Shown here: one piece after another, positions 1-64,000 of the stretch
How the letters are laid out: the number at the start of each line of letters is the position of its first letter
How positions within the stretch are numbered: position 1 is the first letter of the stretch
Source: a virus
Taxonomy: Duplodnaviria > Caudoviricetes
DNA length: 64,000 bases
Direction: 5' to 3' (one strand)
Virus record (IMG/VR): IMGVR_UViG_3300043812_000016
Span: 1-64,000 of that record
Program-made: the position numbers and the translations under genes
The notes under the pieces: model-generated
Seen by the model: the letters and a program-made list of their open reading frames with translations, nothing else
Databases searched by the model: none
Told to the model about the DNA's origin: nothing

Positions 1-83
1 ACAACTAGATGAAAGTGGGATTTTAGACGACATTATGGATCCGAAAGCTATGCTCAAAAAATACAGTGAAAGAATGAAGTAGT

Positions 84-890
84 ATGATTACGTATAAGAA
101 GTTAAAAACATCTCGGGCAATGGCTAACCACATAGAAAACTACCACTTAATTAGCATGAGTATTAGTCAAGCCAAAGATGTAGGTCAAAGAGGTTTTACT
201 TATCTAGTTGCTCAACCCCGTTTTAGTAAAGACTTAGAACTATTACAATTCAGCACTTTTTCAAGTCAAGAAATGCTAGAATGGAATTTGAAGAATGACC
301 CCTCCGGTCTGTTTGAGGAAAGTGAACCCCATGAATGGACTTTTCTAAATAAGGTACCCCGTTATTATGAGTATCGAGAATTTAAAGTTGATAATCATGA
401 CTATACGATTGTTAAGCTTTACTATGACCAATACGTGTTTAACCTATTAATGGGGGAAAGGGAGTATCTAATTACCCCACTAATTAAGCCTAGTTGGGAT
501 GATAAAGATATTAGTCTTTATAATTTGTCTGAGTTAATTAATTTAGGTTTATTAGGACGAGTAACTAAATTAATGTTTAACAGTACGCCGATATTTTTTA
601 GCGAGATTAAAGACTTAGACTCTAGCGTAGTAAGAACTACCTATTTTAATGCTTATGGTATTGATATTAGAAATAATTACCATATGTTATTAGATACTAA
701 ACCTTTAACATTGGTTAATTGCGATTCTAGTGCTTGGAAAAAATTAGACGGAACTAATTCCGAGGAGTCCTTAAATAAATTTATCAAAGGCGAAAGCGCA
801 CTAGAAACAGAAATTACACTTCGAGGTACAGAAGGAAACTTATTGATAATGGTGGTTAGTATGTTAACTGCTACTAATAAACTAGACTAA
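84..890 (+). CDS. hypothetical phage protein
   Basis: 268-aa ORF, no recognisable motif; followed by a terminator-like hairpin (~918-943). Confidence 0.7.
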   Translation: MITYKKLKTSRAMANHIENYHLISMSISQAKDVGQRGFTYLVAQPRFSKDLELLQFSTFSSQEMLEWNLKNDPSGLFEESEPHEWTFLNKVPRYYEYREFKVDNHDYTIVKLYYDQYVFNLLMGEREYLITPLIKPSWDDKDISLYNLSELINLGLLGRVTKLMFNSTPIFFSEIKDLDSSVVRTTYFNAYGIDIRNNYHMLLDTKPLTLVNCDSSAWKKLDGTNSEESLNKFIKGESALETEITLRGTEGNLLIMVVSMLTATNKLD

Positions 891-972
891 TATTATATTA
901 ATTTTCGAGTACCAGAGGGAATCCAGTAAAATGGGTTCCTTTTATATTATATTAATTTTCGAGTACCAGAGG
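891..972. repeat. ~28-bp direct repeat (tattatattaatttt(t)cgagtaccagagg) x2 around a hairpin
   Basis: copies at 891-918 and ~945-972 read directly. Confidence 0.8.
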
Positions 973-1143
973 TTTTTTAAGAAAAAAGACAGATTAAAAA
1001 ATGTGTTGTTTTACCTTGACTTCTATTGATTAGTGTGGTATTTATAAGCGTGTTAAATTTGTCCTATTTGCTATTATATGAAGAAAATAATCTAAAAAAT
1101 TGTGTATCTGTTGAGTGAGTAGGGGTTATAGTTACCAAACCAG

Positions 1144-1330
1144 ATAAAAATTAAAATTAGGGCTTGCATTTCGTTAAAAGTATGCTATTATAAAAGTGTA
1201 ATAAGAAACAAGGATTTATTTCAAGAGTTAAGCTTAAACTCTTAATTATTTAGAAAAAGGGTTGACAATAATAACTAACAATGTTATTATATAATTGTAA
1301 TAAGGAAGGAAGTAATAATTATGACTAACA
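1144..1330 (+). repeat. ~185-bp dual-promoter cassette, copy 1 (copy 2 at 7312-7498)
   Basis: TTGCAT-17-TATTAT promoter, palindrome, TTGACA-17-TATTAT promoter, RBS, ATGACTAA; near-identical to 7312-7498. Confidence 0.85.
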
Positions 1331-1716
1331 ATGAAATCATGAATGCTATTAATCAAATGGAATTAAAGAGTGCGCAAGTTCAAGCCTTAAGCGCTATTGA
1401 CCTTGAAAATCGTGTTAATGATACAGTTAACGATTTATACAAGGGGGACTTTGATGGTTTCATGGAAGAAGATGAAACTGGACTTCGTGAGTGCTGGACT
1501 GAACTCGATGATTGGTATAATAACCATGACAATGATGAAACGCCTATTGCTTTATGGTTGTTTAACTGGATGGATGCAAGTGAGAAGTATATTTTTTTAG
1601 AAAATGTTAATTCTACAATCTTACATGATTACCTTGGTGTTGATGGTGTCAATCTATATTATCGTAATAATATACTAGACTTAAAAGATAATTATATTAC
1701 TAATATTTTTAACTAA
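1321..1716 (+). CDS. early hypothetical protein (acidic)
   Basis: own promoter and RBS aaggaaggaag. Confidence 0.8.
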   Translation: MTNNEIMNAINQMELKSAQVQALSAIDLENRVNDTVNDLYKGDFDGFMEEDETGLRECWTELDDWYNNHDNDETPIALWLFNWMDASEKYIFLENVNSTILHDYLGVDGVNLYYRNNILDLKDNYITNIFN

Positions 1717-1859
1717 TTTTTTAACATTATCTATTGACAATAATAACTAGCAATGTTATTATAATAATGTAATAAGGAACAAGGATTTATTTCAAGAGTT
1801 GAGCTTAAACTCTTAAGTGTTTAGACTGTAAATTTAATAAGAAAAGGAAGTATATTAAA

Positions 1860-2267
1860 ATGGATAACATTACAAAAACATTTAATCACAATTTAGAACT
1901 CAAAAAAGACTTATGCAAGAAGGATGCAAAAACATTGAAACAACTTGAATACTTAGAAAAAGCCTTTGACCTTGTTTCTGAAAGTAAATTTGATAAGGCT
2001 TTGGATGTTCTTACAAGTGGAAAAGCGGGGTCAAAAATTGCGATTGATGTTTTAAGTCAATACATCCAAAAATTTGAACTCAATAATTATAATAAAATAC
2101 AGTACAATGTACTCGGTATCCATGAAGTTGACGTTAACAATTTAGTCAATGAAAAATGGTGGAAAGTAGTAGAATTAGACAATACTAAAAAAGTTATTAC
2201 TATTGCTAAGACTAGCAAAAAATTACAATACGATTTAATAAATTATTTATCGATATATTTTAAATAA
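1860..2267 (+). CDS. early hypothetical protein
   Basis: own promoter, RBS aaaggaag. Confidence 0.8.
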   Translation: MDNITKTFNHNLELKKDLCKKDAKTLKQLEYLEKAFDLVSESKFDKALDVLTSGKAGSKIAIDVLSQYIQKFELNNYNKIQYNVLGIHEVDVNNLVNEKWWKVVELDNTKKVITIAKTSKKLQYDLINYLSIYFK

Positions 2268-2334
2268 TCTATTGACAATACTAACCAACAATGTTATTAT
2301 AATGATGTAAGATAAAGAAAAGGAAGTAATCAAA

Positions 2335-2625
2335 ATGACTAATGTGGAATTAACTAATAAAATCATGGAACTTGTAGACTTTGTGCTTGAAGGCGATGAT
2401 ATTACAATCGACCTTGATTTATTGAACGTTTATTATGAAGGCAATTGGCTTTTTGACTATGATAGCACCGACAAAAACGATGTATTAATCTACACGACTA
2501 ATAACAGTGGTACACACAAGCTATTGATTAACCGTAACAATCCTACTAATAAGGAATTAGAAAAAGTTAGTCAAGTAATTACTGATAGCCTTAACACGGT
2601 TGAAGCATTAATTGAGAGTAGATAA
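2335..2625 (+). CDS. early hypothetical protein
   Basis: own promoter and RBS. Confidence 0.8.
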   Translation: MTNVELTNKIMELVDFVLEGDDITIDLDLLNVYYEGNWLFDYDSTDKNDVLIYTTNNSGTHKLLINRNNPTNKELEKVSQVITDSLNTVEALIESR

Positions 2626-2639
2626 AAGGGGGGGCAATT

Positions 2640-2837
2640 ATGAATGAAAGGGACAACCGCCGTAATTATGTACGTGATAAACAGATTCCAGAATCTTATA
2701 AAAAGATCAAAAAAATAATTATTATCTGTTTACTGGTGCTTGTTACTCCTATTATCGTGTTATCTATGCTTGACCCTGCTAACTGGTGGATAATTATTTT
2801 TGTAACAATTATGACACCATTGTGGGTAAGAAGATAA
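2640..2837 (+). CDS. small membrane protein
   Basis: two hydrophobic segments, G-rich RBS. Confidence 0.7.
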   Translation: MNERDNRRNYVRDKQIPESYKKIKKIIIICLLVLVTPIIVLSMLDPANWWIIIFVTIMTPLWVRR

Positions 2838-3244
2838 AGGGGGTTGACTGGATTGTGTTAACCTTAAAAGATTTTTTCAAAATCAAACCGCAAAACAAGC
2901 CTAAGTCTATGTATAGTTTTTACCGTTCGTATATGATTAACATGGATGACTACACAAAACCAGATTCAGAAACTAATCTAATTACATTCAAGGCGTTAGA
3001 TTATGAACTAAGACAAGTAATTAGGATCGATACTATTAAAATCTATGCTCCTAACTTCTCCAGTTGTCTATTAGTTTGGCAACCCCGCTACAAAAGAATG
3101 TTAACCGTTTTCGATAATTATATCTTTATTAATAATGTATTTATTGATTTACTAACAAATCAAAGAGAATACGGACACTCGTATAATATGTATAATTCTT
3201 TGAAATTCTTAAAAGACAAGGATTTTAAAATTCCCAAAAAATAA
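2786..3244 (+). CDS. hypothetical protein (start probably GTG 2855)
   Basis: ORF with RBS aaaggggg upstream of 2855. Confidence 0.65.
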   Translation: MDNYFCNNYDTIVGKKIKGVDWIVLTLKDFFKIKPQNKPKSMYSFYRSYMINMDDYTKPDSETNLITFKALDYELRQVIRIDTIKIYAPNFSSCLLVWQPRYKRMLTVFDNYIFINNVFIDLLTNQREYGHSYNMYNSLKFLKDKDFKIPKK

Positions 3245-3324
3245 TATGTAATTAGTATTGACAATATAACACAATAATGTTATTATTATAATGTAAGATA
3301 AATAAAGAAAAGGAAGTTATAAAA

Positions 3325-3618
3325 ATGACTAATGTAATTAGATTTGAACTTGTAAAAGTTGCCCCCCAGACTGAATTGGCAATCGAAAAGGGGGAGTATC
3401 GTATACGAAATAAATTTGGTGAAGTTGTTCCTGCTTGCAAATTAAGCATAGTTGTTAAAGATATGACTAAGGCAAAACTTATCTTACAAGGAAATGATAC
3501 TATTATCAATGGTAAAGGATTTTATATTAGTGGTGAAAATAAACTAACTTTAGATTGTTATAATAATAAACAAGTAGATAATTTAGTTAATTATTATCGA
3601 AAGGTATTTAGCTTATAA
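3325..3618 (+). CDS. early hypothetical protein
   Basis: own promoter and RBS. Confidence 0.8.
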   Translation: MTNVIRFELVKVAPQTELAIEKGEYRIRNKFGEVVPACKLSIVVKDMTKAKLILQGNDTIINGKGFYISGENKLTLDCYNNKQVDNLVNYYRKVFSL

Positions 3619-3727
3619 AAAAAAACTAAACTTAAACTCTTAATTATTTAGAAAAACTATTGACAATAATAACCAACAATGTTATTATTATAATGTAATA
3701 AGGAATTAAGAAAAGGAAGTTATCAAA

Positions 3728-4000
3728 ATGAAACGCTTAACTGAACAACAAGAAGTCAATATTTACGCTTGCGACAAATTCCATGAATTGGCTGGTATGG
3801 TTTCCCGCTATCTTAAGGTACGGGCGATGATTGACTATAAAGCAATTGATGACCCTGTTAACATTGTTGAACACGTTCTCGTAGTCAATAACTCATGGCA
3901 ATTAATGACCCCACGGGAACAAGAAGAAGTTCTGCTTTGCGGTTCAAGCTGGGAGTTAGCTAAAAAATTAGCTGATCGGATTAATCGATTAGAAGCATAA
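3728..4000 (+). CDS. early hypothetical protein, paralog of 7490-7744
   Basis: own promoter/RBS; shares VNxSWQLxTPxEQE and RIxR motifs. Confidence 0.8.
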   Translation: MKRLTEQQEVNIYACDKFHELAGMVSRYLKVRAMIDYKAIDDPVNIVEHVLVVNNSWQLMTPREQEEVLLCGSSWELAKKLADRINRLEA

Positions 4001-4029
4001 TATTAAAATAAGAAAAGGAAGTTATAAAA

Positions 4030-4383
4030 ATGAAAATCTACAAACTACCAGAGTATGGTGATTCCCGTTTTTACAAGCATTTTGTTTATTCAAAGGCTAA
4101 TGATTACGAAAAGGCTAGTCTTTACTCCGTTACCTATGAACACGTTTTGACTGATTGGGAAGGTAACATTGAGGGGTCAAGTACTAACCTTAATGAATTA
4201 GCTAATAAGCTAGAATTAGGCTATTATCCAGAAGATACGCTACAAGAAGAGTATCTATTGGTTAATGGTGAGAATGCTATTAAGGGCTTGCTCAAAGATT
4301 ACCCTTTACCTATTCAACAAGAATTAAAAAGTTATAAACAAACACCTGCGGGTATTTATTTCAAACCTTATTCAATTTTTTAA
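4030..4383 (+). CDS. early hypothetical protein
   Basis: RBS aaaaggaag. Confidence 0.8.
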   Translation: MKIYKLPEYGDSRFYKHFVYSKANDYEKASLYSVTYEHVLTDWEGNIEGSSTNLNELANKLELGYYPEDTLQEEYLLVNGENAIKGLLKDYPLPIQQELKSYKQTPAGIYFKPYSIF

Positions 4384-4517
4384 TATTATCTATTGACAAT
4401 ATAACACAATAATGTTATTATAATAATGTAATAAGGAACAAGGATTATTTCAAGAGTTGAGCTTAAACTCTTAAGTGTTTAGACTTTATTTATTAATAAA
4501 GGAAGGAAGTAATAAAA

Positions 4518-4829
4518 ATGATTATTGAAACATATATGAACAACCTTAATCAAGAGTGTGGAATTGCTGAAGATTTGGATTTTGATAATTTTGATAGTAA
4601 TTCTCGACTATTTGTTAATAATAAAAATCAAGTCTACTTTGGAATGATTGTTAACTATTATGGTGATATTCAAGTTGTTAATCTTATAACTGGTGATTTT
4701 GGATTTTTTGACCTAGAAAACAACCAACTAGAAAAAGAGGGTAAAATGAAAGTTACTTATTTTATGAAAGATTTAAACCGTTATTTATTACAAGAATTTG
4801 ACTATGATAATATTATCGAACATATTTAA
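4518..4829 (+). CDS. early hypothetical protein
   Basis: own promoter and RBS. Confidence 0.8.
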   Translation: MIIETYMNNLNQECGIAEDLDFDNFDSNSRLFVNNKNQVYFGMIVNYYGDIQVVNLITGDFGFFDLENNQLEKEGKMKVTYFMKDLNRYLLQEFDYDNIIEHI

Positions 4830-4906
4830 TTTTTTAATTTAATCTATTGACAATATAACAAAACAATGTTATTATAATAATGTAATAAAGAAAGGGAGTT
4901 ATAATT

Positions 4907-5218
4907 ATGACTAATAATGTATATACTATCGAAGACTGGAACAATGAAGCAACTGGTGGATTAAATCCAAAGCTATTTCAAGAAGTTGACCATGAAATCT
5001 ATTCTCAAATGTATGAAGTTTTGCCACCTTATCCATTAAAGGAAGAAGTAGAAAAGAAACTAGAAAATCAATTAGGAATTAAGTTTGTCCAAACGTTTTG
5101 CATGGGTGAAGCTTATACAACGGATGATGAAGATAATTACTTATATATGAGTTTTGCTAAAACAAAAGATAACACTTGTATTTATCTAGGTTTACAACGT
5201 GCAGAATATGACTATTAA
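4907..5218 (+). CDS. early hypothetical protein
   Basis: own promoter and RBS. Confidence 0.8.
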   Translation: MTNNVYTIEDWNNEATGGLNPKLFQEVDHEIYSQMYEVLPPYPLKEEVEKKLENQLGIKFVQTFCMGEAYTTDDEDNYLYMSFAKTKDNTCIYLGLQRAEYDY

Positions 5219-5239
5219 TAAGAAAAGGAAGTAAGTAAA

Positions 5240-5473
5240 ATGAGAATGATTAAAACTTCAACGGCAGGCTACATTTCAGTAATTCAGTTTGTATTAGGTG
5301 CTTGTTTCGGCTATTCAGTGATAGCGGGAATTATTGCAGGGTTAGTTACAAGTTTAATACTCAATTATTTTGGCGTTGATATTGAGCTTGAAAACTCACT
5401 AGATGAACAAGACAATAAAGAAGATGAAAATGGTGGGGAACCTGCTAAAACACGGGAAGAATTAAAAAAGTAG
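5240..5473 (+). CDS. small membrane protein
   Basis: hydrophobic N-half, acidic tail, RBS. Confidence 0.75.
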   Translation: MRMIKTSTAGYISVIQFVLGACFGYSVIAGIIAGLVTSLILNYFGVDIELENSLDEQDNKEDENGGEPAKTREELKK

Positions 5474-5498
5474 ATTGTATATGAAGTAATTAAAGGAG

Positions 5499-5690
5499 GT
5501 GATTAAAATGGAGCCTATTATAATGACGGGTAAAGATATGATTGATTTTCAAAACTCAGAAGGTGATAATTGTTATTTTGATAAAAATTATCAAGTAATT
5601 AATATTAACCCTAACTATAAGTATTTAGTAGGATTGGACGAAATCGAAAAGAATTCAATTGTATATAAAGTAATTAAAGAAGGTGATTAA
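5499..5690 (+). CDS. small hypothetical protein
   Basis: RBS aaggagg; terminator follows. Confidence 0.7.
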   Translation: MIKMEPIIMTGKDMIDFQNSEGDNCYFDKNYQVININPNYKYLVGLDEIEKNSIVYKVIKEGD

Positions 5691-5708
5691 TTTTACCTTC
5701 TTTTTTTG
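5679..5708 (+). terminator. intrinsic terminator
   Basis: gaaggtga...ttaccttc stem plus T7. Confidence 0.75.
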
Positions 5709-5739
5709 TCAAAGGGTATTAAGTTATTAATTACAGTAA

Positions 5740-5794
5740 GTTATTAAACTATATTCAGTTATTAAACTATATTCAGTTATTAAACTATATTCAG
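5740..5794. repeat. 3 x 18-bp perfect tandem repeat GTTATTAAACTATATTCA
   Basis: read directly; intergenic. Confidence 0.9.
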
Positions 5795-6015
5795 CCCTAA
5801 CTTCTTCCGTTGTAAAAGTCAAATAATAGATTAAAAAATTGTTGCAAATACAACATAATTTAGACAAACCTAACTTTATAACTTTATCCAGTAAAATCCT
5901 TGACTTCTTGCGGTTGTTATGATATAGAATAATCTTAAAATTGTATCTTTACAAAGTAAATGAAACATGATATAATATAATTGAAAGATAAGGAAAGGAA
6001 AGGGAAGTTATCACA

Positions 6016-6336
6016 ATGAAAAAAGGAATAGAACCAAAGGAAATTACTGTTAGTATTAATGGTAATAAAGACAAAATAAAAGTAAGCTATTTTAAAGATA
6101 GTAACAACTATTATATGAATCAGAATTATAAGAGTTTAGATGTTGGCGATATTGCACTAATAAAAGATAATACACTTCATTATATTGATAGTGTATACTA
6201 TAAGGAATTACACCGCCTTGACTCAATTCTGTTAAGTTATGATAATGCAGAATATAAGGATTTAAATAATAAATTATCTAACGTTATCTTTGAATTAAAG
6301 CAAAAACTAGTTAAAGAGTATAAGCTTTTCCAGTAA
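6016..6336 (+). CDS. hypothetical protein
   Basis: TTTACA/TATAAT promoter and strong RBS. Confidence 0.8.
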   Translation: MKKGIEPKEITVSINGNKDKIKVSYFKDSNNYYMNQNYKSLDVGDIALIKDNTLHYIDSVYYKELHRLDSILLSYDNAEYKDLNNKLSNVIFELKQKLVKEYKLFQ

Positions 6337-7080
6337 AGGGAATAAATTAAATAATTCACAATCAAGGGTAAAAACTGAGAATGTTATTATATCAACGTTC
6401 AGCAAGTTTTCACCCTTTTAATTTTATATATAAAAGATAAGCATAACAAGAGTAATTAGTGATGATTTTCACTAATTAAAAACAATAAAAAAGCCCTATA
6501 AAAGAAAATAAAAGCCCTTAATTAGAATAAAACAAACCAAAAACAAGCCTAACATAAGCTAATACAGACTATTAATAACAATAATAGCCGTGTATGAGAC
6601 TGGAACAACTCAATACTTGTTATATAAGAGCAATACATAACAATACTCAAACAATAAAAGACTAATTAAAGCCGAAAACATATAAATAAATTAATAAAAA
6701 TATTTTAACAACTGATAAATTTTAGAGTTAAAAAAGCCCCGTAAAGACTGGTATAATAGCATTCTTAATAAGTGGATCGATCCAATTAATTCTATAAATA
6801 CGTTGACAATACGATTACATAATGATATAATATAATTGAAAGTTAAGGAAGGGAAGTGATAAGGATAAAACTAAACTAATTAAACAACTGAATAATATGG
6901 ACTGTAACATTGAGGACAGAATATAGCTTGGATTAATTAGGGCTATACGGTGGATGTATATGATTAGGGAAGTAGACAATTGATTTTTAAAAAGGTACGG
7001 ATTACTCTAAACATATCTAGCTAACAACAACCAAAACGGTTTCCCTTACCAGCTATCTGGGCTTGTTCTATTTACCTTTC

Positions 7081-7115
7081 ATTATTATAATAACATTATT
7101 AGGCTTCATTGTCAA
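7081..7115 (-). promoter_or_regulatory. early-type promoter in reverse orientation
   Basis: reverse complement reads TTGACAatgaagcctaataatgtTATTAT. Confidence 0.75.
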
Positions 7116-7190
7116 TACTTATTTATAAAAAAGAAACTTGATTATCCTATAGCCCTATTTCTTTATATAACCCCGTATAATTCATTTTTA

Positions 7191-7263
7191 TGCTTTAATG
7201 ATAGATTATACCTAAACAGTGCTAAAACGCCTCAGAATAGCTTACATGGAAAATTAGGGCTAT
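7191..7263. repeat. ~73-bp dispersed motif, copy 1 (copy 2 at 8807-8878)
   Basis: shared tgctttaatgataRattaYacctaa...taaaacgcctcagaa...aattaRggctat. Confidence 0.8.
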
Positions 7264-7311
7264 TCTAGTTATTGTTTATCTAGTAGGTGCTATAATTGCT
7301 AAAATCAATCA

Positions 7312-7498
7312 ATAAAAATTAAAATTAGGGCTTGCATTATGTTAAAAGTATGCTATTATAAAAGTGTAATAAGAAACAAGGATTTATTTTAAGAGTTAAG
7401 CTTAAACTCTTAATTATTTAGAAAACCTATTGACAATCTAAACCAACAATGTTATTATTATAATGTAATAAAGAAAGGGAGTTATAAATATGACTAAT
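7312..7498 (+). repeat. dual-promoter cassette, copy 2
   Basis: near-identical to 1144-1330. Confidence 0.85.
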
Positions 7499-7744
7499 GA
7501 TATTAAAAATGTTCTGAATGATTTAGCTAACAAGGTAAGGGAAGCAACTAATGCTAGTATCAGTTTACAGACTGTACATGATAATGCTAACATTTTTCCA
7601 CAAAATCTAATTGTTAACGATAGTTGGCAATTGCTTACACCAAAGGAGCAGGAACAGTTACAAGCCAATGGAATCACTAATAATTTAGTTATCAAACTAA
7701 TTAATAGAATTGATAGAATTGAAGAATTTAACAAACTAAAATAA
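7490..7744 (+). CDS. early hypothetical protein, paralog of 3728-4000
   Basis: LIVNDSWQLLTPKEQE vs LVVNNSWQLMTPREQE. Confidence 0.8.
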   Translation: MTNDIKNVLNDLANKVREATNASISLQTVHDNANIFPQNLIVNDSWQLLTPKEQEQLQANGITNNLVIKLINRIDRIEEFNKLK

Positions 7745-7833
7745 TCAGACCAGATAAAAATTTAAATAAACTATTGACAATAATAACTAACAATGTTATT
7801 ATTATAATGTAATAAGAAAAGGAAGTAATAAAA

Positions 7834-8147
7834 ATGGAAAAGTTAACAGACAATGTAAAAACTGAATTAGTTAGTCTTATAGAAACAACTTATGGTGAAG
7901 CTATTTTACAATGAAACGGGGTAAAGAAGAAAAAGAACTTGTCATCGCTAACACTGGATTGTCAGAAGTAGTGTATGAATCCGCTATTGATTATTATATG
8001 TATGACTTAAATTGGACTCAAGAACAATTTGATCATTATTGGGAAAACGGGGGCGAAGATAAGGAAATCGATAATTACATTGAAGGGACCGTTGATTATT
8101 ACGATGATGAGTCTACGTGGGAAGAATTGACATACAAAATTAAATAA
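7834..8147 (+). CDS. acidic early protein (apparent frameshift near 7905)
   Basis: promoter and RBS at 7774-7833, ATG 7834 frame shifts into ORF 7911-8147. Confidence 0.6.
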
Positions 8148-8213
8148 AACTATTGACAATAATAACCAACAATGTTATTATTATAATGTAATAAAGAAAA
8201 GGAAGTAATTAAA

Positions 8214-8632
8214 ATGACTGAAGAATTTAACTACAACACTATGTTATCAACTATTGCGGATGAATGGAAAACGGAAGCAATTCGCTTGAAGATATTCAAA
8301 TGAATACTACTAGCAACGATTTATGGATTATTGGAACCTATAAGGCTTCACAAGCCCTTGAAGAGTTTGGTGAAGAAGATCAGCTTTATGCAAGCACTAT
8401 TTTAAACGGTGTCTTTGGTGCTATTGAATACGTCAAGATTATGAAACTGAACAAATTTGGATTAGTTAATACGGATTTAACCGACCCTGAAAAGGTTGCT
8501 AATATGGTTGCATAATTAACATGATATGTGTTAACTGATTTAAGTGTAGTTTGATTGATTTGAGAAGAATTAACCGACCAGCAAGCTAATAGCATTGTAA
8601 ACTACATTAATGATCAATTAGGATTTGAATAA
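8214..8632 (+). pseudogene. early gene broken by several frameshifts (likely sequence errors)
   Basis: promoter, RBS, ATG 8214; fragments include ORF 8264-8515; terminator ~8637-8662. Confidence 0.5.
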
Positions 8633-8973
8633 TATTCAAGGGCTTTTCATAAGTCCTTTTTTATTTTGCTTCTTTTATTATCCTTATCTATGCAGGGGAT
8701 GGATTGTTGCAATTGCAACATTATTATAGTTCATCCCCTTTGTCCTTGCCTATTTAACTCAATCTATTATTATTTTAGTCTGTTAGCTTGTCTGTGCTTG
8801 TCTTATTGCTTTAATGATAAATTACACCTAACTATCATAAAACGCCTCAGAAAGCCTTATACAAGCAATTAAGGCTATATGATAATTAACCTTTTATTTT
8901 ATATTTATGTATTGACAATATAAAATGCTTATTGTATTATAATAATGTAAGATAAAGAAAAGGAAGTATTATC

Positions 8974-9186
8974 ATGACTTTATTAATTAGTGTATATAAC
9001 TTGTTCTACCTGCTTGCTAGTGCTTTGCTTAGCTTACTTGAGCTAACTTGTAAAACTACTGCTAAATTACTCAATATTGACTACTCGACTGCTTGCGCTG
9101 GTGTCTGCACTGTATTAGTAAGCTTTGCTGGTGCTGGTTTATTGTTGATTGTCTTATTCCTAAAATTAAAATTTAACCTAATCTAA
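8974..9186 (+). CDS. small hydrophobic/membrane protein
   Basis: promoter 8912, RBS, terminator ~9195-9230. Confidence 0.65.
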   Translation: MTLLISVYNLFYLLASALLSLLELTCKTTAKLLNIDYSTACAGVCTVLVSFAGAGLLLIVLFLKLKFNLI

Positions 9187-9521
9187 CTATTAACTCCTTT
9201 GGTACTTTTTACCGAAGGGGCTTTTTTATTTTGCTGGGTAGGCTTGCTAGTCTTTAATACTAGATAATACAGTTGAGACCACACCCCCGTTAGTCTTGAA
9301 GGCTAGGTACTGGAGGGGTGGTCATTCGCTCTGCCTAGGGTCATAAGAAAAATATTTTCTAAATCCTAGCATTTTCCATAGATTCATGAACAGCTATCTA
9401 TATCTTTATCTTGCCCCTAGTACACCCCCGTCTTTTTAACTAACCTAAATTTGAATAAGGAAACAAAACAAAAAAGACCAAAATCTAATAATAAAATTTT
9501 TGGTCTCTAATACATTGTTCA

Positions 9522-9716
9522 CTAAGCTTGTTGTAAATAATCAACGTCAACATCAATTGGCTTATATCTATACTGATCCAAGCCTATTTTCTTAATTGTG
9601 GCAACCATCTTTCGTGTTCCATTAACGTGCTTAATTTCTAAAATATTATATAAGTCACCAACTAACTTAACCGGCTGTTTATTCTTCATTGCTAATCTAG
9701 CTTGTGTTGTTAACAT
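9522..9716 (-). CDS. hypothetical protein
   Basis: ORF with RBS gagggtgg. Confidence 0.65.
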   Translation of the reverse strand: MLTTQARLAMKNKQPVKLVGDLYNILEIKHVNGTRKMVATIKKIGLDQYRYKPIDVDVDYLQQA

Positions 9717-9928
9717 TATTCCACCCTCTTATAAGTTTTCTCAAATATATCCTTGTCAATAGCCCAAACCTCTTCTTGAGCTGAACTAATCTCAGTTAAG
9801 TCAATATCAACATAGCTAACCTCATCTCCTCAATTTATAAAAGAACTGTATGTCTGTAAGCAATTCTTTAGTAGCAGACTCTGAAAGTCCAATTACATTA
9901 TTTTCAATGAAATCCTCAAACATAGACT

Positions 9929-11407
9929 GTCAACTACCACCGATTAAAATCGGTGGCTTGTAGCTCACAAGCCTAACGGCTCAGAAGTAGTAACGCACTA
10001 TGTGCTCCTCCATACAGTGACTACATTTGGGCGGTTGACAACGCCCTCTATTAACAACATATCAGTCGCTAACGTTATTGTTTAATTCAAATTTAGGATG
10101 CTCATTACCAGCAATATATTGTTTACCTAAGTCATATAAATTCATAGCACCTATACGATCATCATTCGTAGTGAAACCACAATGACCACACTTATATAAA
10201 TGCAATCTATGGTTACGATTATTCTTCCTAATTTGTCCGCATTTAGGACACCGTTGGCTGGTATAAGCGGCACTAACTGTTAGAACTTGTGAGTGACTAA
10301 TCTGTGCTTTATAAGTTAGCTTCATAGCTAAATCATAGAAACTCCATGAATGTAAATCATGGGTAGCATCCTTAGTAGCATATCTACGTTCAAAGGTAAC
10401 ATTAGTTAAGTCTTCCAAAACAAAGAGGGTGTCCGAACCATAATAATCAACGAGTGTCTTAGATAACTGATGGTTCACATCAGACATCCAACGGTTCTCT
10501 CGCTGACCTAGCTTCTTCAAATGACGTTTAGCTGATTTAGTTCCTTTGCTTTGTAATTGTCTCCTTAAATAAGCAAACTTCTTACGCTTATATGCAATAC
10601 TCTTACCACTAAAGAATTTAGTATTACCGTATTCATCATAAATGGTCATAATTTGTCGTAACCCACGATCTATACCAACAATATGTTTATTAGTAGTTTT
10701 ATCCCAACTATCTAATTCCATAGTTACTGGGATATGTAAGAACCAATGTCCACTTGATTGAACTAGCTTAGCAGTACCCAATTTAGCATTTTGTGTAAAC
10801 CAGTCTTGTGTATATTTATCATTAAATTTAACCTTAATTCGCTTACCTAAAACATTAAGGGATATTAAAGTTCCTTGTTTAACGAATGAATAATTTACGT
10901 TTCGCACATAATCAGCTTGTGGTCTACTAAACTTAATCGGATTATGCAACCAGTTTAAGTCACGATCATATTGATACCACTTACCAGTATTCTTGTCTTG
11001 AAAATGGTAAGGATGTTGAAAAAGCTGTTGCCTAACTGTCTTATAATGTGCATCTACGGTTCGATAAGTAGACTGCACCATTGCTGAGTTCAAACTTGGG
11101 TACCTTTTACGTAAATCATGATACAACTGATGATTAAAGTCATTACGTCCTACTTCAAAATGATGATCGAATACCCATTGACTCACTACATTACAAACAT
11201 CACGATACAATCTAGCAATATCCATAAATTCTTGAGCCTGTTCATTAGTTGGATACAACCTAACTTTACTCGTTAAGGATAATTTCATTTAACCCTCACC
11301 TCTTTTCTTTATCCATAATCATTATAACACATCTTGGATAAAAGACTACCCCAAAATAAAAGAGCCTTATATCCCACGACTAAAGTCACGAGGTTCATGG
11401 CTCTTTT
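9929..11407 (-). mobile_element. IS200/IS605-family (IS1341-like, tnpB-only) insertion sequence
   Basis: left-end hairpin ctcgtgactttagtcgtggg next to TTAA; right end caagccaccgattttaatcggtggtagttgac; no tnpA; interrupts a small ORF. Confidence 0.85.
10062..11288 (-). CDS. tnpB: TnpB RNA-guided endonuclease
   Basis: N-terminal KVRLYPT, RuvC I VGIDRG, RuvC II VLEDL, zinc finger CPKC/CGHC, RuvC III DRIGAMN. Confidence 0.93.
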   Translation of the reverse strand: MKLSLTSKVRLYPTNEQAQEFMDIARLYRDVCNVVSQWVFDHHFEVGRNDFNHQLYHDLRKRYPSLNSAMVQSTYRTVDAHYKTVRQQLFQHPYHFQDKNTGKWYQYDRDLNWLHNPIKFSRPQADYVRNVNYSFVKQGTLISLNVLGKRIKVKFNDKYTQDWFTQNAKLGTAKLVQSSGHWFLHIPVTMELDSWDKTTNKHIVGIDRGLRQIMTIYDEYGNTKFFSGKSIAYKRKKFAYLRRQLQSKGTKSAKRHLKKLGQRENRWMSDVNHQLSKTLVDYYGSDTLFVLEDLTNVTFERRYATKDATHDLHSWSFYDLAMKLTYKAQISHSQVLTVSAAYTSQRCPKCGQIRKNNRNHRLHLYKCGHCGFTTNDDRIGAMNLYDLGKQYIAGNEHPKFELNNNVSD

Positions 11408-11689
11408 TAACTAAAATATTATTACTCATTATAAGCCTCCATGTTTAATGTTATTGACAACCAACAAAGTTAATAAGTCAAACAAGACCATTAAAAGCAA
11501 AATTAATAGAATTACCATTATTAACACCCCGGATTATATAGTACCAAAAACAAGTAAACAACAGTACAGAATATCCACCCACCTAAGTAGATGAAAAGCT
11601 TAAAATCTGGGAATGCTTGAGTAATTCCCCATAGAAAGGCAAAACAAATAGCAATGTAAACTAAGTATAAAACCATCCTTACAACTTCC

Positions 11690-11801
11690 TTTCCTTATTT
11701 CAATTATAAGTATAACACTTTTAGTTTAATTTTCAACTACTTTTGTACAAAAAGATAAAAATAAAAAGTCCTAATAAGGACTTTACATAGTACTATACAT
11801 T
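11690..11801 (-). repeat. terminator+promoter cassette, copy 1 (copy 2 12725-12837; promoter part also ~19035-19080; terminator part ~14440-14472)
   Basis: shared tttcaattataagtataacacttttagtt...aaaag(t/c)cctaataaggactttacatagtactatacatt. Confidence 0.85.
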
Positions 11802-11828
11802 ATCAAATGGTAAAATACTTTTCATGAG

Positions 11829-12704
11829 TTAATATCTTTTCTTTCGCTTTCCTAGAGCAAACATTGCTGTTAAACTAGCAAGTGCCAAACCGCCTAATCC
11901 AGCCTTACTATTAGCATTCCCAGTTTGTGGTAGTTCTTTAGCTTGTCTAGGCTGGTTATTAGTTGACTGTGACTGATTATCTTTAATAAACAGTCCATTA
12001 CCATACTGTTGGTTGTTTTGCTGTGACTGTGACTGTAAGGATTGCTTATATTCTTGACGAGTCATGTACTGCATATTATCACTATCCTTAATTACTGCAT
12101 TATCTGGCAAAGCTCCAGACCAGTCTTGATACTGATAAGTTTTAGTTTGATCCTTATAATAATGGTCTAAACCGTCACTATTAACATTGTGTACACTACC
12201 ATCTGGGTCTTGCCAAGTAACTTCATTTGTTAAACCTAATTGTTGGCTACTTACAGGCTTACTGCTTTCTTGATCATCATTATTCTGTTTAAGTGATTGA
12301 CCCATTGGAGTGTCTGCCTGAAAGTCCCCACCAGTTTGCTCAAAGGTACTGCCATTAGCATTATCCTGCGGCTTCTGGCTCTGCGACTTCTCATACTGGC
12401 TGACATCATAGTTGTGCAACTCATCTCCCAGACGTGTCTGTGATCGTAGCCATTCCTGATACATGGCCCCAGCCTTCGCATCAGCGGTTATGTAGGCGTT
12501 ACTGAAACGATCACCATGACCCTGTTCCCAAGCTTGTTGGCGCTCTTGCAATCCCTGCTGATACTGGTTCCAGTAGTATTGGATCTGCTGATTACCATGG
12601 GATTCAATCTGGCTTTGGGTTTCATCAGCCTTAGCATTTTCAGAAAGACTACCTAATGCTAAACCACTGCAAATGAATGATGTTACTAAAAGTGTTTTCT
12701 TCAT
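11829..12704 (-). CDS. sortase-anchored surface protein (signal peptide + LPXTG)
   Basis: MKK signal peptide ending AKA-D, Gln-rich body, LPQTG + hydrophobic helix + KRKKRY tail. Confidence 0.88.
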   Translation of the reverse strand: MKKTLLVTSFICSGLALGSLSENAKADETQSQIESHGNQQIQYYWNQYQQGLQERQQAWEQGHGDRFSNAYITADAKAGAMYQEWLRSQTRLGDELHNYDVSQYEKSQSQKPQDNANGSTFEQTGGDFQADTPMGQSLKQNNDDQESSKPVSSQQLGLTNEVTWQDPDGSVHNVNSDGLDHYYKDQTKTYQYQDWSGALPDNAVIKDSDNMQYMTRQEYKQSLQSQSQQNNQQYGNGLFIKDNQSQSTNNQPRQAKELPQTGNANSKAGLGGLALASLTAMFALGKRKKRY

Positions 12705-12724
12705 TTTAATAACTTCCTTTCCTG

Positions 12725-12837
12725 TTTCCTTATTTCAATTATAAGTATAACACTTTTAGTTGAATTTTCAACTGTTTTTTTTTGCAAAAAAATAAAAATA
12801 AAAAGCCCTAATAAGGACTTTACATAGTACTATACAT
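12725..12837 (-). repeat. terminator+promoter cassette, copy 2
   Basis: direct repeat of 11690-11801. Confidence 0.85.
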
Positions 12838-12992
12838 TTATTATTACAACATACTCTCAACGTATGTACTCCCTCATTATTTTAGCTACTGATCAAGCTA
12901 ACAACCAGTTAAGGCTAAAAATAGTTGGGCAAGTGTGTCAACCTAAATACCCCTCCTATTCTACCTGCTATTCGGCGATGATTGTGTTGATA

Positions 12993-14210
12993 TTACTGAT
13001 GTCTAATTAGTAATCGTGAGTACAATAACTTTATATAACCATCTATAGTAGAGGTAACATAATAAGTACCGACTGGTGGTTCTTTAAGTAAGATTGCTGG
13101 TACAGTATCTCTTGTTTTACGGTGTTCTGTTTGCCTAACTTCACCATCTATACTCTTAAATCCGTCTACATTAAGATACTTAACAATTGTTGGTATCTTA
13201 TTAATACTACCCCACTTACTACCATTAGCCTGCCCTAATATCTTATAATGCTTACTCATATAAGAGCCTTCACTAAACTTAAATAGTGCTGTGATTGGCA
13301 CTCCATAGACTGGATTAGTAATCCTTACTTTAATTGGCTTATACTCTGGTTGCTTTAAGTCAGTAGTAGAATTAGGATCATCAAGTACCTCTAAGTCTGA
13401 TTGGTAAAAGTCTTGCCAAAATGGTAATCTTGCTAATGGAATATAAGCAATAATATCATTATCCACCGGTAAGTCATTAACTCTAGCTACCTCAAATGCT
13501 GGATAATTATCATAGTTAGGATTCTCCTCTAGGTTATAATGCTTAACAGGCTTAAAATTATCTGCTTGATTATCTAGGGTTAGATTAGTGAAGGTAGTAA
13601 TCATCGGAATCTTAGAATAATAGTGACCATCATTTATCTTATCGGTTAAATGCTGATTATGCTTGTAATCCTTGGGTACTCTAAAAATCATATTCTTACC
13701 AGCAATCCCACCTACCCAAACTTGATGGTTCATTAGTAATGAAAAGAACTGCTTATAGGTAATTGCATTCTGGTTAGCCCAAACAACAAACTTCTTATGA
13801 TACTTAGTTAAAAGAGCAATATATTCCCTAAACTTAGAAAATGGCGGATTAGTTACTACTATATCAGCCTGCTTTAAGTATTCAATGCACTCATTAGAAG
13901 CAAAATCACCGTTACCTAGTAAAGGAGTTACTGATAAGGCTTTATCATTACCTACATACTCCCAAGCACAAACATTGCCATTCGGATTATAATAAGTAGC
14001 AATCAGCTTCTTTAAATGTAAGCGTTTGAAATTATTATAAAAATACTTCCAGAAATTAGAATATTTTGGGTTATCACAATTGCAATACACTATCTTACCC
14101 TTAAAGTGATTAGTATAAAGACTTAGTTCCTTATCTATATCCTTATAGAGAGTATAGAACTCATCTTTTTTATTATGCTTTGCTAAGTCTAATGTTGCAT
14201 TAGTAGCCAA
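12993..14210 (-). CDS. adenine-specific DNA methyltransferase, EcoRI_methylase-like
   Basis: KKDEFYT, VYCNCD, GNGDF, DIVVTNPPFS, NAITYK motifs. Confidence 0.88.
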   Translation of the reverse strand: MATNATLDLAKHNKKDEFYTLYKDIDKELSLYTNHFKGKIVYCNCDNPKYSNFWKYFYNNFKRLHLKKLIATYYNPNGNVCAWEYVGNDKALSVTPLLGNGDFASNECIEYLKQADIVVTNPPFSKFREYIALLTKYHKKFVVWANQNAITYKQFFSLLMNHQVWVGGIAGKNMIFRVPKDYKHNQHLTDKINDGHYYSKIPMITTFTNLTLDNQADNFKPVKHYNLEENPNYDNYPAFEVARVNDLPVDNDIIAYIPLARLPFWQDFYQSDLEVLDDPNSTTDLKQPEYKPIKVRITNPVYGVPITALFKFSEGSYMSKHYKILGQANGSKWGSINKIPTIVKYLNVDGFKSIDGEVRQTEHRKTRDTVPAILLKEPPVGTYYVTSTIDGYIKLLYSRLLIRHQ

Positions 14211-14680
14211 ATAAACACCTCATTATATCTTTTTATTCTATAATAGGGCGTTTACTAATTATTATTAACTTTTTATAGCTATAAACTAAAAGTGGTCATT
14301 ACAACTACTGTAACAACCACTTTAGTGTTAATGCGAGAGGAGGCTTTTGACACCTCTATTTTTAATTTATTAAAATAATAAGACAATATCCATTTTATAC
14401 TATCTCATTATTCTTACTTACATCCTACCACTAATCTGCAAAAATAAAAAAGCCCTAATAAGGACTTTACATTAATTATCAGCATCGCTAACCATTGAAT
14501 ACTTATTTCCATTAGGAACAAGCTTATAGTGCAGATCCCTAGAACGGGAATACTTTACCTTGTTTATAATGACAATCAATATCTAAATAAATAGGAATAT
14601 AAGACTTATCATTAGACTGCACAATCTTAGACGTATCATGGTCATTATTATAACTGTAATTCCAATGCAGACCATAAACA

Positions 14681-15067
14681 TCAGTAGCACGCTGTGTAGT
14701 CCTTTTGATAGCTATGCTTAGTATGAGCATAATAGTCATAGGCTGGAACAGCGTTAAGATTTTGGATTACAGACTCATCCACTACCCTATCACCATCTGT
14801 TAAATAATTGTCAGAACTATCCATTAGATCAGCTTCAAAACTATACAGAGAATCCCAGTCAACGCTAGAATCTGGATCAGCCCAATCGCTAGGCATTCCA
14901 TAATAATCAACCGTTGCATTGATATGATCTACTTTAATTGGTGCAGAATCTGAAACATTAATAGTTTGTGTATGAACAGTTTTAATATTGATTGGGATAA
15001 AAATTAAAAGAACAGCAAAGAACAAAATACCGAAAACTGAATAAATTATAATTCGTTTAATCTTCAT
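14681..15067 (-). CDS. membrane-anchored hypothetical protein (3' end probably frameshifted)
   Basis: N-terminal TM helix. Confidence 0.6.
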   Translation of the reverse strand: MKIKRIIIYSVFGILFFAVLLIFIPINIKTVHTQTINVSDSAPIKVDHINATVDYYGMPSDWADPDSSVDWDSLYSFEADLMDSSDNYLTDGDRVVDESVIQNLNAVPAYDYYAHTKHSYQKDYTACY

Positions 15068-15542
15068 TAGTTATACCCAATTCCATAAAATTATAATTAG
15101 TATTAAACTTTCCATTAAAATCTTTTGCAGGTACAATTACAACTTCATGATTATCTAAAAGTTTCAAAGAAGAATAAGTATATTCAGTATAGAAAATATC
15201 TTTAACTTCCTTATAAAGATAAGCACCTATAAAAGTAAGCTCAGGCTTATTTAAAGCAAGAGATACATTAGTAGTTAGTAAAGTCATACTTAAATAATAT
15301 TTATTATCAACCCAGATAACTACATAATCGTCATCCGTTAAATCTTTTTTAGCTAAGTCTTCCTTTAATTTTTTAATTTCAGATTGCTGTTCTTTTACTT
15401 GATAAAGTAGAGAATAGCTAACATCAAGTAGATTTCTAGTACCCTTTTCCAAAGTATTGTTCAGTTCTGGGCGAGGAAACAGAAAGGAGTCACGTATTTT
15501 GTCTAAAACTTGTTCTACTTGCTCTAATTTATCCTTACTCAT
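15057..15542 (-). CDS. hypothetical protein
   Basis: overlapping operon ORF. Confidence 0.7.
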   Translation of the reverse strand: MSKDKLEQVEQVLDKIRDSFLFPRPELNNTLEKGTRNLLDVSYSLLYQVKEQQSEIKKLKEDLAKKDLTDDDYVVIWVDNKYYLSMTLLTTNVSLALNKPELTFIGAYLYKEVKDIFYTEYTYSSLKLLDNHEVVIVPAKDFNGKFNTNYNFMELGITNED

Positions 15543-16107
15543 GTTTTATCACCTCTTGTTCTACTGCGGGATCGGATAAAGTATGGATATAATAATCTTC
15601 CATATCATGAAACAGCAAAGCTAAATAACGGTGAGTATCTTCTCCATATCGCCGATCGTTTTTAGCTTCATAAACTTCTTGCATAGCCTTTCGGAATTCC
15701 TCTAAGGTATAGCCACCAAAATAGACCTTATTCTTAGGGTGAGTACGATTATATTCAAAAGTTGGAATTAATGGATTAACTGTATCTAGGGGCAAATCAT
15801 CTTTAGTCTCATATAAGATTACATAATTAAGTAAGTCAATTGAAGTTTTATCAACCGAATACTTAAAATAGTAGGCAATTAGACGAATACACAAATAAGC
15901 CAACAAACAAACTAAGACCATTGCTCCTACATAATAAAAGTACTGTTTAGGATTATTTAAGTCATTAGGAATTAAACCAGCAATAAAAACCGGAATATAA
16001 ATTAAATAACGGGTTGCAGTATAGGTGTGATTAATTTGTTGCAACACATTACGCTTATATTTCTTCGCTCTAACAGCAGTAATATAAGGTGAGATAAAGT
16101 AAACCAA
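15535..16107 (-). CDS. membrane protein
   Basis: two hydrophobic helices. Confidence 0.7.
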   Translation of the reverse strand: MVYFISPYITAVRAKKYKRNVLQQINHTYTATRYLIYIPVFIAGLIPNDLNNPKQYFYYVGAMVLVCLLAYLCIRLIAYYFKYSVDKTSIDLLNYVILYETKDDLPLDTVNPLIPTFEYNRTHPKNKVYFGGYTLEEFRKAMQEVYEAKNDRRYGEDTHRYLALLFHDMEDYYIHTLSDPAVEQEVIKHE

Positions 16108-16120
16108 TTAGAAACCCCCT

Positions 16121-16378
16121 TTATATTGTTATTGGTTTTATCTGATCATACTTCCACCACATTAACATTCTATCAATATAAACCGCATGAATCCAAGCAG
16201 GCAAGTCATCAGTAATTGATTTTATTAATGTGTGCAAGTCAGTTTTAGGTAATTGACGCAGGCGAATAGTACTGCTTACTCCTGTAATATAAAATACAGC
16301 GTCATCTTCAATGGTATCACGGATTAAGATTAACTTATAATTATCCTCTAAGGTATATACAATTTTATCTTTACTCAA
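16121..16378 (-). CDS. hypothetical protein
   Basis: ORF in operon. Confidence 0.6.
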   Translation of the reverse strand: MSKDKIVYTLEDNYKLILIRDTIEDDAVFYITGVSSTIRLRQLPKTDLHTLIKSITDDLPAWIHAVYIDRMLMWWKYDQIKPITI

Positions 16379-16543
16379 TGGAATGCGCCCCCAAGAATAT
16401 TAAAACTAGGATAGCTGGAATAAGAGCTACAACCACGCTAATCAAACCAGTTAAAACAGAGAAAATCAAATAGAGATACAGAGTATAGCAAACACCAATT
16501 GCTACAACACCTAAGATAACACCGCAAGCGCTTAAAAATCGTC

Positions 16544-17065
16544 TCATAATAAATCACCATAGACCTTTTGTCGCATTTCCTTAAAGTTCCTATAACCTAC
16601 CAGTAACAATCTAATTTCATCTAGCAAAATAAGATTAGACTGATCAAGATACCCATTTTTAATTCTGCAATGATAGGCACGTTTCCTCTTATGAATCGTC
16701 TTTTCATAATTTTTGCACATATCTCGATAAAAATGAAGATCTCCAATTACATCTCCGTAGTTTGGATACTTAGAACTGCTAAGTATAGTATTAAAACCAT
16801 ATTCTTTAGTATTTGAATTAGAAACTTTAGTAATAATCTGTTCCAAAACATTATTGAAAATATCAGAATTAAAGTTTTTTAACAAGGGATAATATGCTAA
16901 GAATGGACGAGCAATACTTGCACAGAACAAATAGCAGAACTTTCCTTGGTGCATTAATAAATAATTATAATCGTCTATTTTCTTATACAATATGTGGTGT
17001 TTTCTAAACTCATTAACATATGCTTGATCTAAAGTATCTAAAACTTCTTTTGTACTATCAGACAT
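16544..17065 (-). CDS. hypothetical protein
   Basis: ORF in operon. Confidence 0.65.
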   Translation of the reverse strand: MSDSTKEVLDTLDQAYVNEFRKHHILYKKIDDYNYLLMHQGKFCYLFCASIARPFLAYYPLLKNFNSDIFNNVLEQIITKVSNSNTKEYGFNTILSSSKYPNYGDVIGDLHFYRDMCKNYEKTIHKRKRAYHCRIKNGYLDQSNLILLDEIRLLLVGYRNFKEMRQKVYGDLL

Positions 17066-17196
17066 TTTTCATCACCCACCATCCGCCTAAAACTATCCAT
17101 ATAGGAAACAAATACAAGAACCAATCGAAGTAGGTTAAAAACAGCAAGACTTCAACCAAGGTTAATCCTGCTACCACTTTATTAAAACTAAACTTT

Positions 17197-17385
17197 TTAT
17201 TTTTTAATCGAGTCATAAACACTTACCAACTTATCTAAGGTTTTTCGCTGAATACGGCGTAGGGTATCACTATCCTTCTGCCAACGATAAACTAAAGTAG
17301 TAGATACACCTAACTTCTTTGCTAATTCATAAGGCGTAAGTCCACTATCAAATACTAACCAATAAGCTTTTTCTAAATCATTCAT
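17197..17385 (-). CDS. Cro/CI-type HTH protein
   Basis: LTPYELAKKLGVSTTLVYRW helix-turn-helix. Confidence 0.85.
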   Translation of the reverse strand: MNDLEKAYWLVFDSGLTPYELAKKLGVSTTLVYRWQKDSDTLRRIQRKTLDKLVSVYDSIKK

Positions 17386-17551
17386 CTAAATTATTCCTTT
17401 CTAACAAATCACAAACTAGTGCAACTCCTAAAACTAATGTAATTGTAATCGCACTAGCAATCGCTACTGAAAATAGTTTTAGAACTACTAAAAACGCAAT
17501 CAACAAACCTATCCCAATATACTTATTCATTTACTCCCACCCCAGATAAAA

Positions 17552-18146
17552 CTAATTATTATTATATTTCCAATAGTGATAAGAACAGACAGGCTTATAC
17601 TCACTATCGCCGATTAAAACGTTACCGTCTTGATCTACCTTATCTACCTAGCAGATTACGAGTAGCCTGTCTTGAGCAATAAGCACAGCTAAATTTAATC
17701 TTATTAATTGAGTCCGCTTCGTCTAGCCAAGCAATAGTTCCGTCAAATAAGCTAGAACGATAATCAGTTAGGAGACCATATGCAATAATACTAAAGTTAT
17801 TCTTTTGTCTTGTATTACCAAAATCTAAATCCCGACAATACTTACACATTGAATGAATCGTACTCGGATCAACAAATTGACATTCGTCAATAATAATCAT
17901 TCCGTCTTCATTATAAACTTTAGTAATAAAATCATGTAATTCTTTATCATACTTATCCAAGATGAAATCAGCCTTAGCTGAAATGCCAATCCGAGTAGAA
18001 ATTACACCCTCACCATTACGAGTATCAATCTTAGGAGAAAGGATATAAACAGGTACGCCTTTCTCTCTATTATTATGTGCTGTAATTAATAAATCAGCGG
18101 TTTTACCAGATTTCATACAACCATAATTAAAATATACTTTAAACAT
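17552..18146 (-). CDS. tdk: thymidine kinase (frameshift near 17640)
   Basis: GCMKSGKT P-loop, IIDECQF, YGLLTDY, CAYC; C-terminal IGDSEYKPVC in shifted frame. Confidence 0.9.
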
Positions 18147-18219
18147 TATAACAGTCCTTTAACTTCTAAATTCATTAAACAAAATTTACCAACAAATCAC
18201 AAAAACGCTAACACAATTT

Positions 18220-18474
18220 TTAGTCATTAGGGATAATCTTGTCATGATCTACATACTCTAATTCATAACCTTTTGCTTTTAATAGCTCCCATTCGTCCCT
18301 AAGACAGATACGATCTGTATAATGGCGATGACCAATAGGACAAGTAACATCATAGTCAACAAACACATAATTGTTAGGGTTTAGTTTTAAACTTTCAAGT
18401 TCTTTAGCAACCTTTTCTGGTAAGGGGCGTTCCTTTAATACCTTAACTAATTTAACCGTCTGTAAGCTTAGCAT
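18220..18474 (-). CDS. hypothetical protein
   Basis: ORF overlapping upstream gene. Confidence 0.6.
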   Translation of the reverse strand: MLSLQTVKLVKVLKERPLPEKVAKELESLKLNPNNYVFVDYDVTCPIGHRHYTDRICLRDEWELLKAKGYELEYVDHDKIIPND

Positions 18475-19016
18475 ACTTTCTTAACCCCACCTTCATAAAT
18501 AATTTCAGCAAGTCCTTTTATATCATTATTGTCTGTATTTTGTAGAAGAAGCAGGGGGTCTGGAACATAGAAATATTGACTATCATGTTCAATCTTTAAT
18601 TCTTCAACCCAATCATCAAGACCTAAGCAAAATTCTTCAGCATCAAATTTAGCCAAGTCATTATCGTAAGACTTACTAAAACATTTTACAAAGTTACCGA
18701 CAAGATCAGTGTCATTAGCAACTTTTTTACCTTTTTCCATATAAATTTCTTTTTCAATGTCTGTAACTAAATCATAAAAAATGCCAGTAACGTCTTCGTA
18801 TAGATCTTGTTTCCAAGTACTAAAAATAACTTTACCTAAAGAATATCCAGTAACCAGAGTTTTGATATTAGGATCATATAGGTTATAATCGCCCATCATA
18901 AATTCAGCCTTATCTTCATATTCTTCTTGTAAGGCTTTTTGCTTACCCTCTAACTCTTGAAATTTATTATAAGTCATTTCAATGTTTTCTGGAACATAAT
19001 TACCATATAAACTCAT
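18468..19016 (-). CDS. acidic hypothetical protein
   Basis: promoter cassette and RBS upstream. Confidence 0.75.
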   Translation of the reverse strand: MSLYGNYVPENIEMTYNKFQELEGKQKALQEEYEDKAEFMMGDYNLYDPNIKTLVTGYSLGKVIFSTWKQDLYEDVTGIFYDLVTDIEKEIYMEKGKKVANDTDLVGNFVKCFSKSYDNDLAKFDAEEFCLGLDDWVEELKIEHDSQYFYVPDPLLLLQNTDNNDIKGLAEIIYEGGVKKVC

Positions 19017-19132
19017 ATTATCTCTTCCTTTCCTTATCTTTCAATTATAAGTATAACACTTTTAGTTAAATATTCAACTATTTTTGTACAAAAAAAGATA
19101 AAATAAAAAGAGACTCTAAAGTCTCTTATTAA

Positions 19133-21226
19133 TTATTTATTCTCGTCTAACTTATTAATTAAATCAGTAAAGGTATCAACAGTAACATTAGCTGGAGATA
19201 AGTCTACTACCTTGTAGCCCTGTTCTGTGTAACGTGGTAATAAATCTTTATCAACAACTAAATTACCACCAAAAAGATTATTTAAGAACGGAATATTTTC
19301 AGTATAATCACTAAGGTAGCTTAACAACTGCTTATTTTGATCTTGGTCTGGAACGTGTATCTTTCCAAAATTAAAATTAGTAATTACAAAGCTAAATTTT
19401 CCGTCCCCCCGAGGAATAATCACCCCAAGAGTCATAGTACTTGGGTTCTTGAAGGATAACTTATTAATATTAAAAGCGTCTTTGGAGATAGTTTTAACAT
19501 AAACCTCAGGCGTTGAGTTTAAATCTGAACTAAGCTTTCCTTGATTAAAACGAGTTACAAATAGGTCAAAGTTAAAGTCCTTGTAGCCCCCATCAACATA
19601 GTATGGAGATACAGATAGTAAGACTGGTTTATCTAAGTCCTTAGAAAGGGACATAATTTCACTAGCATTTCCACTATCATCTAAACTTGTCATATCACCA
19701 GAATAGACAACCTTACTATCATCGTCCAACCAATCAGTGTTCCAACCAAAGGTATCACCGTCTAAAGTGACAGCGTGTAAGTCGAGGTCTGCTTGCTTGT
19801 CCCAGTGGATACCTACACCCAAACGTTCGTCACCTGTTAATTGAAAATCAAAGCTAGTGTAATCTGGAATATTACCAGTAAACTGCTTACCAGAGGTAGG
19901 AATACTATAATATAGTCCACCCGGAATATAGTAAACAGTTTTATTATCGTTATCAGCAAAAGCATTTTGTCCTCGCCGGAAAAGCTCATCTACAATCTTA
20001 GAAACTAAATCCTTAATCACTTTATTATCAGCAACATTCTTAAAGGAAATAAATGAGCTAAAAATAACATCGAGGTCTTCCTTACCAGATACATAATAAG
20101 ACTTACCATTACGGATTCGATATAGTGATCCGTTCTTATCTTTCTTATCTAAATTAACTAGATAAGTATAGATACGAGCTAATTTATAGGTACTAGCATT
20201 GAACAAGGCATCTAAAATCTGCTTATCAGTAAAGGATACTTCGCCTTTAATATATTCTGGCAACTGATCTAAAATACCTTTTTGGCGATAATTTTTCTTA
20301 GTATTCTTACCTCGGCGCATGATACGGTTGTAGAAACGTCTTTCCTCTCTTGAAGGGGCATTCTTGCGTAAGATTAAGAACATCTTGTGGTAACGATTAA
20401 CCAATGATCTTAGTGAAGACGTTGAAGGATTACTGTCATATTCGTGCATTAATGAATAAACAAAGTCATTAGTAGAATTAGAATCAAGGAGCATACCATT
20501 AAATTTAATGTAAGTTTGTTCATTCTTTACCAGCATTGTATCACCAGTAACTAAACTGTATATGTAATTCATAAACATATCTGGATTTACTGGATAAAGT
20601 CCTAATTCCTTGCTAAGCTTCATCATAGCTTCACGGTTCTTAACTTTATTAATTTCAATTTTTAGATTCAGTTTACTAATTAAGTAAATTAAATCCTCAA
20701 CAGCTTTGGAGTCTAAAGCCATACCACTGTAAAGTAAAGACTGAACCTTTTGATTTAATTCTTCAGTTGTAAAAGCAGAAATGACTGTAAAGTTTTGTTG
20801 TAAGTCTAATTTAATACTATCGTCTAATTGCCGATTAGGACCAAACTGAACAGTTTCGTGACTAGTTACATTAACTCCACCATATGTTTGCAAGTAATTA
20901 AGAGCTTGCATATACATTCGCATATACGTAGGAGTATTAATGTTTTGGTCTAAGGTCTGGAAAAAGGTTGAATTAACAGTACTGTTACTAATTCCATAAT
21001 ATCTTAATGCTGTAAGGCTAATATTGTTTAATATCTTTATGGAAATAGATTTTAAAATTTCGGCATCAAACATAACCCCGTCAATCATAGCATTCCTAGC
21101 CATAGTTTGAACTTCTGTAGCAGAACGAGAAACCTTATCTCCCTGAATATCCATATCTACTCCCTTAAATAAGCGAATAGTAATATTATTAATTGAATTT
21201 AACGTATTATATGAAAAGTTTTTCAT
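19133..21226 (-). CDS. large phage protein with C-terminal TerD-like (DLDLH / YSGD) domain
   Basis: GIHW..ADLDLHA..GWN..VVYSGDMT motifs; ATG 21226 has RBS aagaaaggaag. Confidence 0.65.
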   Translation of the reverse strand: MKNFSYNTLNSINNITIRLFKGVDMDIQGDKVSRSATEVQTMARNAMIDGVMFDAEILKSISIKILNNISLTALRYYGISNSTVNSTFFQTLDQNINTPTYMRMYMQALNYLQTYGGVNVTSHETVQFGPNRQLDDSIKLDLQQNFTVISAFTTEELNQKVQSLLYSGMALDSKAVEDLIYLISKLNLKIEINKVKNREAMMKLSKELGLYPVNPDMFMNYIYSLVTGDTMLVKNEQTYIKFNGMLLDSNSTNDFVYSLMHEYDSNPSTSSLRSLVNRYHKMFLILRKNAPSREERRFYNRIMRRGKNTKKNYRQKGILDQLPEYIKGEVSFTDKQILDALFNASTYKLARIYTYLVNLDKKDKNGSLYRIRNGKSYYVSGKEDLDVIFSSFISFKNVADNKVIKDLVSKIVDELFRRGQNAFADNDNKTVYYIPGGLYYSIPTSGKQFTGNIPDYTSFDFQLTGDERLGVGIHWDKQADLDLHAVTLDGDTFGWNTDWLDDDSKVVYSGDMTSLDDSGNASEIMSLSKDLDKPVLLSVSPYYVDGGYKDFNFDLFVTRFNQGKLSSDLNSTPEVYVKTISKDAFNINKLSFKNPSTMTLGVIIPRGDGKFSFVITNFNFGKIHVPDQDQNKQLLSYLSDYTENIPFLNNLFGGNLVVDKDLLPRYTEQGYKVVDLSPANVTVDTFTDLINKLDENK

Positions 21227-21500
21227 TATTATACTTCCTTTCTTGTATGTAAAAAGTTCCCTACAACGGGCTGTGCACGCTATGTACCCGCTATAAGGAA
21301 CTTTCATTAATCGCTAACAGTAAACTGTAGTTTGATTTCGAGTCAAATTTAAATAGGAACTGTTTTATGCGATTAGCTGTAATTTCTAGCTGGACGTAAG
21401 ATAATCCCATATTAAACTTGTAATAAAATAGGAACGCCTTTATGCTAGGTACAACTTGTTAAAATCAGATTCGTTAACATATCTGTCAACAGTTATTATA

Positions 21501-21625
21501 GTGAACTACTCGGTCATGAATGACTAAGTTTCTGGGAACACAAGGTAGTATTTAGGATCTTACATCAGTATTCTGAATACCTAACTTACAGAACTTTGCT
21601 ATCTTACCACGGCTAGTCCCTAACC
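21501..21625 (-). ncRNA. stand-alone IS200/IS605 right-end / omega-RNA-like scaffold with its own promoter
   Basis: closely similar to 52652-52746; ends GTTCAC after hairpin; TTGACA(21662)-17-TATACT(21639) directly upstream. Confidence 0.6.
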
Positions 21626-21648
21626 ATAAGTATAGTATATAACATACA

Positions 21649-24600
21649 TTATTTATTGTCAACCTTTTTAAAATATTTATTTCTAATTTCCTCTAATTGC
21701 CGATCTCGTTGTTTAACAATCTCAGCTTTCTTATCGTTATCCTCTTCATTACTCAAATCAGTATTAGCCTTATCCTCAATGTACTTACATTCCATACTAA
21801 ATTGATAATACCTATCAATCCCCATAGCTTTGTAATCATCAAAGTCAAAGTCAAGATCATCACCATAAGTCTTGCCAAAAGCAATTTCACCAAACAATGG
21901 AAAACGGAATTGAGTATCATTAATCTTATACTTATCAGCAATTTTCAAAGTAGGGAAATCATTTATGTTAAGAATAAAATTTTGGATAGGTAAATGTTCC
22001 ATAATCTTCTTCGCCATTGCTGGGACAATATTAATTTCATCTGGGTGTACGTCTAATACGATCGAGTCATGCACCGTAATAGCAATACGAGACTTTAACC
22101 CATATTTACGTAACGTATTGCGAATGATAATTAGAGCAGTATTAGTACAATACGAACCACTTCCCTGAATCACTGCGTTAAAGGACTGACGTATAGCACG
22201 AGATTTTTTACCGTAGTCTAAATTTTGAGTAGCTTCAGGCAATCGTCTTACGTGTCCTGCAATCGTTTCTACATACCCCCGTTGTTCTACAAAATCTTCG
22301 GTAACTTCAATTGCCTTTTGCATTTGTGGCATAGCACTTAACACTTTATCATAAACTTGTTGAGCTTCTTCCAATGTCAATCCACGAGAATCTGAAAGTC
22401 CTTGTGGAGACTCGCCATATAGGAGTCCGAATGAAACCGCTTTAGCAAGGTATCTATGTTCGGAATCTACCTCATCAACAGGGATGTTAAAAGCTAAACT
22501 AGCATTACGTTTATGTATATCTGCACCATCCATTAAAGCCTGCATCATACCAATATCTTTAGAAACCAAAGATGATATAAAGATTTCTAGTGACTTATAA
22601 TCAATATTAAAAATATATCCACCCTTAAATCTTGACTTAAATAGTCCTTTAGCTGAATAGTTATAATTAGGATCATAAACGTCACTTGTAGGCTTTTTAA
22701 TATTCTGGGCATTAAAATTACTACTAGAGAGCCTAGAAGTTGAGGTTCCAGATGGGTGAAAAGTAGGATGTGACTTTCCTGTAGCATCAGCCAGCTTACT
22801 ATACCCCTCAATAGTAGAACTAATCATTTTCTTATCATTAGAATATGTTAGTAATAAATCTACTAAAGGAGCATGATAAGTCTTTTTAATATAAGGCAAA
22901 GCAGAATTACGATCAGTCTTATAATCTTTCCATGTAAGTTTTTCTGGGTGGCTTAACTTACGAGACTGAACAGCTTTTGGCTTTAAGTACTCTTTATCAG
23001 CAGGTAGCTTATAACCTAACATATGGTATAAAACATAGCCAATCTTTTCACTAGATCCAGGGTTAAACTTGTATTTAGGAATACCATTAGTATCTTCACC
23101 ACGTAGCTTACCATATTCCTTAAATTTCTCTTTCTGCTCTGGTGTCCGATCAGCAGGCTTGATAGCTTTAATCTGTTCCCGTTCTTGTAAAAGAGCTAGG
23201 TTATGATTTTCGTATTCTTGGATTTCGGGAGAAACCTCATACATCTTTTTAGTAACTTCTTCAATATCAGTAGTGAAGTGTTCTCTGTATTTCTCCATTT
23301 TATCCATATCCATTTGAAAACCAGTATGTTGCATATAAGCTAAAGTATCGCATAGTTGTGGGAAGAATTCATAGCAGAACTTAACCCACTTAGGACGAGA
23401 CTTAACCTTTTTATCAAAAATGTGATAAAGTTGGAGGGTAACATCAGTATCAGCAGAAGCGTACTTATAAATAGTTTCCATAGGCAACCACTCGAAATCT
23501 ACCTTACCACCGTCTACTTGGTTAGTAGGAGCTGTATACTGTGTCTTACTTGGCTTACGACTACGTTCGCCTTTTTCATACTTTTCCATTTCAGTAGAAT
23601 ACCAACGGTCATAATCATTCTTTAAGTATTGTTCAATAGCTTGGTCACGTTCGTCTTCATAACCGCCCATATCAGTATACTTATAAGCTAAGTGCTTTAA
23701 CCCACGTTGAGCGCCTTGGTTCTCATCCACTGTTTCATAATACATAAGCATAGTATCAACACAATTAGTAGCATACTCTAACCCGTAAATATCCATCATC
23801 ATATGAATATCATAGATACAATTATGTAATACTTTACGTTGCTCTTTCATCATTAATTCTTTAATCATATTAATGATATTATCGAACTGTTCTTTAGTCC
23901 ACAAATTAGGACTAAGACGATGATTAAGCGGAATCGAAACACCTTGATGTTCTTCCCAACTCATACTTACCATAATAGCTTTAGCACCTTTACGATAAGT
24001 TTCAAGAGTATTAGTTTCAAAGTCCAGTGCAATGATTGGGTACTTAGGTAAAACTTCATTGAAAATACGTTCTACCTCGTGATAATTAGTAACTAAACGA
24101 TACTTACCAAACTGAGGTTTAGTGTTCTCAATTCCACCTTTTAAAAACCGATTAACCATTCGATTACTAATAATCATCTTATCTCGTTCATAACTACCCA
24201 AGAAGAATTGTTGTTTAAGTGACGGGTTAAATACTAGGTAAGTAGTAAAGTCACTCTGGGGTAGCTTAAACGGAATTAATTCAAACATATCTTTAGGAAG
24301 TTTATATAAAGAAGTTAATTCATTCTTAAACCAACTTCCATAAGAAACAACAATATCGGGTTTAGTATCTAAGATATACTGCACCATCTCATCACGTTTC
24401 TTATGCAAGATACTAGCAGATGGCTTAACAACTGCATTAGTATACTTATTACGAGGGGGTACTTTATCAGTATAAAGAAACTTCAAGTCTACTGTTGTAT
24501 CTTTCGTATCTAAACCTGTTTTTGGGTGACCAATAACTTTATTAGAAAGAATTGAACCTACGACACTATGTAAAAAGTTTCCTTCGGCTTTCTTATTAAC

Positions 24601-24654
24601 CACTTTAAACATATCAGCGTCATAATGATCCAATACTACTAACATTCTTTTCAT
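21649..24654 (-). CDS. family A DNA polymerase (SPO1-like; 3'-5' exonuclease, possible degenerate UDG-like N-domain)
   Basis: ExoI DFET, ExoII HNCIYD, ExoIII YASAD, motif A DYKSLE, motif B RYLAKAVSFGLLYG, motif C VHDS. Confidence 0.95.
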   Translation of the reverse strand: MKRMLVVLDHYDADMFKVVNKKAEGNFLHSVVGSILSNKVIGHPKTGLDTKDTTVDLKFLYTDKVPPRNKYTNAVVKPSASILHKKRDEMVQYILDTKPDIVVSYGSWFKNELTSLYKLPKDMFELIPFKLPQSDFTTYLVFNPSLKQQFFLGSYERDKMIISNRMVNRFLKGGIENTKPQFGKYRLVTNYHEVERIFNEVLPKYPIIALDFETNTLETYRKGAKAIMVSMSWEEHQGVSIPLNHRLSPNLWTKEQFDNIINMIKELMMKEQRKVLHNCIYDIHMMMDIYGLEYATNCVDTMLMYYETVDENQGAQRGLKHLAYKYTDMGGYEDERDQAIEQYLKNDYDRWYSTEMEKYEKGERSRKPSKTQYTAPTNQVDGGKVDFEWLPMETIYKYASADTDVTLQLYHIFDKKVKSRPKWVKFCYEFFPQLCDTLAYMQHTGFQMDMDKMEKYREHFTTDIEEVTKKMYEVSPEIQEYENHNLALLQEREQIKAIKPADRTPEQKEKFKEYGKLRGEDTNGIPKYKFNPGSSEKIGYVLYHMLGYKLPADKEYLKPKAVQSRKLSHPEKLTWKDYKTDRNSALPYIKKTYHAPLVDLLLTYSNDKKMISSTIEGYSKLADATGKSHPTFHPSGTSTSRLSSSNFNAQNIKKPTSDVYDPNYNYSAKGLFKSRFKGGYIFNIDYKSLEIFISSLVSKDIGMMQALMDGADIHKRNASLAFNIPVDEVDSEHRYLAKAVSFGLLYGESPQGLSDSRGLTLEEAQQVYDKVLSAMPQMQKAIEVTEDFVEQRGYVETIAGHVRRLPEATQNLDYGKKSRAIRQSFNAVIQGSGSYCTNTALIIIRNTLRKYGLKSRIAITVHDSIVLDVHPDEINIVPAMAKKIMEHLPIQNFILNINDFPTLKIADKYKINDTQFRFPLFGEIAFGKTYGDDLDFDFDDYKAMGIDRYYQFSMECKYIEDKANTDLSNEEDNDKKAEIVKQRDRQLEEIRNKYFKKVDNK

Positions 24655-24660
24655 ATAGCT

Positions 24661-25185
24661 TTATCCTTCCTTGATCTTGGACTCCGCTTCTTTCAATAAG
24701 GACTTACCACTCTCAACAATAGAAGTAATAGTTTCATAAGCCTTACAAAACTCATCCCAAGATTTATTTGTATAACGATAATTAGAATAGGGGTTAATCA
24801 TTCGTTGGTTAGCGTCATAAGCCTGCTGTATTGACTCTTGAAGCTTAACAGCTAATGATACCTTTTTCTTATTCATATAATCGTTTAGTGCTTCTTTAAT
24901 TACAGTTTGTATTTCTGGGTTCGTTGGCGCAGATGAAATATCGATCTCATTTTCGTTCTGTGAATAAACAGTCACTACTGTATGCTGTTTTGGATCAATT
25001 ACCACAATAATATCATTTAAACGATAACGCATTCGCTTATTGTCTTGTGTCTCTAAATAAGTACACTGAGATAACAAACGGGCTAACCACTCGTCAAATT
25101 CTTTATTAGTGATATTAAAACGGGTTAAAATCCTTTTCTTAGCGTGTTCAGTAACTGTATATTGCTCATAATTTTTTACTGCCAT
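24661..25185 (-). CDS. hypothetical protein with TEHAKKR (DUF4258-like) N-domain
   Basis: VTEHAKKRILTRF...IVVID...VVTVY. Confidence 0.6.
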   Translation of the reverse strand: MAVKNYEQYTVTEHAKKRILTRFNITNKEFDEWLARLLSQCTYLETQDNKRMRYRLNDIIVVIDPKQHTVVTVYSQNENEIDISSAPTNPEIQTVIKEALNDYMNKKKVSLAVKLQESIQQAYDANQRMINPYSNYRYTNKSWDEFCKAYETITSIVESGKSLLKEAESKIKEG

Positions 25186-25209
25186 TAACCAACCTAGAAC
25201 CTTTCAATA

Positions 25210-27027
25210 TTATTTAACTTCAAAACCTTCATCTTTATAGTATCTTACCCGATCTTGGGCGTGTTTAAACAGTGAATTTTGGGTTCTGTCAACAATATCA
25301 AAAATAAACACATCTCGTTTATCTGGCATCACCCGCAGTACACGACCAATCTTTTGGATAACAGATATATAAGACTTTAGAGCATCACAAAGAATTAATA
25401 CCTTTAAGTTAGGAATATCAATCCCTGCTTCAAAAATTTTAGTAGCAATTACAATTTTAAGCTTACCACTAACAATATCATCAATTGCCTTTTCTCGGGT
25501 AGCACTATCATCTTTACCCTGCAAGAATTGATATTCTGCACCTAATTTATCTAACTGTTCTCCAATCAATTCTCCATGCTCAATAGACGTAACCATAATT
25601 AATACTGCTTGCTTATCCAGCTTAGAAGAAGCTTTATAAGCTAATTCAGCAACAACACGATTACGGTACTCATTATGGACTACTCCTAAATCATATGCAA
25701 TCTGATAGGACAACAAATCAGCAGTAGGTAGTTGAGAATACCCCTTAGCCATCATCGTAGCTTGAATACGGGGTTCGAGGTCTGTAGGCTCATCAATAGG
25801 TACTAAACGAATATGAGGTCTAGCAGACACGCCCCGTTCAATCATCTGTTTATTAGTGACTTTTACTAAGTCTTTTCCAAACAACCCACGAATATGAGCC
25901 ATACTAATCTTCTTAGTCTTATCTAAAGTACCCGTTAGGCCTACTTTAACTCTTGCATTAGTTAAGTAATGAAATACCTTCCAGTAAGACTCTGCACCAG
26001 CACGATGAGCTTCATCACAAACTACTGCTCTAGTATTATTCAAGAGGTCAATAGCATCATAATACTTTTCGTAAGCATCTTCATTTAAGGAATAAAGTAA
26101 TTTCTTATAACGCTTTTGTACACCCTCAAAGTAATCTTTTACATCATCAGATGTTTGTAAATTCATATAAAGATTACGTAGTTCTTCAATATCATCTTGT
26201 TCATACTTATAATTAGGATGAAAATTCCTAGCTAATAATTCAAGATTAGATCGGGGATCACCAGACTCTAAAATAGCAGGTGCATAGCGCTCAGCAAAAC
26301 GACCTAGAAGCTTATCCTTCTTTCTAGTAGGTTTAGTCTTTGGCTCTTTAATTGCAGAAGCTAAAGTCTGAATAGTAGCACAAATAATAGGATGGCTAAT
26401 ATCCTTTTTACCATCACCCCAGATACCAACAATATCTTCTGATAAATAATGCTGATACTTAAGATAAATCTGATTCATAATACTCTTGTTAGGAGCAATA
26501 AAAAGTAAATGCTGTCCCTCATTGATCTTAGGTAATAAGTACTTAAACAGGGTGACAGCAGAGGCGGTCTTACCTGCATTAACAGCATTTAGAATAATTC
26601 CAGACTGCTCAATATTAACTTGTTGTACTGCTTCATATTGATAATCACGCAAAGTTAAATCTTTTTCTTTCCCATGACCATCTAAATTTACTTCACTAGG
26701 AAGTTCAAAATGTAAAGCAGATCCCCGTTTATCTACTACCTTAACTACAATCCCAGAAGACTGTTCAATACTTCTCATAAGTATCATTAATCTATCATAA
26801 AATCCTAATGGTACTAAATGATCTTTTTCTTCGCATAGATTTACTCTACCATCCCACACACGATCTCCGTTACTTTTTCTAAGGTTATAAGGACGTTTCC
26901 TAAACCTTTCGGGGTCTAACGGGTCAAAAGTAGTATGAATTTGACTCCAAACCCATTCAATTGTTTTATCATTCACATTTTCAAAAACTATCTTAATGAA
27001 AACGTTTCCTAATTCTAAAGTTATCAC
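25210..27027 (-). CDS. superfamily 2 (UvsW-like) DNA helicase
   Basis: LRDYQ, NAGKT, DEAH, LTGT, GIDIP, QKIGRVLR. Confidence 0.93.
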   Translation of the reverse strand: MITLELGNVFIKIVFENVNDKTIEWVWSQIHTTFDPLDPERFRKRPYNLRKSNGDRVWDGRVNLCEEKDHLVPLGFYDRLMILMRSIEQSSGIVVKVVDKRGSALHFELPSEVNLDGHGKEKDLTLRDYQYEAVQQVNIEQSGIILNAVNAGKTASAVTLFKYLLPKINEGQHLLFIAPNKSIMNQIYLKYQHYLSEDIVGIWGDGKKDISHPIICATIQTLASAIKEPKTKPTRKKDKLLGRFAERYAPAILESGDPRSNLELLARNFHPNYKYEQDDIEELRNLYMNLQTSDDVKDYFEGVQKRYKKLLYSLNEDAYEKYYDAIDLLNNTRAVVCDEAHRAGAESYWKVFHYLTNARVKVGLTGTLDKTKKISMAHIRGLFGKDLVKVTNKQMIERGVSARPHIRLVPIDEPTDLEPRIQATMMAKGYSQLPTADLLSYQIAYDLGVVHNEYRNRVVAELAYKASSKLDKQAVLIMVTSIEHGELIGEQLDKLGAEYQFLQGKDDSATREKAIDDIVSGKLKIVIATKIFEAGIDIPNLKVLILCDALKSYISVIQKIGRVLRVMPDKRDVFIFDIVDRTQNSLFKHAQDRVRYYKDEGFEVK

Positions 27028-28160
27028 TCTACTTCTTTTGCCTTTCTTAAGTAGTCTAATGCTTTATCTTTAACTTCGGGATAATTCAAATCACAATATT
27101 TAGATACTAATTCAGTATCAGTAGCATTAGCGTCTACGTCAATTGTAACACGTTGCTCTTGAGGCAAAAGGATTAATTGTACACGAGAAGCAATAGAATT
27201 ATTTTCTAATTCTTTAGCTAACTTTTCATAAGTATCTTTCGACTTACAACTAATCTTATAATAAGAATGATCGTCTACTTGCGTAGCTAAATCAAAATTA
27301 TCGTCTGTATCTAAATTAATTTGATTAAAAGTAGGAATATTATAGGTACTTTGTGTTAAATCAATAAACTTATGCTCTCCCGTATCTAAGTCAATCTCGT
27401 CAAATCCACGAGGTACACCTAAACCATCACTACCAATATCATTAAAGTTAAGAGCAGTTAAGTCACCAATATAATAAGCGTCTTTAGTACCCTCTTTTTT
27501 AAGGCTCTGACGAGTATGATAATGCGAAAGAGAAATTGACTTTACATTAGGTGCGTTCCAACCTAGATCATCGAGATTAAACGCTCCACCTAAACGATGA
27601 TTCCAACGTCCTTGGGTAGCTCCAGTTACGCCTAAATGAGCAAACACATTAACAGCCCCATTAAAAGGATGTTTATATAAATAATCCTTAACCGCTTCTT
27701 TAGTTCCTTTAATATCCTCGTCATAGGGAATAAAAAATAATTCAGTATTGTTATCTACTTGAATAGGAGTGACTGCATTAATCACTTTAATCTTATGAGT
27801 ATCAGTAGAATACAACTCAAAGTCCTCTAAACTATTAGGAGTAACACTACGAGTATACTGATCATGGTTACCAGAGTTTAGGTATAGCGTAGCCTTATTA
27901 ACATTAGTTAAATTTCTGAAACTAGTAATAAAGTGTTTACGGATATGAGCTAATGTAGTTGGATTATCACTTTGTCGTGAGTCAAACAAATCTCCATTAA
28001 TGATATATGTATTAATATTATTTTCCTTACCATAAGCAAAGAAATCATCTAATGCTTTTAAGATATAGGATAAACGAGACCCTATTGCTGGATCATCTGT
28101 CGGCTCATTAAACATTCCATAATTAGTTAAATGAACGTCTCCACATACTAGTACTCTCAT
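27024..28160 (-). CDS. SbcD/Mre11-like metallophosphoesterase recombination exonuclease
   Basis: GDVH, NGDLFD, GNHD, SHYH motifs. Confidence 0.9.
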   Translation of the reverse strand: MRVLVCGDVHLTNYGMFNEPTDDPAIGSRLSYILKALDDFFAYGKENNINTYIINGDLFDSRQSDNPTTLAHIRKHFITSFRNLTNVNKATLYLNSGNHDQYTRSVTPNSLEDFELYSTDTHKIKVINAVTPIQVDNNTELFFIPYDEDIKGTKEAVKDYLYKHPFNGAVNVFAHLGVTGATQGRWNHRLGGAFNLDDLGWNAPNVKSISLSHYHTRQSLKKEGTKDAYYIGDLTALNFNDIGSDGLGVPRGFDEIDLDTGEHKFIDLTQSTYNIPTFNQINLDTDDNFDLATQVDDHSYYKISCKSKDTYEKLAKELENNSIASRVQLILLPQEQRVTIDVDANATDTELVSKYCDLNYPEVKDKALDYLRKAKEVE

Positions 28161-29104
28161 TCGTCTGGAAGCTCCTTCATACTATTAAACTTGGCAAATC
28201 TTAACAACTTCTTTTCTAACCATAATTGACCAGCCCGAGAAAGCTTAGGTACTCTACCTTTAGGCGCACTACCATCAACAAAGTAATGACGATACTTTGC
28301 ATTATTAATAGGCTGATTATAAGTAGGTCTCATAGACCTACTCCCTAATTGCTTACTATCCTTTAAAATTTTGATAACTTCTTCTTCTGTATAGAGTAGA
28401 TTATAAATAGCATTAAAAGACTGTAAGAAATCTCCGATGGTCATTGATTTATCGTCTTTTAGACTTTTATCTGTTTCTTTACTGAGGTCAACCGTGACTC
28501 GCTTTGTAGGTTGAGTAGAAACAGGAGCATAATTATTAATAGACGATAAAGCTTGGTTTTCTTGGTAAAGTCGAATTAACTCTTGATCATTAGCAGACAA
28601 ATGAGGAGTATTAGCCAAAGACTTATCTAGTTTCTCTTCGATAATTTGTTGATGTTCTTTTAATTCCTCAATACTTGCTAAAACTTTAGTTAGATCAACA
28701 TTAACTTTTTCAGATTGTTCTTTTTTAGGACTCCGTTTAACAAGTTTATCTGTTTTACAGTCAATATGTACATGATCCGTCTTGTTAATTTTCGGAATAA
28801 CCACATCAAAGATAAAATCAATGAATTCCATTGGGCCGGAATTAATACAGTATTCAGTTAAAGCATTTAATTCTACTAAGTAACATGACTTACCTAAATA
28901 GATTTTATATAAACTTGGTAAATCGTCTTTATGAATAGATGTCTTTAAGACTAATCGACAATCCAACGTAAAATTATTATTCATTGATTTTTGATAGTTA
29001 ACCTCGTCAAATACCGAAGAAGCTAATAATTTCCAATCTACCCAGTACTTACCATTATAGTTAACTACATATACGTATGTATCGTGATAATTAAATTCAA
29101 ACAT
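28157..29104 (-). CDS. antirepressor-like protein (Bro-N/KilAC-like)
   Basis: coiled-coil centre, C-terminal PKLSRAGQLWL resembling KilAC. Confidence 0.5.
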   Translation of the reverse strand: MFEFNYHDTYVYVVNYNGKYWVDWKLLASSVFDEVNYQKSMNNNFTLDCRLVLKTSIHKDDLPSLYKIYLGKSCYLVELNALTEYCINSGPMEFIDFIFDVVIPKINKTDHVHIDCKTDKLVKRSPKKEQSEKVNVDLTKVLASIEELKEHQQIIEEKLDKSLANTPHLSANDQELIRLYQENQALSSINNYAPVSTQPTKRVTVDLSKETDKSLKDDKSMTIGDFLQSFNAIYNLLYTEEEVIKILKDSKQLGSRSMRPTYNQPINNAKYRHYFVDGSAPKGRVPKLSRAGQLWLEKKLLRFAKFNSMKELPDE

Positions 29105-29116
29105 AAACTTCCTATC

Positions 29117-29332
29117 CTATTCTTTTGTATAAATTTCGTCTAGCGTTAAGTGCAACACCCTACATAAAGTAGGTAACTCGTCCACCTTAAAAGAACGTTT
29201 ACCCTGCTCCTTTAAAGCATATACACTTCGATGGCTTAGATTTAAGCTATCCGCTAAGTCTTGCAATGTAAGGTGTTGTTTAGTTCTTGCAGTTTTAATT
29301 TTTTTTAGATCTATCTTTTTAATAATTAACAC
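29117..29332 (-). CDS. XRE-family HTH regulator
   Basis: LTLQDLADSL...YALKEQGKR. Confidence 0.85.
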   Translation of the reverse strand: MLIIKKIDLKKIKTARTKQHLTLQDLADSLNLSHRSVYALKEQGKRSFKVDELPTLCRVLHLTLDEIYTKE

Positions 29333-29416
29333 CTCCCTTCAACAATATTAATGTTATCACAACGATTACTTTTAGTCAAGAGAAAAAGGATAAGTTTTTA
29401 CACTTATCCTTATTTA

Positions 29417-30178
29417 CTACTTATTATGGTGGAACCAACTAATATCTTTATCAAAGAAAGCGATCATATCATTTGAAAGATACAATAGATAAGTTACAAA
29501 TAATACCCAGTTAGCATCACCTTGGAATGCTGTTACACCCCAAAGGATAACTGACATCACCCCTTGAATGGTCCAGCAGTAGTAAGATTCACTAAATCTT
29601 AGTGTGGTAAGTAAGGAGCCTGTAATACCAATAGTTGCCGCAATTGAGTCGATCCAAGGACGGGGACTAATAAACCAATGAGTATCAGAGTAATAAAGAA
29701 CAGCTAGTACTACTACAAAGAAAAGGATCGTAAGCACCCAGTTACGCAACCCTTTACCCTTTTCATGCAAGAATCGCACTTTCTTATCTACATCTTTAGC
29801 CCAACTAGGCATTAATAAGACGGGTAGATCTAAAGTAATAATATAAACAGTTTGAAGTAATACGTCATTAAAATTCTTGGCTTGAATAGCAACAAAAATA
29901 TAAATAAGTGCTGAAACTAAACCCAAAACCCCATTAAGTGGCTTAGCATTAGTAATTGAAAGAGTACAAGTAAACCCTAATACCCCAGCAAAAAGAGTAG
30001 CAATAGTAACAGCGTTAAACTGTCCCCCACCGATCGTCATCCCAACAATTAAGCCAAGCCCGAGAATTAATAAGAAATAAGAACGAGTTGACCACCCTTT
30101 CATCTGATCAACATACCAACTAGGCTTAAATACCGAATACCATGCAATCTTACTATCTGTGCTTACTGCATTATCCAC
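29417..30178 (-). CDS. pnuC: PnuC-family nicotinamide riboside/nucleoside transporter
   Basis: multiple TM helices, PWIDS...SYYCW motif. Confidence 0.85.
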   Translation of the reverse strand: MDNAVSTDSKIAWYSVFKPSWYVDQMKGWSTRSYFLLILGLGLIVGMTIGGGQFNAVTIATLFAGVLGFTCTLSITNAKPLNGVLGLVSALIYIFVAIQAKNFNDVLLQTVYIITLDLPVLLMPSWAKDVDKKVRFLHEKGKGLRNWVLTILFFVVVLAVLYYSDTHWFISPRPWIDSIAATIGITGSLLTTLRFSESYYCWTIQGVMSVILWGVTAFQGDANWVLFVTYLLYLSNDMIAFFDKDISWFHHNK

Positions 30179-30467
30179 TAACCATCCACTCCTTAATCTT
30201 TATTAGGTCTTACCATAGTAAGCCTTGTCCGCTTAGTGGAACTAAACATCTTATTAATTATACCAAAAAAGAGACCTAATTAGTAGGCCTCCATAGCTAA
30301 TATTTAATTTAATATTGTTAATGTAACTACTTGATAAATCAGTATCCCATATAAGTAGCATAAGAATAAGCCGATTATAATTCCTAAATAACAACCTACA
30401 TAATCCTTAGTACCATTTAAGTAGTAATTAACTCTATAGTAGCTAGAGTTTAAGTCTGCAAGGACAG

Positions 30468-30743
30468 CTAACTGTCTAAGAATAATAACAAGGTACCTTT
30501 TAATTCAGATCCAATCCCTGCTACATGAGCTAACCCCAACAAAAGAAAGAATGTTACAATCTCAAGCACCCAGCTAGTTAATAATAAATATACTCGACCC
30601 TTGAAAGTCGATAGATTGTAGGTATCGTCTAAGATACCAAAATTGTCATGATCTTCCTTATCAAGCTGTTTAAATGGGTAAGCAATTCTTTTTAAAATAG
30701 ACTTTAAATCATATATTCCGAAGCTAAATAGCCAAACTAACAC
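30468..30743 (-). CDS. membrane protein fragment
   Basis: hydrophobic ORF. Confidence 0.45.
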   Translation of the reverse strand: MLVWLFSFGIYDLKSILKRIAYPFKQLDKEDHDNFGILDDTYNLSTFKGRVYLLLTSWVLEIVTFFLLLGLAHVAGIGSELKGTLLLFLDS

Positions 30744-30766
30744 TAGAATTACTGCAAAGATTTTGA

Positions 30767-31237
30767 TTAATAGACATCCCCCTCATAATAGTTAAAGGTT
30801 GGCTTATTAAAGTCAAACTTAGCTAATTCTGATTGTTTGATAAAGTTATGAGCAATCCCATAAGTCATTAGATTAATAGGCTTACCCCAGTCTTCGTCTG
30901 GAATAACAATCACAATGTATTTACCCAAGGCTTCCGCCATACCCAGTTCTACGCCAACTCCGACATCTTCTTCTTCTGGAATATAAGTAACCAAGCAAAC
31001 ATCAGATGTAGCAACGCCAACACAATCGCCCTTATAGGTTGCATTAGCCCATTCTTTATCTTTTAGTAGTTCTGGGTGTTCATCTACTCGTAATCCCTTA
31101 TATTGGTGCTGTAGCGGAATATAAGAGTTAGTAACGTCTACTGTTGGATTAGCCTTAATAGCTTCCATACTCTTGTCATAAGCTTCTTGTTGCTTGTCAC
31201 TAAACCATCCTGCACAAAAGTAAACTGTTTTTGCCAT
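30767..31237 (-). CDS. ndt: nucleoside 2-deoxyribosyltransferase
   Basis: VYFCAGWF, QHQY, EEDVGVGVELG, PINLM as in Lactobacillus NDT. Confidence 0.92.
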   Translation of the reverse strand: MAKTVYFCAGWFSDKQQEAYDKSMEAIKANPTVDVTNSYIPLQHQYKGLRVDEHPELLKDKEWANATYKGDCVGVATSDVCLVTYIPEEEDVGVGVELGMAEALGKYIVIVIPDEDWGKPINLMTYGIAHNFIKQSELAKFDFNKPTFNYYEGDVY

Positions 31238-31314
31238 GAAATAAAAACTCCTCTAATTATGATATGTATTAATTATACCATAATTAGAGGAAAACTAAAT
31301 ACATAATAAAGAAA

Positions 31315-31400
31315 TAGGGTAGGAAGGAATCGAACCTTCGTCTTGGGTTTAATTATTTAGCATAGCTATCCCAATCATTCTACCACTGAAGTATTACCCG
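31315..31400 (-). ncRNA. tRNA-like RNA with 22-nt expanded anticodon loop
   Basis: acceptor GGGTA/TACCC, D loop AGTGGTA, stem TTGGG/CCCAA, T arm GAAGG-TTCGATT-CCTTC. Confidence 0.7.
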
Positions 31401-31524
31401 ATCGACACTTATTTCCAGACAGTAGTGTTATAGTGCCCCACGAAAAGTGTCACTAAACTTCCAGCACTTCTAGCCCACATTGAACATACGCTTAGGTAAT
31501 TTTGTAAATGGTATGTGGGCTATA

Positions 31525-31603
31525 AGCAGGAATATCAGAATTGAACTGATGTTGGTGGAACGAGAAAACGCTCCGAGGTTCTACCAATTGAACTAATTCC
31601 TGC
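31525..31603 (-). ncRNA. tRNA-like RNA with non-canonical anticodon arm
   Basis: acceptor GCAGGAAT/ATTCCTGC, D arm GTTC/GAAC, T arm ATCAG-TTCAATT-CTGAT; anticodon arm GGAGCG-TTTTCT-CGTTCC. Confidence 0.7.
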
Positions 31604-31616
31604 ATAATAAGATCAA

Positions 31617-32358
31617 ATCTGAACATAGCTTTTAAGGAAAGCTGTACAACCTATTAAAATAAGCAACAACAAATTAAATCTAAAGTTACTAACAACGTCA
31701 AATTCAGTCTTGACTAAAACCCACAATGTAATTCATGACGGTTCGCTAACAGTTTTATATGACCAATCTAGTGGTTGTTGGCGCTGAACCACGTTGCTAC
31801 CCTTCTACCCGTGTGGGAGTCTCGCTTTTCTCATATTTACATGAACCATTGCGTAAATCATTGTAATCTATCAGCTTCTTATATCGTCCATAACGTCCCT
31901 CAACCCTTGCTCTGTGATTATTAAAGCCGAAGTGCTAGAAGTTGGTAAGTCCGCCAAAATCCCACTTTCTAAGCCCACACAGAGTAGACAATCGAAACGA
32001 CCACCACAGTCTCCAACGCTATGGAACAAATATTATCTAACAAACATCCAAGACCTTTTTAACGGTTGCGCTCGACCGCCCCTAGTGGGCATTCGCCGTC
32101 GCACACTGGAGTTGCTGTGAATTATCACTCGTACACATTCATATTCTCCTAGCTAAGAACGGGAATGGGATCAGACCCACCTACGTTGAAATGTTCTCCC
32201 TATACAGACAACCATGTTACCATAGCCCTCCGTATCACCTCAGGTTCAATTCGATAATTCTAAATCCCTTTTTCTTACGGTATCACGAACTGAAATCCCT
32301 TAAAATCATATTAGTCCCCAAAGCGGGACCTAGAGGCTTGCTCTATAGCTATTCAAAT
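31617..32358 (-). ncRNA. large (~740 nt) structured ncRNA, candidate ROOL/GOLLD-class
   Basis: GC-enriched, no credible ORF, terminal helix ATTTGAATAGCT / AGCTA(TG)TTCAGAT, GNRA hairpin, adjacent to tRNA-like genes. Confidence 0.6.
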
Positions 32359-32382
32359 ATCTAAAGTTCTAACTCACTAAAA

Positions 32383-32652
32383 TCAGAGGTTAATGTGAAG
32401 TCCCCTGCTTTCAAGAATATTGCCTAAACGACCAATATTCGTAAGTTCTTTATTATAATAGCATATCTTACCACCAGTAGCAAACATTTTATTAATTTCT
32501 GTAGTGGGGATAAATCCTTCTGGTAAATAACATTTAGTTTGGTCAACTGCTTTAAGCAAGTCTGGATGAGCTTGATAATCTTTAACACTAATCCCTTTTT
32601 GCACTGTTTCTAAAGACATCACAATCATTTGACTAACTAAGTCATCAATCAT
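32383..32652 (-). CDS. hypothetical protein (5' part frameshifted)
   Basis: ORF. Confidence 0.5.
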   Translation of the reverse strand: MIDDLVSQMIVMSLETVQKGISVKDYQAHPDLLKAVDQTKCYLPEGFIPTTEINKMFATGGKICYYNKELTNIGRLGNILESRGLHINL

Positions 32653-33143
32653 TAAGTATTGATCGGTAATTCCAGCAAAGCGATAAGTATGCTCAGTAAA
32701 ACCAAAGTCAAGCTCAGTTCGTCTGTCATTACGATAGATCTTATTTCTGTTTTTCCAACCGTTCCAACTGCTTATCAGAAATATCCCGGCAGTTAATTAC
32801 TAACATACCGGGATACTTAACTCCAATATCATAGAGAACTTGATAAACACGCTGACGATTGCTATTCAACCGTCTCTTCACCATCTTGTTCTTCTCCTTC
32901 TGGTTCCTTTTCTACTTCCAAGTTAGGTAGGTCTACGTCCAAGGTTAATTGAATTGTATAGTTTTCGTCATCGCTATTATCATAAGGACTTTGAACCACA
33001 GATTCTTCTGCAACTAAGGTAACCCTTCTTCTTGGTCAACAAGGGATTTAAGTTCTTCTAAGAACCACTTTTGGAAATCCTCTGGAGTAAGAGTCAGATA
33101 ATATTAGCAATAAATACCAAGAATTGTTAGTTCATTTCGTACT

Positions 33144-33383
33144 TCATAAAATCCTTAAGTGACTATCCACTCGTTTACTCTGAATCTTAGAATAAGTTAA
33201 CCGCAAATAACCAGTCTTAGTGTCCTTATCAATAAAACGTTCAAATTCAGGCTGTACATATCGCTTAGTGTGCATCGCTTTGAGATAGAAACGAAACGCC
33301 ATCGCCTTAACAAGAGCCTTAGTAGGCAATACAGCTTTTTTACCTTGGTATTCAGCAAAATATAAACCAGCTAAACTTTTCAT
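33144..33383 (-). CDS. hypothetical protein
   Basis: ORF with RBS. Confidence 0.55.
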   Translation of the reverse strand: MKSLAGLYFAEYQGKKAVLPTKALVKAMAFRFYLKAMHTKRYVQPEFERFIDKDTKTGYLRLTYSKIQSKRVDSHLRIL

Positions 33384-33536
33384 TACTTTTCCCCCTAAGC
33401 TAATTTACTTGCTACTTTGATCAATTCAGAGGTCTTAGCTTGTTGAAGCTTAAGAACCTTACCAGTATCGGTTGTAATCGTTCTAATACCCTTAGAACGC
33501 AATTGGTGCTTAACTTGTGCTTTCATTCCAGTCATG

Positions 33537-34010
33537 CTACTTTTCCTCCTCAAATTCTTGATACACGCCCATAGGATGTTTATTAGCAACGTAAGCCTCA
33601 GCAGAAGCAACAATTCCAGCTAGGATGTCATCTAAGAAAACATTACAGCTATTCTTACGTGCGTCTACCTTGCCAATAATTCCGGGCTTTACATGATCTA
33701 AATAGCCTAGATTTGAAATACCAATCCCACCGAAGATCTCAACACAACCATGCGATAAAGTTTCATCACATTGAAAAAGTCCCGAGTCTTCATTAAGAAT
33801 TTCAGCAAGATATTGATCTTCAATTCCTCGATCAGCCCACATATCAAGATTAATACCTAAAAGCAAAATATTTTGAATTTCACGCTTATTCAATACGTGG
33901 TAAACAGCGTCAATACATTCGTCTAATTCAATATCTGGGTTATGCTCTTTTTGTCCTGCATACACAAGTCCACCCAAAGACTCTACAGGTACATTACGTT
34001 TATCCAACAA
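33537..34010 (-). CDS. pgpA: phosphatidylglycerophosphatase A family (YutG-like)
   Basis: LNKREIQN, LFQCDETL, NLGYLDHVKPGII, FLDDILAGIVASA. Confidence 0.85.
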   Translation of the reverse strand: MLDKRNVPVESLGGLVYAGQKEHNPDIELDECIDAVYHVLNKREIQNILLLGINLDMWADRGIEDQYLAEILNEDSGLFQCDETLSHGCVEIFGGIGISNLGYLDHVKPGIIGKVDARKNSCNVFLDDILAGIVASAEAYVANKHPMGVYQEFEEEK

Positions 34011-34227
34011 GTCTAAAACGTGTTGGTAAAGTGTCTTTTCGATTATTCACGTCCTTTACATACATAGCTTTTAAGAAATTATTGAAATCCCTAACACCTT
34101 GTTCCGTTGCTTGTTGTTTCCAAGCACTAACAACATTATTGATGACTTGATCCATATTGGATAGGTCTGGTTTCATAGCAAAATAGCCAGTTAATTTCTT
34201 ACCAATGATTTTTCTTGTGCATAGCAT
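34000..34227 (-). CDS. hypothetical protein
   Basis: ORF in operon. Confidence 0.55.
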   Translation of the reverse strand: MLCTRKIIGKKLTGYFAMKPDLSNMDQVINNVVSAWKQQATEQGVRDFNNFLKAMYVKDVNNRKDTLPTRFRLVG

Positions 34228-34739
34228 TAACTAGAATTTCGCCTTGGTAGCCATCAGTAAAATACAGACCATCAAAGTTAGGATCTTTAATAATTTCCTT
34301 TACTTGCTTCTCCATTTTTAACAACTCGCCCTTTAGATTATCAACTAATGGGTGAGGAGAAATAATTTCAAATTCCATACTAACACCTTATTTCAGAAGC
34401 AACAACATTCGATCCTCAGCTACATGAACATTCGTATCAAGCTGTAATTTCAACAGGGAGGTATCTACGTTGTGTTTTACACCAGTTTCGGCTAATGGTA
34501 CTAGAATTTCCTTAAAACGGCTCTCAGCGCATTCTGGAGCTTTACAGACGGTATAAGCAACTGGACCATCCGAAAGTTGTCTGAATTTAACCTAATTCAA
34601 ACTCGTCTAACTGATCTCGTAGCTTATAAACGATCTGAGTAAGGATTACTAATCAAATTTTCGATCATATTGACCATTTCATAATTAGAATAGCCAATGT
34701 ATTTGAACAAGTAATACAATTTTACATAATAAGTTTTGA

Positions 34740-35000
34740 TTAACCAACTCTACCTTTCCACTGCTTGATTTTTGATACTTGAAAGTCATTCCATTCGTCT
34801 ACCTAGCCTTTCTCCTTGATAAATTCTAACCAAAGGTGAGGAAGCCATTCCGTGACTTTCCATGTAATTTATAATATCCATTCGAGTCTCAGCCAAACGA
34901 TCAATCAAAACCATCTTTGTCGACATCAACTGGGACAATTGCTTTTCTGTAACTTACACTTCATACAATTAGGTGTATGAAAGATAATTGCATGGTACAT
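34740..35000 (-). pseudogene. nrdH: NrdH-like glutaredoxin (frameshifted, probably sequence error)
   Basis: MYHAIIFHTPNCMKCK ... GMASSPLV ... EWNDFQVSKIK across frames. Confidence 0.65.
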
Positions 35001-35145
35001 TCAATATTCTCTTTTCGTTGTTCAGATTTAATAGTTTAATTATACTCCTTAACCCAATCCTAAGTGCTAATTCTATAGCAGGAAAATTTTATTTTTTTTC
35101 ACTATAAAATGGTTTTAATGGGAGAAAGTGTGATATACTAGTATT

Positions 35146-35610
35146 CGGGTAATTAACGTTACCTAATTGAATAGTGTAAACCGACAGCGACCTTGGTATG
35201 TATATAACTGCCTAAGCCTTGGTAGTCGGTAGGGTTTAGTCTCCCAATAGTCGTGGTATGACTCAGTAGACTCGCTACCAATAGGTAACGTTAAAGGCTC
35301 TTGTACGTGCCTGTCATTATTTCCCTCCCTTTCGTGGGAAAGACGAAACGTAACAGGGTGGTAATGATTAGTTCTGCTAATTATTGCTTGGACCGCGTAT
35401 TGGGGTTCCAATCCTAACTTATCAACTTTGCTCAGGGAGGTCCCTGAGGATAAACAAAAAAAAGCTCTGATTCCCGGATGCTAAAACTAGGATGTGATAA
35501 GTAGGACCAAGGGTGCGCTGAGGTTAAAAATGGAACAGTACGAATAAGCCGTAAAACGTAAATAAGTACTGATGTCTTGCGGAGTAATTATTACTCTGTC
35601 TTTATTCTCG
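35146..35610 (+). ncRNA. ~460-nt structured ncRNA candidate
   Basis: TG-TATACT -10 at 35131-35139; long helix ttaacgttaccta/taggtaacgttaa; further helices cctaacttatca/tgataagtagg, ctcaggga/tccctgag, cagtac/gtactg. Confidence 0.6.
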
Positions 35611-36080
35611 CTAATTAGTGATAGCTTTACTTGATCTAATTATATTAGAATTAAAACTTAACAAATCATATGACATACCTCTCTAATACTGTAATATCAA
35701 TAACTAGAGTAGATTTATTACTAGAGAATTGACTGCATATTAGGGGGTGCTGTTTTGTTTTGTTGTTTCTTTTAAGTGTAATAAGCTAGGGTTAGATAGT
35801 CTGAGTTAAAGCTTAGTCCTTATTAATCTTATCTTATTATCTAGTATTTAAACTTAAGGAAGTAAGTAAGGTATAAGGTAATAAGATAGAGTAATAATAA
35901 GTAAGACATAAGCTAGAGATAAAGACTAGATATAGAGTAAGGATAAAGAAGAGAAGAAAAAAGATAGGGTAGTAAGAAAGTTTGAAATAAGGATTTACTT
36001 CTAAGCAAGATGAAGTTAGAATTTACACATAGCGTTACTTAATACAAGTTAGCTAATACATATGAATAAAACTAGAAGGT

Positions 36081-37185
36081 ATGAATAAAATGAGAACAAA
36101 ATCTAATACAGTTAAATCACTTAATAATCTTAAGCTGTTAAAGCAAGGTGATTTCAGTTATAAAATTGTAGTCACAAGCTATCACAATCAAAATCTTGAT
36201 TTAGGTCCGATTCAATTAGTGTCCTATGGCTATCTTATTATGGGAAATAGTAAGACTGATCGAGGTTATAAAGCTGTTAAAAATCTTAATCAGTTTATCC
36301 TTAACATGAGAGCTTTGATTATTGCTCTTCAAACGATGAAGAAAAGACAGGTTACTTGTATTGAAATCCAAGACCCTAAATTAAGAGACTTGATTACTGG
36401 TAAGGTTAACCCAGATGATATTAGGCTAACCCCTAAGGAAAGAAAGATGTTAATTAAGGTTGGGGAATTGCTTTCTCAATTTAAGAAAGGATTTCTTATT
36501 AAAGAAGTTGATCCTAGTCCTAGGGTGTATCAAGAATTAATGAAAATTCTTAAAACAATTAGACCTCATATTAGTGCAAGATTAAGAAAGAAATTTACTA
36601 GAAATAAGGTTGAACGTAAATCTGGTAATCCTATCATTATCCAAAAAGGTAAGAAACATATTGACTATGGATTTACTCCTTTATCACAGCTTGATTTTTT
36701 GCCTAAGAAAGCTATTAAAATTTACACTGATGGTGGTAAAAGAAATAAGACTAAGATTGGTGCTTATGCTTATTCGATTCAAATTCCAGACCGTCCCGCT
36801 ATCAATTTTAATAAAGCAGGTTCAAAACACTACTAACCAGCGAATGGAGTTAAAAGCAGTTTTGCAAGCTTTAAGAGATGCTCATTACTTACACGATAAA
36901 CCAATTATTATTGTTACTGATTCTCAGTATGTAATTAAAGCTCTGACTAACGATAGCTGGTTATACACTTGGGCGAAGAATGATTTGAAGAAACCTAACG
37001 GCGAAAAAATTAAGAATGCTGATCTTTGGCTGAGTATGTTAAAGCATTTGAAGAAGTTTAGTAACGTCTTCTTATATAAAGTAGAAAGCCATCAAGATAA
37101 TAAAGGAAATAATTTTGTTGACGATCTTGTTAATCAAGCTATGGACGAATACCAAGAAAAGAAAGGAATTAAAAGTAATAATTGA
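36081..37185 (+). CDS. rnhA: ribonuclease HI with N-terminal extension (frameshift ~36820)
   Basis: IYTDGG, TTNQRMEL, VTDSQY, NADLW, HQDNKGNNFVD split across ORFs 36081-36836 and 36610-37185. Confidence 0.88.
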
Positions 37186-37246
37186 TTGACTTCTAAAAAC
37201 ATCGAAGTTAGAATTAAAATATATTAAAGGAAAGGAAGTTATAATA

Positions 37247-37579
37247 ATGACTAAACTTAGTAATGAAGACCAAGCAAAATACGAACGCTCTATGGATATG
37301 GCACAAGAACTAATTGAAAAAATGGGTGATACTTGGGACGGAGCTGATATTGAAGACATTATCTTCTCAATTGGTGTAGCGGTTGACGATCTTTGTACAA
37401 CTACTGATTTCCCACAAGAATTAGCCAATGATATTATCAGCATCACGCTTACCGATGACGATAGTACGGAAAGTGAATTAACTGATGAGGACGATGACCA
37501 TATGGAAGTTATTTCCTTAGATGAAGACGATAGTATCGAATTCCTCAAACATTTACTTAGTAAAAAAGATAATAATTAA
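37247..37579 (+). CDS. acidic hypothetical protein
   Basis: promoter, RBS, terminator ~37584-37612. Confidence 0.75.
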   Translation: MTKLSNEDQAKYERSMDMAQELIEKMGDTWDGADIEDIIFSIGVAVDDLCTTTDFPQELANDIISITLTDDDSTESELTDEDDDHMEVISLDEDDSIEFLKHLLSKKDNN

Positions 37580-37627
37580 GTATTAGGACTTGTCTAATTG
37601 ACAGGTCTTTTTATTTTGTCTTAACTT

Positions 37628-37682
37628 TGTAATATTGTTGTAACATTGCTGTAGTTGTTCTGTAATAGGTGCGTGCTATAGT
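37628..37682 (+). promoter_or_regulatory. four WalR-box-like hexamers with 5-nt spacing plus extended -10
   Basis: TGTAAT-N5-TGTAAC-N5-TGTAGT-N5-TGTAAT, then TG-c-TATAGT. Confidence 0.7.
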
Positions 37683-37803
37683 AAAGGTGTAATCAAATAT
37701 GAATATTGTATGAACAAACAAAGAATTCGTATGTAAATGAAAGGATAGATGGTTTATTTTATTATCTAAGAAGAACAATGTTAAATTCGCTTTAGCTGGT
37801 GCT

Positions 37804-38403
37804 GTGATGGCAGGTGCTTTACTTGGTGCTACTACAGCTAATGCTGACACTAAGATTGATGATACTCATGTACGGGTAGAAGCTGGAGATACTGTTTCTG
37901 GCATTGCTAACAAGTACGGTACTGACGTATCAACAATTGCATCTGCTAGTAACCTTAGCGATGCTAACAAGATCTTCGTTGGTGATATTTTAGTGCTTAC
38001 TCCAGAAGCACAGCAACCAACTACTAATAATGTACAAACTCCAGTAGCTAACCAAGCTCAACCAGCTAGTCAAGCTACTGTTAATACTCAACCTGTACAG
38101 AACCAACCAGTGCAATCACAAGCACCTGTACAACAATCAACTACCCCAGTTCAAAGTCAACCAGCTACATCTGCTGTTTCTGGTTCAGTTCATGACCAAA
38201 GAATGATTGCTATTGTAATGCCTGAGTCTGGTGGTAATCCTAATGCTACAAATGGTCAATACTCAGGTTTAGGACAAACTAATCAAAGCTGGGGAACTGG
38301 TTCTGTGGCTTCTCAAACTCAAGGTATGATTAATTATGCTAATTCTCGTTATGGTTCTGTAGCAGGTGCTGTTGCCTTCCGTCAAGCTCACGGTTGGTGG
38401 TAA
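37804..38403 (+). CDS. secreted LysM / aggregation-promoting-factor-like cell-wall hydrolase
   Basis: signal peptide (true start probably ~50 nt upstream), LysM, QP linker, ESGGN...YGS...FRQAHGWW lysozyme-like C-domain. Confidence 0.85.
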   Translation: MMAGALLGATTANADTKIDDTHVRVEAGDTVSGIANKYGTDVSTIASASNLSDANKIFVGDILVLTPEAQQPTTNNVQTPVANQAQPASQATVNTQPVQNQPVQSQAPVQQSTTPVQSQPATSAVSGSVHDQRMIAIVMPESGGNPNATNGQYSGLGQTNQSWGTGSVASQTQGMINYANSRYGSVAGAVAFRQAHGWW

Positions 38404-38864
38404 AATTAAATAATTGACATCAATTAGTCTTATGTTATACTTATGGTATACATAGGGCTTTTTAATTTATCTTAAATAGTCCAATTTTAGTTGAAATGGG
38501 AGAAGTTCAATAATATGGAAATTACTACTAAAGAGCTTATTGATCATGCAGGAGAAAACATTGATATAGGACGCTAGACTTGTTAATAGTCATACCCGTT
38601 GGCTTGACTATGTTAAGGCTACTCTTCGAGATATAGACCCAAAGTATTATGATAATGTAGAAGATAGATTTAAAGATTTAGCTTTTAGCTTAATTGAGCT
38701 TCTTGGAGAAGCTACTACACAAATCACTAATCTTGATGACGAATTAGACCAAAAAGATGATGAATGGGATAACTATGTTGACGATATTCGGGCTGAATAC
38801 GATGATAGAATAGCTGACTTAGAAACAGAACTAGCAGGAGCTAGGGAAGAGGAGGACGATTAAC

Positions 38865-39263
38865 ATGAATTATATTGATCTAGCTTATACCGTTGAAAAA
38901 GATAAGGTAGAAGAAAAAGTTAAAGAGATTACTGTCGGTAATGAATACCGAGTAGCTAACATTGTTCCATTTGACGAAGACAATATGCTTCTTTGCTTAA
39001 CTAAAGCGCCAGCCACTAATCATGGTTATCAGCCTAAACAATTAGGAGAAATGAAACCTCGTAACCGTGCAGGAGAACCAGCTACTACTCGCCAGCTTAA
39101 TTATATTCGGCAATTAGCTAATAAAGCTGATAAGGACCCGGCAAGCTTAGATTTAGATAATCTAACGAAGAAAGACGCTGGGCGCTTAATTGGTCGGCTT
39201 AAAAAGAACAAAAAGTCCCTAAAGGTCAAGAAGATCTTGATTTCGGACAGGGTTTTGATATGA
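38865..39263 (+). CDS. hypothetical protein with DUF3072-like motif
   Basis: EPATTRQLNYIRQL...LTKKDAGRLI. Confidence 0.6.
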   Translation: MNYIDLAYTVEKDKVEEKVKEITVGNEYRVANIVPFDEDNMLLCLTKAPATNHGYQPKQLGEMKPRNRAGEPATTRQLNYIRQLANKADKDPASLDLDNLTKKDAGRLIGRLKKNKKSLKVKKILISDRVLI

Positions 39264-39308
39264 ATGAATTAGATCAGATGAATTTTGGAAATTAATTCAT
39301 AATTCCTC

Positions 39309-39337
39309 TTGCTTTTCTAATGAGACAGGTGTATTAT
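39309..39337 (+). promoter_or_regulatory. promoter of tRNA cluster
   Basis: TTGCTT-17-TATTAT. Confidence 0.65.
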
Positions 39338-39395
39338 AGAATTGTTGGTTAAATACATTAATTAAATGTTAGTCAAATGGCCAATCCTTTCTTAT

Positions 39396-39468
39396 CGTGG
39401 AGTGGAGCAGTTGGTAGCTCGCCAGACCCATTATCTGGAGGCCACAGGTTCAAGTCCTGTCTCCGCAA
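39396..39468 (+). tRNA. tRNA-Met(CAT), initiator-like (C1:A72), atypical anticodon loop CC-CAT-TA
   Basis: full cloverleaf folded by hand. Confidence 0.85.
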
Positions 39469-39649
39469 TTGGACTTAGTTACCTTTGGGTGATGATAGCT
39501 AGGTCCTGCCTTCTTATAGTTAGACATTTGTTGAATGGTAGCTTCTTTTGGTTTGTAATTTTTGTTCGGACGTGTAAGTTTAACTGTGTGCAATTAGCAC
39601 ACTTGTCTCGATAGTCTAACTGGATAAAACATCGGATTATCTATTATAA

Positions 39650-39723
39650 GTGAGTATCGCCTAATTGGATAAGGCACTTGTCTTCTAAACAAGATATTAT
39701 GGGTTCAAATCCCATTACTCACA
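39650..39723 (+). tRNA. tRNA-Arg(TCT)
   Basis: canonical cloverleaf, loop CT-TCT-AA, A20 in D loop. Confidence 0.95.
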
Positions 39724-39741
39724 TCTTCTTAATTATGGAGA

Positions 39742-40449
39742 GTGGTAGTAATTAAATATTTGATAAAAGATGTTAGTGACGATCAATTTATTAAAGCTGT
39801 TAAATCTAGTAAAACCTATACAGAGATTGCTAAAAAGCTTGGTGCTTACTATGCAAGTGCTCCCTCTGTTGTAAAACGTAGAATTGAACAGTTGGGGATT
39901 GATTTTAAACCTGTGTCTCCTAGATATGAACCAGATGACGTATTTTTCTCAGAGCATCATTATCATACTTCCCATACATTAAGAAGTAGATTACTAAAAA
40001 TAAAAGATCGTGAGTATATTTGTTCTGTTTGTGGGCATCTTCCTATATGGAATGGTCAAGCTCTTACATTGGAAGTTGACCATATTAATGGTGACTCATC
40101 AGATTGTAGGTTAGCTAATTTACGCTGGGTTTGTCCCAATTGTCACTCACAAACAAATACTTACAGAAGGGGTAATAGTGGTTCCCCTAGAGAATACTAT
40201 TATCATAGGGTATGTATTGTTTGTGATAAGGAATTTAAGTCTACATCCAGACATGCTAAATATTGCTCTAAGGAGTGTTATAAAAAGGCTTTTACCAAAA
40301 AACCTCCCATAGGTAAGAATGAACTTATCAAAAGATTACGACAGACTTCTTTTGTTCAGGTAGGGAGAGATTTTAACGTTACTGATAATACAGTAAGAAA
40401 ATGGTGTAGAAAGTATAACATTTCTACTAGGTCAAAAGATTATAAATAA
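39742..40449 (+). CDS. HNH homing endonuclease with zinc fingers and HTH
   Basis: CSVC, LEVDHINGD...NLRWVCPNCH, CIVC..YCSKEC, C-terminal HTH. Confidence 0.9.
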   Translation: MVVIKYLIKDVSDDQFIKAVKSSKTYTEIAKKLGAYYASAPSVVKRRIEQLGIDFKPVSPRYEPDDVFFSEHHYHTSHTLRSRLLKIKDREYICSVCGHLPIWNGQALTLEVDHINGDSSDCRLANLRWVCPNCHSQTNTYRRGNSGSPREYYYHRVCIVCDKEFKSTSRHAKYCSKECYKKAFTKKPPIGKNELIKRLRQTSFVQVGRDFNVTDNTVRKWCRKYNISTRSKDYK

Positions 40450-40487
40450 TCCGAAAATCCGAGTCCGAGTCTCGGTCGGGACATTGT

Positions 40488-40710
40488 AGCAATTATGTGG
40501 AATAGATAGAATTTCATAAAAACACCTCCTTCCAATAAAATTGGATTTCAAAATAATTTAGTTGTAATACATAAGACAATAGGTTCACCCTATAAAGTTC
40601 CTTTCGTTAATACGGAAGACTAAAGTTAGTAGTCTTCTAAAGATGATTAAGTCTTAAAATTTCTTTATTCGTATCCTCTATCTAAGTAGGTTCGATTCCT
40701 GCAATTGCTA
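40488..40710 (+). ncRNA. tmRNA-topology tRNA-like RNA (~223 nt)
   Basis: acceptor AGCAATT/AATTGCT-A, stemless D loop ATGTGGAA, helix TAGATAGA/TCTATCTA, T arm GTAGG-TTCGATT-CCTGC. Confidence 0.7.
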
Positions 40711-40799
40711 TCGGCTAAGAAGTCTTTCTCATTTTATTCTTCTTAGCCTTGTATAATGGTGTTTAGTCATTATTATACTTCTTTTTCTTATTTTCTGTT

Positions 40800-40840
40800 A
40801 AACATCCTGTGGTATCTCCAGCGCAGGATGTTTTTCTTTT
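40800..40840 (+). terminator. terminator of RNA cluster
   Basis: aaacatcctg...caggatgttt + T run. Confidence 0.75.
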
Positions 40841-40972
40841 ATTTCTTTATATTAATATTGATACAAGATTGTACAATCTTATTTCTTGTATTGAATTCAA
40901 TATGAGGAGGTTGGAATGTTAGACTAGGATAGCCTAGCCGTAACCTAGTTTCTCCTAGTGCTAACTCTAGCA

Positions 40973-42250
40973 ATGGGAAAACATTATTTTAAGAAGTTAG
41001 CTGTTGCAACAGTAGCCTTAGCAACTCTTGGAGCAACGATGTCTCTTTCCTCTGGAACTGTAATGGCGGCCAAGGGGGATCATGGTGTCGATTGGTCGAA
41101 ATATCAAGGATCTAATGGTATCTTTGGTTATCCAGACGATAAGTTCGCTGTTATTCAAATGGGTGGTACTACTACTGGTTGGAATCTTTATGACCAGTGG
41201 ACTTATGGATCACAGGTAAGAAGTGCTATTGCTCAAGGCAAGCGGGCGCATAATTATATCTGGTGGCAAAATGTTACGACTACTCAACAGGCGGATCAAG
41301 TATTAAATTACTTTTTGCCTAAGGTACAAACACCGAGAGGCTCAATTATCGCTCTGGACGTTGAGTCAGGCTATCAGAGTACTCAAGCTATTGACCATGC
41401 TTGTCAACGAATTAAAGACGCAGGTTATACGCCAATGGTTTATGGTTATAAGAATTACCTTGTAAATAATACTGATCTTCATTATTTAGCAAGTAAGTAT
41501 CAACTCTGGTTGGCGGAATACCCTAATTATTCAGTAACTAGAGAACCTAATTATAATTTCTTCCCTAGCTTTGAAAATATTGGTATGTTCCAATATACGT
41601 CAACAGCGATTGCTGGTGGTCTTGATCGGAACATTGACCTCACTGGTATTACTGATAATGGTTATACTAATGGTAATGCTCAAAAGCCTAAGACAGAAAC
41701 TCCAGCAACGGAACAAGGTAAGCAACTTCATCAAGATACCCATAATTATGTGGTTAAGTCCGGTGATAGCTGGTGGAAGATTGCTAATGATCACGGAATG
41801 GATATGTACGCCTTAGCTAAGCTTAATGGAAGTACTATTAATTCTGTAATCTACCCCGGACAAGTTCTTCGGGTAGCTGATAAAGGCGAAGGTAATTCTG
41901 TTTCTAACAAGGTGCAAAAACCAGTACCAAGTACTAATACTCAACAAACTTCAACCTATACTGTTCGTTACGGGGACAGTTGGTGGAAGATTGCTAATGA
42001 TCATGGTATGAGTATGTATACTCTTGCACAAATTAATGGTAAGAGTATTTACAATACTATTTACCCCGGTCAAGTATTAAAGATTAGTGGAAACGCTCAA
42101 GTACAACAACGTAAGTCATATACTGTTCGTTATGGCGATAACCTTTCAACAATTGCTTATCGCCTAGGTACTTCTGTAAATCATTTAGTAGCTACTAATG
42201 GTTTAAGAAATGCTAATCTAATTTATCCCGGACAGGTCTTGAGTTACTAA
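40973..42250 (+). CDS. endolysin: signal peptide + GH25 muramidase + 3 LysM
   Basis: GVDWSKYQ, ALDVE, LWLAEY, FQYTS, GLDRN; three LysM repeats. Confidence 0.93.
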   Translation: MGKHYFKKLAVATVALATLGATMSLSSGTVMAAKGDHGVDWSKYQGSNGIFGYPDDKFAVIQMGGTTTGWNLYDQWTYGSQVRSAIAQGKRAHNYIWWQNVTTTQQADQVLNYFLPKVQTPRGSIIALDVESGYQSTQAIDHACQRIKDAGYTPMVYGYKNYLVNNTDLHYLASKYQLWLAEYPNYSVTREPNYNFFPSFENIGMFQYTSTAIAGGLDRNIDLTGITDNGYTNGNAQKPKTETPATEQGKQLHQDTHNYVVKSGDSWWKIANDHGMDMYALAKLNGSTINSVIYPGQVLRVADKGEGNSVSNKVQKPVPSTNTQQTSTYTVRYGDSWWKIANDHGMSMYTLAQINGKSIYNTIYPGQVLKISGNAQVQQRKSYTVRYGDNLSTIAYRLGTSVNHLVATNGLRNANLIYPGQVLSY

Positions 42251-42309
42251 AAAGAAGTCTAGCTAATTAGCTAGGCTTTTTATATTACACTTAAAAGGAG
42301 TGAGTGTAA

Positions 42310-42951
42310 TTGAACTACTTAAATATTTTGGATTCTATTAGTGATCGTTCTAAGGTGTATTTTTTACCCGTAGACTCTACGGGTATAGTAAGCTATGAAA
42401 ATGCCTTTTTAACGTTTCATATTACTGATTTAGAAGGAAATAAAGTCACTACGGTTACAGGTAATTATGATAGTAATGGCATCTACTTTGATCCTATTAA
42501 TCTGATTGGTCTATCTGCCGGTAAAGTATATGGACTATATTTAGAAATTAGAACACGTACAGAACGTAATTATTTTCCGGGGCAAGAAGTTCTTTATCTG
42601 ATTCTGACTACAGATGCAAAATTATCTATCTTAAAAGATATTCCGACTGATTACTTTAAGAATTTAGACAGCGGTAATAGTAAGATGCCTTTTAATTCTG
42701 TACAGGTAGATTACTTTAGATGAAGACAAACAGGCTTATTCCAGAATTATTAATAATACTTTGATTATTGGTATTCCTAAAGGTAAGACAGGGCCGGTTG
42801 GCCCTAAAGGAGATACTGGTGACCTCAAGGGCCTATAGGTGCTAGAGGTTTAGACGGTACTAATGGTAGAGATGGGACTAGTTATATCCCTTACATTGGT
42901 TCGGATGGGAATTGGCACGTTAAAGAAACGGATCAAGGTGAGTTGAGTTAA
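42310..42951 (+). CDS. fibre/baseplate adaptor-like protein with collagen repeats (frameshifted)
   Basis: N-terminus resembles that of 45555; GxY repeats and YIPYIGSDGNW in shifted frames; ends TAATG overlapping the next start. Confidence 0.55.
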
Positions 42952-45362
42952 TGGAAAAAGATATTAATTTAAATAGTCAAAGCTCAAGGACCTGTAGGTC
43001 CAATGGGTCCTCAAGGTGAACGTGGTCCACAAGGACCAGTTGGCCCTAAAGGAGATAAAGGTGATACTGGAGCTAAAGGTAGTGATGGTGCTAATGGTGC
43101 AAAAGGGGATACTGGTGCTAGAGGTATAAGTATCTGGGCTTCTAAATATGCTCGTGGTGCTAAATTGAATGACCAGTATTGGTCTGATTTGAATGGTACA
43201 AAGGTTGGCTTTGGTCCACAGGTTGGTGATTTAGTTTTACAGACTGATGGAAATGTTTCTATAGTTACAAAGTCAGTAACTTCTTCTGATATTTATACTG
43301 GTGGTGGTTTATGGTCTATAGATGGTTATTTATTTAATATCCGTGGTCCACAGGGTTCTGTAGGTCTTACTGGACCAATGGGACCCGCCGGTCCTAAGGG
43401 AGAAACTGGTGCTACAGGAGCAACGGGCGCTAAAGGTAGTACGGGAGACAGAGGACCTCAAGGAATACAAGGACCTCAAGGAATAGACAAAGGAGACTAA
43501 AGGTGATCAAGGAGATAAAGGAGATACTGGACCACAAGGGCCTAAAGGGGATAAAGGTGATACGGGACCTAAAGGTAATGATGGATTTACCCCACAGATT
43601 GATAGTAATGGTCATTGGAAGATAGGCAATACAACTACTCAATATTCAGTAGGTATGAGGGATCAAGATGACTCAGCTACTCTATTAGATCTTAATACAG
43701 ATAGAGCTGTTTATTATCCGTCTGAAAAAGTAGTTTTCTATGCTACTAGCGTTTCTGGTCATGGTCATTTAGTAGTTAAGTATTATCATTTAAATAATTT
43801 AGTTGCTACTAAGGAAATCTATTATGGAACTTCTGAGCTTAGCTGGTCTTGGCTTTTGCCTGCTGACGATAATATTGGTTATGCTGTAGTAATTGAAAAT
43901 CATGTTGGTAATAATGTATCAACAGAGACAATTGCAATTAATGTAAGTAGCGATCTCTATAATTATCCTATTATGGGATTTATTTCTAGGTATGATAATG
44001 ATTCTCCAACAGAAATAAAAGGGGTTTTAGACTACTTAAAGCGACTTCATATCAATTTAATTCAGTGTTATGATTGGTTTGATTATCACTCTTTGCCATT
44101 ACCTACTTATAGTAATGGTGGTGATAGTTTATTTGTTGCTAATATTTGGAATGATATGGGTAATCGTTTAACTAAAAAGAAAGTTATTGAAGATTACTGT
44201 TATTTAGCTAAAAGCTATGGAATGAAACCTTTAGCTTATATGGCGATGAATGGATCTGATACTAATCAGCTAGTTCACGGATTATCCGCTGATATGTTTT
44301 TATATAATGATAATTCAAAAAGCCTTGACCATGTTTATAAAACTTTAGATAAATCTAATGGCTGGGGTAAATATAATCTTTATAATATGAATTGGATGAA
44401 TGGTCCTTGGCAGGATTATATTTATCGTCAAATGGAAACCGTTAGAAATAATATGCCATTTGTTGGTTGGCATATTGATATGTTTGGTGACCCCGGTAAT
44501 AAGTATGAGGCCAATGGTAATCTAATTAGTAGCGCTACTCTTGCTAATGGTATCCATTATTTCCTAAATAAAGCTGGTAAATTAGGTTGGGATACTGGTG
44601 TTAATTCTGTTGGTGAATACGGACTTGATGATATTAGAAATTCAACAGTTCCTAAATATCTTTATACCGAAGTATGGGATAATCGTAAGACTTATAATGA
44701 CTTGTTTAATCTGGTTAAATTTCTTGCTGAATCACGGGATAGTAACAAGCAAAAGAAAGGTGTAATTATAGCCGCTTATATGGATTATGATTACGCTAAA
44801 AATAATGCTGGTAAGTATTTTAATACGGACGGAATCATTCTAGCTGACTTAGTGATTATGGCTAGTGGTGGTACTCATTTGGAAATAGGGTGAGCATATG
44901 CTCTGTAATGAGTATTTCCCTAATAGTAATCTTAATCTCCCCTCAACGCTTAAAGATAATTATTTACCTAAGATGTATGACTTTTTTGTTGCTTTTAAAG
45001 AAATTATTGGCCTAGGCTATCAAGTTGACGGTTTAGCTACTATTGATGGTGGTAGTGTAGATTATTTACAAAGCGGTAAAGTTTGCGGGATTAGCCGAGG
45101 AAATAAGAATGATTATTTAGGTTTAAGTTTAATTAATCTTAGAACTACTAATACAGAGTGGCGAGATACAAATGCTAATTGTAGTGTTTCTCCAGCACAA
45201 AATATTAGGGTAACGCTCAAGCTAGGTGTAACTAATCATGACTGGTACTATTTTGACTTAGATAATTTAGAGCCTCAAAAATTAAATGTAGGGGCAGACG
45301 GAGTAGTTAATATTTCTTCACTAAGATATTATGGATTTATTTTAGGTATTCCTAAAAAATAG
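42951..45362 (+). CDS. collagen-repeat fibre protein with GH66 (dextranase/cyclodextran glucanotransferase-like) domain; frameshifted
   Basis: GxY repeats then [44 protein letters not shown]66 motifs (ORFs 43003-43500, 43655-44893, 44898-45362). Confidence 0.75.
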
Positions 45363-45554
45363 TTATTGATAATTTATTTAATTATGATATACTTAAATTA
45401 AATATTTAAGTAATGTAATTTGCCACTATACTAATATCTTGTTTACAGCCTTTTCTGCTAGTATGTAGGAAAGGTTTTTTATTTTACGTTGGTTTAATCC
45501 CCTATATTACAATTAGCGAAACCATGTGATAAGAAAGGGGAATGCAAGGGTCTA

Positions 45555-47732
45555 ATGAATAAATTAAGTTTTATTTCAAGCATTCCTAGTGATAATGATA
45601 CAACAATTTATTTAGTGCCTACTAATTCTCAAAAGAGCTTACAGTTCTTTAACGTGGAATTAAATATGCACTTTTATGATCTTAGTGGTAATAGTCGTTT
45701 AACTATTCCGGTAAATGCTAACGATGATGGTGTTTACTTTAAACTAAGCCAGTTATCTTCATTAGGACTAGGAACATATGCTTTTTATCTTAGTATGCGT
45801 TATTCAGACCATATGGAGTATTATCCTAGTAATACAGCGAAGTATATTACTTTGGCTTATAATAACAACAGATTAGTCTTTAAGAGTATCTTTACTCCCG
45901 AAGCTACTAATATTACTCCTCCCGATACGAGTAAGATTGTTGAACGCCAAGTTTTGCACGTCCATGATATTGATATTAAAGATATTAAGGTATCGACAAT
46001 TGACTCTAATAAAAACGCTAATGTTTATCTAGATCAGTATGATGTTTTACATTTTGATATTCCTAAGGGTGAGACTGGTAAGTCTCTATATGAATTAGCA
46101 CGGGACGCTGGTTTTACTGGTAGTTTTAAAGACTATGAAAAAACTTTAGTTGGTCCTACTGGTCCTAAAGGTGATCGTGGTTATAATATCTGGTTCGATA
46201 CCCATGATTATGGTGAAAACTACCGTGGCTCTTATTGGACTGACTTAAAGGGATCTGCTCCCGATCGTGGACCACAGGTTAGCGACTTAGTGGTTTTAAG
46301 TAGTGGTCATTTAGTTCAAGTAACTGGTGTTAGTTACGGTGGTGTTCCCGAAGCTGGTGGAGGTACCTTTAATTATGGTCCTTACTTAGCTAACTTAGCT
46401 GGTGTAGCTGGACCAAAAGGTGATCGTGGTGCTACTGGTTTACAAGGTCCTCAAGGTAATACTGGACCTACTGGTCCACAGGGTCCTGTAGGTCCTGCTG
46501 GTAAGAACTTTAATATTAAAAAGACTTTTGATTCTGTATCTGCAATGAATGCAAGTAATGGCGCTGGATTTACTGACGGTGACTTTACAATGATTGCAAG
46601 TAATGTTAGTGATCCTGATAATTCAAAGCTTTATGTTTGGGACGGAAGTAAGTTTGTTTATATTTCTGACCTTTCTGGTGCCCAAGGTATTCAAGGACCA
46701 CAAGGGATTCAAGGTATTCAGGGGGTTCAAGGTAAGCAAGGTTTAACTGGACCTCAAGGACCAAAGGGGGATAAAGGTGATACCGGGGCTACTGGACTCC
46801 AAGGACCCAAGGGGGATAAGGGTGAAACCGGACCACAAGGTCCTCAGGGTGTAAAAGGTGATACAGGTGACACTGGTACTGTTGATAATGCCGGATTGAC
46901 CACAGCGCCCGCTTTTGTTAAGCTTCAAACGCAGGTCAATAATAGTGCTGTGGGTACTAACCTATTAATGGGCACACGTGATTGGCAAGGGGACTGGAAA
47001 AATCTCCCATCATGGATGGTGAGTGAAGAGACGTACAAAGGTCTTACTGTTCGGTACTATTCACACGCATGGGATGGCCTAATGCAATATTATGACGCAG
47101 ATCCTAACACTACGTATACTTTTAGCTTCTATGCCAAAGCATCCGAAGCAGATAACAGCATGACTATATTTGTGCTTGATTCAGATGATTGGAGCAGTCC
47201 AGTCGTTAGCAGACCAGACTATGTTGGTCAAACTATAACAACAGAATGGCAACGATATTCAGTCACCTTTACTACTAAGAGTGGTGGGAAGATTTCCCCA
47301 AATGTCTGCTCTAATAAAGATGGTGTGACAATTTATGCGGCTGGTTACAAACTTGAAAAAGGTAGCGTAGCTACTGACTGGATGCCAGCGCCAGAGGATA
47401 GGGGTGATCGGGGTCTAAGTATCTGGTTTGATAAGTATGCTTATGGCGGTAATAGACCTAACCAATACTGGTCTGATCTTTACAATACTAAAGTTGGTTT
47501 TGGTCCACAGGTCGGCGACTTGATTATCCAAACTAATGGTATGATTACCCAAGTAACTGCTGTTAATGCTAGTGGAGATGCTTCTACTGGTGGTGGTACT
47601 TTTGATACGGGTGCTGTTATTGGTAATATGCAAGGTCATACCCCTGTTCGTGGTACTGATTACTGGACTGACGCAGATAAAAATGAAATTAAGTCTTATG
47701 TAGATGACGCAATTTTAAATGGAAAGTGGTGA
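45555..47732 (+). CDS. collagen-repeat tail fibre / receptor-binding protein with carbohydrate-binding module
   Basis: GxY runs, GTNLL..YTFSFYAK..EWQRYSVTF..KLEKGSVATDWMPAPED, TPVRGTDYWT tail. Confidence 0.85.
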   Translation: MNKLSFISSIPSDNDTTIYLVPTNSQKSLQFFNVELNMHFYDLSGNSRLTIPVNANDDGVYFKLSQLSSLGLGTYAFYLSMRYSDHMEYYPSNTAKYITLAYNNNRLVFKSIFTPEATNITPPDTSKIVERQVLHVHDIDIKDIKVSTIDSNKNANVYLDQYDVLHFDIPKGETGKSLYELARDAGFTGSFKDYEKTLVGPTGPKGDRGYNIWFDTHDYGENYRGSYWTDLKGSAPDRGPQVSDLVVLSSGHLVQVTGVSYGGVPEAGGGTFNYGPYLANLAGVAGPKGDRGATGLQGPQGNTGPTGPQGPVGPAGKNFNIKKTFDSVSAMNASNGAGFTDGDFTMIASNVSDPDNSKLYVWDGSKFVYISDLSGAQGIQGPQGIQGIQGVQGKQGLTGPQGPKGDKGDTGATGLQGPKGDKGETGPQGPQGVKGDTGDTGTVDNAGLTTAPAFVKLQTQVNNSAVGTNLLMGTRDWQGDWKNLPSWMVSEETYKGLTVRYYSHAWDGLMQYYDADPNTTYTFSFYAKASEADNSMTIFVLDSDDWSSPVVSRPDYVGQTITTEWQRYSVTFTTKSGGKISPNVCSNKDGVTIYAAGYKLEKGSVATDWMPAPEDRGDRGLSIWFDKYAYGGNRPNQYWSDLYNTKVGFGPQVGDLIIQTNGMITQVTAVNASGDASTGGGTFDTGAVIGNMQGHTPVRGTDYWTDADKNEIKSYVDDAILNGKW

Positions 47733-47790
47733 GTAGATGAGTTTGAATGATATTTTAACGGTTCTACTCTAATAGATTGGAGGTGATAGC

Positions 47791-48672
47791 ATGACAGTTA
47801 AGGATACTTTTACTTCAATGGCCGATCATCTACGTAGTGAATATGGTATTAATGATTTATTAACGACTAATCAGATTAAGGACGGTTTTAACGGGTTACA
47901 CGTTACTAACCTAATAGATGATGGCCAGTCCTATGATTCAACAGTTGATAAGGTTGGTTGGAAACCTATAACGGGATTTCAGAAGTATGCTAATTTGATT
48001 CCAGGCAAATATATTTCAGTTTCATGTGATATTGAATGGTCTGGATATGATCCTAGTAAGGGTGAGCGCATTGGTATTGAATATGGAATAAAGTTTAAGA
48101 ATAGTCCTGAATTTTGGCTAGAGGTATTTTGTTACCCTAAAACTTCTAATGGTTCTAATCACATAGTTGGTGGTGGACTATTACCACAGGACATTATTAC
48201 AGGCTATGATGAAGGTAATTTTTACTCAATTGACTCGGGTGTATGCAAGATTACTAACCCCAAGATTTTTATAAATCCAATGGGGGGGAAAAGCAGTCTG
48301 AACTTGCTTAACCCATCCTTGTTTATGTTAGATCATAGTAAAATGCAGGGAACATTGATTACTTTTGATACCACAGGTCCTACTGATAGCTTAGGTCTTA
48401 TCCGTCAGAATCATATCTATCCTAATAAAGGTAGTTCTTATAAATTATCCTTTGAAGCTATTGGTAGTGGGAATATAATGACATATGTATTTGGTGGTAC
48501 AGTTGATAAGGGTTATCAAAGCAATGGTCATTTGATTACCTTAACAAATAGCTGGGATTATTATGAGCAATTAATCCCTGCTGATAATATGCCATTAAAT
48601 GCAAATTTTAATTTTAGTGCAATTACTAATTGTAAGGGTAAGGTAGCTGATCTTAAATTGATAGAAGTTTGA
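47791..48672 (+). CDS. putative carbohydrate-binding virion protein
   Basis: two NLI/NLL-initiated beta-sandwich-like domains. Confidence 0.6.
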   Translation: MTVKDTFTSMADHLRSEYGINDLLTTNQIKDGFNGLHVTNLIDDGQSYDSTVDKVGWKPITGFQKYANLIPGKYISVSCDIEWSGYDPSKGERIGIEYGIKFKNSPEFWLEVFCYPKTSNGSNHIVGGGLLPQDIITGYDEGNFYSIDSGVCKITNPKIFINPMGGKSSLNLLNPSLFMLDHSKMQGTLITFDTTGPTDSLGLIRQNHIYPNKGSSYKLSFEAIGSGNIMTYVFGGTVDKGYQSNGHLITLTNSWDYYEQLIPADNMPLNANFNFSAITNCKGKVADLKLIEV

Positions 48673-48914
48673 ATTTAACTAAGCTAAAATTAAAAGGCTT
48701 ACTAAGATCAGCGACTTGTGATATAATAAGTTGTAAGAGTGGTAGTAACTCTACGGAGCCTACTGCGAGGGGTAAGTACAAGTCCCTATAAAGTACATTA
48801 AGACTAGTCTAAGTCCTACTCATGCTATTTGTGAGTTAGGGCTTTTCTTTTACAATTTTGTATTCTTTTCTTTGTATAGTGTTAATTCCCTATATTACAG
48901 TACAGGTGATAAGA

Positions 48915-49181
48915 ATGACTTATGATGATGTTCTTATTAAACGTAAGAAGTTATTTAAGCATATGGATCGTAAGAGAGTGTTTAAACGTAAATCACATAA
49001 TACCGAAACTCGTTATTGTGCTGTTTGTGGTCGTCCTCTTACATCCTATGTATTTAAGACAGGGGAGTTTGTTACCTCGGTTAAGCATATTCATTACTAT
49101 GTAAATGGAACTTTTCTTTCTGGTTCTGTTTGCTATAGCCCACACAGTTGTTATCGGTATTTAAGAAAGGAAGTGAAATAA
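48915..49181 (+). CDS. Cys-rich protein upstream of TerS
   Basis: CAVC...CYSPHSC; ATG 48915 with RBS aggtga and late-type promoter CTATATTA. Confidence 0.7.
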   Translation: MTYDDVLIKRKKLFKHMDRKRVFKRKSHNTETRYCAVCGRPLTSYVFKTGEFVTSVKHIHYYVNGTFLSGSVCYSPHSCYRYLRKEVK

Positions 49182-49182
49182 C

Positions 49183-49605
49183 TTGTCTGGTTTAACAGAT
49201 TCAATTCGTCAAATGATTTCAGCAGGGGAGACTGCTGATAAAGAACAAGCAACCGATAATATTAAACAAACAATTGAATTAGTTTCTAAGAAGCTTTTAG
49301 ATCAGGCAATGAGTGGAACTTCTGAACTTGACGTTAAAGACTTAAAGGACTTAGCTTCTGTTTATACTTTATTACAGCAAACTTCTGCTGGCGATGATAC
49401 GCAAACAGGTGCTCCACAAGCTCCTGCTGGTATGAGTGATATTTTTAATGACTCTATCCCTGTTTATAAAGATCCACAGGACGAGAATAAGAAACGGGTA
49501 GATCAAGATGATTTAATTGATTTATCGTCTAAGGATATTGATAAAATGGTATCAGATCAGTTCAAGGAACAAAATGATCTCAATTATAAAGCTAATGAAG
49601 CTTAA
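49183..49605 (+). CDS. terS: putative terminase small subunit
   Basis: size, position after the Cys-rich gene and upstream of TerL, LSSKDIDKMV..QN tail resembling Twort-like TerS (from memory). Confidence 0.55.
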   Translation: MSGLTDSIRQMISAGETADKEQATDNIKQTIELVSKKLLDQAMSGTSELDVKDLKDLASVYTLLQQTSAGDDTQTGAPQAPAGMSDIFNDSIPVYKDPQDENKKRVDQDDLIDLSSKDIDKMVSDQFKEQNDLNYKANEA

Positions 49606-49836
49606 TTATTGACTTATTAAATAATTATGCTATTATAATTTATAAGTCGGTCAAACTTATGTATGGTGTTTTTTATTTTGAGGTAGCTACTGCAGTAGCT
49701 ACCTTTTGTTATATAAGCAGTATATAAAGGATTAAAATTAGAAGTAGGAGATTTAGCTACCCCTCTATAAAATTTTTAATTAATCAGAAAAACCACTTAA
49801 ACTAAGAATAAATCTTAGATTAGGTGGTTATTTTAG

Positions 49837-50547
49837 TTGATTAAGTTGTATAATAATGATTGTTTAAAAATTTTACCGACTTTACCAGACCATAGTGTAG
49901 ATATGGTTTTATCTGACCTTCCGTTCGGATCAACTAGGAATCAGTGGGATTCTATTATTCCAATGGATCAGCTTTGGGAGCAGTATAAACGCTTATTAAA
50001 AGTAGGTGGAGTAGTTGCTTTGTTTGGTGACGAACCTTTTTCATCTAGTTTAAGGCTATCTAATCCTAAATGGTATCGTTATGATTGGTATTGGATTAAA
50101 AATAGAGGTTCTGGTTTTCTTAATGCTAAGAAAATGCCCTTAAAAGCGGTTGAGACTATTTCCATTTTTTATCCTAAGCTCCCTCTTTATAATCCACAAA
50201 TGGTTGAGGGAAAGCATTATAAAGCTAAGAATGATACTAAAAGTAATAATTGGGGTTCTTATAAGACTGGCTGGGTTACTGATAATAAAGGTACCCGTTA
50301 TCCAGTTAATGCTATCCATTTTAATAAGTTAGCAAAGACAATTCACCCTACTCAAAAACCAGTTGATCTCTTAGAGTATTTAATTAAGACCTACACTAAT
50401 GAGGGTATGACAGTACTGGACAACACTATGGGTTCTGGGTCTACTGGAGTTGCTTGTAAGAACCTAAATCGTAATTTTATCGGAATTGAAAAAGATCCAG
50501 ATTATTTTAAATTAGCGAAGGAGCGATTAGATGGGAACGTGGATTAA
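49837..50547 (+). CDS. N6/N4 DNA methyltransferase (beta class)
   Basis: SDLPF (DPPY-like), HPTQKP, VLDNTMGSGSTG, FIGIE. Confidence 0.92.
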   Translation: MIKLYNNDCLKILPTLPDHSVDMVLSDLPFGSTRNQWDSIIPMDQLWEQYKRLLKVGGVVALFGDEPFSSSLRLSNPKWYRYDWYWIKNRGSGFLNAKKMPLKAVETISIFYPKLPLYNPQMVEGKHYKAKNDTKSNNWGSYKTGWVTDNKGTRYPVNAIHFNKLAKTIHPTQKPVDLLEYLIKTYTNEGMTVLDNTMGSGSTGVACKNLNRNFIGIEKDPDYFKLAKERLDGNVD

Positions 50548-50737
50548 ATGCTTACTTTTTATCCTATTAATTTTAGTTATTATTGTTACTCTTTTTGCTA
50601 TTGTTGGTTATAGTGTATTATTTTTAATTTCACTTTTTCATATTACTGTTGATTTTAGCTTTTTAAATGCTGTGTTTGCTGGTGGAGCAACCTGTGTTTG
50701 TTTTAGCTTAATTGGGGGTATCTGGGGTGAAAAATAA
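50531..50737 (+). CDS. small membrane protein
   Basis: two TM segments. Confidence 0.6.
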   Translation: MGTWIKCLLFILLILVIIVTLFAIVGYSVLFLISLFHITVDFSFLNAVFAGGATCVCFSLIGGIWGEK

Positions 50738-51107
50738 ATTAAAGAGCGGGCTAGTTTATATTATTTTTGCAATTTTTGTTAGCTTAGTATCTTCTGGTTT
50801 TGTCTATTTAGTTTCTTTTATTCCTTTTTTAGGTCCTATTCCTAATTATTCTTATTTATTTTGGCTTTCATTTTTATATCTTATAGAGGTTGAGATTATT
50901 AAGAAATTATTTAATTTACATACCAATTTAGTATTAATAATTTTATTTATCCTTGTATATGGGGCTGGTTTTGCTTATTTAGGACTACCAGCTAATAATT
51001 GGTTAGCTCTTTTCATGTTATTCTTATCTATTTTAACAGCTTCTATTGTACAGTTAGGTTATCGTTATTTTAAGCGGGGTGCGAATGGTAAAACAAAAGA
51101 TAATTAA
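50712..51107 (+). CDS. membrane protein
   Basis: four TM segments. Confidence 0.6.
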   Translation: MGVSGVKNKLKSGLVYIIFAIFVSLVSSGFVYLVSFIPFLGPIPNYSYLFWLSFLYLIEVEIIKKLFNLHTNLVLIILFILVYGAGFAYLGLPANNWLALFMLFLSILTASIVQLGYRYFKRGANGKTKDN

Positions 51108-51963
51108 ATCTCCAATTAACTATATGGGAAGTAAGAGACGTTTGCTTCCTCAGTTGTTGCCAGAACTACAACAAGACAACATTGATACATTCTTCGATTT
51201 GTTTGCGGGTGCAGGTAATGTTTCTTTAAACGTCAAAGCTCGGTATCATATCTGGAATGATCTTTCTACTCCTTTGGTTCAGATGTTTAAGGATCTATCT
51301 ACTTTAAATTCTTTGCAGTTTGAAGCTTCTAAAGAGTATATCATTAATCTAACTAATAAAGACGAATTCTTGAAGTTAAGATCTGATTATAATTCTGGTT
51401 ATTTTGAATACGACTTTGATAAATCTATCTCTCTCTATCTGCTGATTATTGCTTCTTTTAATGGCTTACCCCGTTTTAATAAAGCTTTTGAATACAATAT
51501 GCCTTATGCTAATTCTGAACGAGTTAATAAACGTTATTTAGAGAATAAGCTAAAGATTTTAGGTGACTTTATTAAAGTAATTAAAAATGGCTCTTATGGT
51601 TTTACCAATAAAAGTTATGATAAGGTAATTAATCTTAACACTGTTCATGATAATGATTTAGTTTATATGGATCCGCCTTATAGTCTAACTACCGCTACCT
51701 ATAATGATGGTAAGCGGGGTCTTAATTGGACTGAGGAAGACGATGTTAAGTTAGTAAATTACTTTAATGATTTAACACAAGCAGGGGTTAAGACTGCGAT
51801 GTCTAATGTGTTATCACATCGTGGAAAAGTTAATACAGTTTTAATGGAGTTTATTAAAGCTAATCCAGATCTTAAAGTTGTTCATTTTAATATGGACTAT
51901 TCTAATTCAACATATCATACTAAGTCTGGTAAAAGTGATGAAATTTTAATTAAAAACTATTGA
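51079..51963 (+). CDS. Dam/D12-class adenine methyltransferase
   Basis: SPINYMGSK, DLFAGAG, YMDPPY. Confidence 0.92.
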   Translation: MRMVKQKIIKSPINYMGSKRRLLPQLLPELQQDNIDTFFDLFAGAGNVSLNVKARYHIWNDLSTPLVQMFKDLSTLNSLQFEASKEYIINLTNKDEFLKLRSDYNSGYFEYDFDKSISLYLLIIASFNGLPRFNKAFEYNMPYANSERVNKRYLENKLKILGDFIKVIKNGSYGFTNKSYDKVINLNTVHDNDLVYMDPPYSLTTATYNDGKRGLNWTEEDDVKLVNYFNDLTQAGVKTAMSNVLSHRGKVNTVLMEFIKANPDLKVVHFNMDYSNSTYHTKSGKSDEILIKNY

Positions 51964-52135
51964 CATCATCTATTAAAATGATTAATATAACAAGTATAGA
52001 TTTCATTAACGTTATCAATGGAGTCTCCTTTCTTTTAATAATTATTGTTTAGAAAAGCCTACAGTATTATCAATCTCTAATGGACTGTGGGCTTTTCTTT
52101 TTGTCTTTTTTAGCTTATAATTGTATTAAATTATT

Positions 52136-52414
52136 GTGAAAAGAGTTTGGCTAATGCAAACAAAAGAAAGTCCTAAAAAAGAACAATTAACTAAGGTAGC
52201 CGTTTCTACTGGTTGTCCATATTGTCATTCTCCTTATAAGGTAAATTATTTACCCGATAGTGGAATGGGAGTATCTATTGAGTGTGACGATTCTGGTATA
52301 ATTCAGCCTTATTTATCTGTAGAGCATACAGGTAATTTTGACGAAGAAGTATTAGCTGATATTGTGGAGCAGATTGAGATTAAGTTTTGTCCTTTTTGCG
52401 GTAGGGAGTTGTAA
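52136..52414 (+). CDS. small zinc-ribbon protein
   Basis: CPYCH ... FCPFCGREL. Confidence 0.75.
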   Translation: MKRVWLMQTKESPKKEQLTKVAVSTGCPYCHSPYKVNYLPDSGMGVSIECDDSGIIQPYLSVEHTGNFDEEVLADIVEQIEIKFCPFCGREL

Positions 52415-52530
52415 TTATGGATGGTTGTACTTTTACATTTAAAGATATAGAAGATCATGTAGCTAAGGTAAAACAGAAGGCTTTAACAAGTGCAATGAGG
52501 AATAATCCTGTTTATGTAGATATAATTTGA

Positions 52531-52799
52531 GAAAACACGTTACTTTAGTTGCGTGATGAATCAATTAGTGGTATAATAAAAACTGTAAAGAATTTAGGTA
52601 ATTTTAGATACGAAAACCAAGTATCTTAATAAGTTACTTAATAATATTAAAGGTTAGGGACTAGCCTTGGTAAGATAGCTTAGTTCTGTAAGTTAGGTAT
52701 AGTGAATACTGATGTAAGATCCTAAATACTACTAGGTGTTCCCAGAATCTCCCACTTCAAGTGTTAAACATAAGGTTTAGCTAAGTGGGAGAAGTTCAA
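52531..52799 (+). mobile_element. non-autonomous IS200/IS605 derivative (MITE/PATE-like)
   Basis: follows TTGA; left hairpin cacgttactttagttgcgtg; omega-RNA-like scaffold from 52652; right end tctcccactt...aagtgggagaagTTCAA. Confidence 0.7.
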
Positions 52800-52964
52800 T
52801 AGTGTTTTCATGGGTATGTTTGATGAATTAAATGTACATTATCCAGAAGATTAGTAAATGAAAAAGTCTAGGGTTAAGTCCTTAGGCTTTTTTAATATGC
52901 TATAATAATGATTGTGTAAAGGTGGTGATAGCTGATTAGTTTAAAAACAATTTATAAAAAGTCA

Positions 52965-53153
52965 TTGCAAAAGGTAGTTGATAATGCTAGTGCTGAGATG
53001 TTTTTGCCTGATATTGATCGGATTATGCTAAAGTATAAGCACTTAGGCTTGACTAAAGAGCAACAAATGAAGATCTTAGAACAGCTTAGTATTGCTATTG
53101 ACGTAAAGATTAGTAGATTAGCACAAGAAATTAGAGAGGAAGATGATAATTAA
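52965..53153 (+). CDS. hypothetical protein
   Basis: ORF abutting terL. Confidence 0.6.
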   Translation: MQKVVDNASAEMFLPDIDRIMLKYKHLGLTKEQQMKILEQLSIAIDVKISRLAQEIREEDDN

Positions 53154-56100
53154 GTGGATGGTAAACAATTAACAAAGTTAGCTAGGTCGATGTTTAACTT
53201 AGGACCTAAAGATCCTATTACAGTTGATCAGCTAAATTATGTGTTGGGTATGAGTAGACCTAGTAACTATTTATTACAACATCACACGATTAATGGAAAG
53301 CCATTAACCTTTAATGTACCAGATCATGATACTACTAAGGCTTTAAGTCATAGGCCATGGCAAAAAATGGTTATTGACGATGTTAATTATCCAGATCTGT
53401 GCGTAATTAAAAGCCGACAGTTGGGTTTTTCGGAAGTTGGAATTGAGCAGATGATTTATTGGCTTGATATACATAGTGCTGATAAACCTAATGGTTTGTA
53501 TACATTCCCTAGATTAAGTGGGGCTTTTGACAGTAATGTTAATTGAAAAACATCCCCTAAACGGGCAAAGCTTAAAAAGCTGGTAAGAAAGACTAAGCTC
53601 TTATAGAGTAGTGTTAACCCCGTCCTAATAAAATGGCTAACGACTATATAGGGAATATCCTAAAGGGATAAAGATATAGTCTTACAATGTAATAAATTAC
53701 GTTTACATTTGTAAACTTATCGGCAACTTAATGACTTCTATAAGCAACGTATTTTGCCAGAGTTTGAGTCTGGTTATTATAAGTCTTTAATTAAAGATCC
53801 TAAGACAACTACAATGAATGGTATGAAGATTAGAGACTCTAATTTAATTTTCCGTACTAGTTCACAAGGTAGTTCTATGGAAGGTCTAAAAATTGATCGG
53901 CTTGCATTGGATATAATATTTGTTCTGGTTAACAGTAATGTTAATTGAAAAATATCCCCTAAACGGGCTTACCGTAATAAGGTGGTAAGAGAAGCTAAAC
54001 CTTATTTACGAAATAAGGCAGGCTAATCCCGTACCAAGTTAAAACAGGTCTAACGACTATATAGGGAATATCCTAGTAGGATAAAGATATAGTCTGTTTT
54101 ATAATTAAAATTATATATTAAATTGGAATATGATCGCTTAAATCCTCTAGCTGAGCAGTCAGCAATCAGTCTATGCAGTCCTCACCTTATAAGATTGTAA
54201 GTAGATGGTCAACGCCTAAATATGTGGGCGCTAAACTTAGTAATAAGTTTTGAATAAACTTTGTTAAACGGGTATAGCCAAATAACTGAAGTAAATAGGC
54301 TAGTAAGAAAGGCTAAGTCCAGAAGTGGATAGAGTTGATCAACCGTGCTAAATAGAAAAGCCTAACGATTAGGTGTTTACTTACTATATTAGAATATGGT
54401 ATAAAAATAATAGAAAGTGAGTAAACATATGCCTAGAAAAATAACAGATAAGATATTTAAGCAACGAGTATATGATCAAGTAGGTAATGAATATATAGCT
54501 TTAACTCCCTATGTTAAGGGGTATGAAAAAGTTAAGTTTAAGCATACTAAGTGTAACAACACTTTTTGGATGACTCCTAATCATTTTTTAGGGGATCATA
54601 GACGATGCTCCTATTGTAATCATGGTAATGCAAAGTCACCGGAGGAATTTGCAAAAGAATTTTGTAAGGTTGCAGGAAAACATTACATTCAGCTAACTGC
54701 TTATCATCGTTCACATGAAAAAATTGAAGTCATTCATGTTGATTGTGGACATAAATATTGGGTTGACCCTGATTCTTTTGTAAGTGGGGGTAGGAGATGC
54801 CCTAAGTGCTATGGAAATAATAGAAAGACAATTGAGCAGTTTAGAGAAGAGGTTAATTTATTAACTCATGGTGAATACGTTTGTATTTCCGAAAGCTATG
54901 TAAATAATAGAACAAATGTTGAGATTAAACATTTAGTATGTGGCAATAAGTACAAGGTTACACCCCATGATTTTATAGAGGGGAATAGATGTCCTTATTG
55001 CAAGCAATCAAAAGGGGAGAAGTTAGTTCAGAAAATTCTGGATAAACATAAGATACCTTATGAAATACAAAAGCGCTTCGAGTGGTGCAGGCGTGAAAAT
55101 GGTAGCTATTTACCTTTTGACTTTTATCTACCTAACTATAGCTTATGTATTGAGTACGATGGTATTCAGCATTTTAAGAGTGTTAAATACTTTGGGGGAC
55201 GGAAGAAGTTGCTAAGTCAACAAAATAGAGATAATTTCAAAAACAGGTGTTGCTTGAATAAAGAAATATCAGTTATTAGAGTTCCTTATAATCTATCTCC
55301 AGATTTTGTAGAAGTTAAATTAATGTCTGTAATAAATTCTAGGCAAAAAGCAAAGGATCGTATAGCTAAAATTATACGATTATGATATAATCTAATCTAT
55401 TTAGAAATAAATAGTTAATATAATTGACAGTACAAAATTATGGGATACATCGTCTGTTTTTACAATCAGACCAGAGACGTTGGGTACACACTTGCCCACA
55501 TTGCGGTTTTGAACAGGTTTTAGACTATGAGAAGAATGTTAAGCAGGTTAATAAAGATGGTATAGATACAGACGCTAGGGTTGTACAGCCGGGTACTTTT
55601 CAGTTTGTTTGTCAGAAATGCGGAAAATTGCTTGATCGGTGGTATGATGCCAAGTGGGTTGTAACTCGCCCCGGTTCGGGACGTAGACATGGTTATGCAA
55701 TTTCGCAAATGGATAGATTATGTGTCCCCTTTAATAGTGATATTAATTGAAATAAACTTACTAAACGGGTAAAGCTAAATAATAATTACAATAAAGAATA
55801 GGCTAGTAAGAAAGACTAAGTCCTAGTAATTAAGGATATAGTTGACCAACCGTACTAAATCTGATCTATAATAGATAGAGAAGTAAAAGTCTAACGACTA
55901 AACTTCTAATATTAATTTATTAGATAAGAGTGATATTTTATTATGGGTAGACTAAAGACTAATGAAGAATTTTTAAATGATTTGAATAATAAATACGGTA
56001 ATGAATATATACCTTTGTCTCCCTATATAAGGAATAATATAAAAATCCCCTTTTTACATTATGATTGTTGTACTATTGAGTATCATACTCCTAGAAGAAT

Positions 56101-58848
56101 TTTACAGGGTCATGGATGTAAAAAGTGTGGGAATATAAGTAGTGGATGTCAAAGAGAGAAGTCTAATAATAATTTTTTAGAGGAATTAAAATTATTAGGG
56201 TTAGACGACTTTAAGTTTAATGAGTCTTATCGTGGTAGAACTAAAAAGATTAGTTGTACACATCTTAAATGTGGTTTCACTTGGAAAGTATCTCCAGCAA
56301 GCATACTTCTTAATCGAGGATGTCCTAAATGTAGTTTAAATAGGATTAAGTCTTATAATTCATTATCATTTAATGAAGTTATGCGTAGACTACCCAATAA
56401 CATAAAGCTACTTGATCATTATCAAGTTGGAAATTTAAATAAGCACTATCATTTATTATGTACAACTTGTGGGTATGGTAGTAATTATGAATGGTGTCCT
56501 AACTTATTAGATGTAGTCGATAAGGGGTCAGGATGTCCTAATTGTTATTTAAATCATCGAAAGTCTAAAGGAGAATCTATAATTCTTACTATACTGAGGG
56601 ATTTAGGTTTTATCGAGGGTAAGGATTTTATTTATGGATATGTATTATCAAATAGGTTACATTTAGACTTTTATTTTCCTAAAGGCAAAATAGCTATTGA
56701 ATATGATGGTATTCAGCATTATGAACCTAGGGATAAGTTCGGAGGACTACCTGCTTTTAGAAAACAAGTAATTAGAGATAATAATAAAAATGATATTGTT
56801 AGAGAATTAGGAATTGATTTACTACGTATATCATATAAATACAATACCTATAATAAAATATATGGTGTATTAAAACCATTTATCATGTAATGTAAGTTAG
56901 CTATTAACTAGCTAAAGAGATAGTCTTATGTATAATTAAAGTTATACAAATAAAATAATTGGCAGTATGGATCACGGCGGACAAACTGAAGGAAGAGGAG
57001 ATGAGAGCGCCTTCCAAGCAGTTCTTCTATAATTACTCGCTTGGAATGCCTTATGAAGATAAAGGTGCAACCTTTAGAGATGAAGATATTTTAACTCATA
57101 TTGATAGTAGTTATAATAAGCCAGATGATAGAAGTAATTACAAGTACGTATCTATCGGTGTTGATTGGGGTAGATGTTTGCCCCTTTTTATAGGAATATA
57201 AAATAAAAGAACTGTGTTAAACGGGTAAAGCTAAATAACTGAATTGAATAGGCTAGTAAGAAAGACTAAGTCCAGAAGTGGATAGAGTTGACCAACCGTT
57301 CTAAAATAAATGACTAACGATTAAATAGGAGATGATACTAATGTCTAAGTTAACTAATTTGGACTTTATTGAACGTAGCAAGAAAATGGGAGTATTTGAC
57401 GAATATATCTTTTTAGACAAATATGTTAACAATAAAACTCCAATTAGAGCTATTCATAAAGTTTGTGGTAATGAGGTTAGTATTATCCCCCGAGAGTGGT
57501 TTAGAGGAAAGAACAGGTGTAGGAAATGCACTATTAATAAAAAGTGGAGAAAACCTGAAATATCTATTGAGAATGAAAAAGCTAAGATCAATAGTTGTTT
57601 GGGCAACAACTATAAGTTAATAGATGTGAGTTTTTTAACAAAGCATGGTAAAGGATCATATTATGCTAAGATATTAAATTTATCTACGAAAGAATATAAA
57701 ACTGTTAGGGCGGATCATATTACTTCGGATAAACGCTACTTGTCATCCACACACATTAAATCAGTTGGAGAGCTTAGAATTAAATCATACTTAGAGAGAT
57801 GTGGTATTGACTATGTATCACCTAAGACTTTTGAAGGTCTTAAAGATAAGCAGAAGTTACATTATGACTTTTACTTACCTAATAATAGAGTATTGATAGA
57901 ATATCAAGGCGAACAACACTTTAATGCCGACAAACAAATAAGTTGTAATCCTCATGCTTATGAATTACAGGTTAAGCATGATGAAATGAAAAGATCCTAT
58001 GCTAAAAATAATAACTATACATTATATGAAATACCATATACGATTTATAGTTATTCTGAAATATACAGATACATGAATAAATTACTTAATTAAACACACA
58101 GTGCCCAATAAGAGGGCAAAGATATAATCTATGCCCAGCAGAAATGCTGAGGTTAAGTTAAAGGAACACGTACATTCAATTGTTACTTTAGGTATGAGAG
58201 GTAATGGTCAAATTGACCTTATGGATCTTACTCAAATTCCTAGATCAACTGGTGTAGAACATATTGAAGAAGACCTAAATCTAGTCATGAGAAAGATAAA
58301 TCAATATCAGCCTGATATTATTTGTCCCGATTTAGGATTCTCTGGTAATTATGTGCAGAAAATGATGGCTTATTATGGTATTCAGCGTGTATATGGGGTT
58401 GTTGTTAGATCAGCGAAGACTAACGGTGACTTTTAATGCGCATTTTAATGATACTGATTCTACTGTTACTCTGGATAAGCTTACTCAAAATGTTATTCTT
58501 ATGGGTAACATTAAACGGGGTGATATCCATTTCTGGTCTGGTTCCCAGAACGATCCAGAAGTTAGAAAGCTTATTATTCATGGTAAAAATGTTGTTATTC
58601 GTACTGATGAAAAAGAAAATCAGCAGACACATTTAATTGAGTATAGTAAGGTTATTTTACGTAAGGGTCCAGATCATTACTTCCAGTCGATGGTATATGC
58701 TATGGCTGGGCTTGATAAGTTAATGAAAGAGGACGCAATGAAGCGTAGAAAGTCTACACAGATTGATTATCTTGATAATGACATCTTTACTCCAGAACAG
58801 ACGGATATACAACGAGAATATGAAATTAAGAACGAAACGGAGTTCTAA
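53154..58848 (+). CDS. terL: terminase large subunit, 6 exons: 53154-53510, 53715-53912, 54126-54217, 55427-55714, 56962-57171, 58164-58848 (~609 aa)
   Basis: spliced product gives KSRQLGFSE, YTFP|TY, LALD|EYD, WSTP|TVQNYGIH, SQMD|AVW, GVDWG|EH, GPDHY; two single-base indels (~54165, ~58430) must be corrected. Confidence 0.9.
53511..53714 (+). ncRNA. group I intron 1 (no ORF; terminal nucleotide A)
   Basis: P1 CCCU/GGGG, P10 UAAGU/ACUUA, core aaacggg, aacGACUA / aagauaUAGUCU. Confidence 0.85.
53913..54125 (+). ncRNA. group I intron 2 (no ORF)
   Basis: P1 GGAU/GUUC, P10 AUAUUU/GAAUAU, P7 GACUA/UAGUC, omega G. Confidence 0.9.
54218..55426 (+). ncRNA. group I intron 3 with endonuclease ORF
   Basis: P1 CGCCU/GGGCG, P7 GAUUA/UAAUC, omega G. 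Confidence 0.88.
54417..55385 (+). CDS. intron-encoded homing endonuclease (zinc-ribbon repeats + Vsr/DUF559-like nuclease)
   Basis: repeated H..C...RCP.C units; FDFYLP..IEYDGIQH. Confidence 0.85.
   Translation: MSKHMPRKITDKIFKQRVYDQVGNEYIALTPYVKGYEKVKFKHTKCNNTFWMTPNHFLGDHRRCSYCNHGNAKSPEEFAKEFCKVAGKHYIQLTAYHRSHEKIEVIHVDCGHKYWVDPDSFVSGGRRCPKCYGNNRKTIEQFREEVNLLTHGEYVCISESYVNNRTNVEIKHLVCGNKYKVTPHDFIEGNRCPYCKQSKGEKLVQKILDKHKIPYEIQKRFEWCRRENGSYLPFDFYLPNYSLCIEYDGIQHFKSVKYFGGRKKLLSQQNRDNFKNRCCLNKEISVIRVPYNLSPDFVEVKLMSVINSRQKAKDRIAKIIRL
55715..56961 (+). ncRNA. group I intron 4 with endonuclease ORF
   Basis: P1 GGAU/GUCC, P7 GACUA/UAGUC, omega G. Confidence 0.88.
55943..56890 (+). CDS. intron-encoded homing endonuclease (Vsr/DUF559-like)
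   Basis: GCPKC repeats, LDFYFP..IEYDGIQH. Confidence 0.85.
   Translation: MGRLKTNEEFLNDLNNKYGNEYIPLSPYIRNNIKIPFLHYDCCTIEYHTPRRILQGHGCKKCGNISSGCQREKSNNNFLEELKLLGLDDFKFNESYRGRTKKISCTHLKCGFTWKVSPASILLNRGCPKCSLNRIKSYNSLSFNEVMRRLPNNIKLLDHYQVGNLNKHYHLLCTTCGYGSNYEWCPNLLDVVDKGSGCPNCYLNHRKSKGESIILTILRDLGFIEGKDFIYGYVLSNRLHLDFYFPKGKIAIEYDGIQHYEPRDKFGGLPAFRKQVIRDNNKNDIVRELGIDLLRISYKYNTYNKIYGVLKPFIM
57172..58163 (+). ncRNA. group I intron 5 with endonuclease ORF
   Basis: P1 GGGGU/GCCCC, P10 UGUUU/GAACA, P7 GAUUA/UAAUC, omega G. Confidence 0.88.
57332..58093 (+). CDS. intron-encoded homing endonuclease (Vsr/DUF559-like)
   Basis: YDFYLP..IEYQGEQH. Confidence 0.85.
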   Translation: MILMSKLTNLDFIERSKKMGVFDEYIFLDKYVNNKTPIRAIHKVCGNEVSIIPREWFRGKNRCRKCTINKKWRKPEISIENEKAKINSCLGNNYKLIDVSFLTKHGKGSYYAKILNLSTKEYKTVRADHITSDKRYLSSTHIKSVGELRIKSYLERCGIDYVSPKTFEGLKDKQKLHYDFYLPNNRVLIEYQGEQHFNADKQISCNPHAYELQVKHDEMKRSYAKNNNYTLYEIPYTIYSYSEIYRYMNKLLN

Positions 58849-58854
58849 TTAAGT

Positions 58855-58895
58855 AAAAGACCTCTACTAGCTTTTATACTAGTAGAGGTCTTTTC
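58855..58895 (+). terminator. terminator after terL
   Basis: aaaagacctctactag / ctagtagaggtctttt perfect inverted repeat. Confidence 0.85.
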
Positions 58896-58960
58896 AGCTA
58901 TATTAAAGGCAGAATTGTAGGTGCTATAATGTATATTTTAAATAAAGGGGTGAAGATTAT

Positions 58961-60533
58961 ATGAGTTTTTTAGATCGCTGGTTTGGCTCTGAGAATGCTG
59001 ATGATTACATTGATCTTGAACAGTTGAATAAGCAAGAAATTGCCAAAAGCTTTAGAGCTGGTAGATCAGACCAGCGGGTTGATAATGCTTATATTCAAAT
59101 TGGTGCAGATAGTCATAATCGCCAAAACCCCCAGCGAGAAAAGATTAACCAAGATTATTATTTAAGAAAGAAAGATCAACTAAGAGCTTATGCAGATGAC
59201 CTATTAGTTCAAGCAATTATTAGAACTAGAACTAACCAGATCTTAAACTTTGCTACTCCTGCCCGTTTATCTAGTGACGATAATGGGTTTAGAGTTGTTA
59301 AAAAGGGTAAGCAACTTAGTGATATGACAACACATGAAAAAAATGTTGCTAAGAAGTTAGAGGACTTTATTTTCTATACTGGTAAGGACCAATTAGACTG
59401 GCGTGATGATTTCCCAACTTTCTTGGCTAAGATTATTTATGACTTTTATGTGTTTGACCAAGTTAATATTGAACGGGTTTATGAAAGTAAAAGATCTAAT
59501 AAATTAAACCATTTTAACCATGTAGACGCTTCTACTGTTCTAATTGATAAATACCCGACTAGTATTGATAAGCCTAAATCCTTTGTACAGGTAGTTAATA
59601 GTAATGCTAGTGATAAAGATAGAATTTATTTTAATAGTAAAGAGCTAGTATTTTCTACTTATTGGAGCCAAGATAAGCCTTATTCTGGTGGGTATGGTTT
59701 TTCGCCTGTTGAAGCAGGTATGGAACATATTCAGTACCATATTAATGTTGAGCAGTTTAATGCTCGTTTCTTTAGCCAAGGTGGTATGACTCGTGGTCTG
59801 TTGCTTTTAGATCCAGGGTGATGGTTCTGGTACTTCTCAGTCTAACTTAGACGCATTAAGACGTAATTTAACTCCAGCACAAGGAATCAACGGTTCGTGG
59901 AAAATTCCAATTATTCAAGCACATGATGCAAAGTACGTCAACATGACACAATCCTCTAAGGATATGGAATTTATTAATTTCCTTAATTATCTTAATAATA
60001 TTATTTGTGCTGATTTTAATATCCAACCCGATGAGATTAACTTTCCTAATCGAGGAGGAGCTAATGGTAAGACTGGTGGTAGTACCTTAAATGAGGGTAA
60101 TACTACTAGAACTAAAATAGACGCTTCTCGTAATAATGGGTTAGAACCTGTTATGAAGTACATTGAACGTCTAATGACTGATAAGATTTTACGATACGTT
60201 GACTCTGATTATATGTTTGTCTTTAGTCCAAGCGATCAAGGTAAAGAGAAACAACTACAAGATGAGTTAGCATTAAAGCTAAAAAATGGGATGACGATTT
60301 CAGAGGCGAGAGCGCTTATGCATTTACCTAAGCTTGACTTACCAGATATTCCGGGTAACTCGGACAACCTTCTGCAATTCTATGCTGTACAATCAAAATT
60401 AACAGATCCTAATGGTAATATGAGTCAACAAAAAGAAAGCTTAACTAGTCCTACTAAAGATGTTCCTAGTGCTATTAAAGAAAACACTAGCAATACTGAT
60501 AATGATAATGGTAGTTTAGATGATAAATCTTAA
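58961..60533 (+). CDS. portal protein (frameshift ~59818)
   Basis: AIIRTRTNQ, YVFDQVNIE, GYGFSPVE, RFFSQGG..RG, GSWKIP, DMEF..FLNYL, INFPNRGG motifs of Twort-like portals. Confidence 0.9.
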
Positions 60534-60547
60534 AATGGGGTGTTATA

Positions 60548-61624
60548 TTGCGATGGACCACGAAAACATTTATTAAAGAATTAAATAAGCGTTATCCTAA
60601 TAAATTTATCGTGTTAGGTAAATATAATAGTATTCATACAAAAATAAGAGTTAGATGTTGTAAATGTCAGTACGAGTATGATGCTGAACCTAATTCAATA
60701 TTAAATCGTGGAATTAATTGTCCTAATTGTTCAAATATAGCTATCCACAAAAAGCAACGCTGGACTACGAGTTACTTTAAGAAAAAAGTAAAAGAGTTAG
60801 CAGGAGATTCTTATGTTGTGATAGGGTCTTATGTAGATAGTCAAACAAAAATTGATATGAAGCATTTAACCTGTGGTCATGTCTTTAGCATAAAACCTAA
60901 TGCTTTTATTCAAGGTCATAGATGTTTATATTGTTTTATGAATAAAAAGAAAACAACTAAACAATTCAAGCAAGAAATAAATGATCTTGTTGGAGATGAC
61001 TTTAACTTAATAGGTGAATATGATGGATGTATGAATTACGTTAAATTGAAGCATAATAAATGTGGTAATATTTTTAGTATAACCCCTAATAATTTTTTAG
61101 GAGGTTCTCGTTGTCCGTATTGTACTAAACTTGGTTGTTCTAATGGAGAGCAATTAATTAAATATTATTTAGACGATAGAGGTATTAATTATAAATACGG
61201 TTACTTAATTCCAGACTTAGCAAATACGCGAAATCTTCATTTTGATTTTTGGTTGGCTGATTTAAATATTGCTATAGAGTATGACGGTATCCAACATTTT
61301 AAACCTATTGAATATTTTGGGGGAGTAGATGCATTCCATAGTCAACAAATACGAGATAGATTAAAAGATAACTATTGTAAAAATAATAATATTAAATTAA
61401 TTCGTATTCCATATACTATGGATACTAAGAATAAAGTTAGAGATATTTTGTCTAAGAATATTCAAGATAAGATGAATCCAGAGGCTAATGTAGAGCAACA
61501 ACACCAAAATGATTACAAGCCGGGACACGAACAATCATTAGATAAGAAACCAGAGGCTAAAGAAGATTCTAATAAGCAAGATCTTAAGAGTCCAGAGGAG
61601 ACTAATGTAGGTAATACAGATTAG
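60548..61624 (+). CDS. free-standing Vsr/DUF559-like homing endonuclease with portal-like C-terminal tail
   Basis: same zinc-ribbon repeats and FDFW..IEYDGIQH as the intron ORFs; extra ~54-aa tail. Confidence 0.85.
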   Translation: MRWTTKTFIKELNKRYPNKFIVLGKYNSIHTKIRVRCCKCQYEYDAEPNSILNRGINCPNCSNIAIHKKQRWTTSYFKKKVKELAGDSYVVIGSYVDSQTKIDMKHLTCGHVFSIKPNAFIQGHRCLYCFMNKKKTTKQFKQEINDLVGDDFNLIGEYDGCMNYVKLKHNKCGNIFSITPNNFLGGSRCPYCTKLGCSNGEQLIKYYLDDRGINYKYGYLIPDLANTRNLHFDFWLADLNIAIEYDGIQHFKPIEYFGGVDAFHSQQIRDRLKDNYCKNNNIKLIRIPYTMDTKNKVRDILSKNIQDKMNPEANVEQQHQNDYKPGHEQSLDKKPEAKEDSNKQDLKSPEETNVGNTD

Positions 61625-61691
61625 CTAGTTTCCTATATTATTAAACAGAAAAGTTTATGTATTCTAAGTAGACGGGTGGTGAGATCTAAAG

Positions 61692-62603
61692 TTGAAAAAG
61701 AATTTTGATGTATTCTTACCAATTGATAAAGTAGAGAAGTCTGGTGAAGGTGACGAAGCTACTTATACAATTTCTGGGATGGCCTCCACATCAGATAAAG
61801 ACCTACAAGGGGAGACGATAGACCCGCAAGGTATAAATGCTGACTATCTACTAAGCGATGGTTGGGTTGATTTTGAGCATGATCGTGATCAAGTAATTGG
61901 AGTACCAACAGAAAATACATACGTAGACTCTAAAGGTTTGTTCCTTGAGGCTAAGCTTTTCAAGAATATGCCACAGGTACAAGATATTATTAAGCTTTAC
62001 CATAATATTAAAGATAATCATATTGATCGACAACTTGGCTTTTCGATTGAGGGTAATGTTTTAGAACGGGACGCTAGTGATGATTCTATTATTAGACAAG
62101 TTCAAATTACTGGTGTAGCGGTAACTAAGAACCCAGCTAATACTCATGCTACTTGGGAATTGGTTTCAAAGTCTATTTTTGGTTTAGATAATGAGGAACC
62201 TGTTGAAGAGGCAGATACTACAGATTCTAAGCCTATGTTAAGTATGACTGTAAAATTAGATAAGACAAATAAAGCTCTAACTGCTGGTCATGGAATTACT
62301 CCTAGTACCCAGAATGATGGTGGAGCCTTTAGAACAGAAGCTCTTTCTGGTCAATTGGTTAGTTTAGCTGAAAATATGAAGCAGGCTCGTAAGATTGGGT
62401 TAAGACCAGTTGCTAATTCAGTAGCTGATATTTTAGCTCATAAGGACTCTGGGGACGATGTAATGATTTTATTCTTACAATTGTTCGAAGGTCTTTCTTA
62501 TAATGATTCACAAGCTGTGGTTCATGCAATTAATACTAATAACCTAACTACTAGTCGATTGGAAAGAATTTTAAGTGGTGCAGATGGTGTCACTGATGAT
62601 TAA
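61692..62603 (+). CDS. prohead protease
   Basis: ISGMAST..DLQGE, DFEH, LGFSIEG, GVAVTKNPAN. Confidence 0.92.
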   Translation: MKKNFDVFLPIDKVEKSGEGDEATYTISGMASTSDKDLQGETIDPQGINADYLLSDGWVDFEHDRDQVIGVPTENTYVDSKGLFLEAKLFKNMPQVQDIIKLYHNIKDNHIDRQLGFSIEGNVLERDASDDSIIRQVQITGVAVTKNPANTHATWELVSKSIFGLDNEEPVEEADTTDSKPMLSMTVKLDKTNKALTAGHGITPSTQNDGGAFRTEALSGQLVSLAENMKQARKIGLRPVANSVADILAHKDSGDDVMILFLQLFEGLSYNDSQAVVHAINTNNLTTSRLERILSGADGVTDD

Positions 62604-62615
62604 GGAGGATTAATT

Positions 62616-63680
62616 TTGCCTGATAAATTAAAGAATGCTATGGACGCTATTGATAAAGCTCGTAAGTCATTAGTGTCTACAGAAGACACAGTAGAAAAGT
62701 CTGCTGAAGTTGAAAAGACTGATCCAGATGTAAAAGCACAGGAAGAAGCAACTAAGTCTACTGAGGAAGCTGAAAAGAACGTTAACCAAGCTACTATTTC
62801 AGATGATAATGAAAAAGTAACTAAGGACGTTGACGATGATGATGTAGAAGAATCTGCTGATAAAAAGGATAAGTCAACTAAGTCTGTTGATGAAGCTGAA
62901 AAATCAGAAGACGAACCTGCTGTAGAAAAGAATACAGACGCTAAGACTGAAGAAGCTAAGGCTAAGCAACATAAAGAATTAACTAATGTTGATGATCCCA
63001 AGGGTCATGAAGAAGCTTCTAAGTCATTTGATACTAATGCAGTAATTGACGCTTTAACTAAGTCTGTTGATACTATGGCTGAAATGCAAAAGTCTTACAA
63101 GGAATTAGCAGAAGCTTCTATGGAAATTGCTAAGTCATTCTTGGCTAAGCAAGCACCTATTGAAGATCAAGCTGAAAAGTCAGTAGAAAAGTCTCAAGAT
63201 AAAAAGTGTGGAGACGATGATGATGTAGAAGAATCTGCTGATAAAAAGTGTAAGACAGCTAAGTCTGATGATGACCAAGAACCAGATACAGATGATGAAG
63301 CTAAAGACGACAAGGAAGACAAAGCTAAGAAGTCTGTAGAAGATCCTGCTGATAATGCTGATGAAGCTGAAAAATCAGTGGAGGAACCAGCAGAAGAAGA
63401 TAAGGCTGAAAAGTCAATCCCTACTGGTAAGGCAGTTGCTACGGGTGCAGAAGAAGCTAAGGACGATACAGTTGCTAAGTCTGTAGAAACTCAAGAAGAC
63501 GGTGTTACTAAGGAAGCCTTAGAAAACGTAATCGCCAAGTCATTGCTTGGTTTTGATGGTGTACAAAGCGGTGTTAACTTGGAACGCAAGCACGCCTTAA
63601 AGAGTCTCTTAGCTGATACTCGAGAACTTAAAGGTACTACAGTTCCCGATAGTTTTATTGAAAGATATAACGAAATTTAG
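62616..63680 (+). CDS. acidic scaffold-like protein
   Basis: D/E/K-rich, many KS motifs, lies between protease and capsid. Confidence 0.75.
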   Translation: MPDKLKNAMDAIDKARKSLVSTEDTVEKSAEVEKTDPDVKAQEEATKSTEEAEKNVNQATISDDNEKVTKDVDDDDVEESADKKDKSTKSVDEAEKSEDEPAVEKNTDAKTEEAKAKQHKELTNVDDPKGHEEASKSFDTNAVIDALTKSVDTMAEMQKSYKELAEASMEIAKSFLAKQAPIEDQAEKSVEKSQDKKCGDDDDVEESADKKCKTAKSDDDQEPDTDDEAKDDKEDKAKKSVEDPADNADEAEKSVEEPAEEDKAEKSIPTGKAVATGAEEAKDDTVAKSVETQEDGVTKEALENVIAKSLLGFDGVQSGVNLERKHALKSLLADTRELKGTTVPDSFIERYNEI

Positions 63681-63755
63681 TTTTTAATTAAAAAACCATA
63701 CTTATGTCTATATTAGATATAGACAACGAATGGTAAAATGGAAAGGATGAAAATT

Positions 63756-64000
63756 TTGCCAGAATTACTAAAAGAAAAGACTGTAGTAAAGTCTGTTTTT
63801 AAACAAGATCAAGAAGACAAGTTAAACAAGTCTTTAAATAATGATAAGGCAGACCGGGTTGTTAAAGCCTTTACTGCTGGTACTGGTATTACGCCAGAAA
63901 CACAACCAGATGGTGCCGCTTACCGTATGGAAGCATTAGATCCTACTCTTAACATCTCTACTTATGGAGACGAAGATTACACAATCTACAAGGATCTTGC
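63756..64000 (+). CDS. major capsid protein (5' part, runs off window)
   Basis: KAFTAGTGITPETQPDGAAYRMEALD N-terminus typical of Twort/SPO1-like capsids; RBS gaaagga. Confidence 0.88.
   Translation, partial: MPELLKEKTVVKSVFKQDQEDKLNKSLNNDKADRVVKAFTAGTGITPETQPDGAAYRMEALDPTLNISTYGDEDYTIYKDL

What the first reader, a model, noticed from the sequence alone, without database searches (positions are those of the whole stretch)
31617..32358. ~740-nt ornate non-coding RNA candidate
Seen: a GC-enriched island with no credible ORF on the transcribed strand; ends pair (AUUUGAAUAGCU with AGCUA-ug-UUCAGAU); internal helices (CACAG..CUCCA/UGGAG.CUGUG, UAAUUCA/UGAAUUA, a GUAA-capped hairpin); a near-identical 15/16-mer atctaaagtt(a)ctaac at 31678 and 32359. 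Established: ROOL and GOLLD large RNAs occur next to tRNAs in Lactobacillales phages and have unknown function. I cannot assign the family from memory; it may be new.
Basis: partly seen in the sequence, partly recalled or inferred. Interest (0 to 1): 0.7.

Follow-up and report, generated by a model that had tools for sequence, protein, structure and literature searches.

The report
New large structured phage RNA gene
About 770 bases of a Lactobacillus-type phage encode no protein but a large, intricately folded RNA that matches no catalogued RNA family and sits directly in front of transfer-RNA genes, like the few other giant phage RNAs, whose function is also unknown.

Summary
The finding holds. 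Window 31603-32375 (minus strand) is a gene for a ~770-nt structured non-coding RNA. It is GC-enriched (41-47% against 33.5%) and has no conserved reading frame on either strand. Eleven distinct natural copies (90-96% identical, from pig and poultry-type gut metagenomes) keep 98.7% of 249 predicted pairs. Fourteen pairs show compensatory double changes, and in one copy a whole helix is swapped.

No Rfam 15 family matches. The ROOL, GOLLD and intron models are silent, although the ROOL model does find ROOL in Lactobacillaceae. My own covariance models find nothing in 156 Lactobacillaceae genomes, related phages, phage K lncRNA loci or T5 RNAX.

The RNA is swappable cargo. Near-identical phages carry TnpB or a second deoxyribosyltransferase in the same slot. 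In some relatives it has its own perfect sigma-70 promoter. In one copy it ends 2 nt before a true tRNA-His; here it ends 1 nt before a degenerate tRNA-like. A strong terminator follows.

Best reading: a new family of the GOLLD/ROOL/T5-RNAX kind, released at its 3' end by RNase P. Expression and function are not shown. This scan earlier noted similar unclassified tRNA-adjacent phage RNAs on other DNA (T5 RNAX).

The parts
31603..32375 (-). Large structured non-coding RNA (~770 nt). The 5' limit is approximate, at or just after the stop codon of the upstream gene. The 3' limit is set by the start of the tRNA-like gene at 31602.
   Evidence: Alignment of 11 distinct copies. Consensus fold of 249 pairs, 98.7% of cells paired, 14 pairs with changes on both sides against 7.2+-1.8 in shuffles (0/500) and 1-4 in slid controls. 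No Rfam family.
32141..32360 (-). Domain 1 (~220 nt), closed by helices 32340-32360 / 32141-32160. It contains the GNRA hairpin.
   Evidence: The closing helices show only wobble-compatible one-sided changes and no double changes.
32202..32235 (-). 14-bp hairpin capped by a GNRA tetraloop (GUAA, or GUGA in relatives).
   Evidence: helix 9.
31643..32135 (-). Domain 2 (~490 nt), closed by UGUAC/GUACA (32131-32135 with 31643-31647). It has three sub-domains.
   Evidence: The closing helix is invariant, so it is untested by covariation.
32039..32116 (-). Best-supported sub-domain: helix 15 (32106-32116 / 32039-32052), helix 16 (32095-32103 / 32067-32076), helix 17 and a small hairpin.
   Evidence: Helix 16 has compensatory changes at 6 of 8 pairs, with three sequence states including a whole-helix swap in L022. 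The natural 1-nt indels fall on the predicted bulges of helix 15.
31910..31984 (-). Helix 22 (31978-31984 / 31910-31916) enclosing the long irregular hairpin, helix 23.
   Evidence: Two adjacent pairs switch U-A/C-G to C-G/U-A in several copies.
31722..31853 (-). 3' sub-domain (helices 27-33). Includes the CCC-ACAC-GGG hairpin at 31808-31817 and the unpaired purine-rich strands GAGAAAAGCGAGA and UAGAAGGGUAGC.
   Evidence: Double changes in helices 27, 30 and 32. Model R1 was built on this part.
31628..31642 (-). Small 3' hairpin (GCUUU / AAAGC) before the tRNA-like gene.
   Evidence: invariant.
31526..31602 (-). tRNA-like gene 1. It is a cloverleaf with a 6-bp anticodon stem and a 6-nt loop, so it cannot decode. 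It starts 1 nt after the RNA.
   Evidence: Rfam tRNA 39.6 bits. ARAGORN does not call it. Fold z = -4.57. In L022 a true tRNA-His (GTG) occupies this place, 2 nt after the RNA.
31401..31525 (-). Spacer with two hairpins between the two tRNA-like genes.
   Evidence: z = -1.43; weak.
31315..31400 (-). tRNA-like gene 2, with an oversized anticodon region.
   Evidence: Rfam tRNA 31 bits. Not called by ARAGORN. L022 has tRNA-Asp in the corresponding region.
31249..31292 (-). Intrinsic terminator: an 18-bp hairpin followed by a U-run. Its 3' arm holds the AGAGGAG ribosome-binding site of the next gene.
   Evidence: -20.9 kcal/mol, z = -5.66. Sequence read.
32455..32483 (-). Promoter-like site inside the upstream gene (TTGCTA, 17 nt, TG-n-TATTAT). 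A possible start for the RNA in this phage.
   Evidence: 9 of 12, extended -10. Consensus match only; it lies in coding sequence.
32383..32884 (-). Upstream 173-aa gene of unknown function, frameshifted in this record (47-aa and 89-aa ORFs). Its stop codon marks the left edge of the variable slot.
31855..32364 (+). Antisense open frame, 169 aa in some relatives and broken here. It is not a gene.
   Evidence: Substitutions fall 32:21:33 on codon positions. The frame is broken in 6 of 11 distinct copies, and 1-nt indels occur. No Pfam or PHROG match. Exhaustive phmmer finds only near-identical copies.

Best explanation
Window 31603-32375 (minus strand) is the gene of a ~770-nt, two-domain, highly base-paired non-coding RNA. 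It belongs to no described family. It is accessory cargo of a clade of ~140-kb myophages, probably of Limosilactobacillus.

SHOWN. The fold is under selection. No reading frame is conserved. The RNA occupies a swappable slot between a 173-aa gene and tRNA or tRNA-like genes. In some relatives it has its own perfect sigma-70 promoter, placed after a terminator.

INFERRED. The RNA is transcribed together with the downstream tRNA(-like) genes as a non-coding operon that ends at the terminator at 31249-31292. RNase P cutting at the 5' end of the adjoining tRNA(-like) releases its 3' end. The folded RNA then acts in trans during infection, as GOLLD, ROOL and T5 RNAX are thought to.

MOST LIKELY ROLE (speculative). 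A self-contained RNA scaffold that assembles with itself or sequesters a host component such as ribosomes, tRNAs or a defence protein. It is dispensable for basic phage growth.
For: STRUCTURE. Eleven distinct copies at 90-96% identity. In the consensus fold, 98.7% of cells are paired, against 34-48% when partners are slid. Fourteen pairs have changes on both sides, against 7.2+-1.8 in shuffles (0/500) and 1-4 in slid controls. Helix 16 covaries at 6 of 8 pairs.

STRAND. 18% of pairs are G-U, so they hold only on the minus strand. MFE is -209 against -149 kcal/mol. Flanking genes and tRNA-likes lie on the same strand.

NOT CODING..

NOT A KNOWN FAMILY. Searches, with a positive control.

OWN TRANSCRIPTION UNIT. 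In L019 a terminator (6179-6156) is followed by a 12/12 promoter with extended -10 (6058-6031), a leader, and then the RNA.

tRNA JUNCTION. L022 has a true tRNA-His 2 nt after the RNA, then tRNA-Asp. The window has a stable cloverleaf at the same place.

TERMINATOR..

ACCESSORY NATURE. Close relatives carry TnpB or a second deoxyribosyltransferase in the slot, and their complete genomes lack the RNA.

PRECEDENTS WITH THE SAME LAYOUT. T5 RNAX: promoter, a 719-nt stable RNA, and tRNA-Arg abutting it. Phage K lnc002: abundant, upstream of three tRNAs. GOLLD and ROOL near tRNA islands in phages.
Against:
- All known copies are at least 90% identical and come from one phage clade. Covariation therefore rests on few events, and many helices never vary. 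Related sequences can beat shuffles without structure, although the slid controls argue against that here.
- The single-sequence z-score is only -1.37.
- The window's own copy lacks the dedicated promoter and leader.
- The RNA is absent from close relatives, so any function is conditional.
- Nothing bears directly on oligomerisation or on a binding partner.
Confidence: 0.72

Rival explanations
1. It is not a stand-alone RNA but a long structured 5' leader or spacer of the tRNA precursor. It would act in cis, guiding or timing the processing of the downstream tRNA(-like) genes or protecting the precursor, and would be degraded after processing.
For: It abuts the tRNA(-like) gene within 1-2 nt. 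The unit appears to share one promoter and one terminator.
Against: RNA-less relatives (L009, L010, L002) keep the same tRNA-like or tRNA-His genes without it, so they do not need it. A ~770-nt fold kept by compensatory change is far more than a spacer requires. T5 RNAX, with the same layout, is annotated as a stable RNA.
Confidence: 0.1
2. It is a highly diverged member of ROOL or GOLLD that the Rfam models are too narrow to recognise.
For: Same host group (Lactobacillales phages), same tRNA-adjacent setting, similar size. ROOL has few strictly conserved nucleotides.
Against: No ROOL or GOLLD hit at E<=10 in the region or the whole phage. The ROOL model scores 110-220 bits on Lactobacillaceae genomes. 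My models R1 and R2 do not hit those ROOL loci.
Confidence: 0.06
3. It is an ORF-less self-splicing intron, another ribozyme-bearing mobile element, or a decayed remnant of one. That would explain the variable slot and the 15/16-nt direct repeat.
For: The slot is a hotspot that holds a TnpB element in a relative. A direct repeat is present. Herelleviridae-type phages often carry group I introns (my own knowledge).
Against: No group I or II, HEARO or other ribozyme model hits at E<=10. The upstream ORF ends at the same stop codon in RNA-less relatives, so no exon is interrupted. The 3' repeat copy is not conserved. tblastn finds no similarity to TnpB or the alternative cargo. Ongoing compensatory evolution argues against a dead remnant.
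Confidence: 0.05
4. The plus strand encodes a real 169-aa protein, and the apparent RNA structure is incidental.
For: An open 169-173-aa frame is called in several metagenomic copies.
Against: Substitutions fall 32:21:33 on codon positions. The frame is broken in 6 of 11 distinct copies, and natural 1-nt indels occur. No Pfam or PHROG hit. Nothing but near-identical copies among 1.84 billion representatives. It lies antisense to every neighbouring gene.
Confidence: 0.03

Closest known systems
ROOL RNA (Rfam RF03087; Weinberg et al. 2017, PMC5737381; cryo-EM preprint 10.1101/2024.12.08.627333)
   Same: A large (~580-660 nt), multi-domain, protein-free RNA. It is encoded in phages and prophages of Lactobacillales and others, often beside tRNA genes. 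It is non-essential and its function is unknown.
   Different: No detectable sequence or structure similarity: the ROOL model is silent here, and my models are silent on real ROOL loci. This RNA is longer (~770 nt) and known only from one phage clade. Cage formation has not been tested.
GOLLD RNA (Rfam RF02032)
   Same: A giant (>800 nt) ornate RNA of phages and prophages, including Lactobacillales. It lies near, or is even interleaved with, tRNAs, and is expressed during lysis.
   Different: The GOLLD model gives nothing in the region. GOLLD's conserved 3' domain was not recognised.
Phage T5 RNAX (rnaX, T5s08, NC_005859 40848-41566)
   Same: Identical gene syntax: promoter, a ~720-nt non-coding 'stable RNA with unknown functions', then a tRNA gene abutting its 3' end.
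   Different: Different phage family (Demerecviridae, E. coli). No sequence match and no hit with R1 or R2.
Kayvirus (phage K) lnc001 / lnc002 (PMC9241854)
   Same: Abundant 0.6-1.2-kb non-coding transcripts of a large Gram-positive myophage. They lie on the same strand as, and next to, tRNA genes; lnc002 lies directly upstream of tRNA-Asp/Phe/Trp. They are not in Rfam.
   Different: No sequence or model similarity. No structure has been published for them. Expression is shown for them but not for this RNA.
tRNA-like 3'-end processing modules (MALAT1-mascRNA type; my own knowledge)
   Same: A long non-coding RNA whose 3' end would be made by RNase P cutting at an adjoining tRNA-like fold. The tRNA-like itself need not decode.
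   Different: That system is eukaryotic. Here the cut is only inferred from the 1-2 nt junction.

Membership tests
ROOL (RF03087) | Match to the family covariance model at or near its gathering score (99.1 bits) | tested here: not met
   No match at E<=10 in 31200-32600 or in the whole 143-kb phage. The same model scores 110-220 bits in 3 of 151 Lactobacillaceae genomes.
ROOL (RF03087) | Setting: phage or prophage, near tRNA genes, no associated protein | tested here: met
   Phage record. tRNA-like genes lie 1 nt downstream, and a true tRNA-His follows in L022.
ROOL (RF03087) | Octameric RNA-only cage | not testable with these tools
   Needs cryo-EM, SEC-MALS or mass photometry.
GOLLD (RF02032) | Match to the family covariance model (conserved 3' region; gathering score 150 bits) | tested here: not met
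   No match in the region. The only hit in the phage is 4.4 bits at 95130-95156.
Group I / group II introns | Catalytic core recognised by Rfam models (RF00028, RF00029, the D1-D4 models) and an interrupted host gene | tested here: not met
   No hits at E<=10. The upstream ORF ends at the same stop in RNA-less relatives. The downstream neighbour is a tRNA-like gene, not an exon.
T5 RNAX | Homology in sequence or structure to rnaX | tested here: not met
   blastn against GenBank phages finds nothing. R1 and R2 find nothing in T5 28000-50000. These models come from near-identical sequences, so very remote homology cannot be excluded.
T5 RNAX | Layout: promoter, ~0.7-kb stable RNA, abutting tRNA | tested here: met
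   T5; this family.
Structured non-coding RNA gene (generic) | Compensatory base-pair changes above controls, and absence of coding signal | tested here: met
Structured non-coding RNA gene (generic) | A discrete stable transcript | not tested
TnpB/IscB guide RNAs (omega RNA, HEARO RF02033) | Adjacent TnpB or IscB gene, and a match to the RNA model | tested here: not met
   No TnpB in the window and no HEARO hit. TnpB occurs only as the alternative cargo in L002.

The most novel reading that the evidence does not exclude
This is a further, independent class of giant phage RNA that, like ROOL and GOLLD, folds without protein and assembles into a symmetric RNA-only particle. It would be made from a dedicated non-coding operon, with tRNA-like folds serving as its processing signals. 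That would indicate that tRNA-linked giant RNAs are a recurrent, convergently evolved phage device.
Probability: 0.15. Interest if true: 0.85.

Novelty: new variant of a known kind. Interest (0 to 1): 0.62.

Why it matters
Bacterial and phage RNAs longer than 500 nt with elaborate conserved folds are very few: rRNA, group II introns, RNase P, OLE, GOLLD, ROOL, raiA. The phage-borne ones have lately been shown to form RNA-only cages of unknown purpose.

A new, unrelated ~770-nt RNA with the same gene syntax (own promoter, large RNA, abutting tRNA, terminator) adds a case to a pattern that also includes T5 RNAX and the phage K lncRNAs. It suggests that a giant RNA fused to a tRNA processing site is a general phage device.

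This case comes with natural controls. Near-identical phages carry other cargo in the same slot, and some copies have a dedicated promoter while others do not. The RNA's contribution could therefore be tested directly by competition or host-range assays. It is also a compact candidate for cryo-EM.

Tried and rejected
No expression evidence and no read laying.
- blastn of the region against GenBank phages at E<=10 gave only chance 20-40-nt matches.
- Exact-pattern scans of IMG/VR and of JGI metagenomes returned only near-identical copies (L007, L031) and chance hits. L026/27/29 share the two 10-mers but nothing else. L028, L030, L032 and L065 have no R2 hit.
- Models R1 and R2 found nothing beyond the family itself in: the rest of the phage, 5 + 151 Lactobacillaceae genomes, four related complete phages, ROOL loci, phage K loci and other loci, and T5. 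Both models were built from sequences at least 90% identical (effective number 0.77), so their reach is short. These blanks do not show absence.
- Searching with the spurious antisense ORF as a protein was what found the relatives. The exhaustive profile search added nothing more distant.
- Pseudogene of the alternative cargo (TnpB, second deoxyribosyltransferase): no tblastn or blastn-short similarity.
- CUAG-containing hairpin loops as kissing loops: the variable loop positions do not covary (read). Dropped.
- The 15/16-nt direct repeat as a target-site duplication or operator: the 3' copy is not conserved. Dropped.
- My first accession guess for GOLLD (RF01998) was wrong; that is a group II D1-D4 model. 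The correct accession is RF02032.

Full report
SETTING. The window is the first 64 kb of a 143,482-bp IMG/VR virus record. Around the finding, all genes run on the minus strand and are typical auxiliary genes of large Lactobacillus-type myophages: a nucleoside deoxyribosyltransferase (30767-31237), PnuC (29417-30178) and PgpA (33537-34010). The deoxyribosyltransferase is 75-78% identical to genes of Limosilactobacillus species, which is the best clue to the host. Between its start (31237) and the end of the upstream 173-aa gene (about 32383) lie about 1.15 kb without a credible gene.

THE OBSERVATION. The stretch is GC-enriched: 41% overall, with 200-nt windows up to 47.5%. The window is 33.5% and the flanks 35-36%. 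The longest sense-strand ORF is 52 aa. Single-sequence folding is only weakly better than shuffles on the minus strand (-209 kcal/mol, z = -1.37) and no better on the plus strand (-148.8, z = -0.03).

KNOWN FAMILIES.
- cmscan against all 4,227 Rfam 15 models finds nothing in the region at gathering thresholds.
- With relaxed filters and E<=10 it finds nothing either, except two odd tRNA-like genes downstream (31526-31602 and 31315-31400) and noise.
- The ROOL model finds nothing in the whole phage. GOLLD gives only a 4-bit noise hit elsewhere, and a group II model gives nothing.
- As a positive control, the ROOL model scores 110-220 bits in 3 of 151 Lactobacillaceae genomes.
- blastn against 50,697 GenBank phage records gives no real match.

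FINDING RELATIVES. Loci fetched through the flanking proteins showed one IMG/VR contig with the RNA at about 96% identity (L006/L008). Several close relatives lack it. Gene callers often predict spurious ORFs over non-coding RNA, so I searched with the antisense ORF of L006 as a protein. I then fetched the contigs behind the hits and their cluster members. With one metagenome pattern hit (L031), this gave 11 distinct copies at 90-96% identity, from ENA and Logan assemblies. Their record names (MUNK18, GAIO21) suggest pig and poultry gut studies; that reading of the names is my inference.

COVARIATION. On the 13-row alignment A3, the RNAalifold consensus has 249 pairs.
- 98.7% of cells are standard pairs, against 34-48% when the 3' partners are slid by 1-3 columns.
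- Fourteen pairs (30 cells) carry a change on both sides. Shuffles give 7.2+-1.8 (0 of 500 reach 14), and slid controls give 1-4.
- Helix 16 (32095-32103 / 32067-32076) changes at 6 of 8 pairs and exists in three states. L022 replaces almost the whole helix yet still pairs.
- Helix 22 (31978-31984 / 31910-31916) flips two adjacent pairs in several copies. I first saw this in the two-sequence comparison.
- Helices 23, 25, 27, 30 and 32 each show double changes.
- The GNRA loop of the 32202-32235 hairpin stays GNRA.
- The natural 1-nt indels fall on predicted bulges of helix 15.
- 18% of pairs are G-U, so the fold exists only on the minus strand.

CAVEATS. The copies are close kin, many helices never vary, and the number of independent events is small. 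The domain-closing helices and any pseudoknots are untested.

His terminal helix is contradicted: two of its pairs vary only to mismatches. His two internal helices remain pairable but lack compensatory change, and they compete with supported helices. The direct repeat is real, but its 3' copy is not conserved.

CODING RIVALS.
- The plus-strand frame reaches 169-173 aa in some copies. Its substitutions fall 32:21:33 on codon positions. It is broken in 6 of 11 distinct copies, including by 1-nt indels.
- It has no Pfam or PHROG match. Among 1.84 billion representatives it has only near-identical relatives.
- The 52-aa sense ORF shows 7:11:9, mostly residue-changing substitutions, and an unconserved stop.
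- tblastn with the alternative cargo proteins finds nothing.

GENE SYNTAX. The slot between the stop codon of the 173-aa gene and tRNA-like gene 1 is variable.
- L002, whose neighbouring deoxyribosyltransferase is 97% identical, carries a 389-aa TnpB (OrfB_IS605 / Cas12f TNB domains).
- L009 and L010 carry a second deoxyribosyltransferase.
- The complete genomes of four relatives lack the RNA anywhere.
- In L016-L021 the upstream gene ends in an intrinsic terminator. It is followed by a 12/12 sigma-70 promoter with an extended -10, a ~160-nt leader, a 62-85-nt relic of the gene's end, and then the RNA. There the RNA heads its own, entirely non-coding transcription unit.
- In the window the RNA directly follows the gene. 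A 9/12 promoter-like site lies inside that gene.
- Downstream, L022 has a true tRNA-His starting 2 nt after the RNA, then tRNA-Asp. The window has a stable cloverleaf that cannot decode (z = -4.57) 1 nt after the RNA, a spacer, a second tRNA-like gene, and an 18-bp terminator hairpin (z = -5.66).
- From this I infer co-transcription, and release of the RNA's 3' end by RNase P.

COMPARISON WITH WHAT IS KNOWN. The literature describes GOLLD and ROOL as large ornate RNAs of phages and prophages near tRNA islands. Their function is unknown, and both form RNA-only cages. Phage K makes two abundant lncRNAs next to its tRNA genes, and these also have no Rfam family. T5's annotated RNAX is a 719-nt stable RNA of unknown function, with a promoter in front and tRNA-Arg abutting its 3' end. 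The present RNA shares this syntax. It shares no detectable sequence or model similarity with any of them. I therefore file it as a new family of a known kind, not as a member of ROOL, GOLLD or RNAX.

VERDICT. This is a real, new, narrowly distributed, accessory large structured RNA of a gut Lactobacillaceae phage clade. Its existence as a selected fold is well supported (about 0.85). The operon and RNase P model is plausible. The scaffold or sequestration function is a guess by analogy. Expression and function remain to be shown.

Noticed in passing
window 52639-52799 (+) and 21527-21665 (-); L019:5866-6022 (-); L016:3190-3355 (-): A conserved ~130-160-nt element is dispersed in the phage genome at 80-85% identity. 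It starts GG(C/U)UAGGGACUAGCC and includes UGGUAAGAUAGCUUAGUUCUGUAAGUUAGG. In L019, L016 and window ~21.7 kb it lies right behind a strong sigma-70 promoter; in L016-L021 it precedes the large RNA. No Rfam family matches. It could be a promoter-proximal leader (put/nut-like antitermination signal) or a small RNA.
   Followed up: partly
L002:1509-2678 (+): In a very close relative, the slot that holds the RNA here carries a 389-aa TnpB (Pfam OrfB_IS605, Cas12f1-like TNB, HTH_OrfB_IS605). About 600 nt of GC-richer non-coding DNA with two short tRNA-like hits follows it. This could include its guide RNA.
   Followed up: partly
window 31526-31602 (-) and 31315-31400 (-); L022:4576-4648 and 3610-3685 (-): The two tRNA-like genes behind the RNA cannot decode: one has a 6-nt anticodon loop and the other an oversized anticodon region. 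ARAGORN misses both. In L022 the same places hold true tRNA-His and tRNA-Asp, and L010 has tRNA-His. The cloverleaf of the first is kept (z = -4.57), as if it were retained as a processing signal or decoy.
   Followed up: partly
window 32383-32884 and 32862-33383 (-): Two neighbouring 173-aa genes are split by frameshifts in this record (47+89 aa and 79+45 aa). They are intact in L006, while L006 in turn truncates the deoxyribosyltransferase. This points to indel errors in these assemblies or to recent pseudogenes, so single-base indels in the RNA of the window and L006 deserve caution.
   Followed up: partly
window 31249-31292 (-): The terminator hairpin of the non-coding unit contains, in its 3' arm, the AGAGGAG ribosome-binding site of the deoxyribosyltransferase gene (ATG at 31237). 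Terminator formation would therefore also mask that gene's translation start.
   Followed up: no
L004 / L044: IMG/VR contig 2843020057_000001 and GenBank LN906635.1 have the same length (138,515 bp), and the match lies at coinciding coordinates in both. LN906635.1 is titled 'Lactobacillus reuteri plasmid p53608_1'. Both carry a 75%-identical deoxyribosyltransferase, so this 'plasmid' may be a related phage-like replicon. It lacks the RNA.
   Followed up: no
L012, L013 (phage K 13595-14229 and 37679-38832): The published abundant lncRNAs of phage K have no Rfam family. A near-threshold DUF3800-I hit (43.4 against 44.2 bits) lies at the 3' part of lnc001.
   Followed up: no

Follow-up and report, generated by a model that had tools for sequence, protein, structure and literature searches.

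Homing endonucleases are known to spare their hosts in three ways: they reside in self-splicing introns or inteins, they occupy intergenic sites or, rarely, they split a protein that reassembles. Mobile group I introns occur in the anticodon loops of bacterial and plastid tRNA genes, for example tRNA-Leu(UAA), and some of them carry endonuclease ORFs. A group I intron is also described in the tRNA-Ile of Azoarcus (PMC13168695). The tRNA regions of phages contain site-specific endonucleases, including the F-Tfl enzymes of T5 and SegB of T4 (PMC2330249). The F-Tfl HNH endonucleases come from the T5 tRNA gene region and are attributed to Akulenko et al. 2004 in two papers that cite that work (PMC2330249, PMC10644984). 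SegB drives the preferential inheritance of its own gene and of neighbouring tRNA genes by co-conversion (PMC2330249). The splitting of a protein gene, or 'genes in pieces', is represented by mobE in nrdA of Aeromonas phage Aeh1 (J Bacteriol 2007;189:4648, cited in PMC2330249).

The locus described here lies in a window of 64 kb, the first part of a 143-kb metagenomic virus record. The source is a Lactobacillus-type phage, whose DNA polymerase has its closest matches in Lactobacillus phage LfeInf (54% at the amino acid level) and in L. plantarum myophages. Within the window, one tRNA-Arg(UCU) gene is present as two separated halves, referred to here as the shell, and a second, complete tRNA-Arg(UCU) and an HNH endonuclease gene lie between them, all on the plus strand. 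The gene preceding the shell, in the same small tRNA operon, is a tRNA-Met(CAU) at 39395–39469 (ARAGORN; Rfam tRNA, 54.1 bits). The 5′ half of the shell (39605–39638, tRNA positions 1–33) consists of the acceptor strand GTCTCGA, TA, a D stem GTCT/AAAC with three of its four pairs formed, the D loop AACTGGATA, A26, the anticodon-stem strand TCGGA and T32 T33. The 3′ half (40447–40483, positions 36–73) begins with T36 A37 A38, with A37 at 40448, and continues through TCCGA, AAAT, the T arm CCGAG-TCCGAGT-CTCGG and TCGGGAC to the discriminator A73. The coordinates, the stems and the 813-nt anticodon loop reported for this structure by an earlier note on the sequence are all correct, with 813 nt between the two anticodon-stem strands (39637–40449).

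The cassette formed by the inner tRNA-Arg(UCU) and the HNH gene spans approximately 39639–40446, or ~808 nt, on a single strand. Its 5′ edge is an 11-nt linker, ATCTATTATAA (39639–39649, plus strand), read directly from the sequence. The first 6 nt of this linker, together with T32 T33, pair with the end of the HNH ORF and extend the anticodon helix. A repeat search finds the same feature as the best inverted repeat of the region, with the left arm TCGGATTATCTATTAT at 39632–39647 and the right arm ATTATAAATAATCCGA at 40439–40454, complementary at 14 of 16 positions. The inner tRNA, a spare copy, occupies 39650–39723 (ARAGORN; Rfam RF00005, 70.8 bits against a gathering score of 29) and is followed after a spacer of 18 nt by the HNH homing-endonuclease gene at 39742–40449, which encodes 235 amino acids from a putative GTG start (Pfam HNH_3 and HTH_28; phrog_10822). 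The TAA stop codon of this gene (40447–40449) doubles as positions 36–38 of the interrupted tRNA loop. A scan of the locus for promoters and terminators gave no signal above the shuffled expectation, and a DNA search of GenBank phages with the locus returned generic tRNA-Met matches only.

Related phages carry this site without the insert. The protein encoded directly upstream (38865–39263) was used as a query for empty alleles and retrieved five phage contigs from IMG/VR, L004–L008. All five have an uninterrupted tRNA-Arg(TCT) exactly at the shell site, ~135 nt after a tRNA-Met in the same gene order, within flanks that are 84–99% identical to those of the window, and the HNH gene is encoded at none of these loci. 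This is the presence/absence polymorphism that characterises phage tRNA-cluster HNH endonucleases, and the comparison proposed in the earlier note, for an uninterrupted tRNA-Arg at the same locus in related genomes, has a positive outcome. The DNA of these contigs aligns to the window until ~39636–39643 and resumes at 40447 or 40461. When the shell halves are joined by TC, they reproduce the intact tRNA-Arg(UCU) of L005 and L008 in 73 of 73 letters, and the joined gene scores 58.5 bits with Rfam. The 5′ half accounts for the first 34 nt of that gene (34/34) and the 3′ half for the last 37 (37/37), with only T34 and C35 missing. On this allele comparison, the match of the halves to an intact gene is far beyond chance. 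Evidently, ~808 nt were inserted into the anticodon with the loss of T34–C35, and the resident tRNA-Arg gene is broken. Because the sister phages retain the unbroken gene, the two halves are best described as an insertion scar and not as a new kind of tRNA.

The empty alleles are themselves variable, and the locus is strikingly polymorphic across the phages of one metagenome. The L004 allele is a mosaic of two allele types with an anticodon-stem mismatch and a score of 38.5 bits; this mosaic and the polymorphism seem to fit a recombination hot spot. At position 27, T (GCAT) is found in the invaded shells and in the empty alleles of L005 and L008, and C (GCAC) in the uninvaded alleles of L004, L006 and L007 and in all inner tRNAs. 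This suggests position 27 as a candidate recognition determinant, as a correlation drawn from a small sample.

The cassette is not confined to this record. Relatives of the HNH protein were sought among 5.8 billion proteins, and the contigs of the close relatives were compared. L011, an independent gut-metagenome contig from another study, contains the same cassette, shell and junctions, with an HNH protein of 90% amino acid identity. Homologous cassettes (48–60% amino acid identity) occur in at least four other shells from metagenomic phages, L012/L019, L013/L014, L015–L017 and L018, with different acceptor, anticodon and T stems. In L012, L013/L014, L015–L017 and L018, a tRNA-Arg(UCU) lies directly 5′ of the HNH gene and the pair is nested between tRNA halves. 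In all eight nested cases, the HNH gene is on the tRNA strand. The edges of the cassette are less constant: the linker is ATTTATTATAA in L011, shrinks to 2 nt in L013 and L015, and in L012 and L018 has 24–26 nt that include a hairpin, and the inverted repeat, perfect over its first 13 bp in L011, is not kept in L013, L015 or L018. An IMG/VR search for HNH relatives yielded one distant relative only.

Recurrence bears directly on the concern that a chimeric metagenomic contig has placed an unrelated tRNA and HNH gene inside a tRNA gene by misassembly or chance. The window does derive from a metagenome-derived virus record. However, identical junctions are present in L011, an independent assembly from another study, analogous nesting is found in five other independent assemblies, and analogous nesting is also found in the complete genomes of the cultured phages PEf771, Bop and iF6. 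An artefact of this kind is hardly credible.

These three cultured Enterococcus Schiekvirus genomes extend the pattern to a wider HNH family. In PEf771, tRNA-Lys(CUU) is interrupted between positions 36 and 37 by an HNH relative (39% identity), as a clean insert of 758 nt. In Bop (vB_OCPT_Bop), a relative with ~32% identity stands in place of 14 nt of tRNA-Gln, and in iF6 one with 35% identity stands in place of 26 nt of tRNA-Pro. Sister phages keep each of these tRNAs intact. The Schiekvirus cases resemble the window in the HNH clade (~32–39% identity), in the tRNA strand, in the tRNA region and in a stop codon at or near the 3′ junction. They differ in carrying no spare tRNA alongside their split tRNA genes, which are unannotated. 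The tRNAs that they hit (Lys CUU, Gln and Pro) belong to sets of more than 20 phage tRNAs, and for Lys a second isoacceptor adjoins.

An insertion in an anticodon loop could also be a true tRNA intron, removed through self-splicing or with the aid of proteins to give a functional outer tRNA-Arg, with the inner tRNA and the HNH gene as cargo. The anticodon loop is the classic site of bacterial group I tRNA introns, and the PEf771 relative lies cleanly between positions 36 and 37, where its removal would restore tRNA-Lys(CUU). In the window, the earlier note had seen no group I or group II core, and this holds: cmscan of 38800–41200 with E values up to 10 finds two tRNAs only, and neither strand has an Intron_gpI or group II match. 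The insert also offers little room for one, with a non-coding part of 103 nt of which 74 are the inner tRNA, an ORF that reaches its last base, and 29 nt that are neither tRNA nor coding. Since T34–C35 are replaced, the insert cannot splice back to a decoding tRNA; two anticodon bases are gone, no exon junction gives UCU, and removal of the insert fails to restore a functional gene, as the joined halves form a 5-nt loop without an anticodon. The remnant sequence by the junction is ATCTA here and ATTTA in L011 (TCT versus TTT), the helix at the junction is continuous with no bulge-helix-bulge, and Bop and iF6 are missing 14–26 nt of exon. An intron is thus very improbable at this locus. An archaeal-type split tRNA or one with a bulge-helix-bulge intron was likewise considered and rejected, as the boundaries lie within a continuous helix of 13–16 bp with no 3-nt bulges. 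A tRNA-shaped insert that is excised by trimming does not fit either, given that its two ends have only AT-rich pairing in common and that the anticodon is lost. ARAGORN does not call the shell even when introns of up to 1500–2000 nt are allowed, because the anticodon is gone.

We consider it likely, from these sequence comparisons, that a mobile homing-endonuclease cassette cut and replaced its tRNA target, splitting the resident tRNA-Arg(UCU) permanently. The earlier note had offered such a reading, with a homing element in the anticodon of tRNA-Arg that brought a diverged replacement tRNA, and it gains support from the empty alleles, from the recurrence of the cassette in other shells and from the clade of the HNH protein.

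The HNH ORF encodes an N-terminal helical domain, an HNH/Zn core, a second Zn ribbon and a C-terminal HTH. It matches Pfam HNH_3 with 29.8 bits against a cut-off of 24.8, and phrog_10822 with an E value of 2.5e-48, spanning positions 7–243 of 245. C94, C97, H114, N126, C131, N133, C134 and H135 are invariant among 12 family members, so that the catalytic His/Asn/His and both Cys4 sites of an HNH beta-beta-alpha-metal core are preserved. With its catalytic and Zn residues unchanged, the enzyme looks intact. An AF2 model of the protein is confident, with a pLDDT of 87.8. Foldseek with this model gives weak HNH-domain matches only, with McrA at an E value of 0.027 and I-HmuI far lower in the list, and a PDB sequence search gave no significant match.

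Comparison with the L011 copy provides insight into the history of this gene. The HNH genes are 89.9% identical at the DNA level, and 47 of their 71 differences fall in third codon positions. A dS of 0.40 and a dN/dS of 0.12 are indicative of purifying selection on the gene. Between the same two sequences, the shell has 0 changes in 71 nt and the outside flanks have 2 in 50. Because a dS of 0.40 and a dN/dS of 0.12 stand against a near-unchanged shell and flanks, the HNH gene is taken to be functional and much older than the surrounding backbone. A diverged HNH gene in a near-identical shell with near-identical flanks points to movement of the cassette from one phage backbone to another, and the same disparity lends only indirect support to homing.

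A characterised homolog of this HNH protein is hegA of T5 (H-N-H endonuclease TflIV, F-TflIV), with 24% identity over residues 10–220 (tblastn, E 2e-12). The homology runs over 90% of the protein length, with the same domain order and invariant HNH/Zn residues. Enterococcus and Aeromonas phages also carry homologs within their tRNA clusters. By this homology, the HNH protein is placed in the phage tRNA-cluster homing-endonuclease clade that includes T5 hegA/F-TflIV. Like the HNH gene of the window, hegA lies on the tRNA strand within a cluster of phage tRNAs, with a tRNA gene immediately before it, and is present or absent among close relatives. Unlike it, hegA is free-standing between genes with no flanking tRNA halves, whereas the HNH gene of the window lies within a tRNA gene, builds its stop codon from the loop of its target and is accompanied by a spare tRNA with the same anticodon. 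The class of free-standing homing endonucleases in the strict sense was rejected for this gene, which is inside tRNA-Arg between positions 33 and 36. Both T5 hegA/F-TflIV and two relatives from metagenomes occur as free-standing genes immediately 3′ of a complete tRNA. The nested cassette could thus plausibly descend from an adjacent [tRNA + HNH] pair of this kind.

Other systems share individual features with this locus. T4 SegB targets tRNA gene DNA in related phages that do not have it, and the end of its ORF abuts a tRNA, so that tRNA processing touches its mRNA (PMC2330249). It differs in belonging to the GIY-YIG family and being free-standing, in recognising the T-psi-C region rather than the anticodon loop, and in interrupting no tRNA gene; the tRNAs that accompany it are ordinary neighbours and not a nested replacement. 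In the mobE/nrdA case, an HNH homing-endonuclease gene likewise splits its host gene in two without an intron, but there the protein fragments reassemble and stay functional. The split gene of the window is an RNA gene without its anticodon, and function comes from a second, complete copy brought by the invader. The tRNA group I introns are alike in their anticodon-loop insertion site and as selfish elements whose insertion protects the carrier allele. The window insert differs from them in having no ribozyme core, in the loss of target bases and in a replacement gene instead of splicing. What is new here is a tRNA-cluster HNH endonuclease that interrupts a tRNA gene and, within this subclade, brings a replacement tRNA along; in our literature search, no account of a tRNA-nested endonuclease with a spare tRNA came to light.

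The inner tRNA has a canonical cloverleaf with the conserved tertiary positions and a 7-nt anticodon loop, and both Rfam and ARAGORN (tRNA-Arg(tct)) recognise it. It is the sole tRNA-Arg that ARAGORN finds in the 143-kb genome. AGA is the second commonest Arg codon of the phage, at 29.6% of its Arg codons, and supplies 11 of the 19 Arg codons of the HNH gene. The phage presumably needs the spare tRNA, as the only tRNA-Arg of a genome in which AGA is much used. Its anticodon arm, CTTGT-CTTCTAA-ACAAG, is identical in six of six cassettes and unlike that of every shell. Exact-pattern scans for the inner tRNA found two metagenome contigs, and no match in IMG/VR or in GTDB genomes. Given the absence of a match in GTDB, it is therefore no evident host tRNA.

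For cleavage, target, immunity, repair route and mode of expression, we infer the following course under the homing-cassette model. In a mixed infection, the HNH protein would recognise an intact, sensitive-type tRNA-Arg(UCU) gene (...GCATCGGATTTCTAATCCGA...) and nick or cut it in or near the anticodon loop, a putative cut site deduced solely from the site of insertion. The break would be repaired from a cassette-bearing genome, with the tRNA halves as homology arms, and the cassette would be copied in. The insertion would destroy the recognition site and render the carrier genome immune. The inner tRNA would restore AGA decoding and would itself escape cutting because its anticodon stem differs, CTTGT/ACAAG as opposed to TCGGA/TCCGA. 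Since no own promoter is evident and the cassette is always in the tRNA orientation, expression probably occurs by read-through of the tRNA operon, and RNase P and 3′ processing would release the inner tRNA. The shell halves would be a young relic whose intact pairing was inherited from living target genes. As the insert replaced 2 nt and was not a clean insertion, the founding event was not simple homology-driven homing.

The pairing of the shell nevertheless invites a different view of its present role. With the same DNA history, the shell may have been kept as a tRNA-like handle of acceptor, T arm and closing helix, trimmed by RNase P and the 3′ tRNA-processing or CCA enzymes, which would set and stabilise the ends of the HNH mRNA as a 'tRNA-capped mRNA' or tune nuclease expression. 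Of six lineages, five show complete pairing in the shell stems, with every stem paired here and in L011, L013, L015 and L018. Between the syntenic phages L013 and L015, the shells show approximately eight double compensatory changes, spread over all three stems, and the divergence of the cassettes (63% DNA identity) is about that of the backbones (48–76%). With an ancestral insertion, this compensation would point to selection; it would have no meaning if each phage was invaded separately. Empty alleles of the L013 and L015 shells were not found, with no relatives in IMG/VR and with the nearest cultured phages, ENFP1 and ATCCB, non-syntenic at the site. In the window and in L011, the anticodon helix is prolonged to 13–16 bp, and the 8 bp of the closing helix beyond the anticodon stem have a chance P of ~7e-4. 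The absence of any change in the 71 nt of the shell, set against the dS of the HNH gene, is also in keeping with such a role. A precedent for tRNA processing of nuclease mRNAs is T4 segB, whose expression is reportedly limited by the processing of a tRNA at its stop codon (PMC2330249).

Against an RNA role, the shell is identical to an intact allele that circulates in sister phages, and flanks outside the tRNA are as conserved (2/50), so recent homing accounts for the conservation without selection specific to the shell. The 5′ half is decayed in L019, a relative of L012, where the 3′ strand of the D stem is missing along with bases next to it. In the wider family, Bop lacks 14 nt and iF6 26 nt of the tRNA core. 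The linker and the extended helix vary among cassettes, and processing of the inner tRNA would cut the 5′ half off the mRNA. The suggestion in the earlier note that retained pairing points to selection on the shell is not borne out by these comparisons, and we regard an RNA role of the shell as unlikely.

Some observations sit less easily with the homing-cassette reading. One is the replacement of 2 nt at the insertion site, and another is the set of compensated shell changes in L013 and L015, which could instead reflect selection on the fold once the insert was in place. The five closest lineages are all nested, and a shell-less [tRNA-Arg + HNH] donor was not found in scans of IMG/VR, GTDB and metagenomes, which counts against it. 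In addition, the 13–16 bp terminal helix shared with L011 is not explained by the model. A bolder generalisation, to which we give little credence, is that the nested cassettes constitute a separate class of mobile element, a 'cut-and-replace' homing unit that uses conserved tRNA halves as portable homology arms to pass between unrelated phages, compensates for the damage with a tRNA of its own and, in its fullest version, has a selected shell. In that version, the split shell could conceivably act as an RNA handle trimmed by RNase P and 3′ enzymes to mature or stabilise the nuclease mRNA. The extended closing helix, together with the compensated differences that separate the shells of L013 and L015, leaves room for this version.

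As a homing cassette, the locus would represent a fourth way for a homing endonuclease to spare its host, in which the target gene is broken for good and a putatively resistant replacement is brought along. Such cassettes would account for 'pseudogene' remnants of tRNAs and for the lack of some tRNAs in phage tRNA clusters, those of cultured Enterococcus phages included, and for the unusually polymorphic, mosaic tRNA alleles at such loci. They also bear on annotation, as the shell is missed by tRNA finders and gene callers report just an 'HNH endonuclease'. The locus further supplies two tRNA gene sequences, one putatively sensitive and the other putatively immune, with which to study how HNH enzymes read the DNA of tRNA genes.

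Split tRNA genes also occur in the genomes of cultured Enterococcus phages, where tRNA genes for Lys (CUU), Gln and Pro are interrupted but unannotated. These phages are PEf771 (L001; MN241318.1, positions 70652-71484), Bop (L023; ON125307.1) and iF6 (L003; MT909815.1). In PEf771 and Bop, the interrupting gene carries HNH endonuclease or hegA as its sole annotation, and in iF6 it carries none. The iF6 tRNA cluster includes a tmRNA (L003:360-707) predicted by ARAGORN, with the tag AKNEELLAVA*, in agreement with the record annotation.

The HNH gene of the window (39742-40446) encodes 19 arginines, 15 of them by AGA or AGG; in the long ORFs of the phage these two codons make up 38.5% of arginine codons. 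The inner tRNA-Arg(UCU) of the cassette therefore reads the codons most enriched in the cassette’s own mRNA. AT-rich composition alone could explain this bias. For the HNH relative P0010 (38% identity; L028:1501-2217), the recorded protein is obtained only with TAG read as glutamine, which suggests stop-codon recoding in that phage.

Three homologous cassettes residing in other tRNA shells have a hairpin as their linker. In these metagenomic phage contigs (L012:1024-1047; L018:102-127; L019, on the reverse strand), the linker that joins the 5′ half of the shell to the inner tRNA consists of a short hairpin and, after it, a T-run. L012 and L019 show compensated stem changes, and the hairpin loop resembles a -10 box (TATAAT). 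The element could act as either a terminator or a promoter. The cassette of the window has no linker hairpin.

Immediately 3′ of the shell lies a second tRNA-like frame (40488-40710), with the acceptor strands AGCAATT/AATTGCT and the T arm GTAGG-TTCGATT-CCTGC. No tRNA or tmRNA was called in the approximately 166 nt it encloses. This stretch is 84-98% conserved across L004-L008, the related phage contigs with an uninterrupted tRNA-Arg. It had already been flagged on first reading of the sequence, as had two more scaffolds at 31315-31603. An endolysin with a GH25 domain and three LysM domains is encoded at 40958-42250; downstream of it come genes for a GH66 (dextranase-family) protein (43655-44893), probably a depolymerase of host polysaccharide, and a collagen-repeat/CBM_4_9 protein (45555-47732), probably a fibre.

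At the uninterrupted locus, tRNA-Arg(UCU) is represented by three different alleles among four phages from one metagenome (L004:5742-5814, L005:1308-1380, L006:5742-5815 and L007:5743-5815). The L004 allele combines parts of the L005 and L006 types in a mosaic; it contains a C27-A43 mismatch and reaches only 38.5 bits. This allelic variety looks like a gene-conversion patchwork at a nuclease target.
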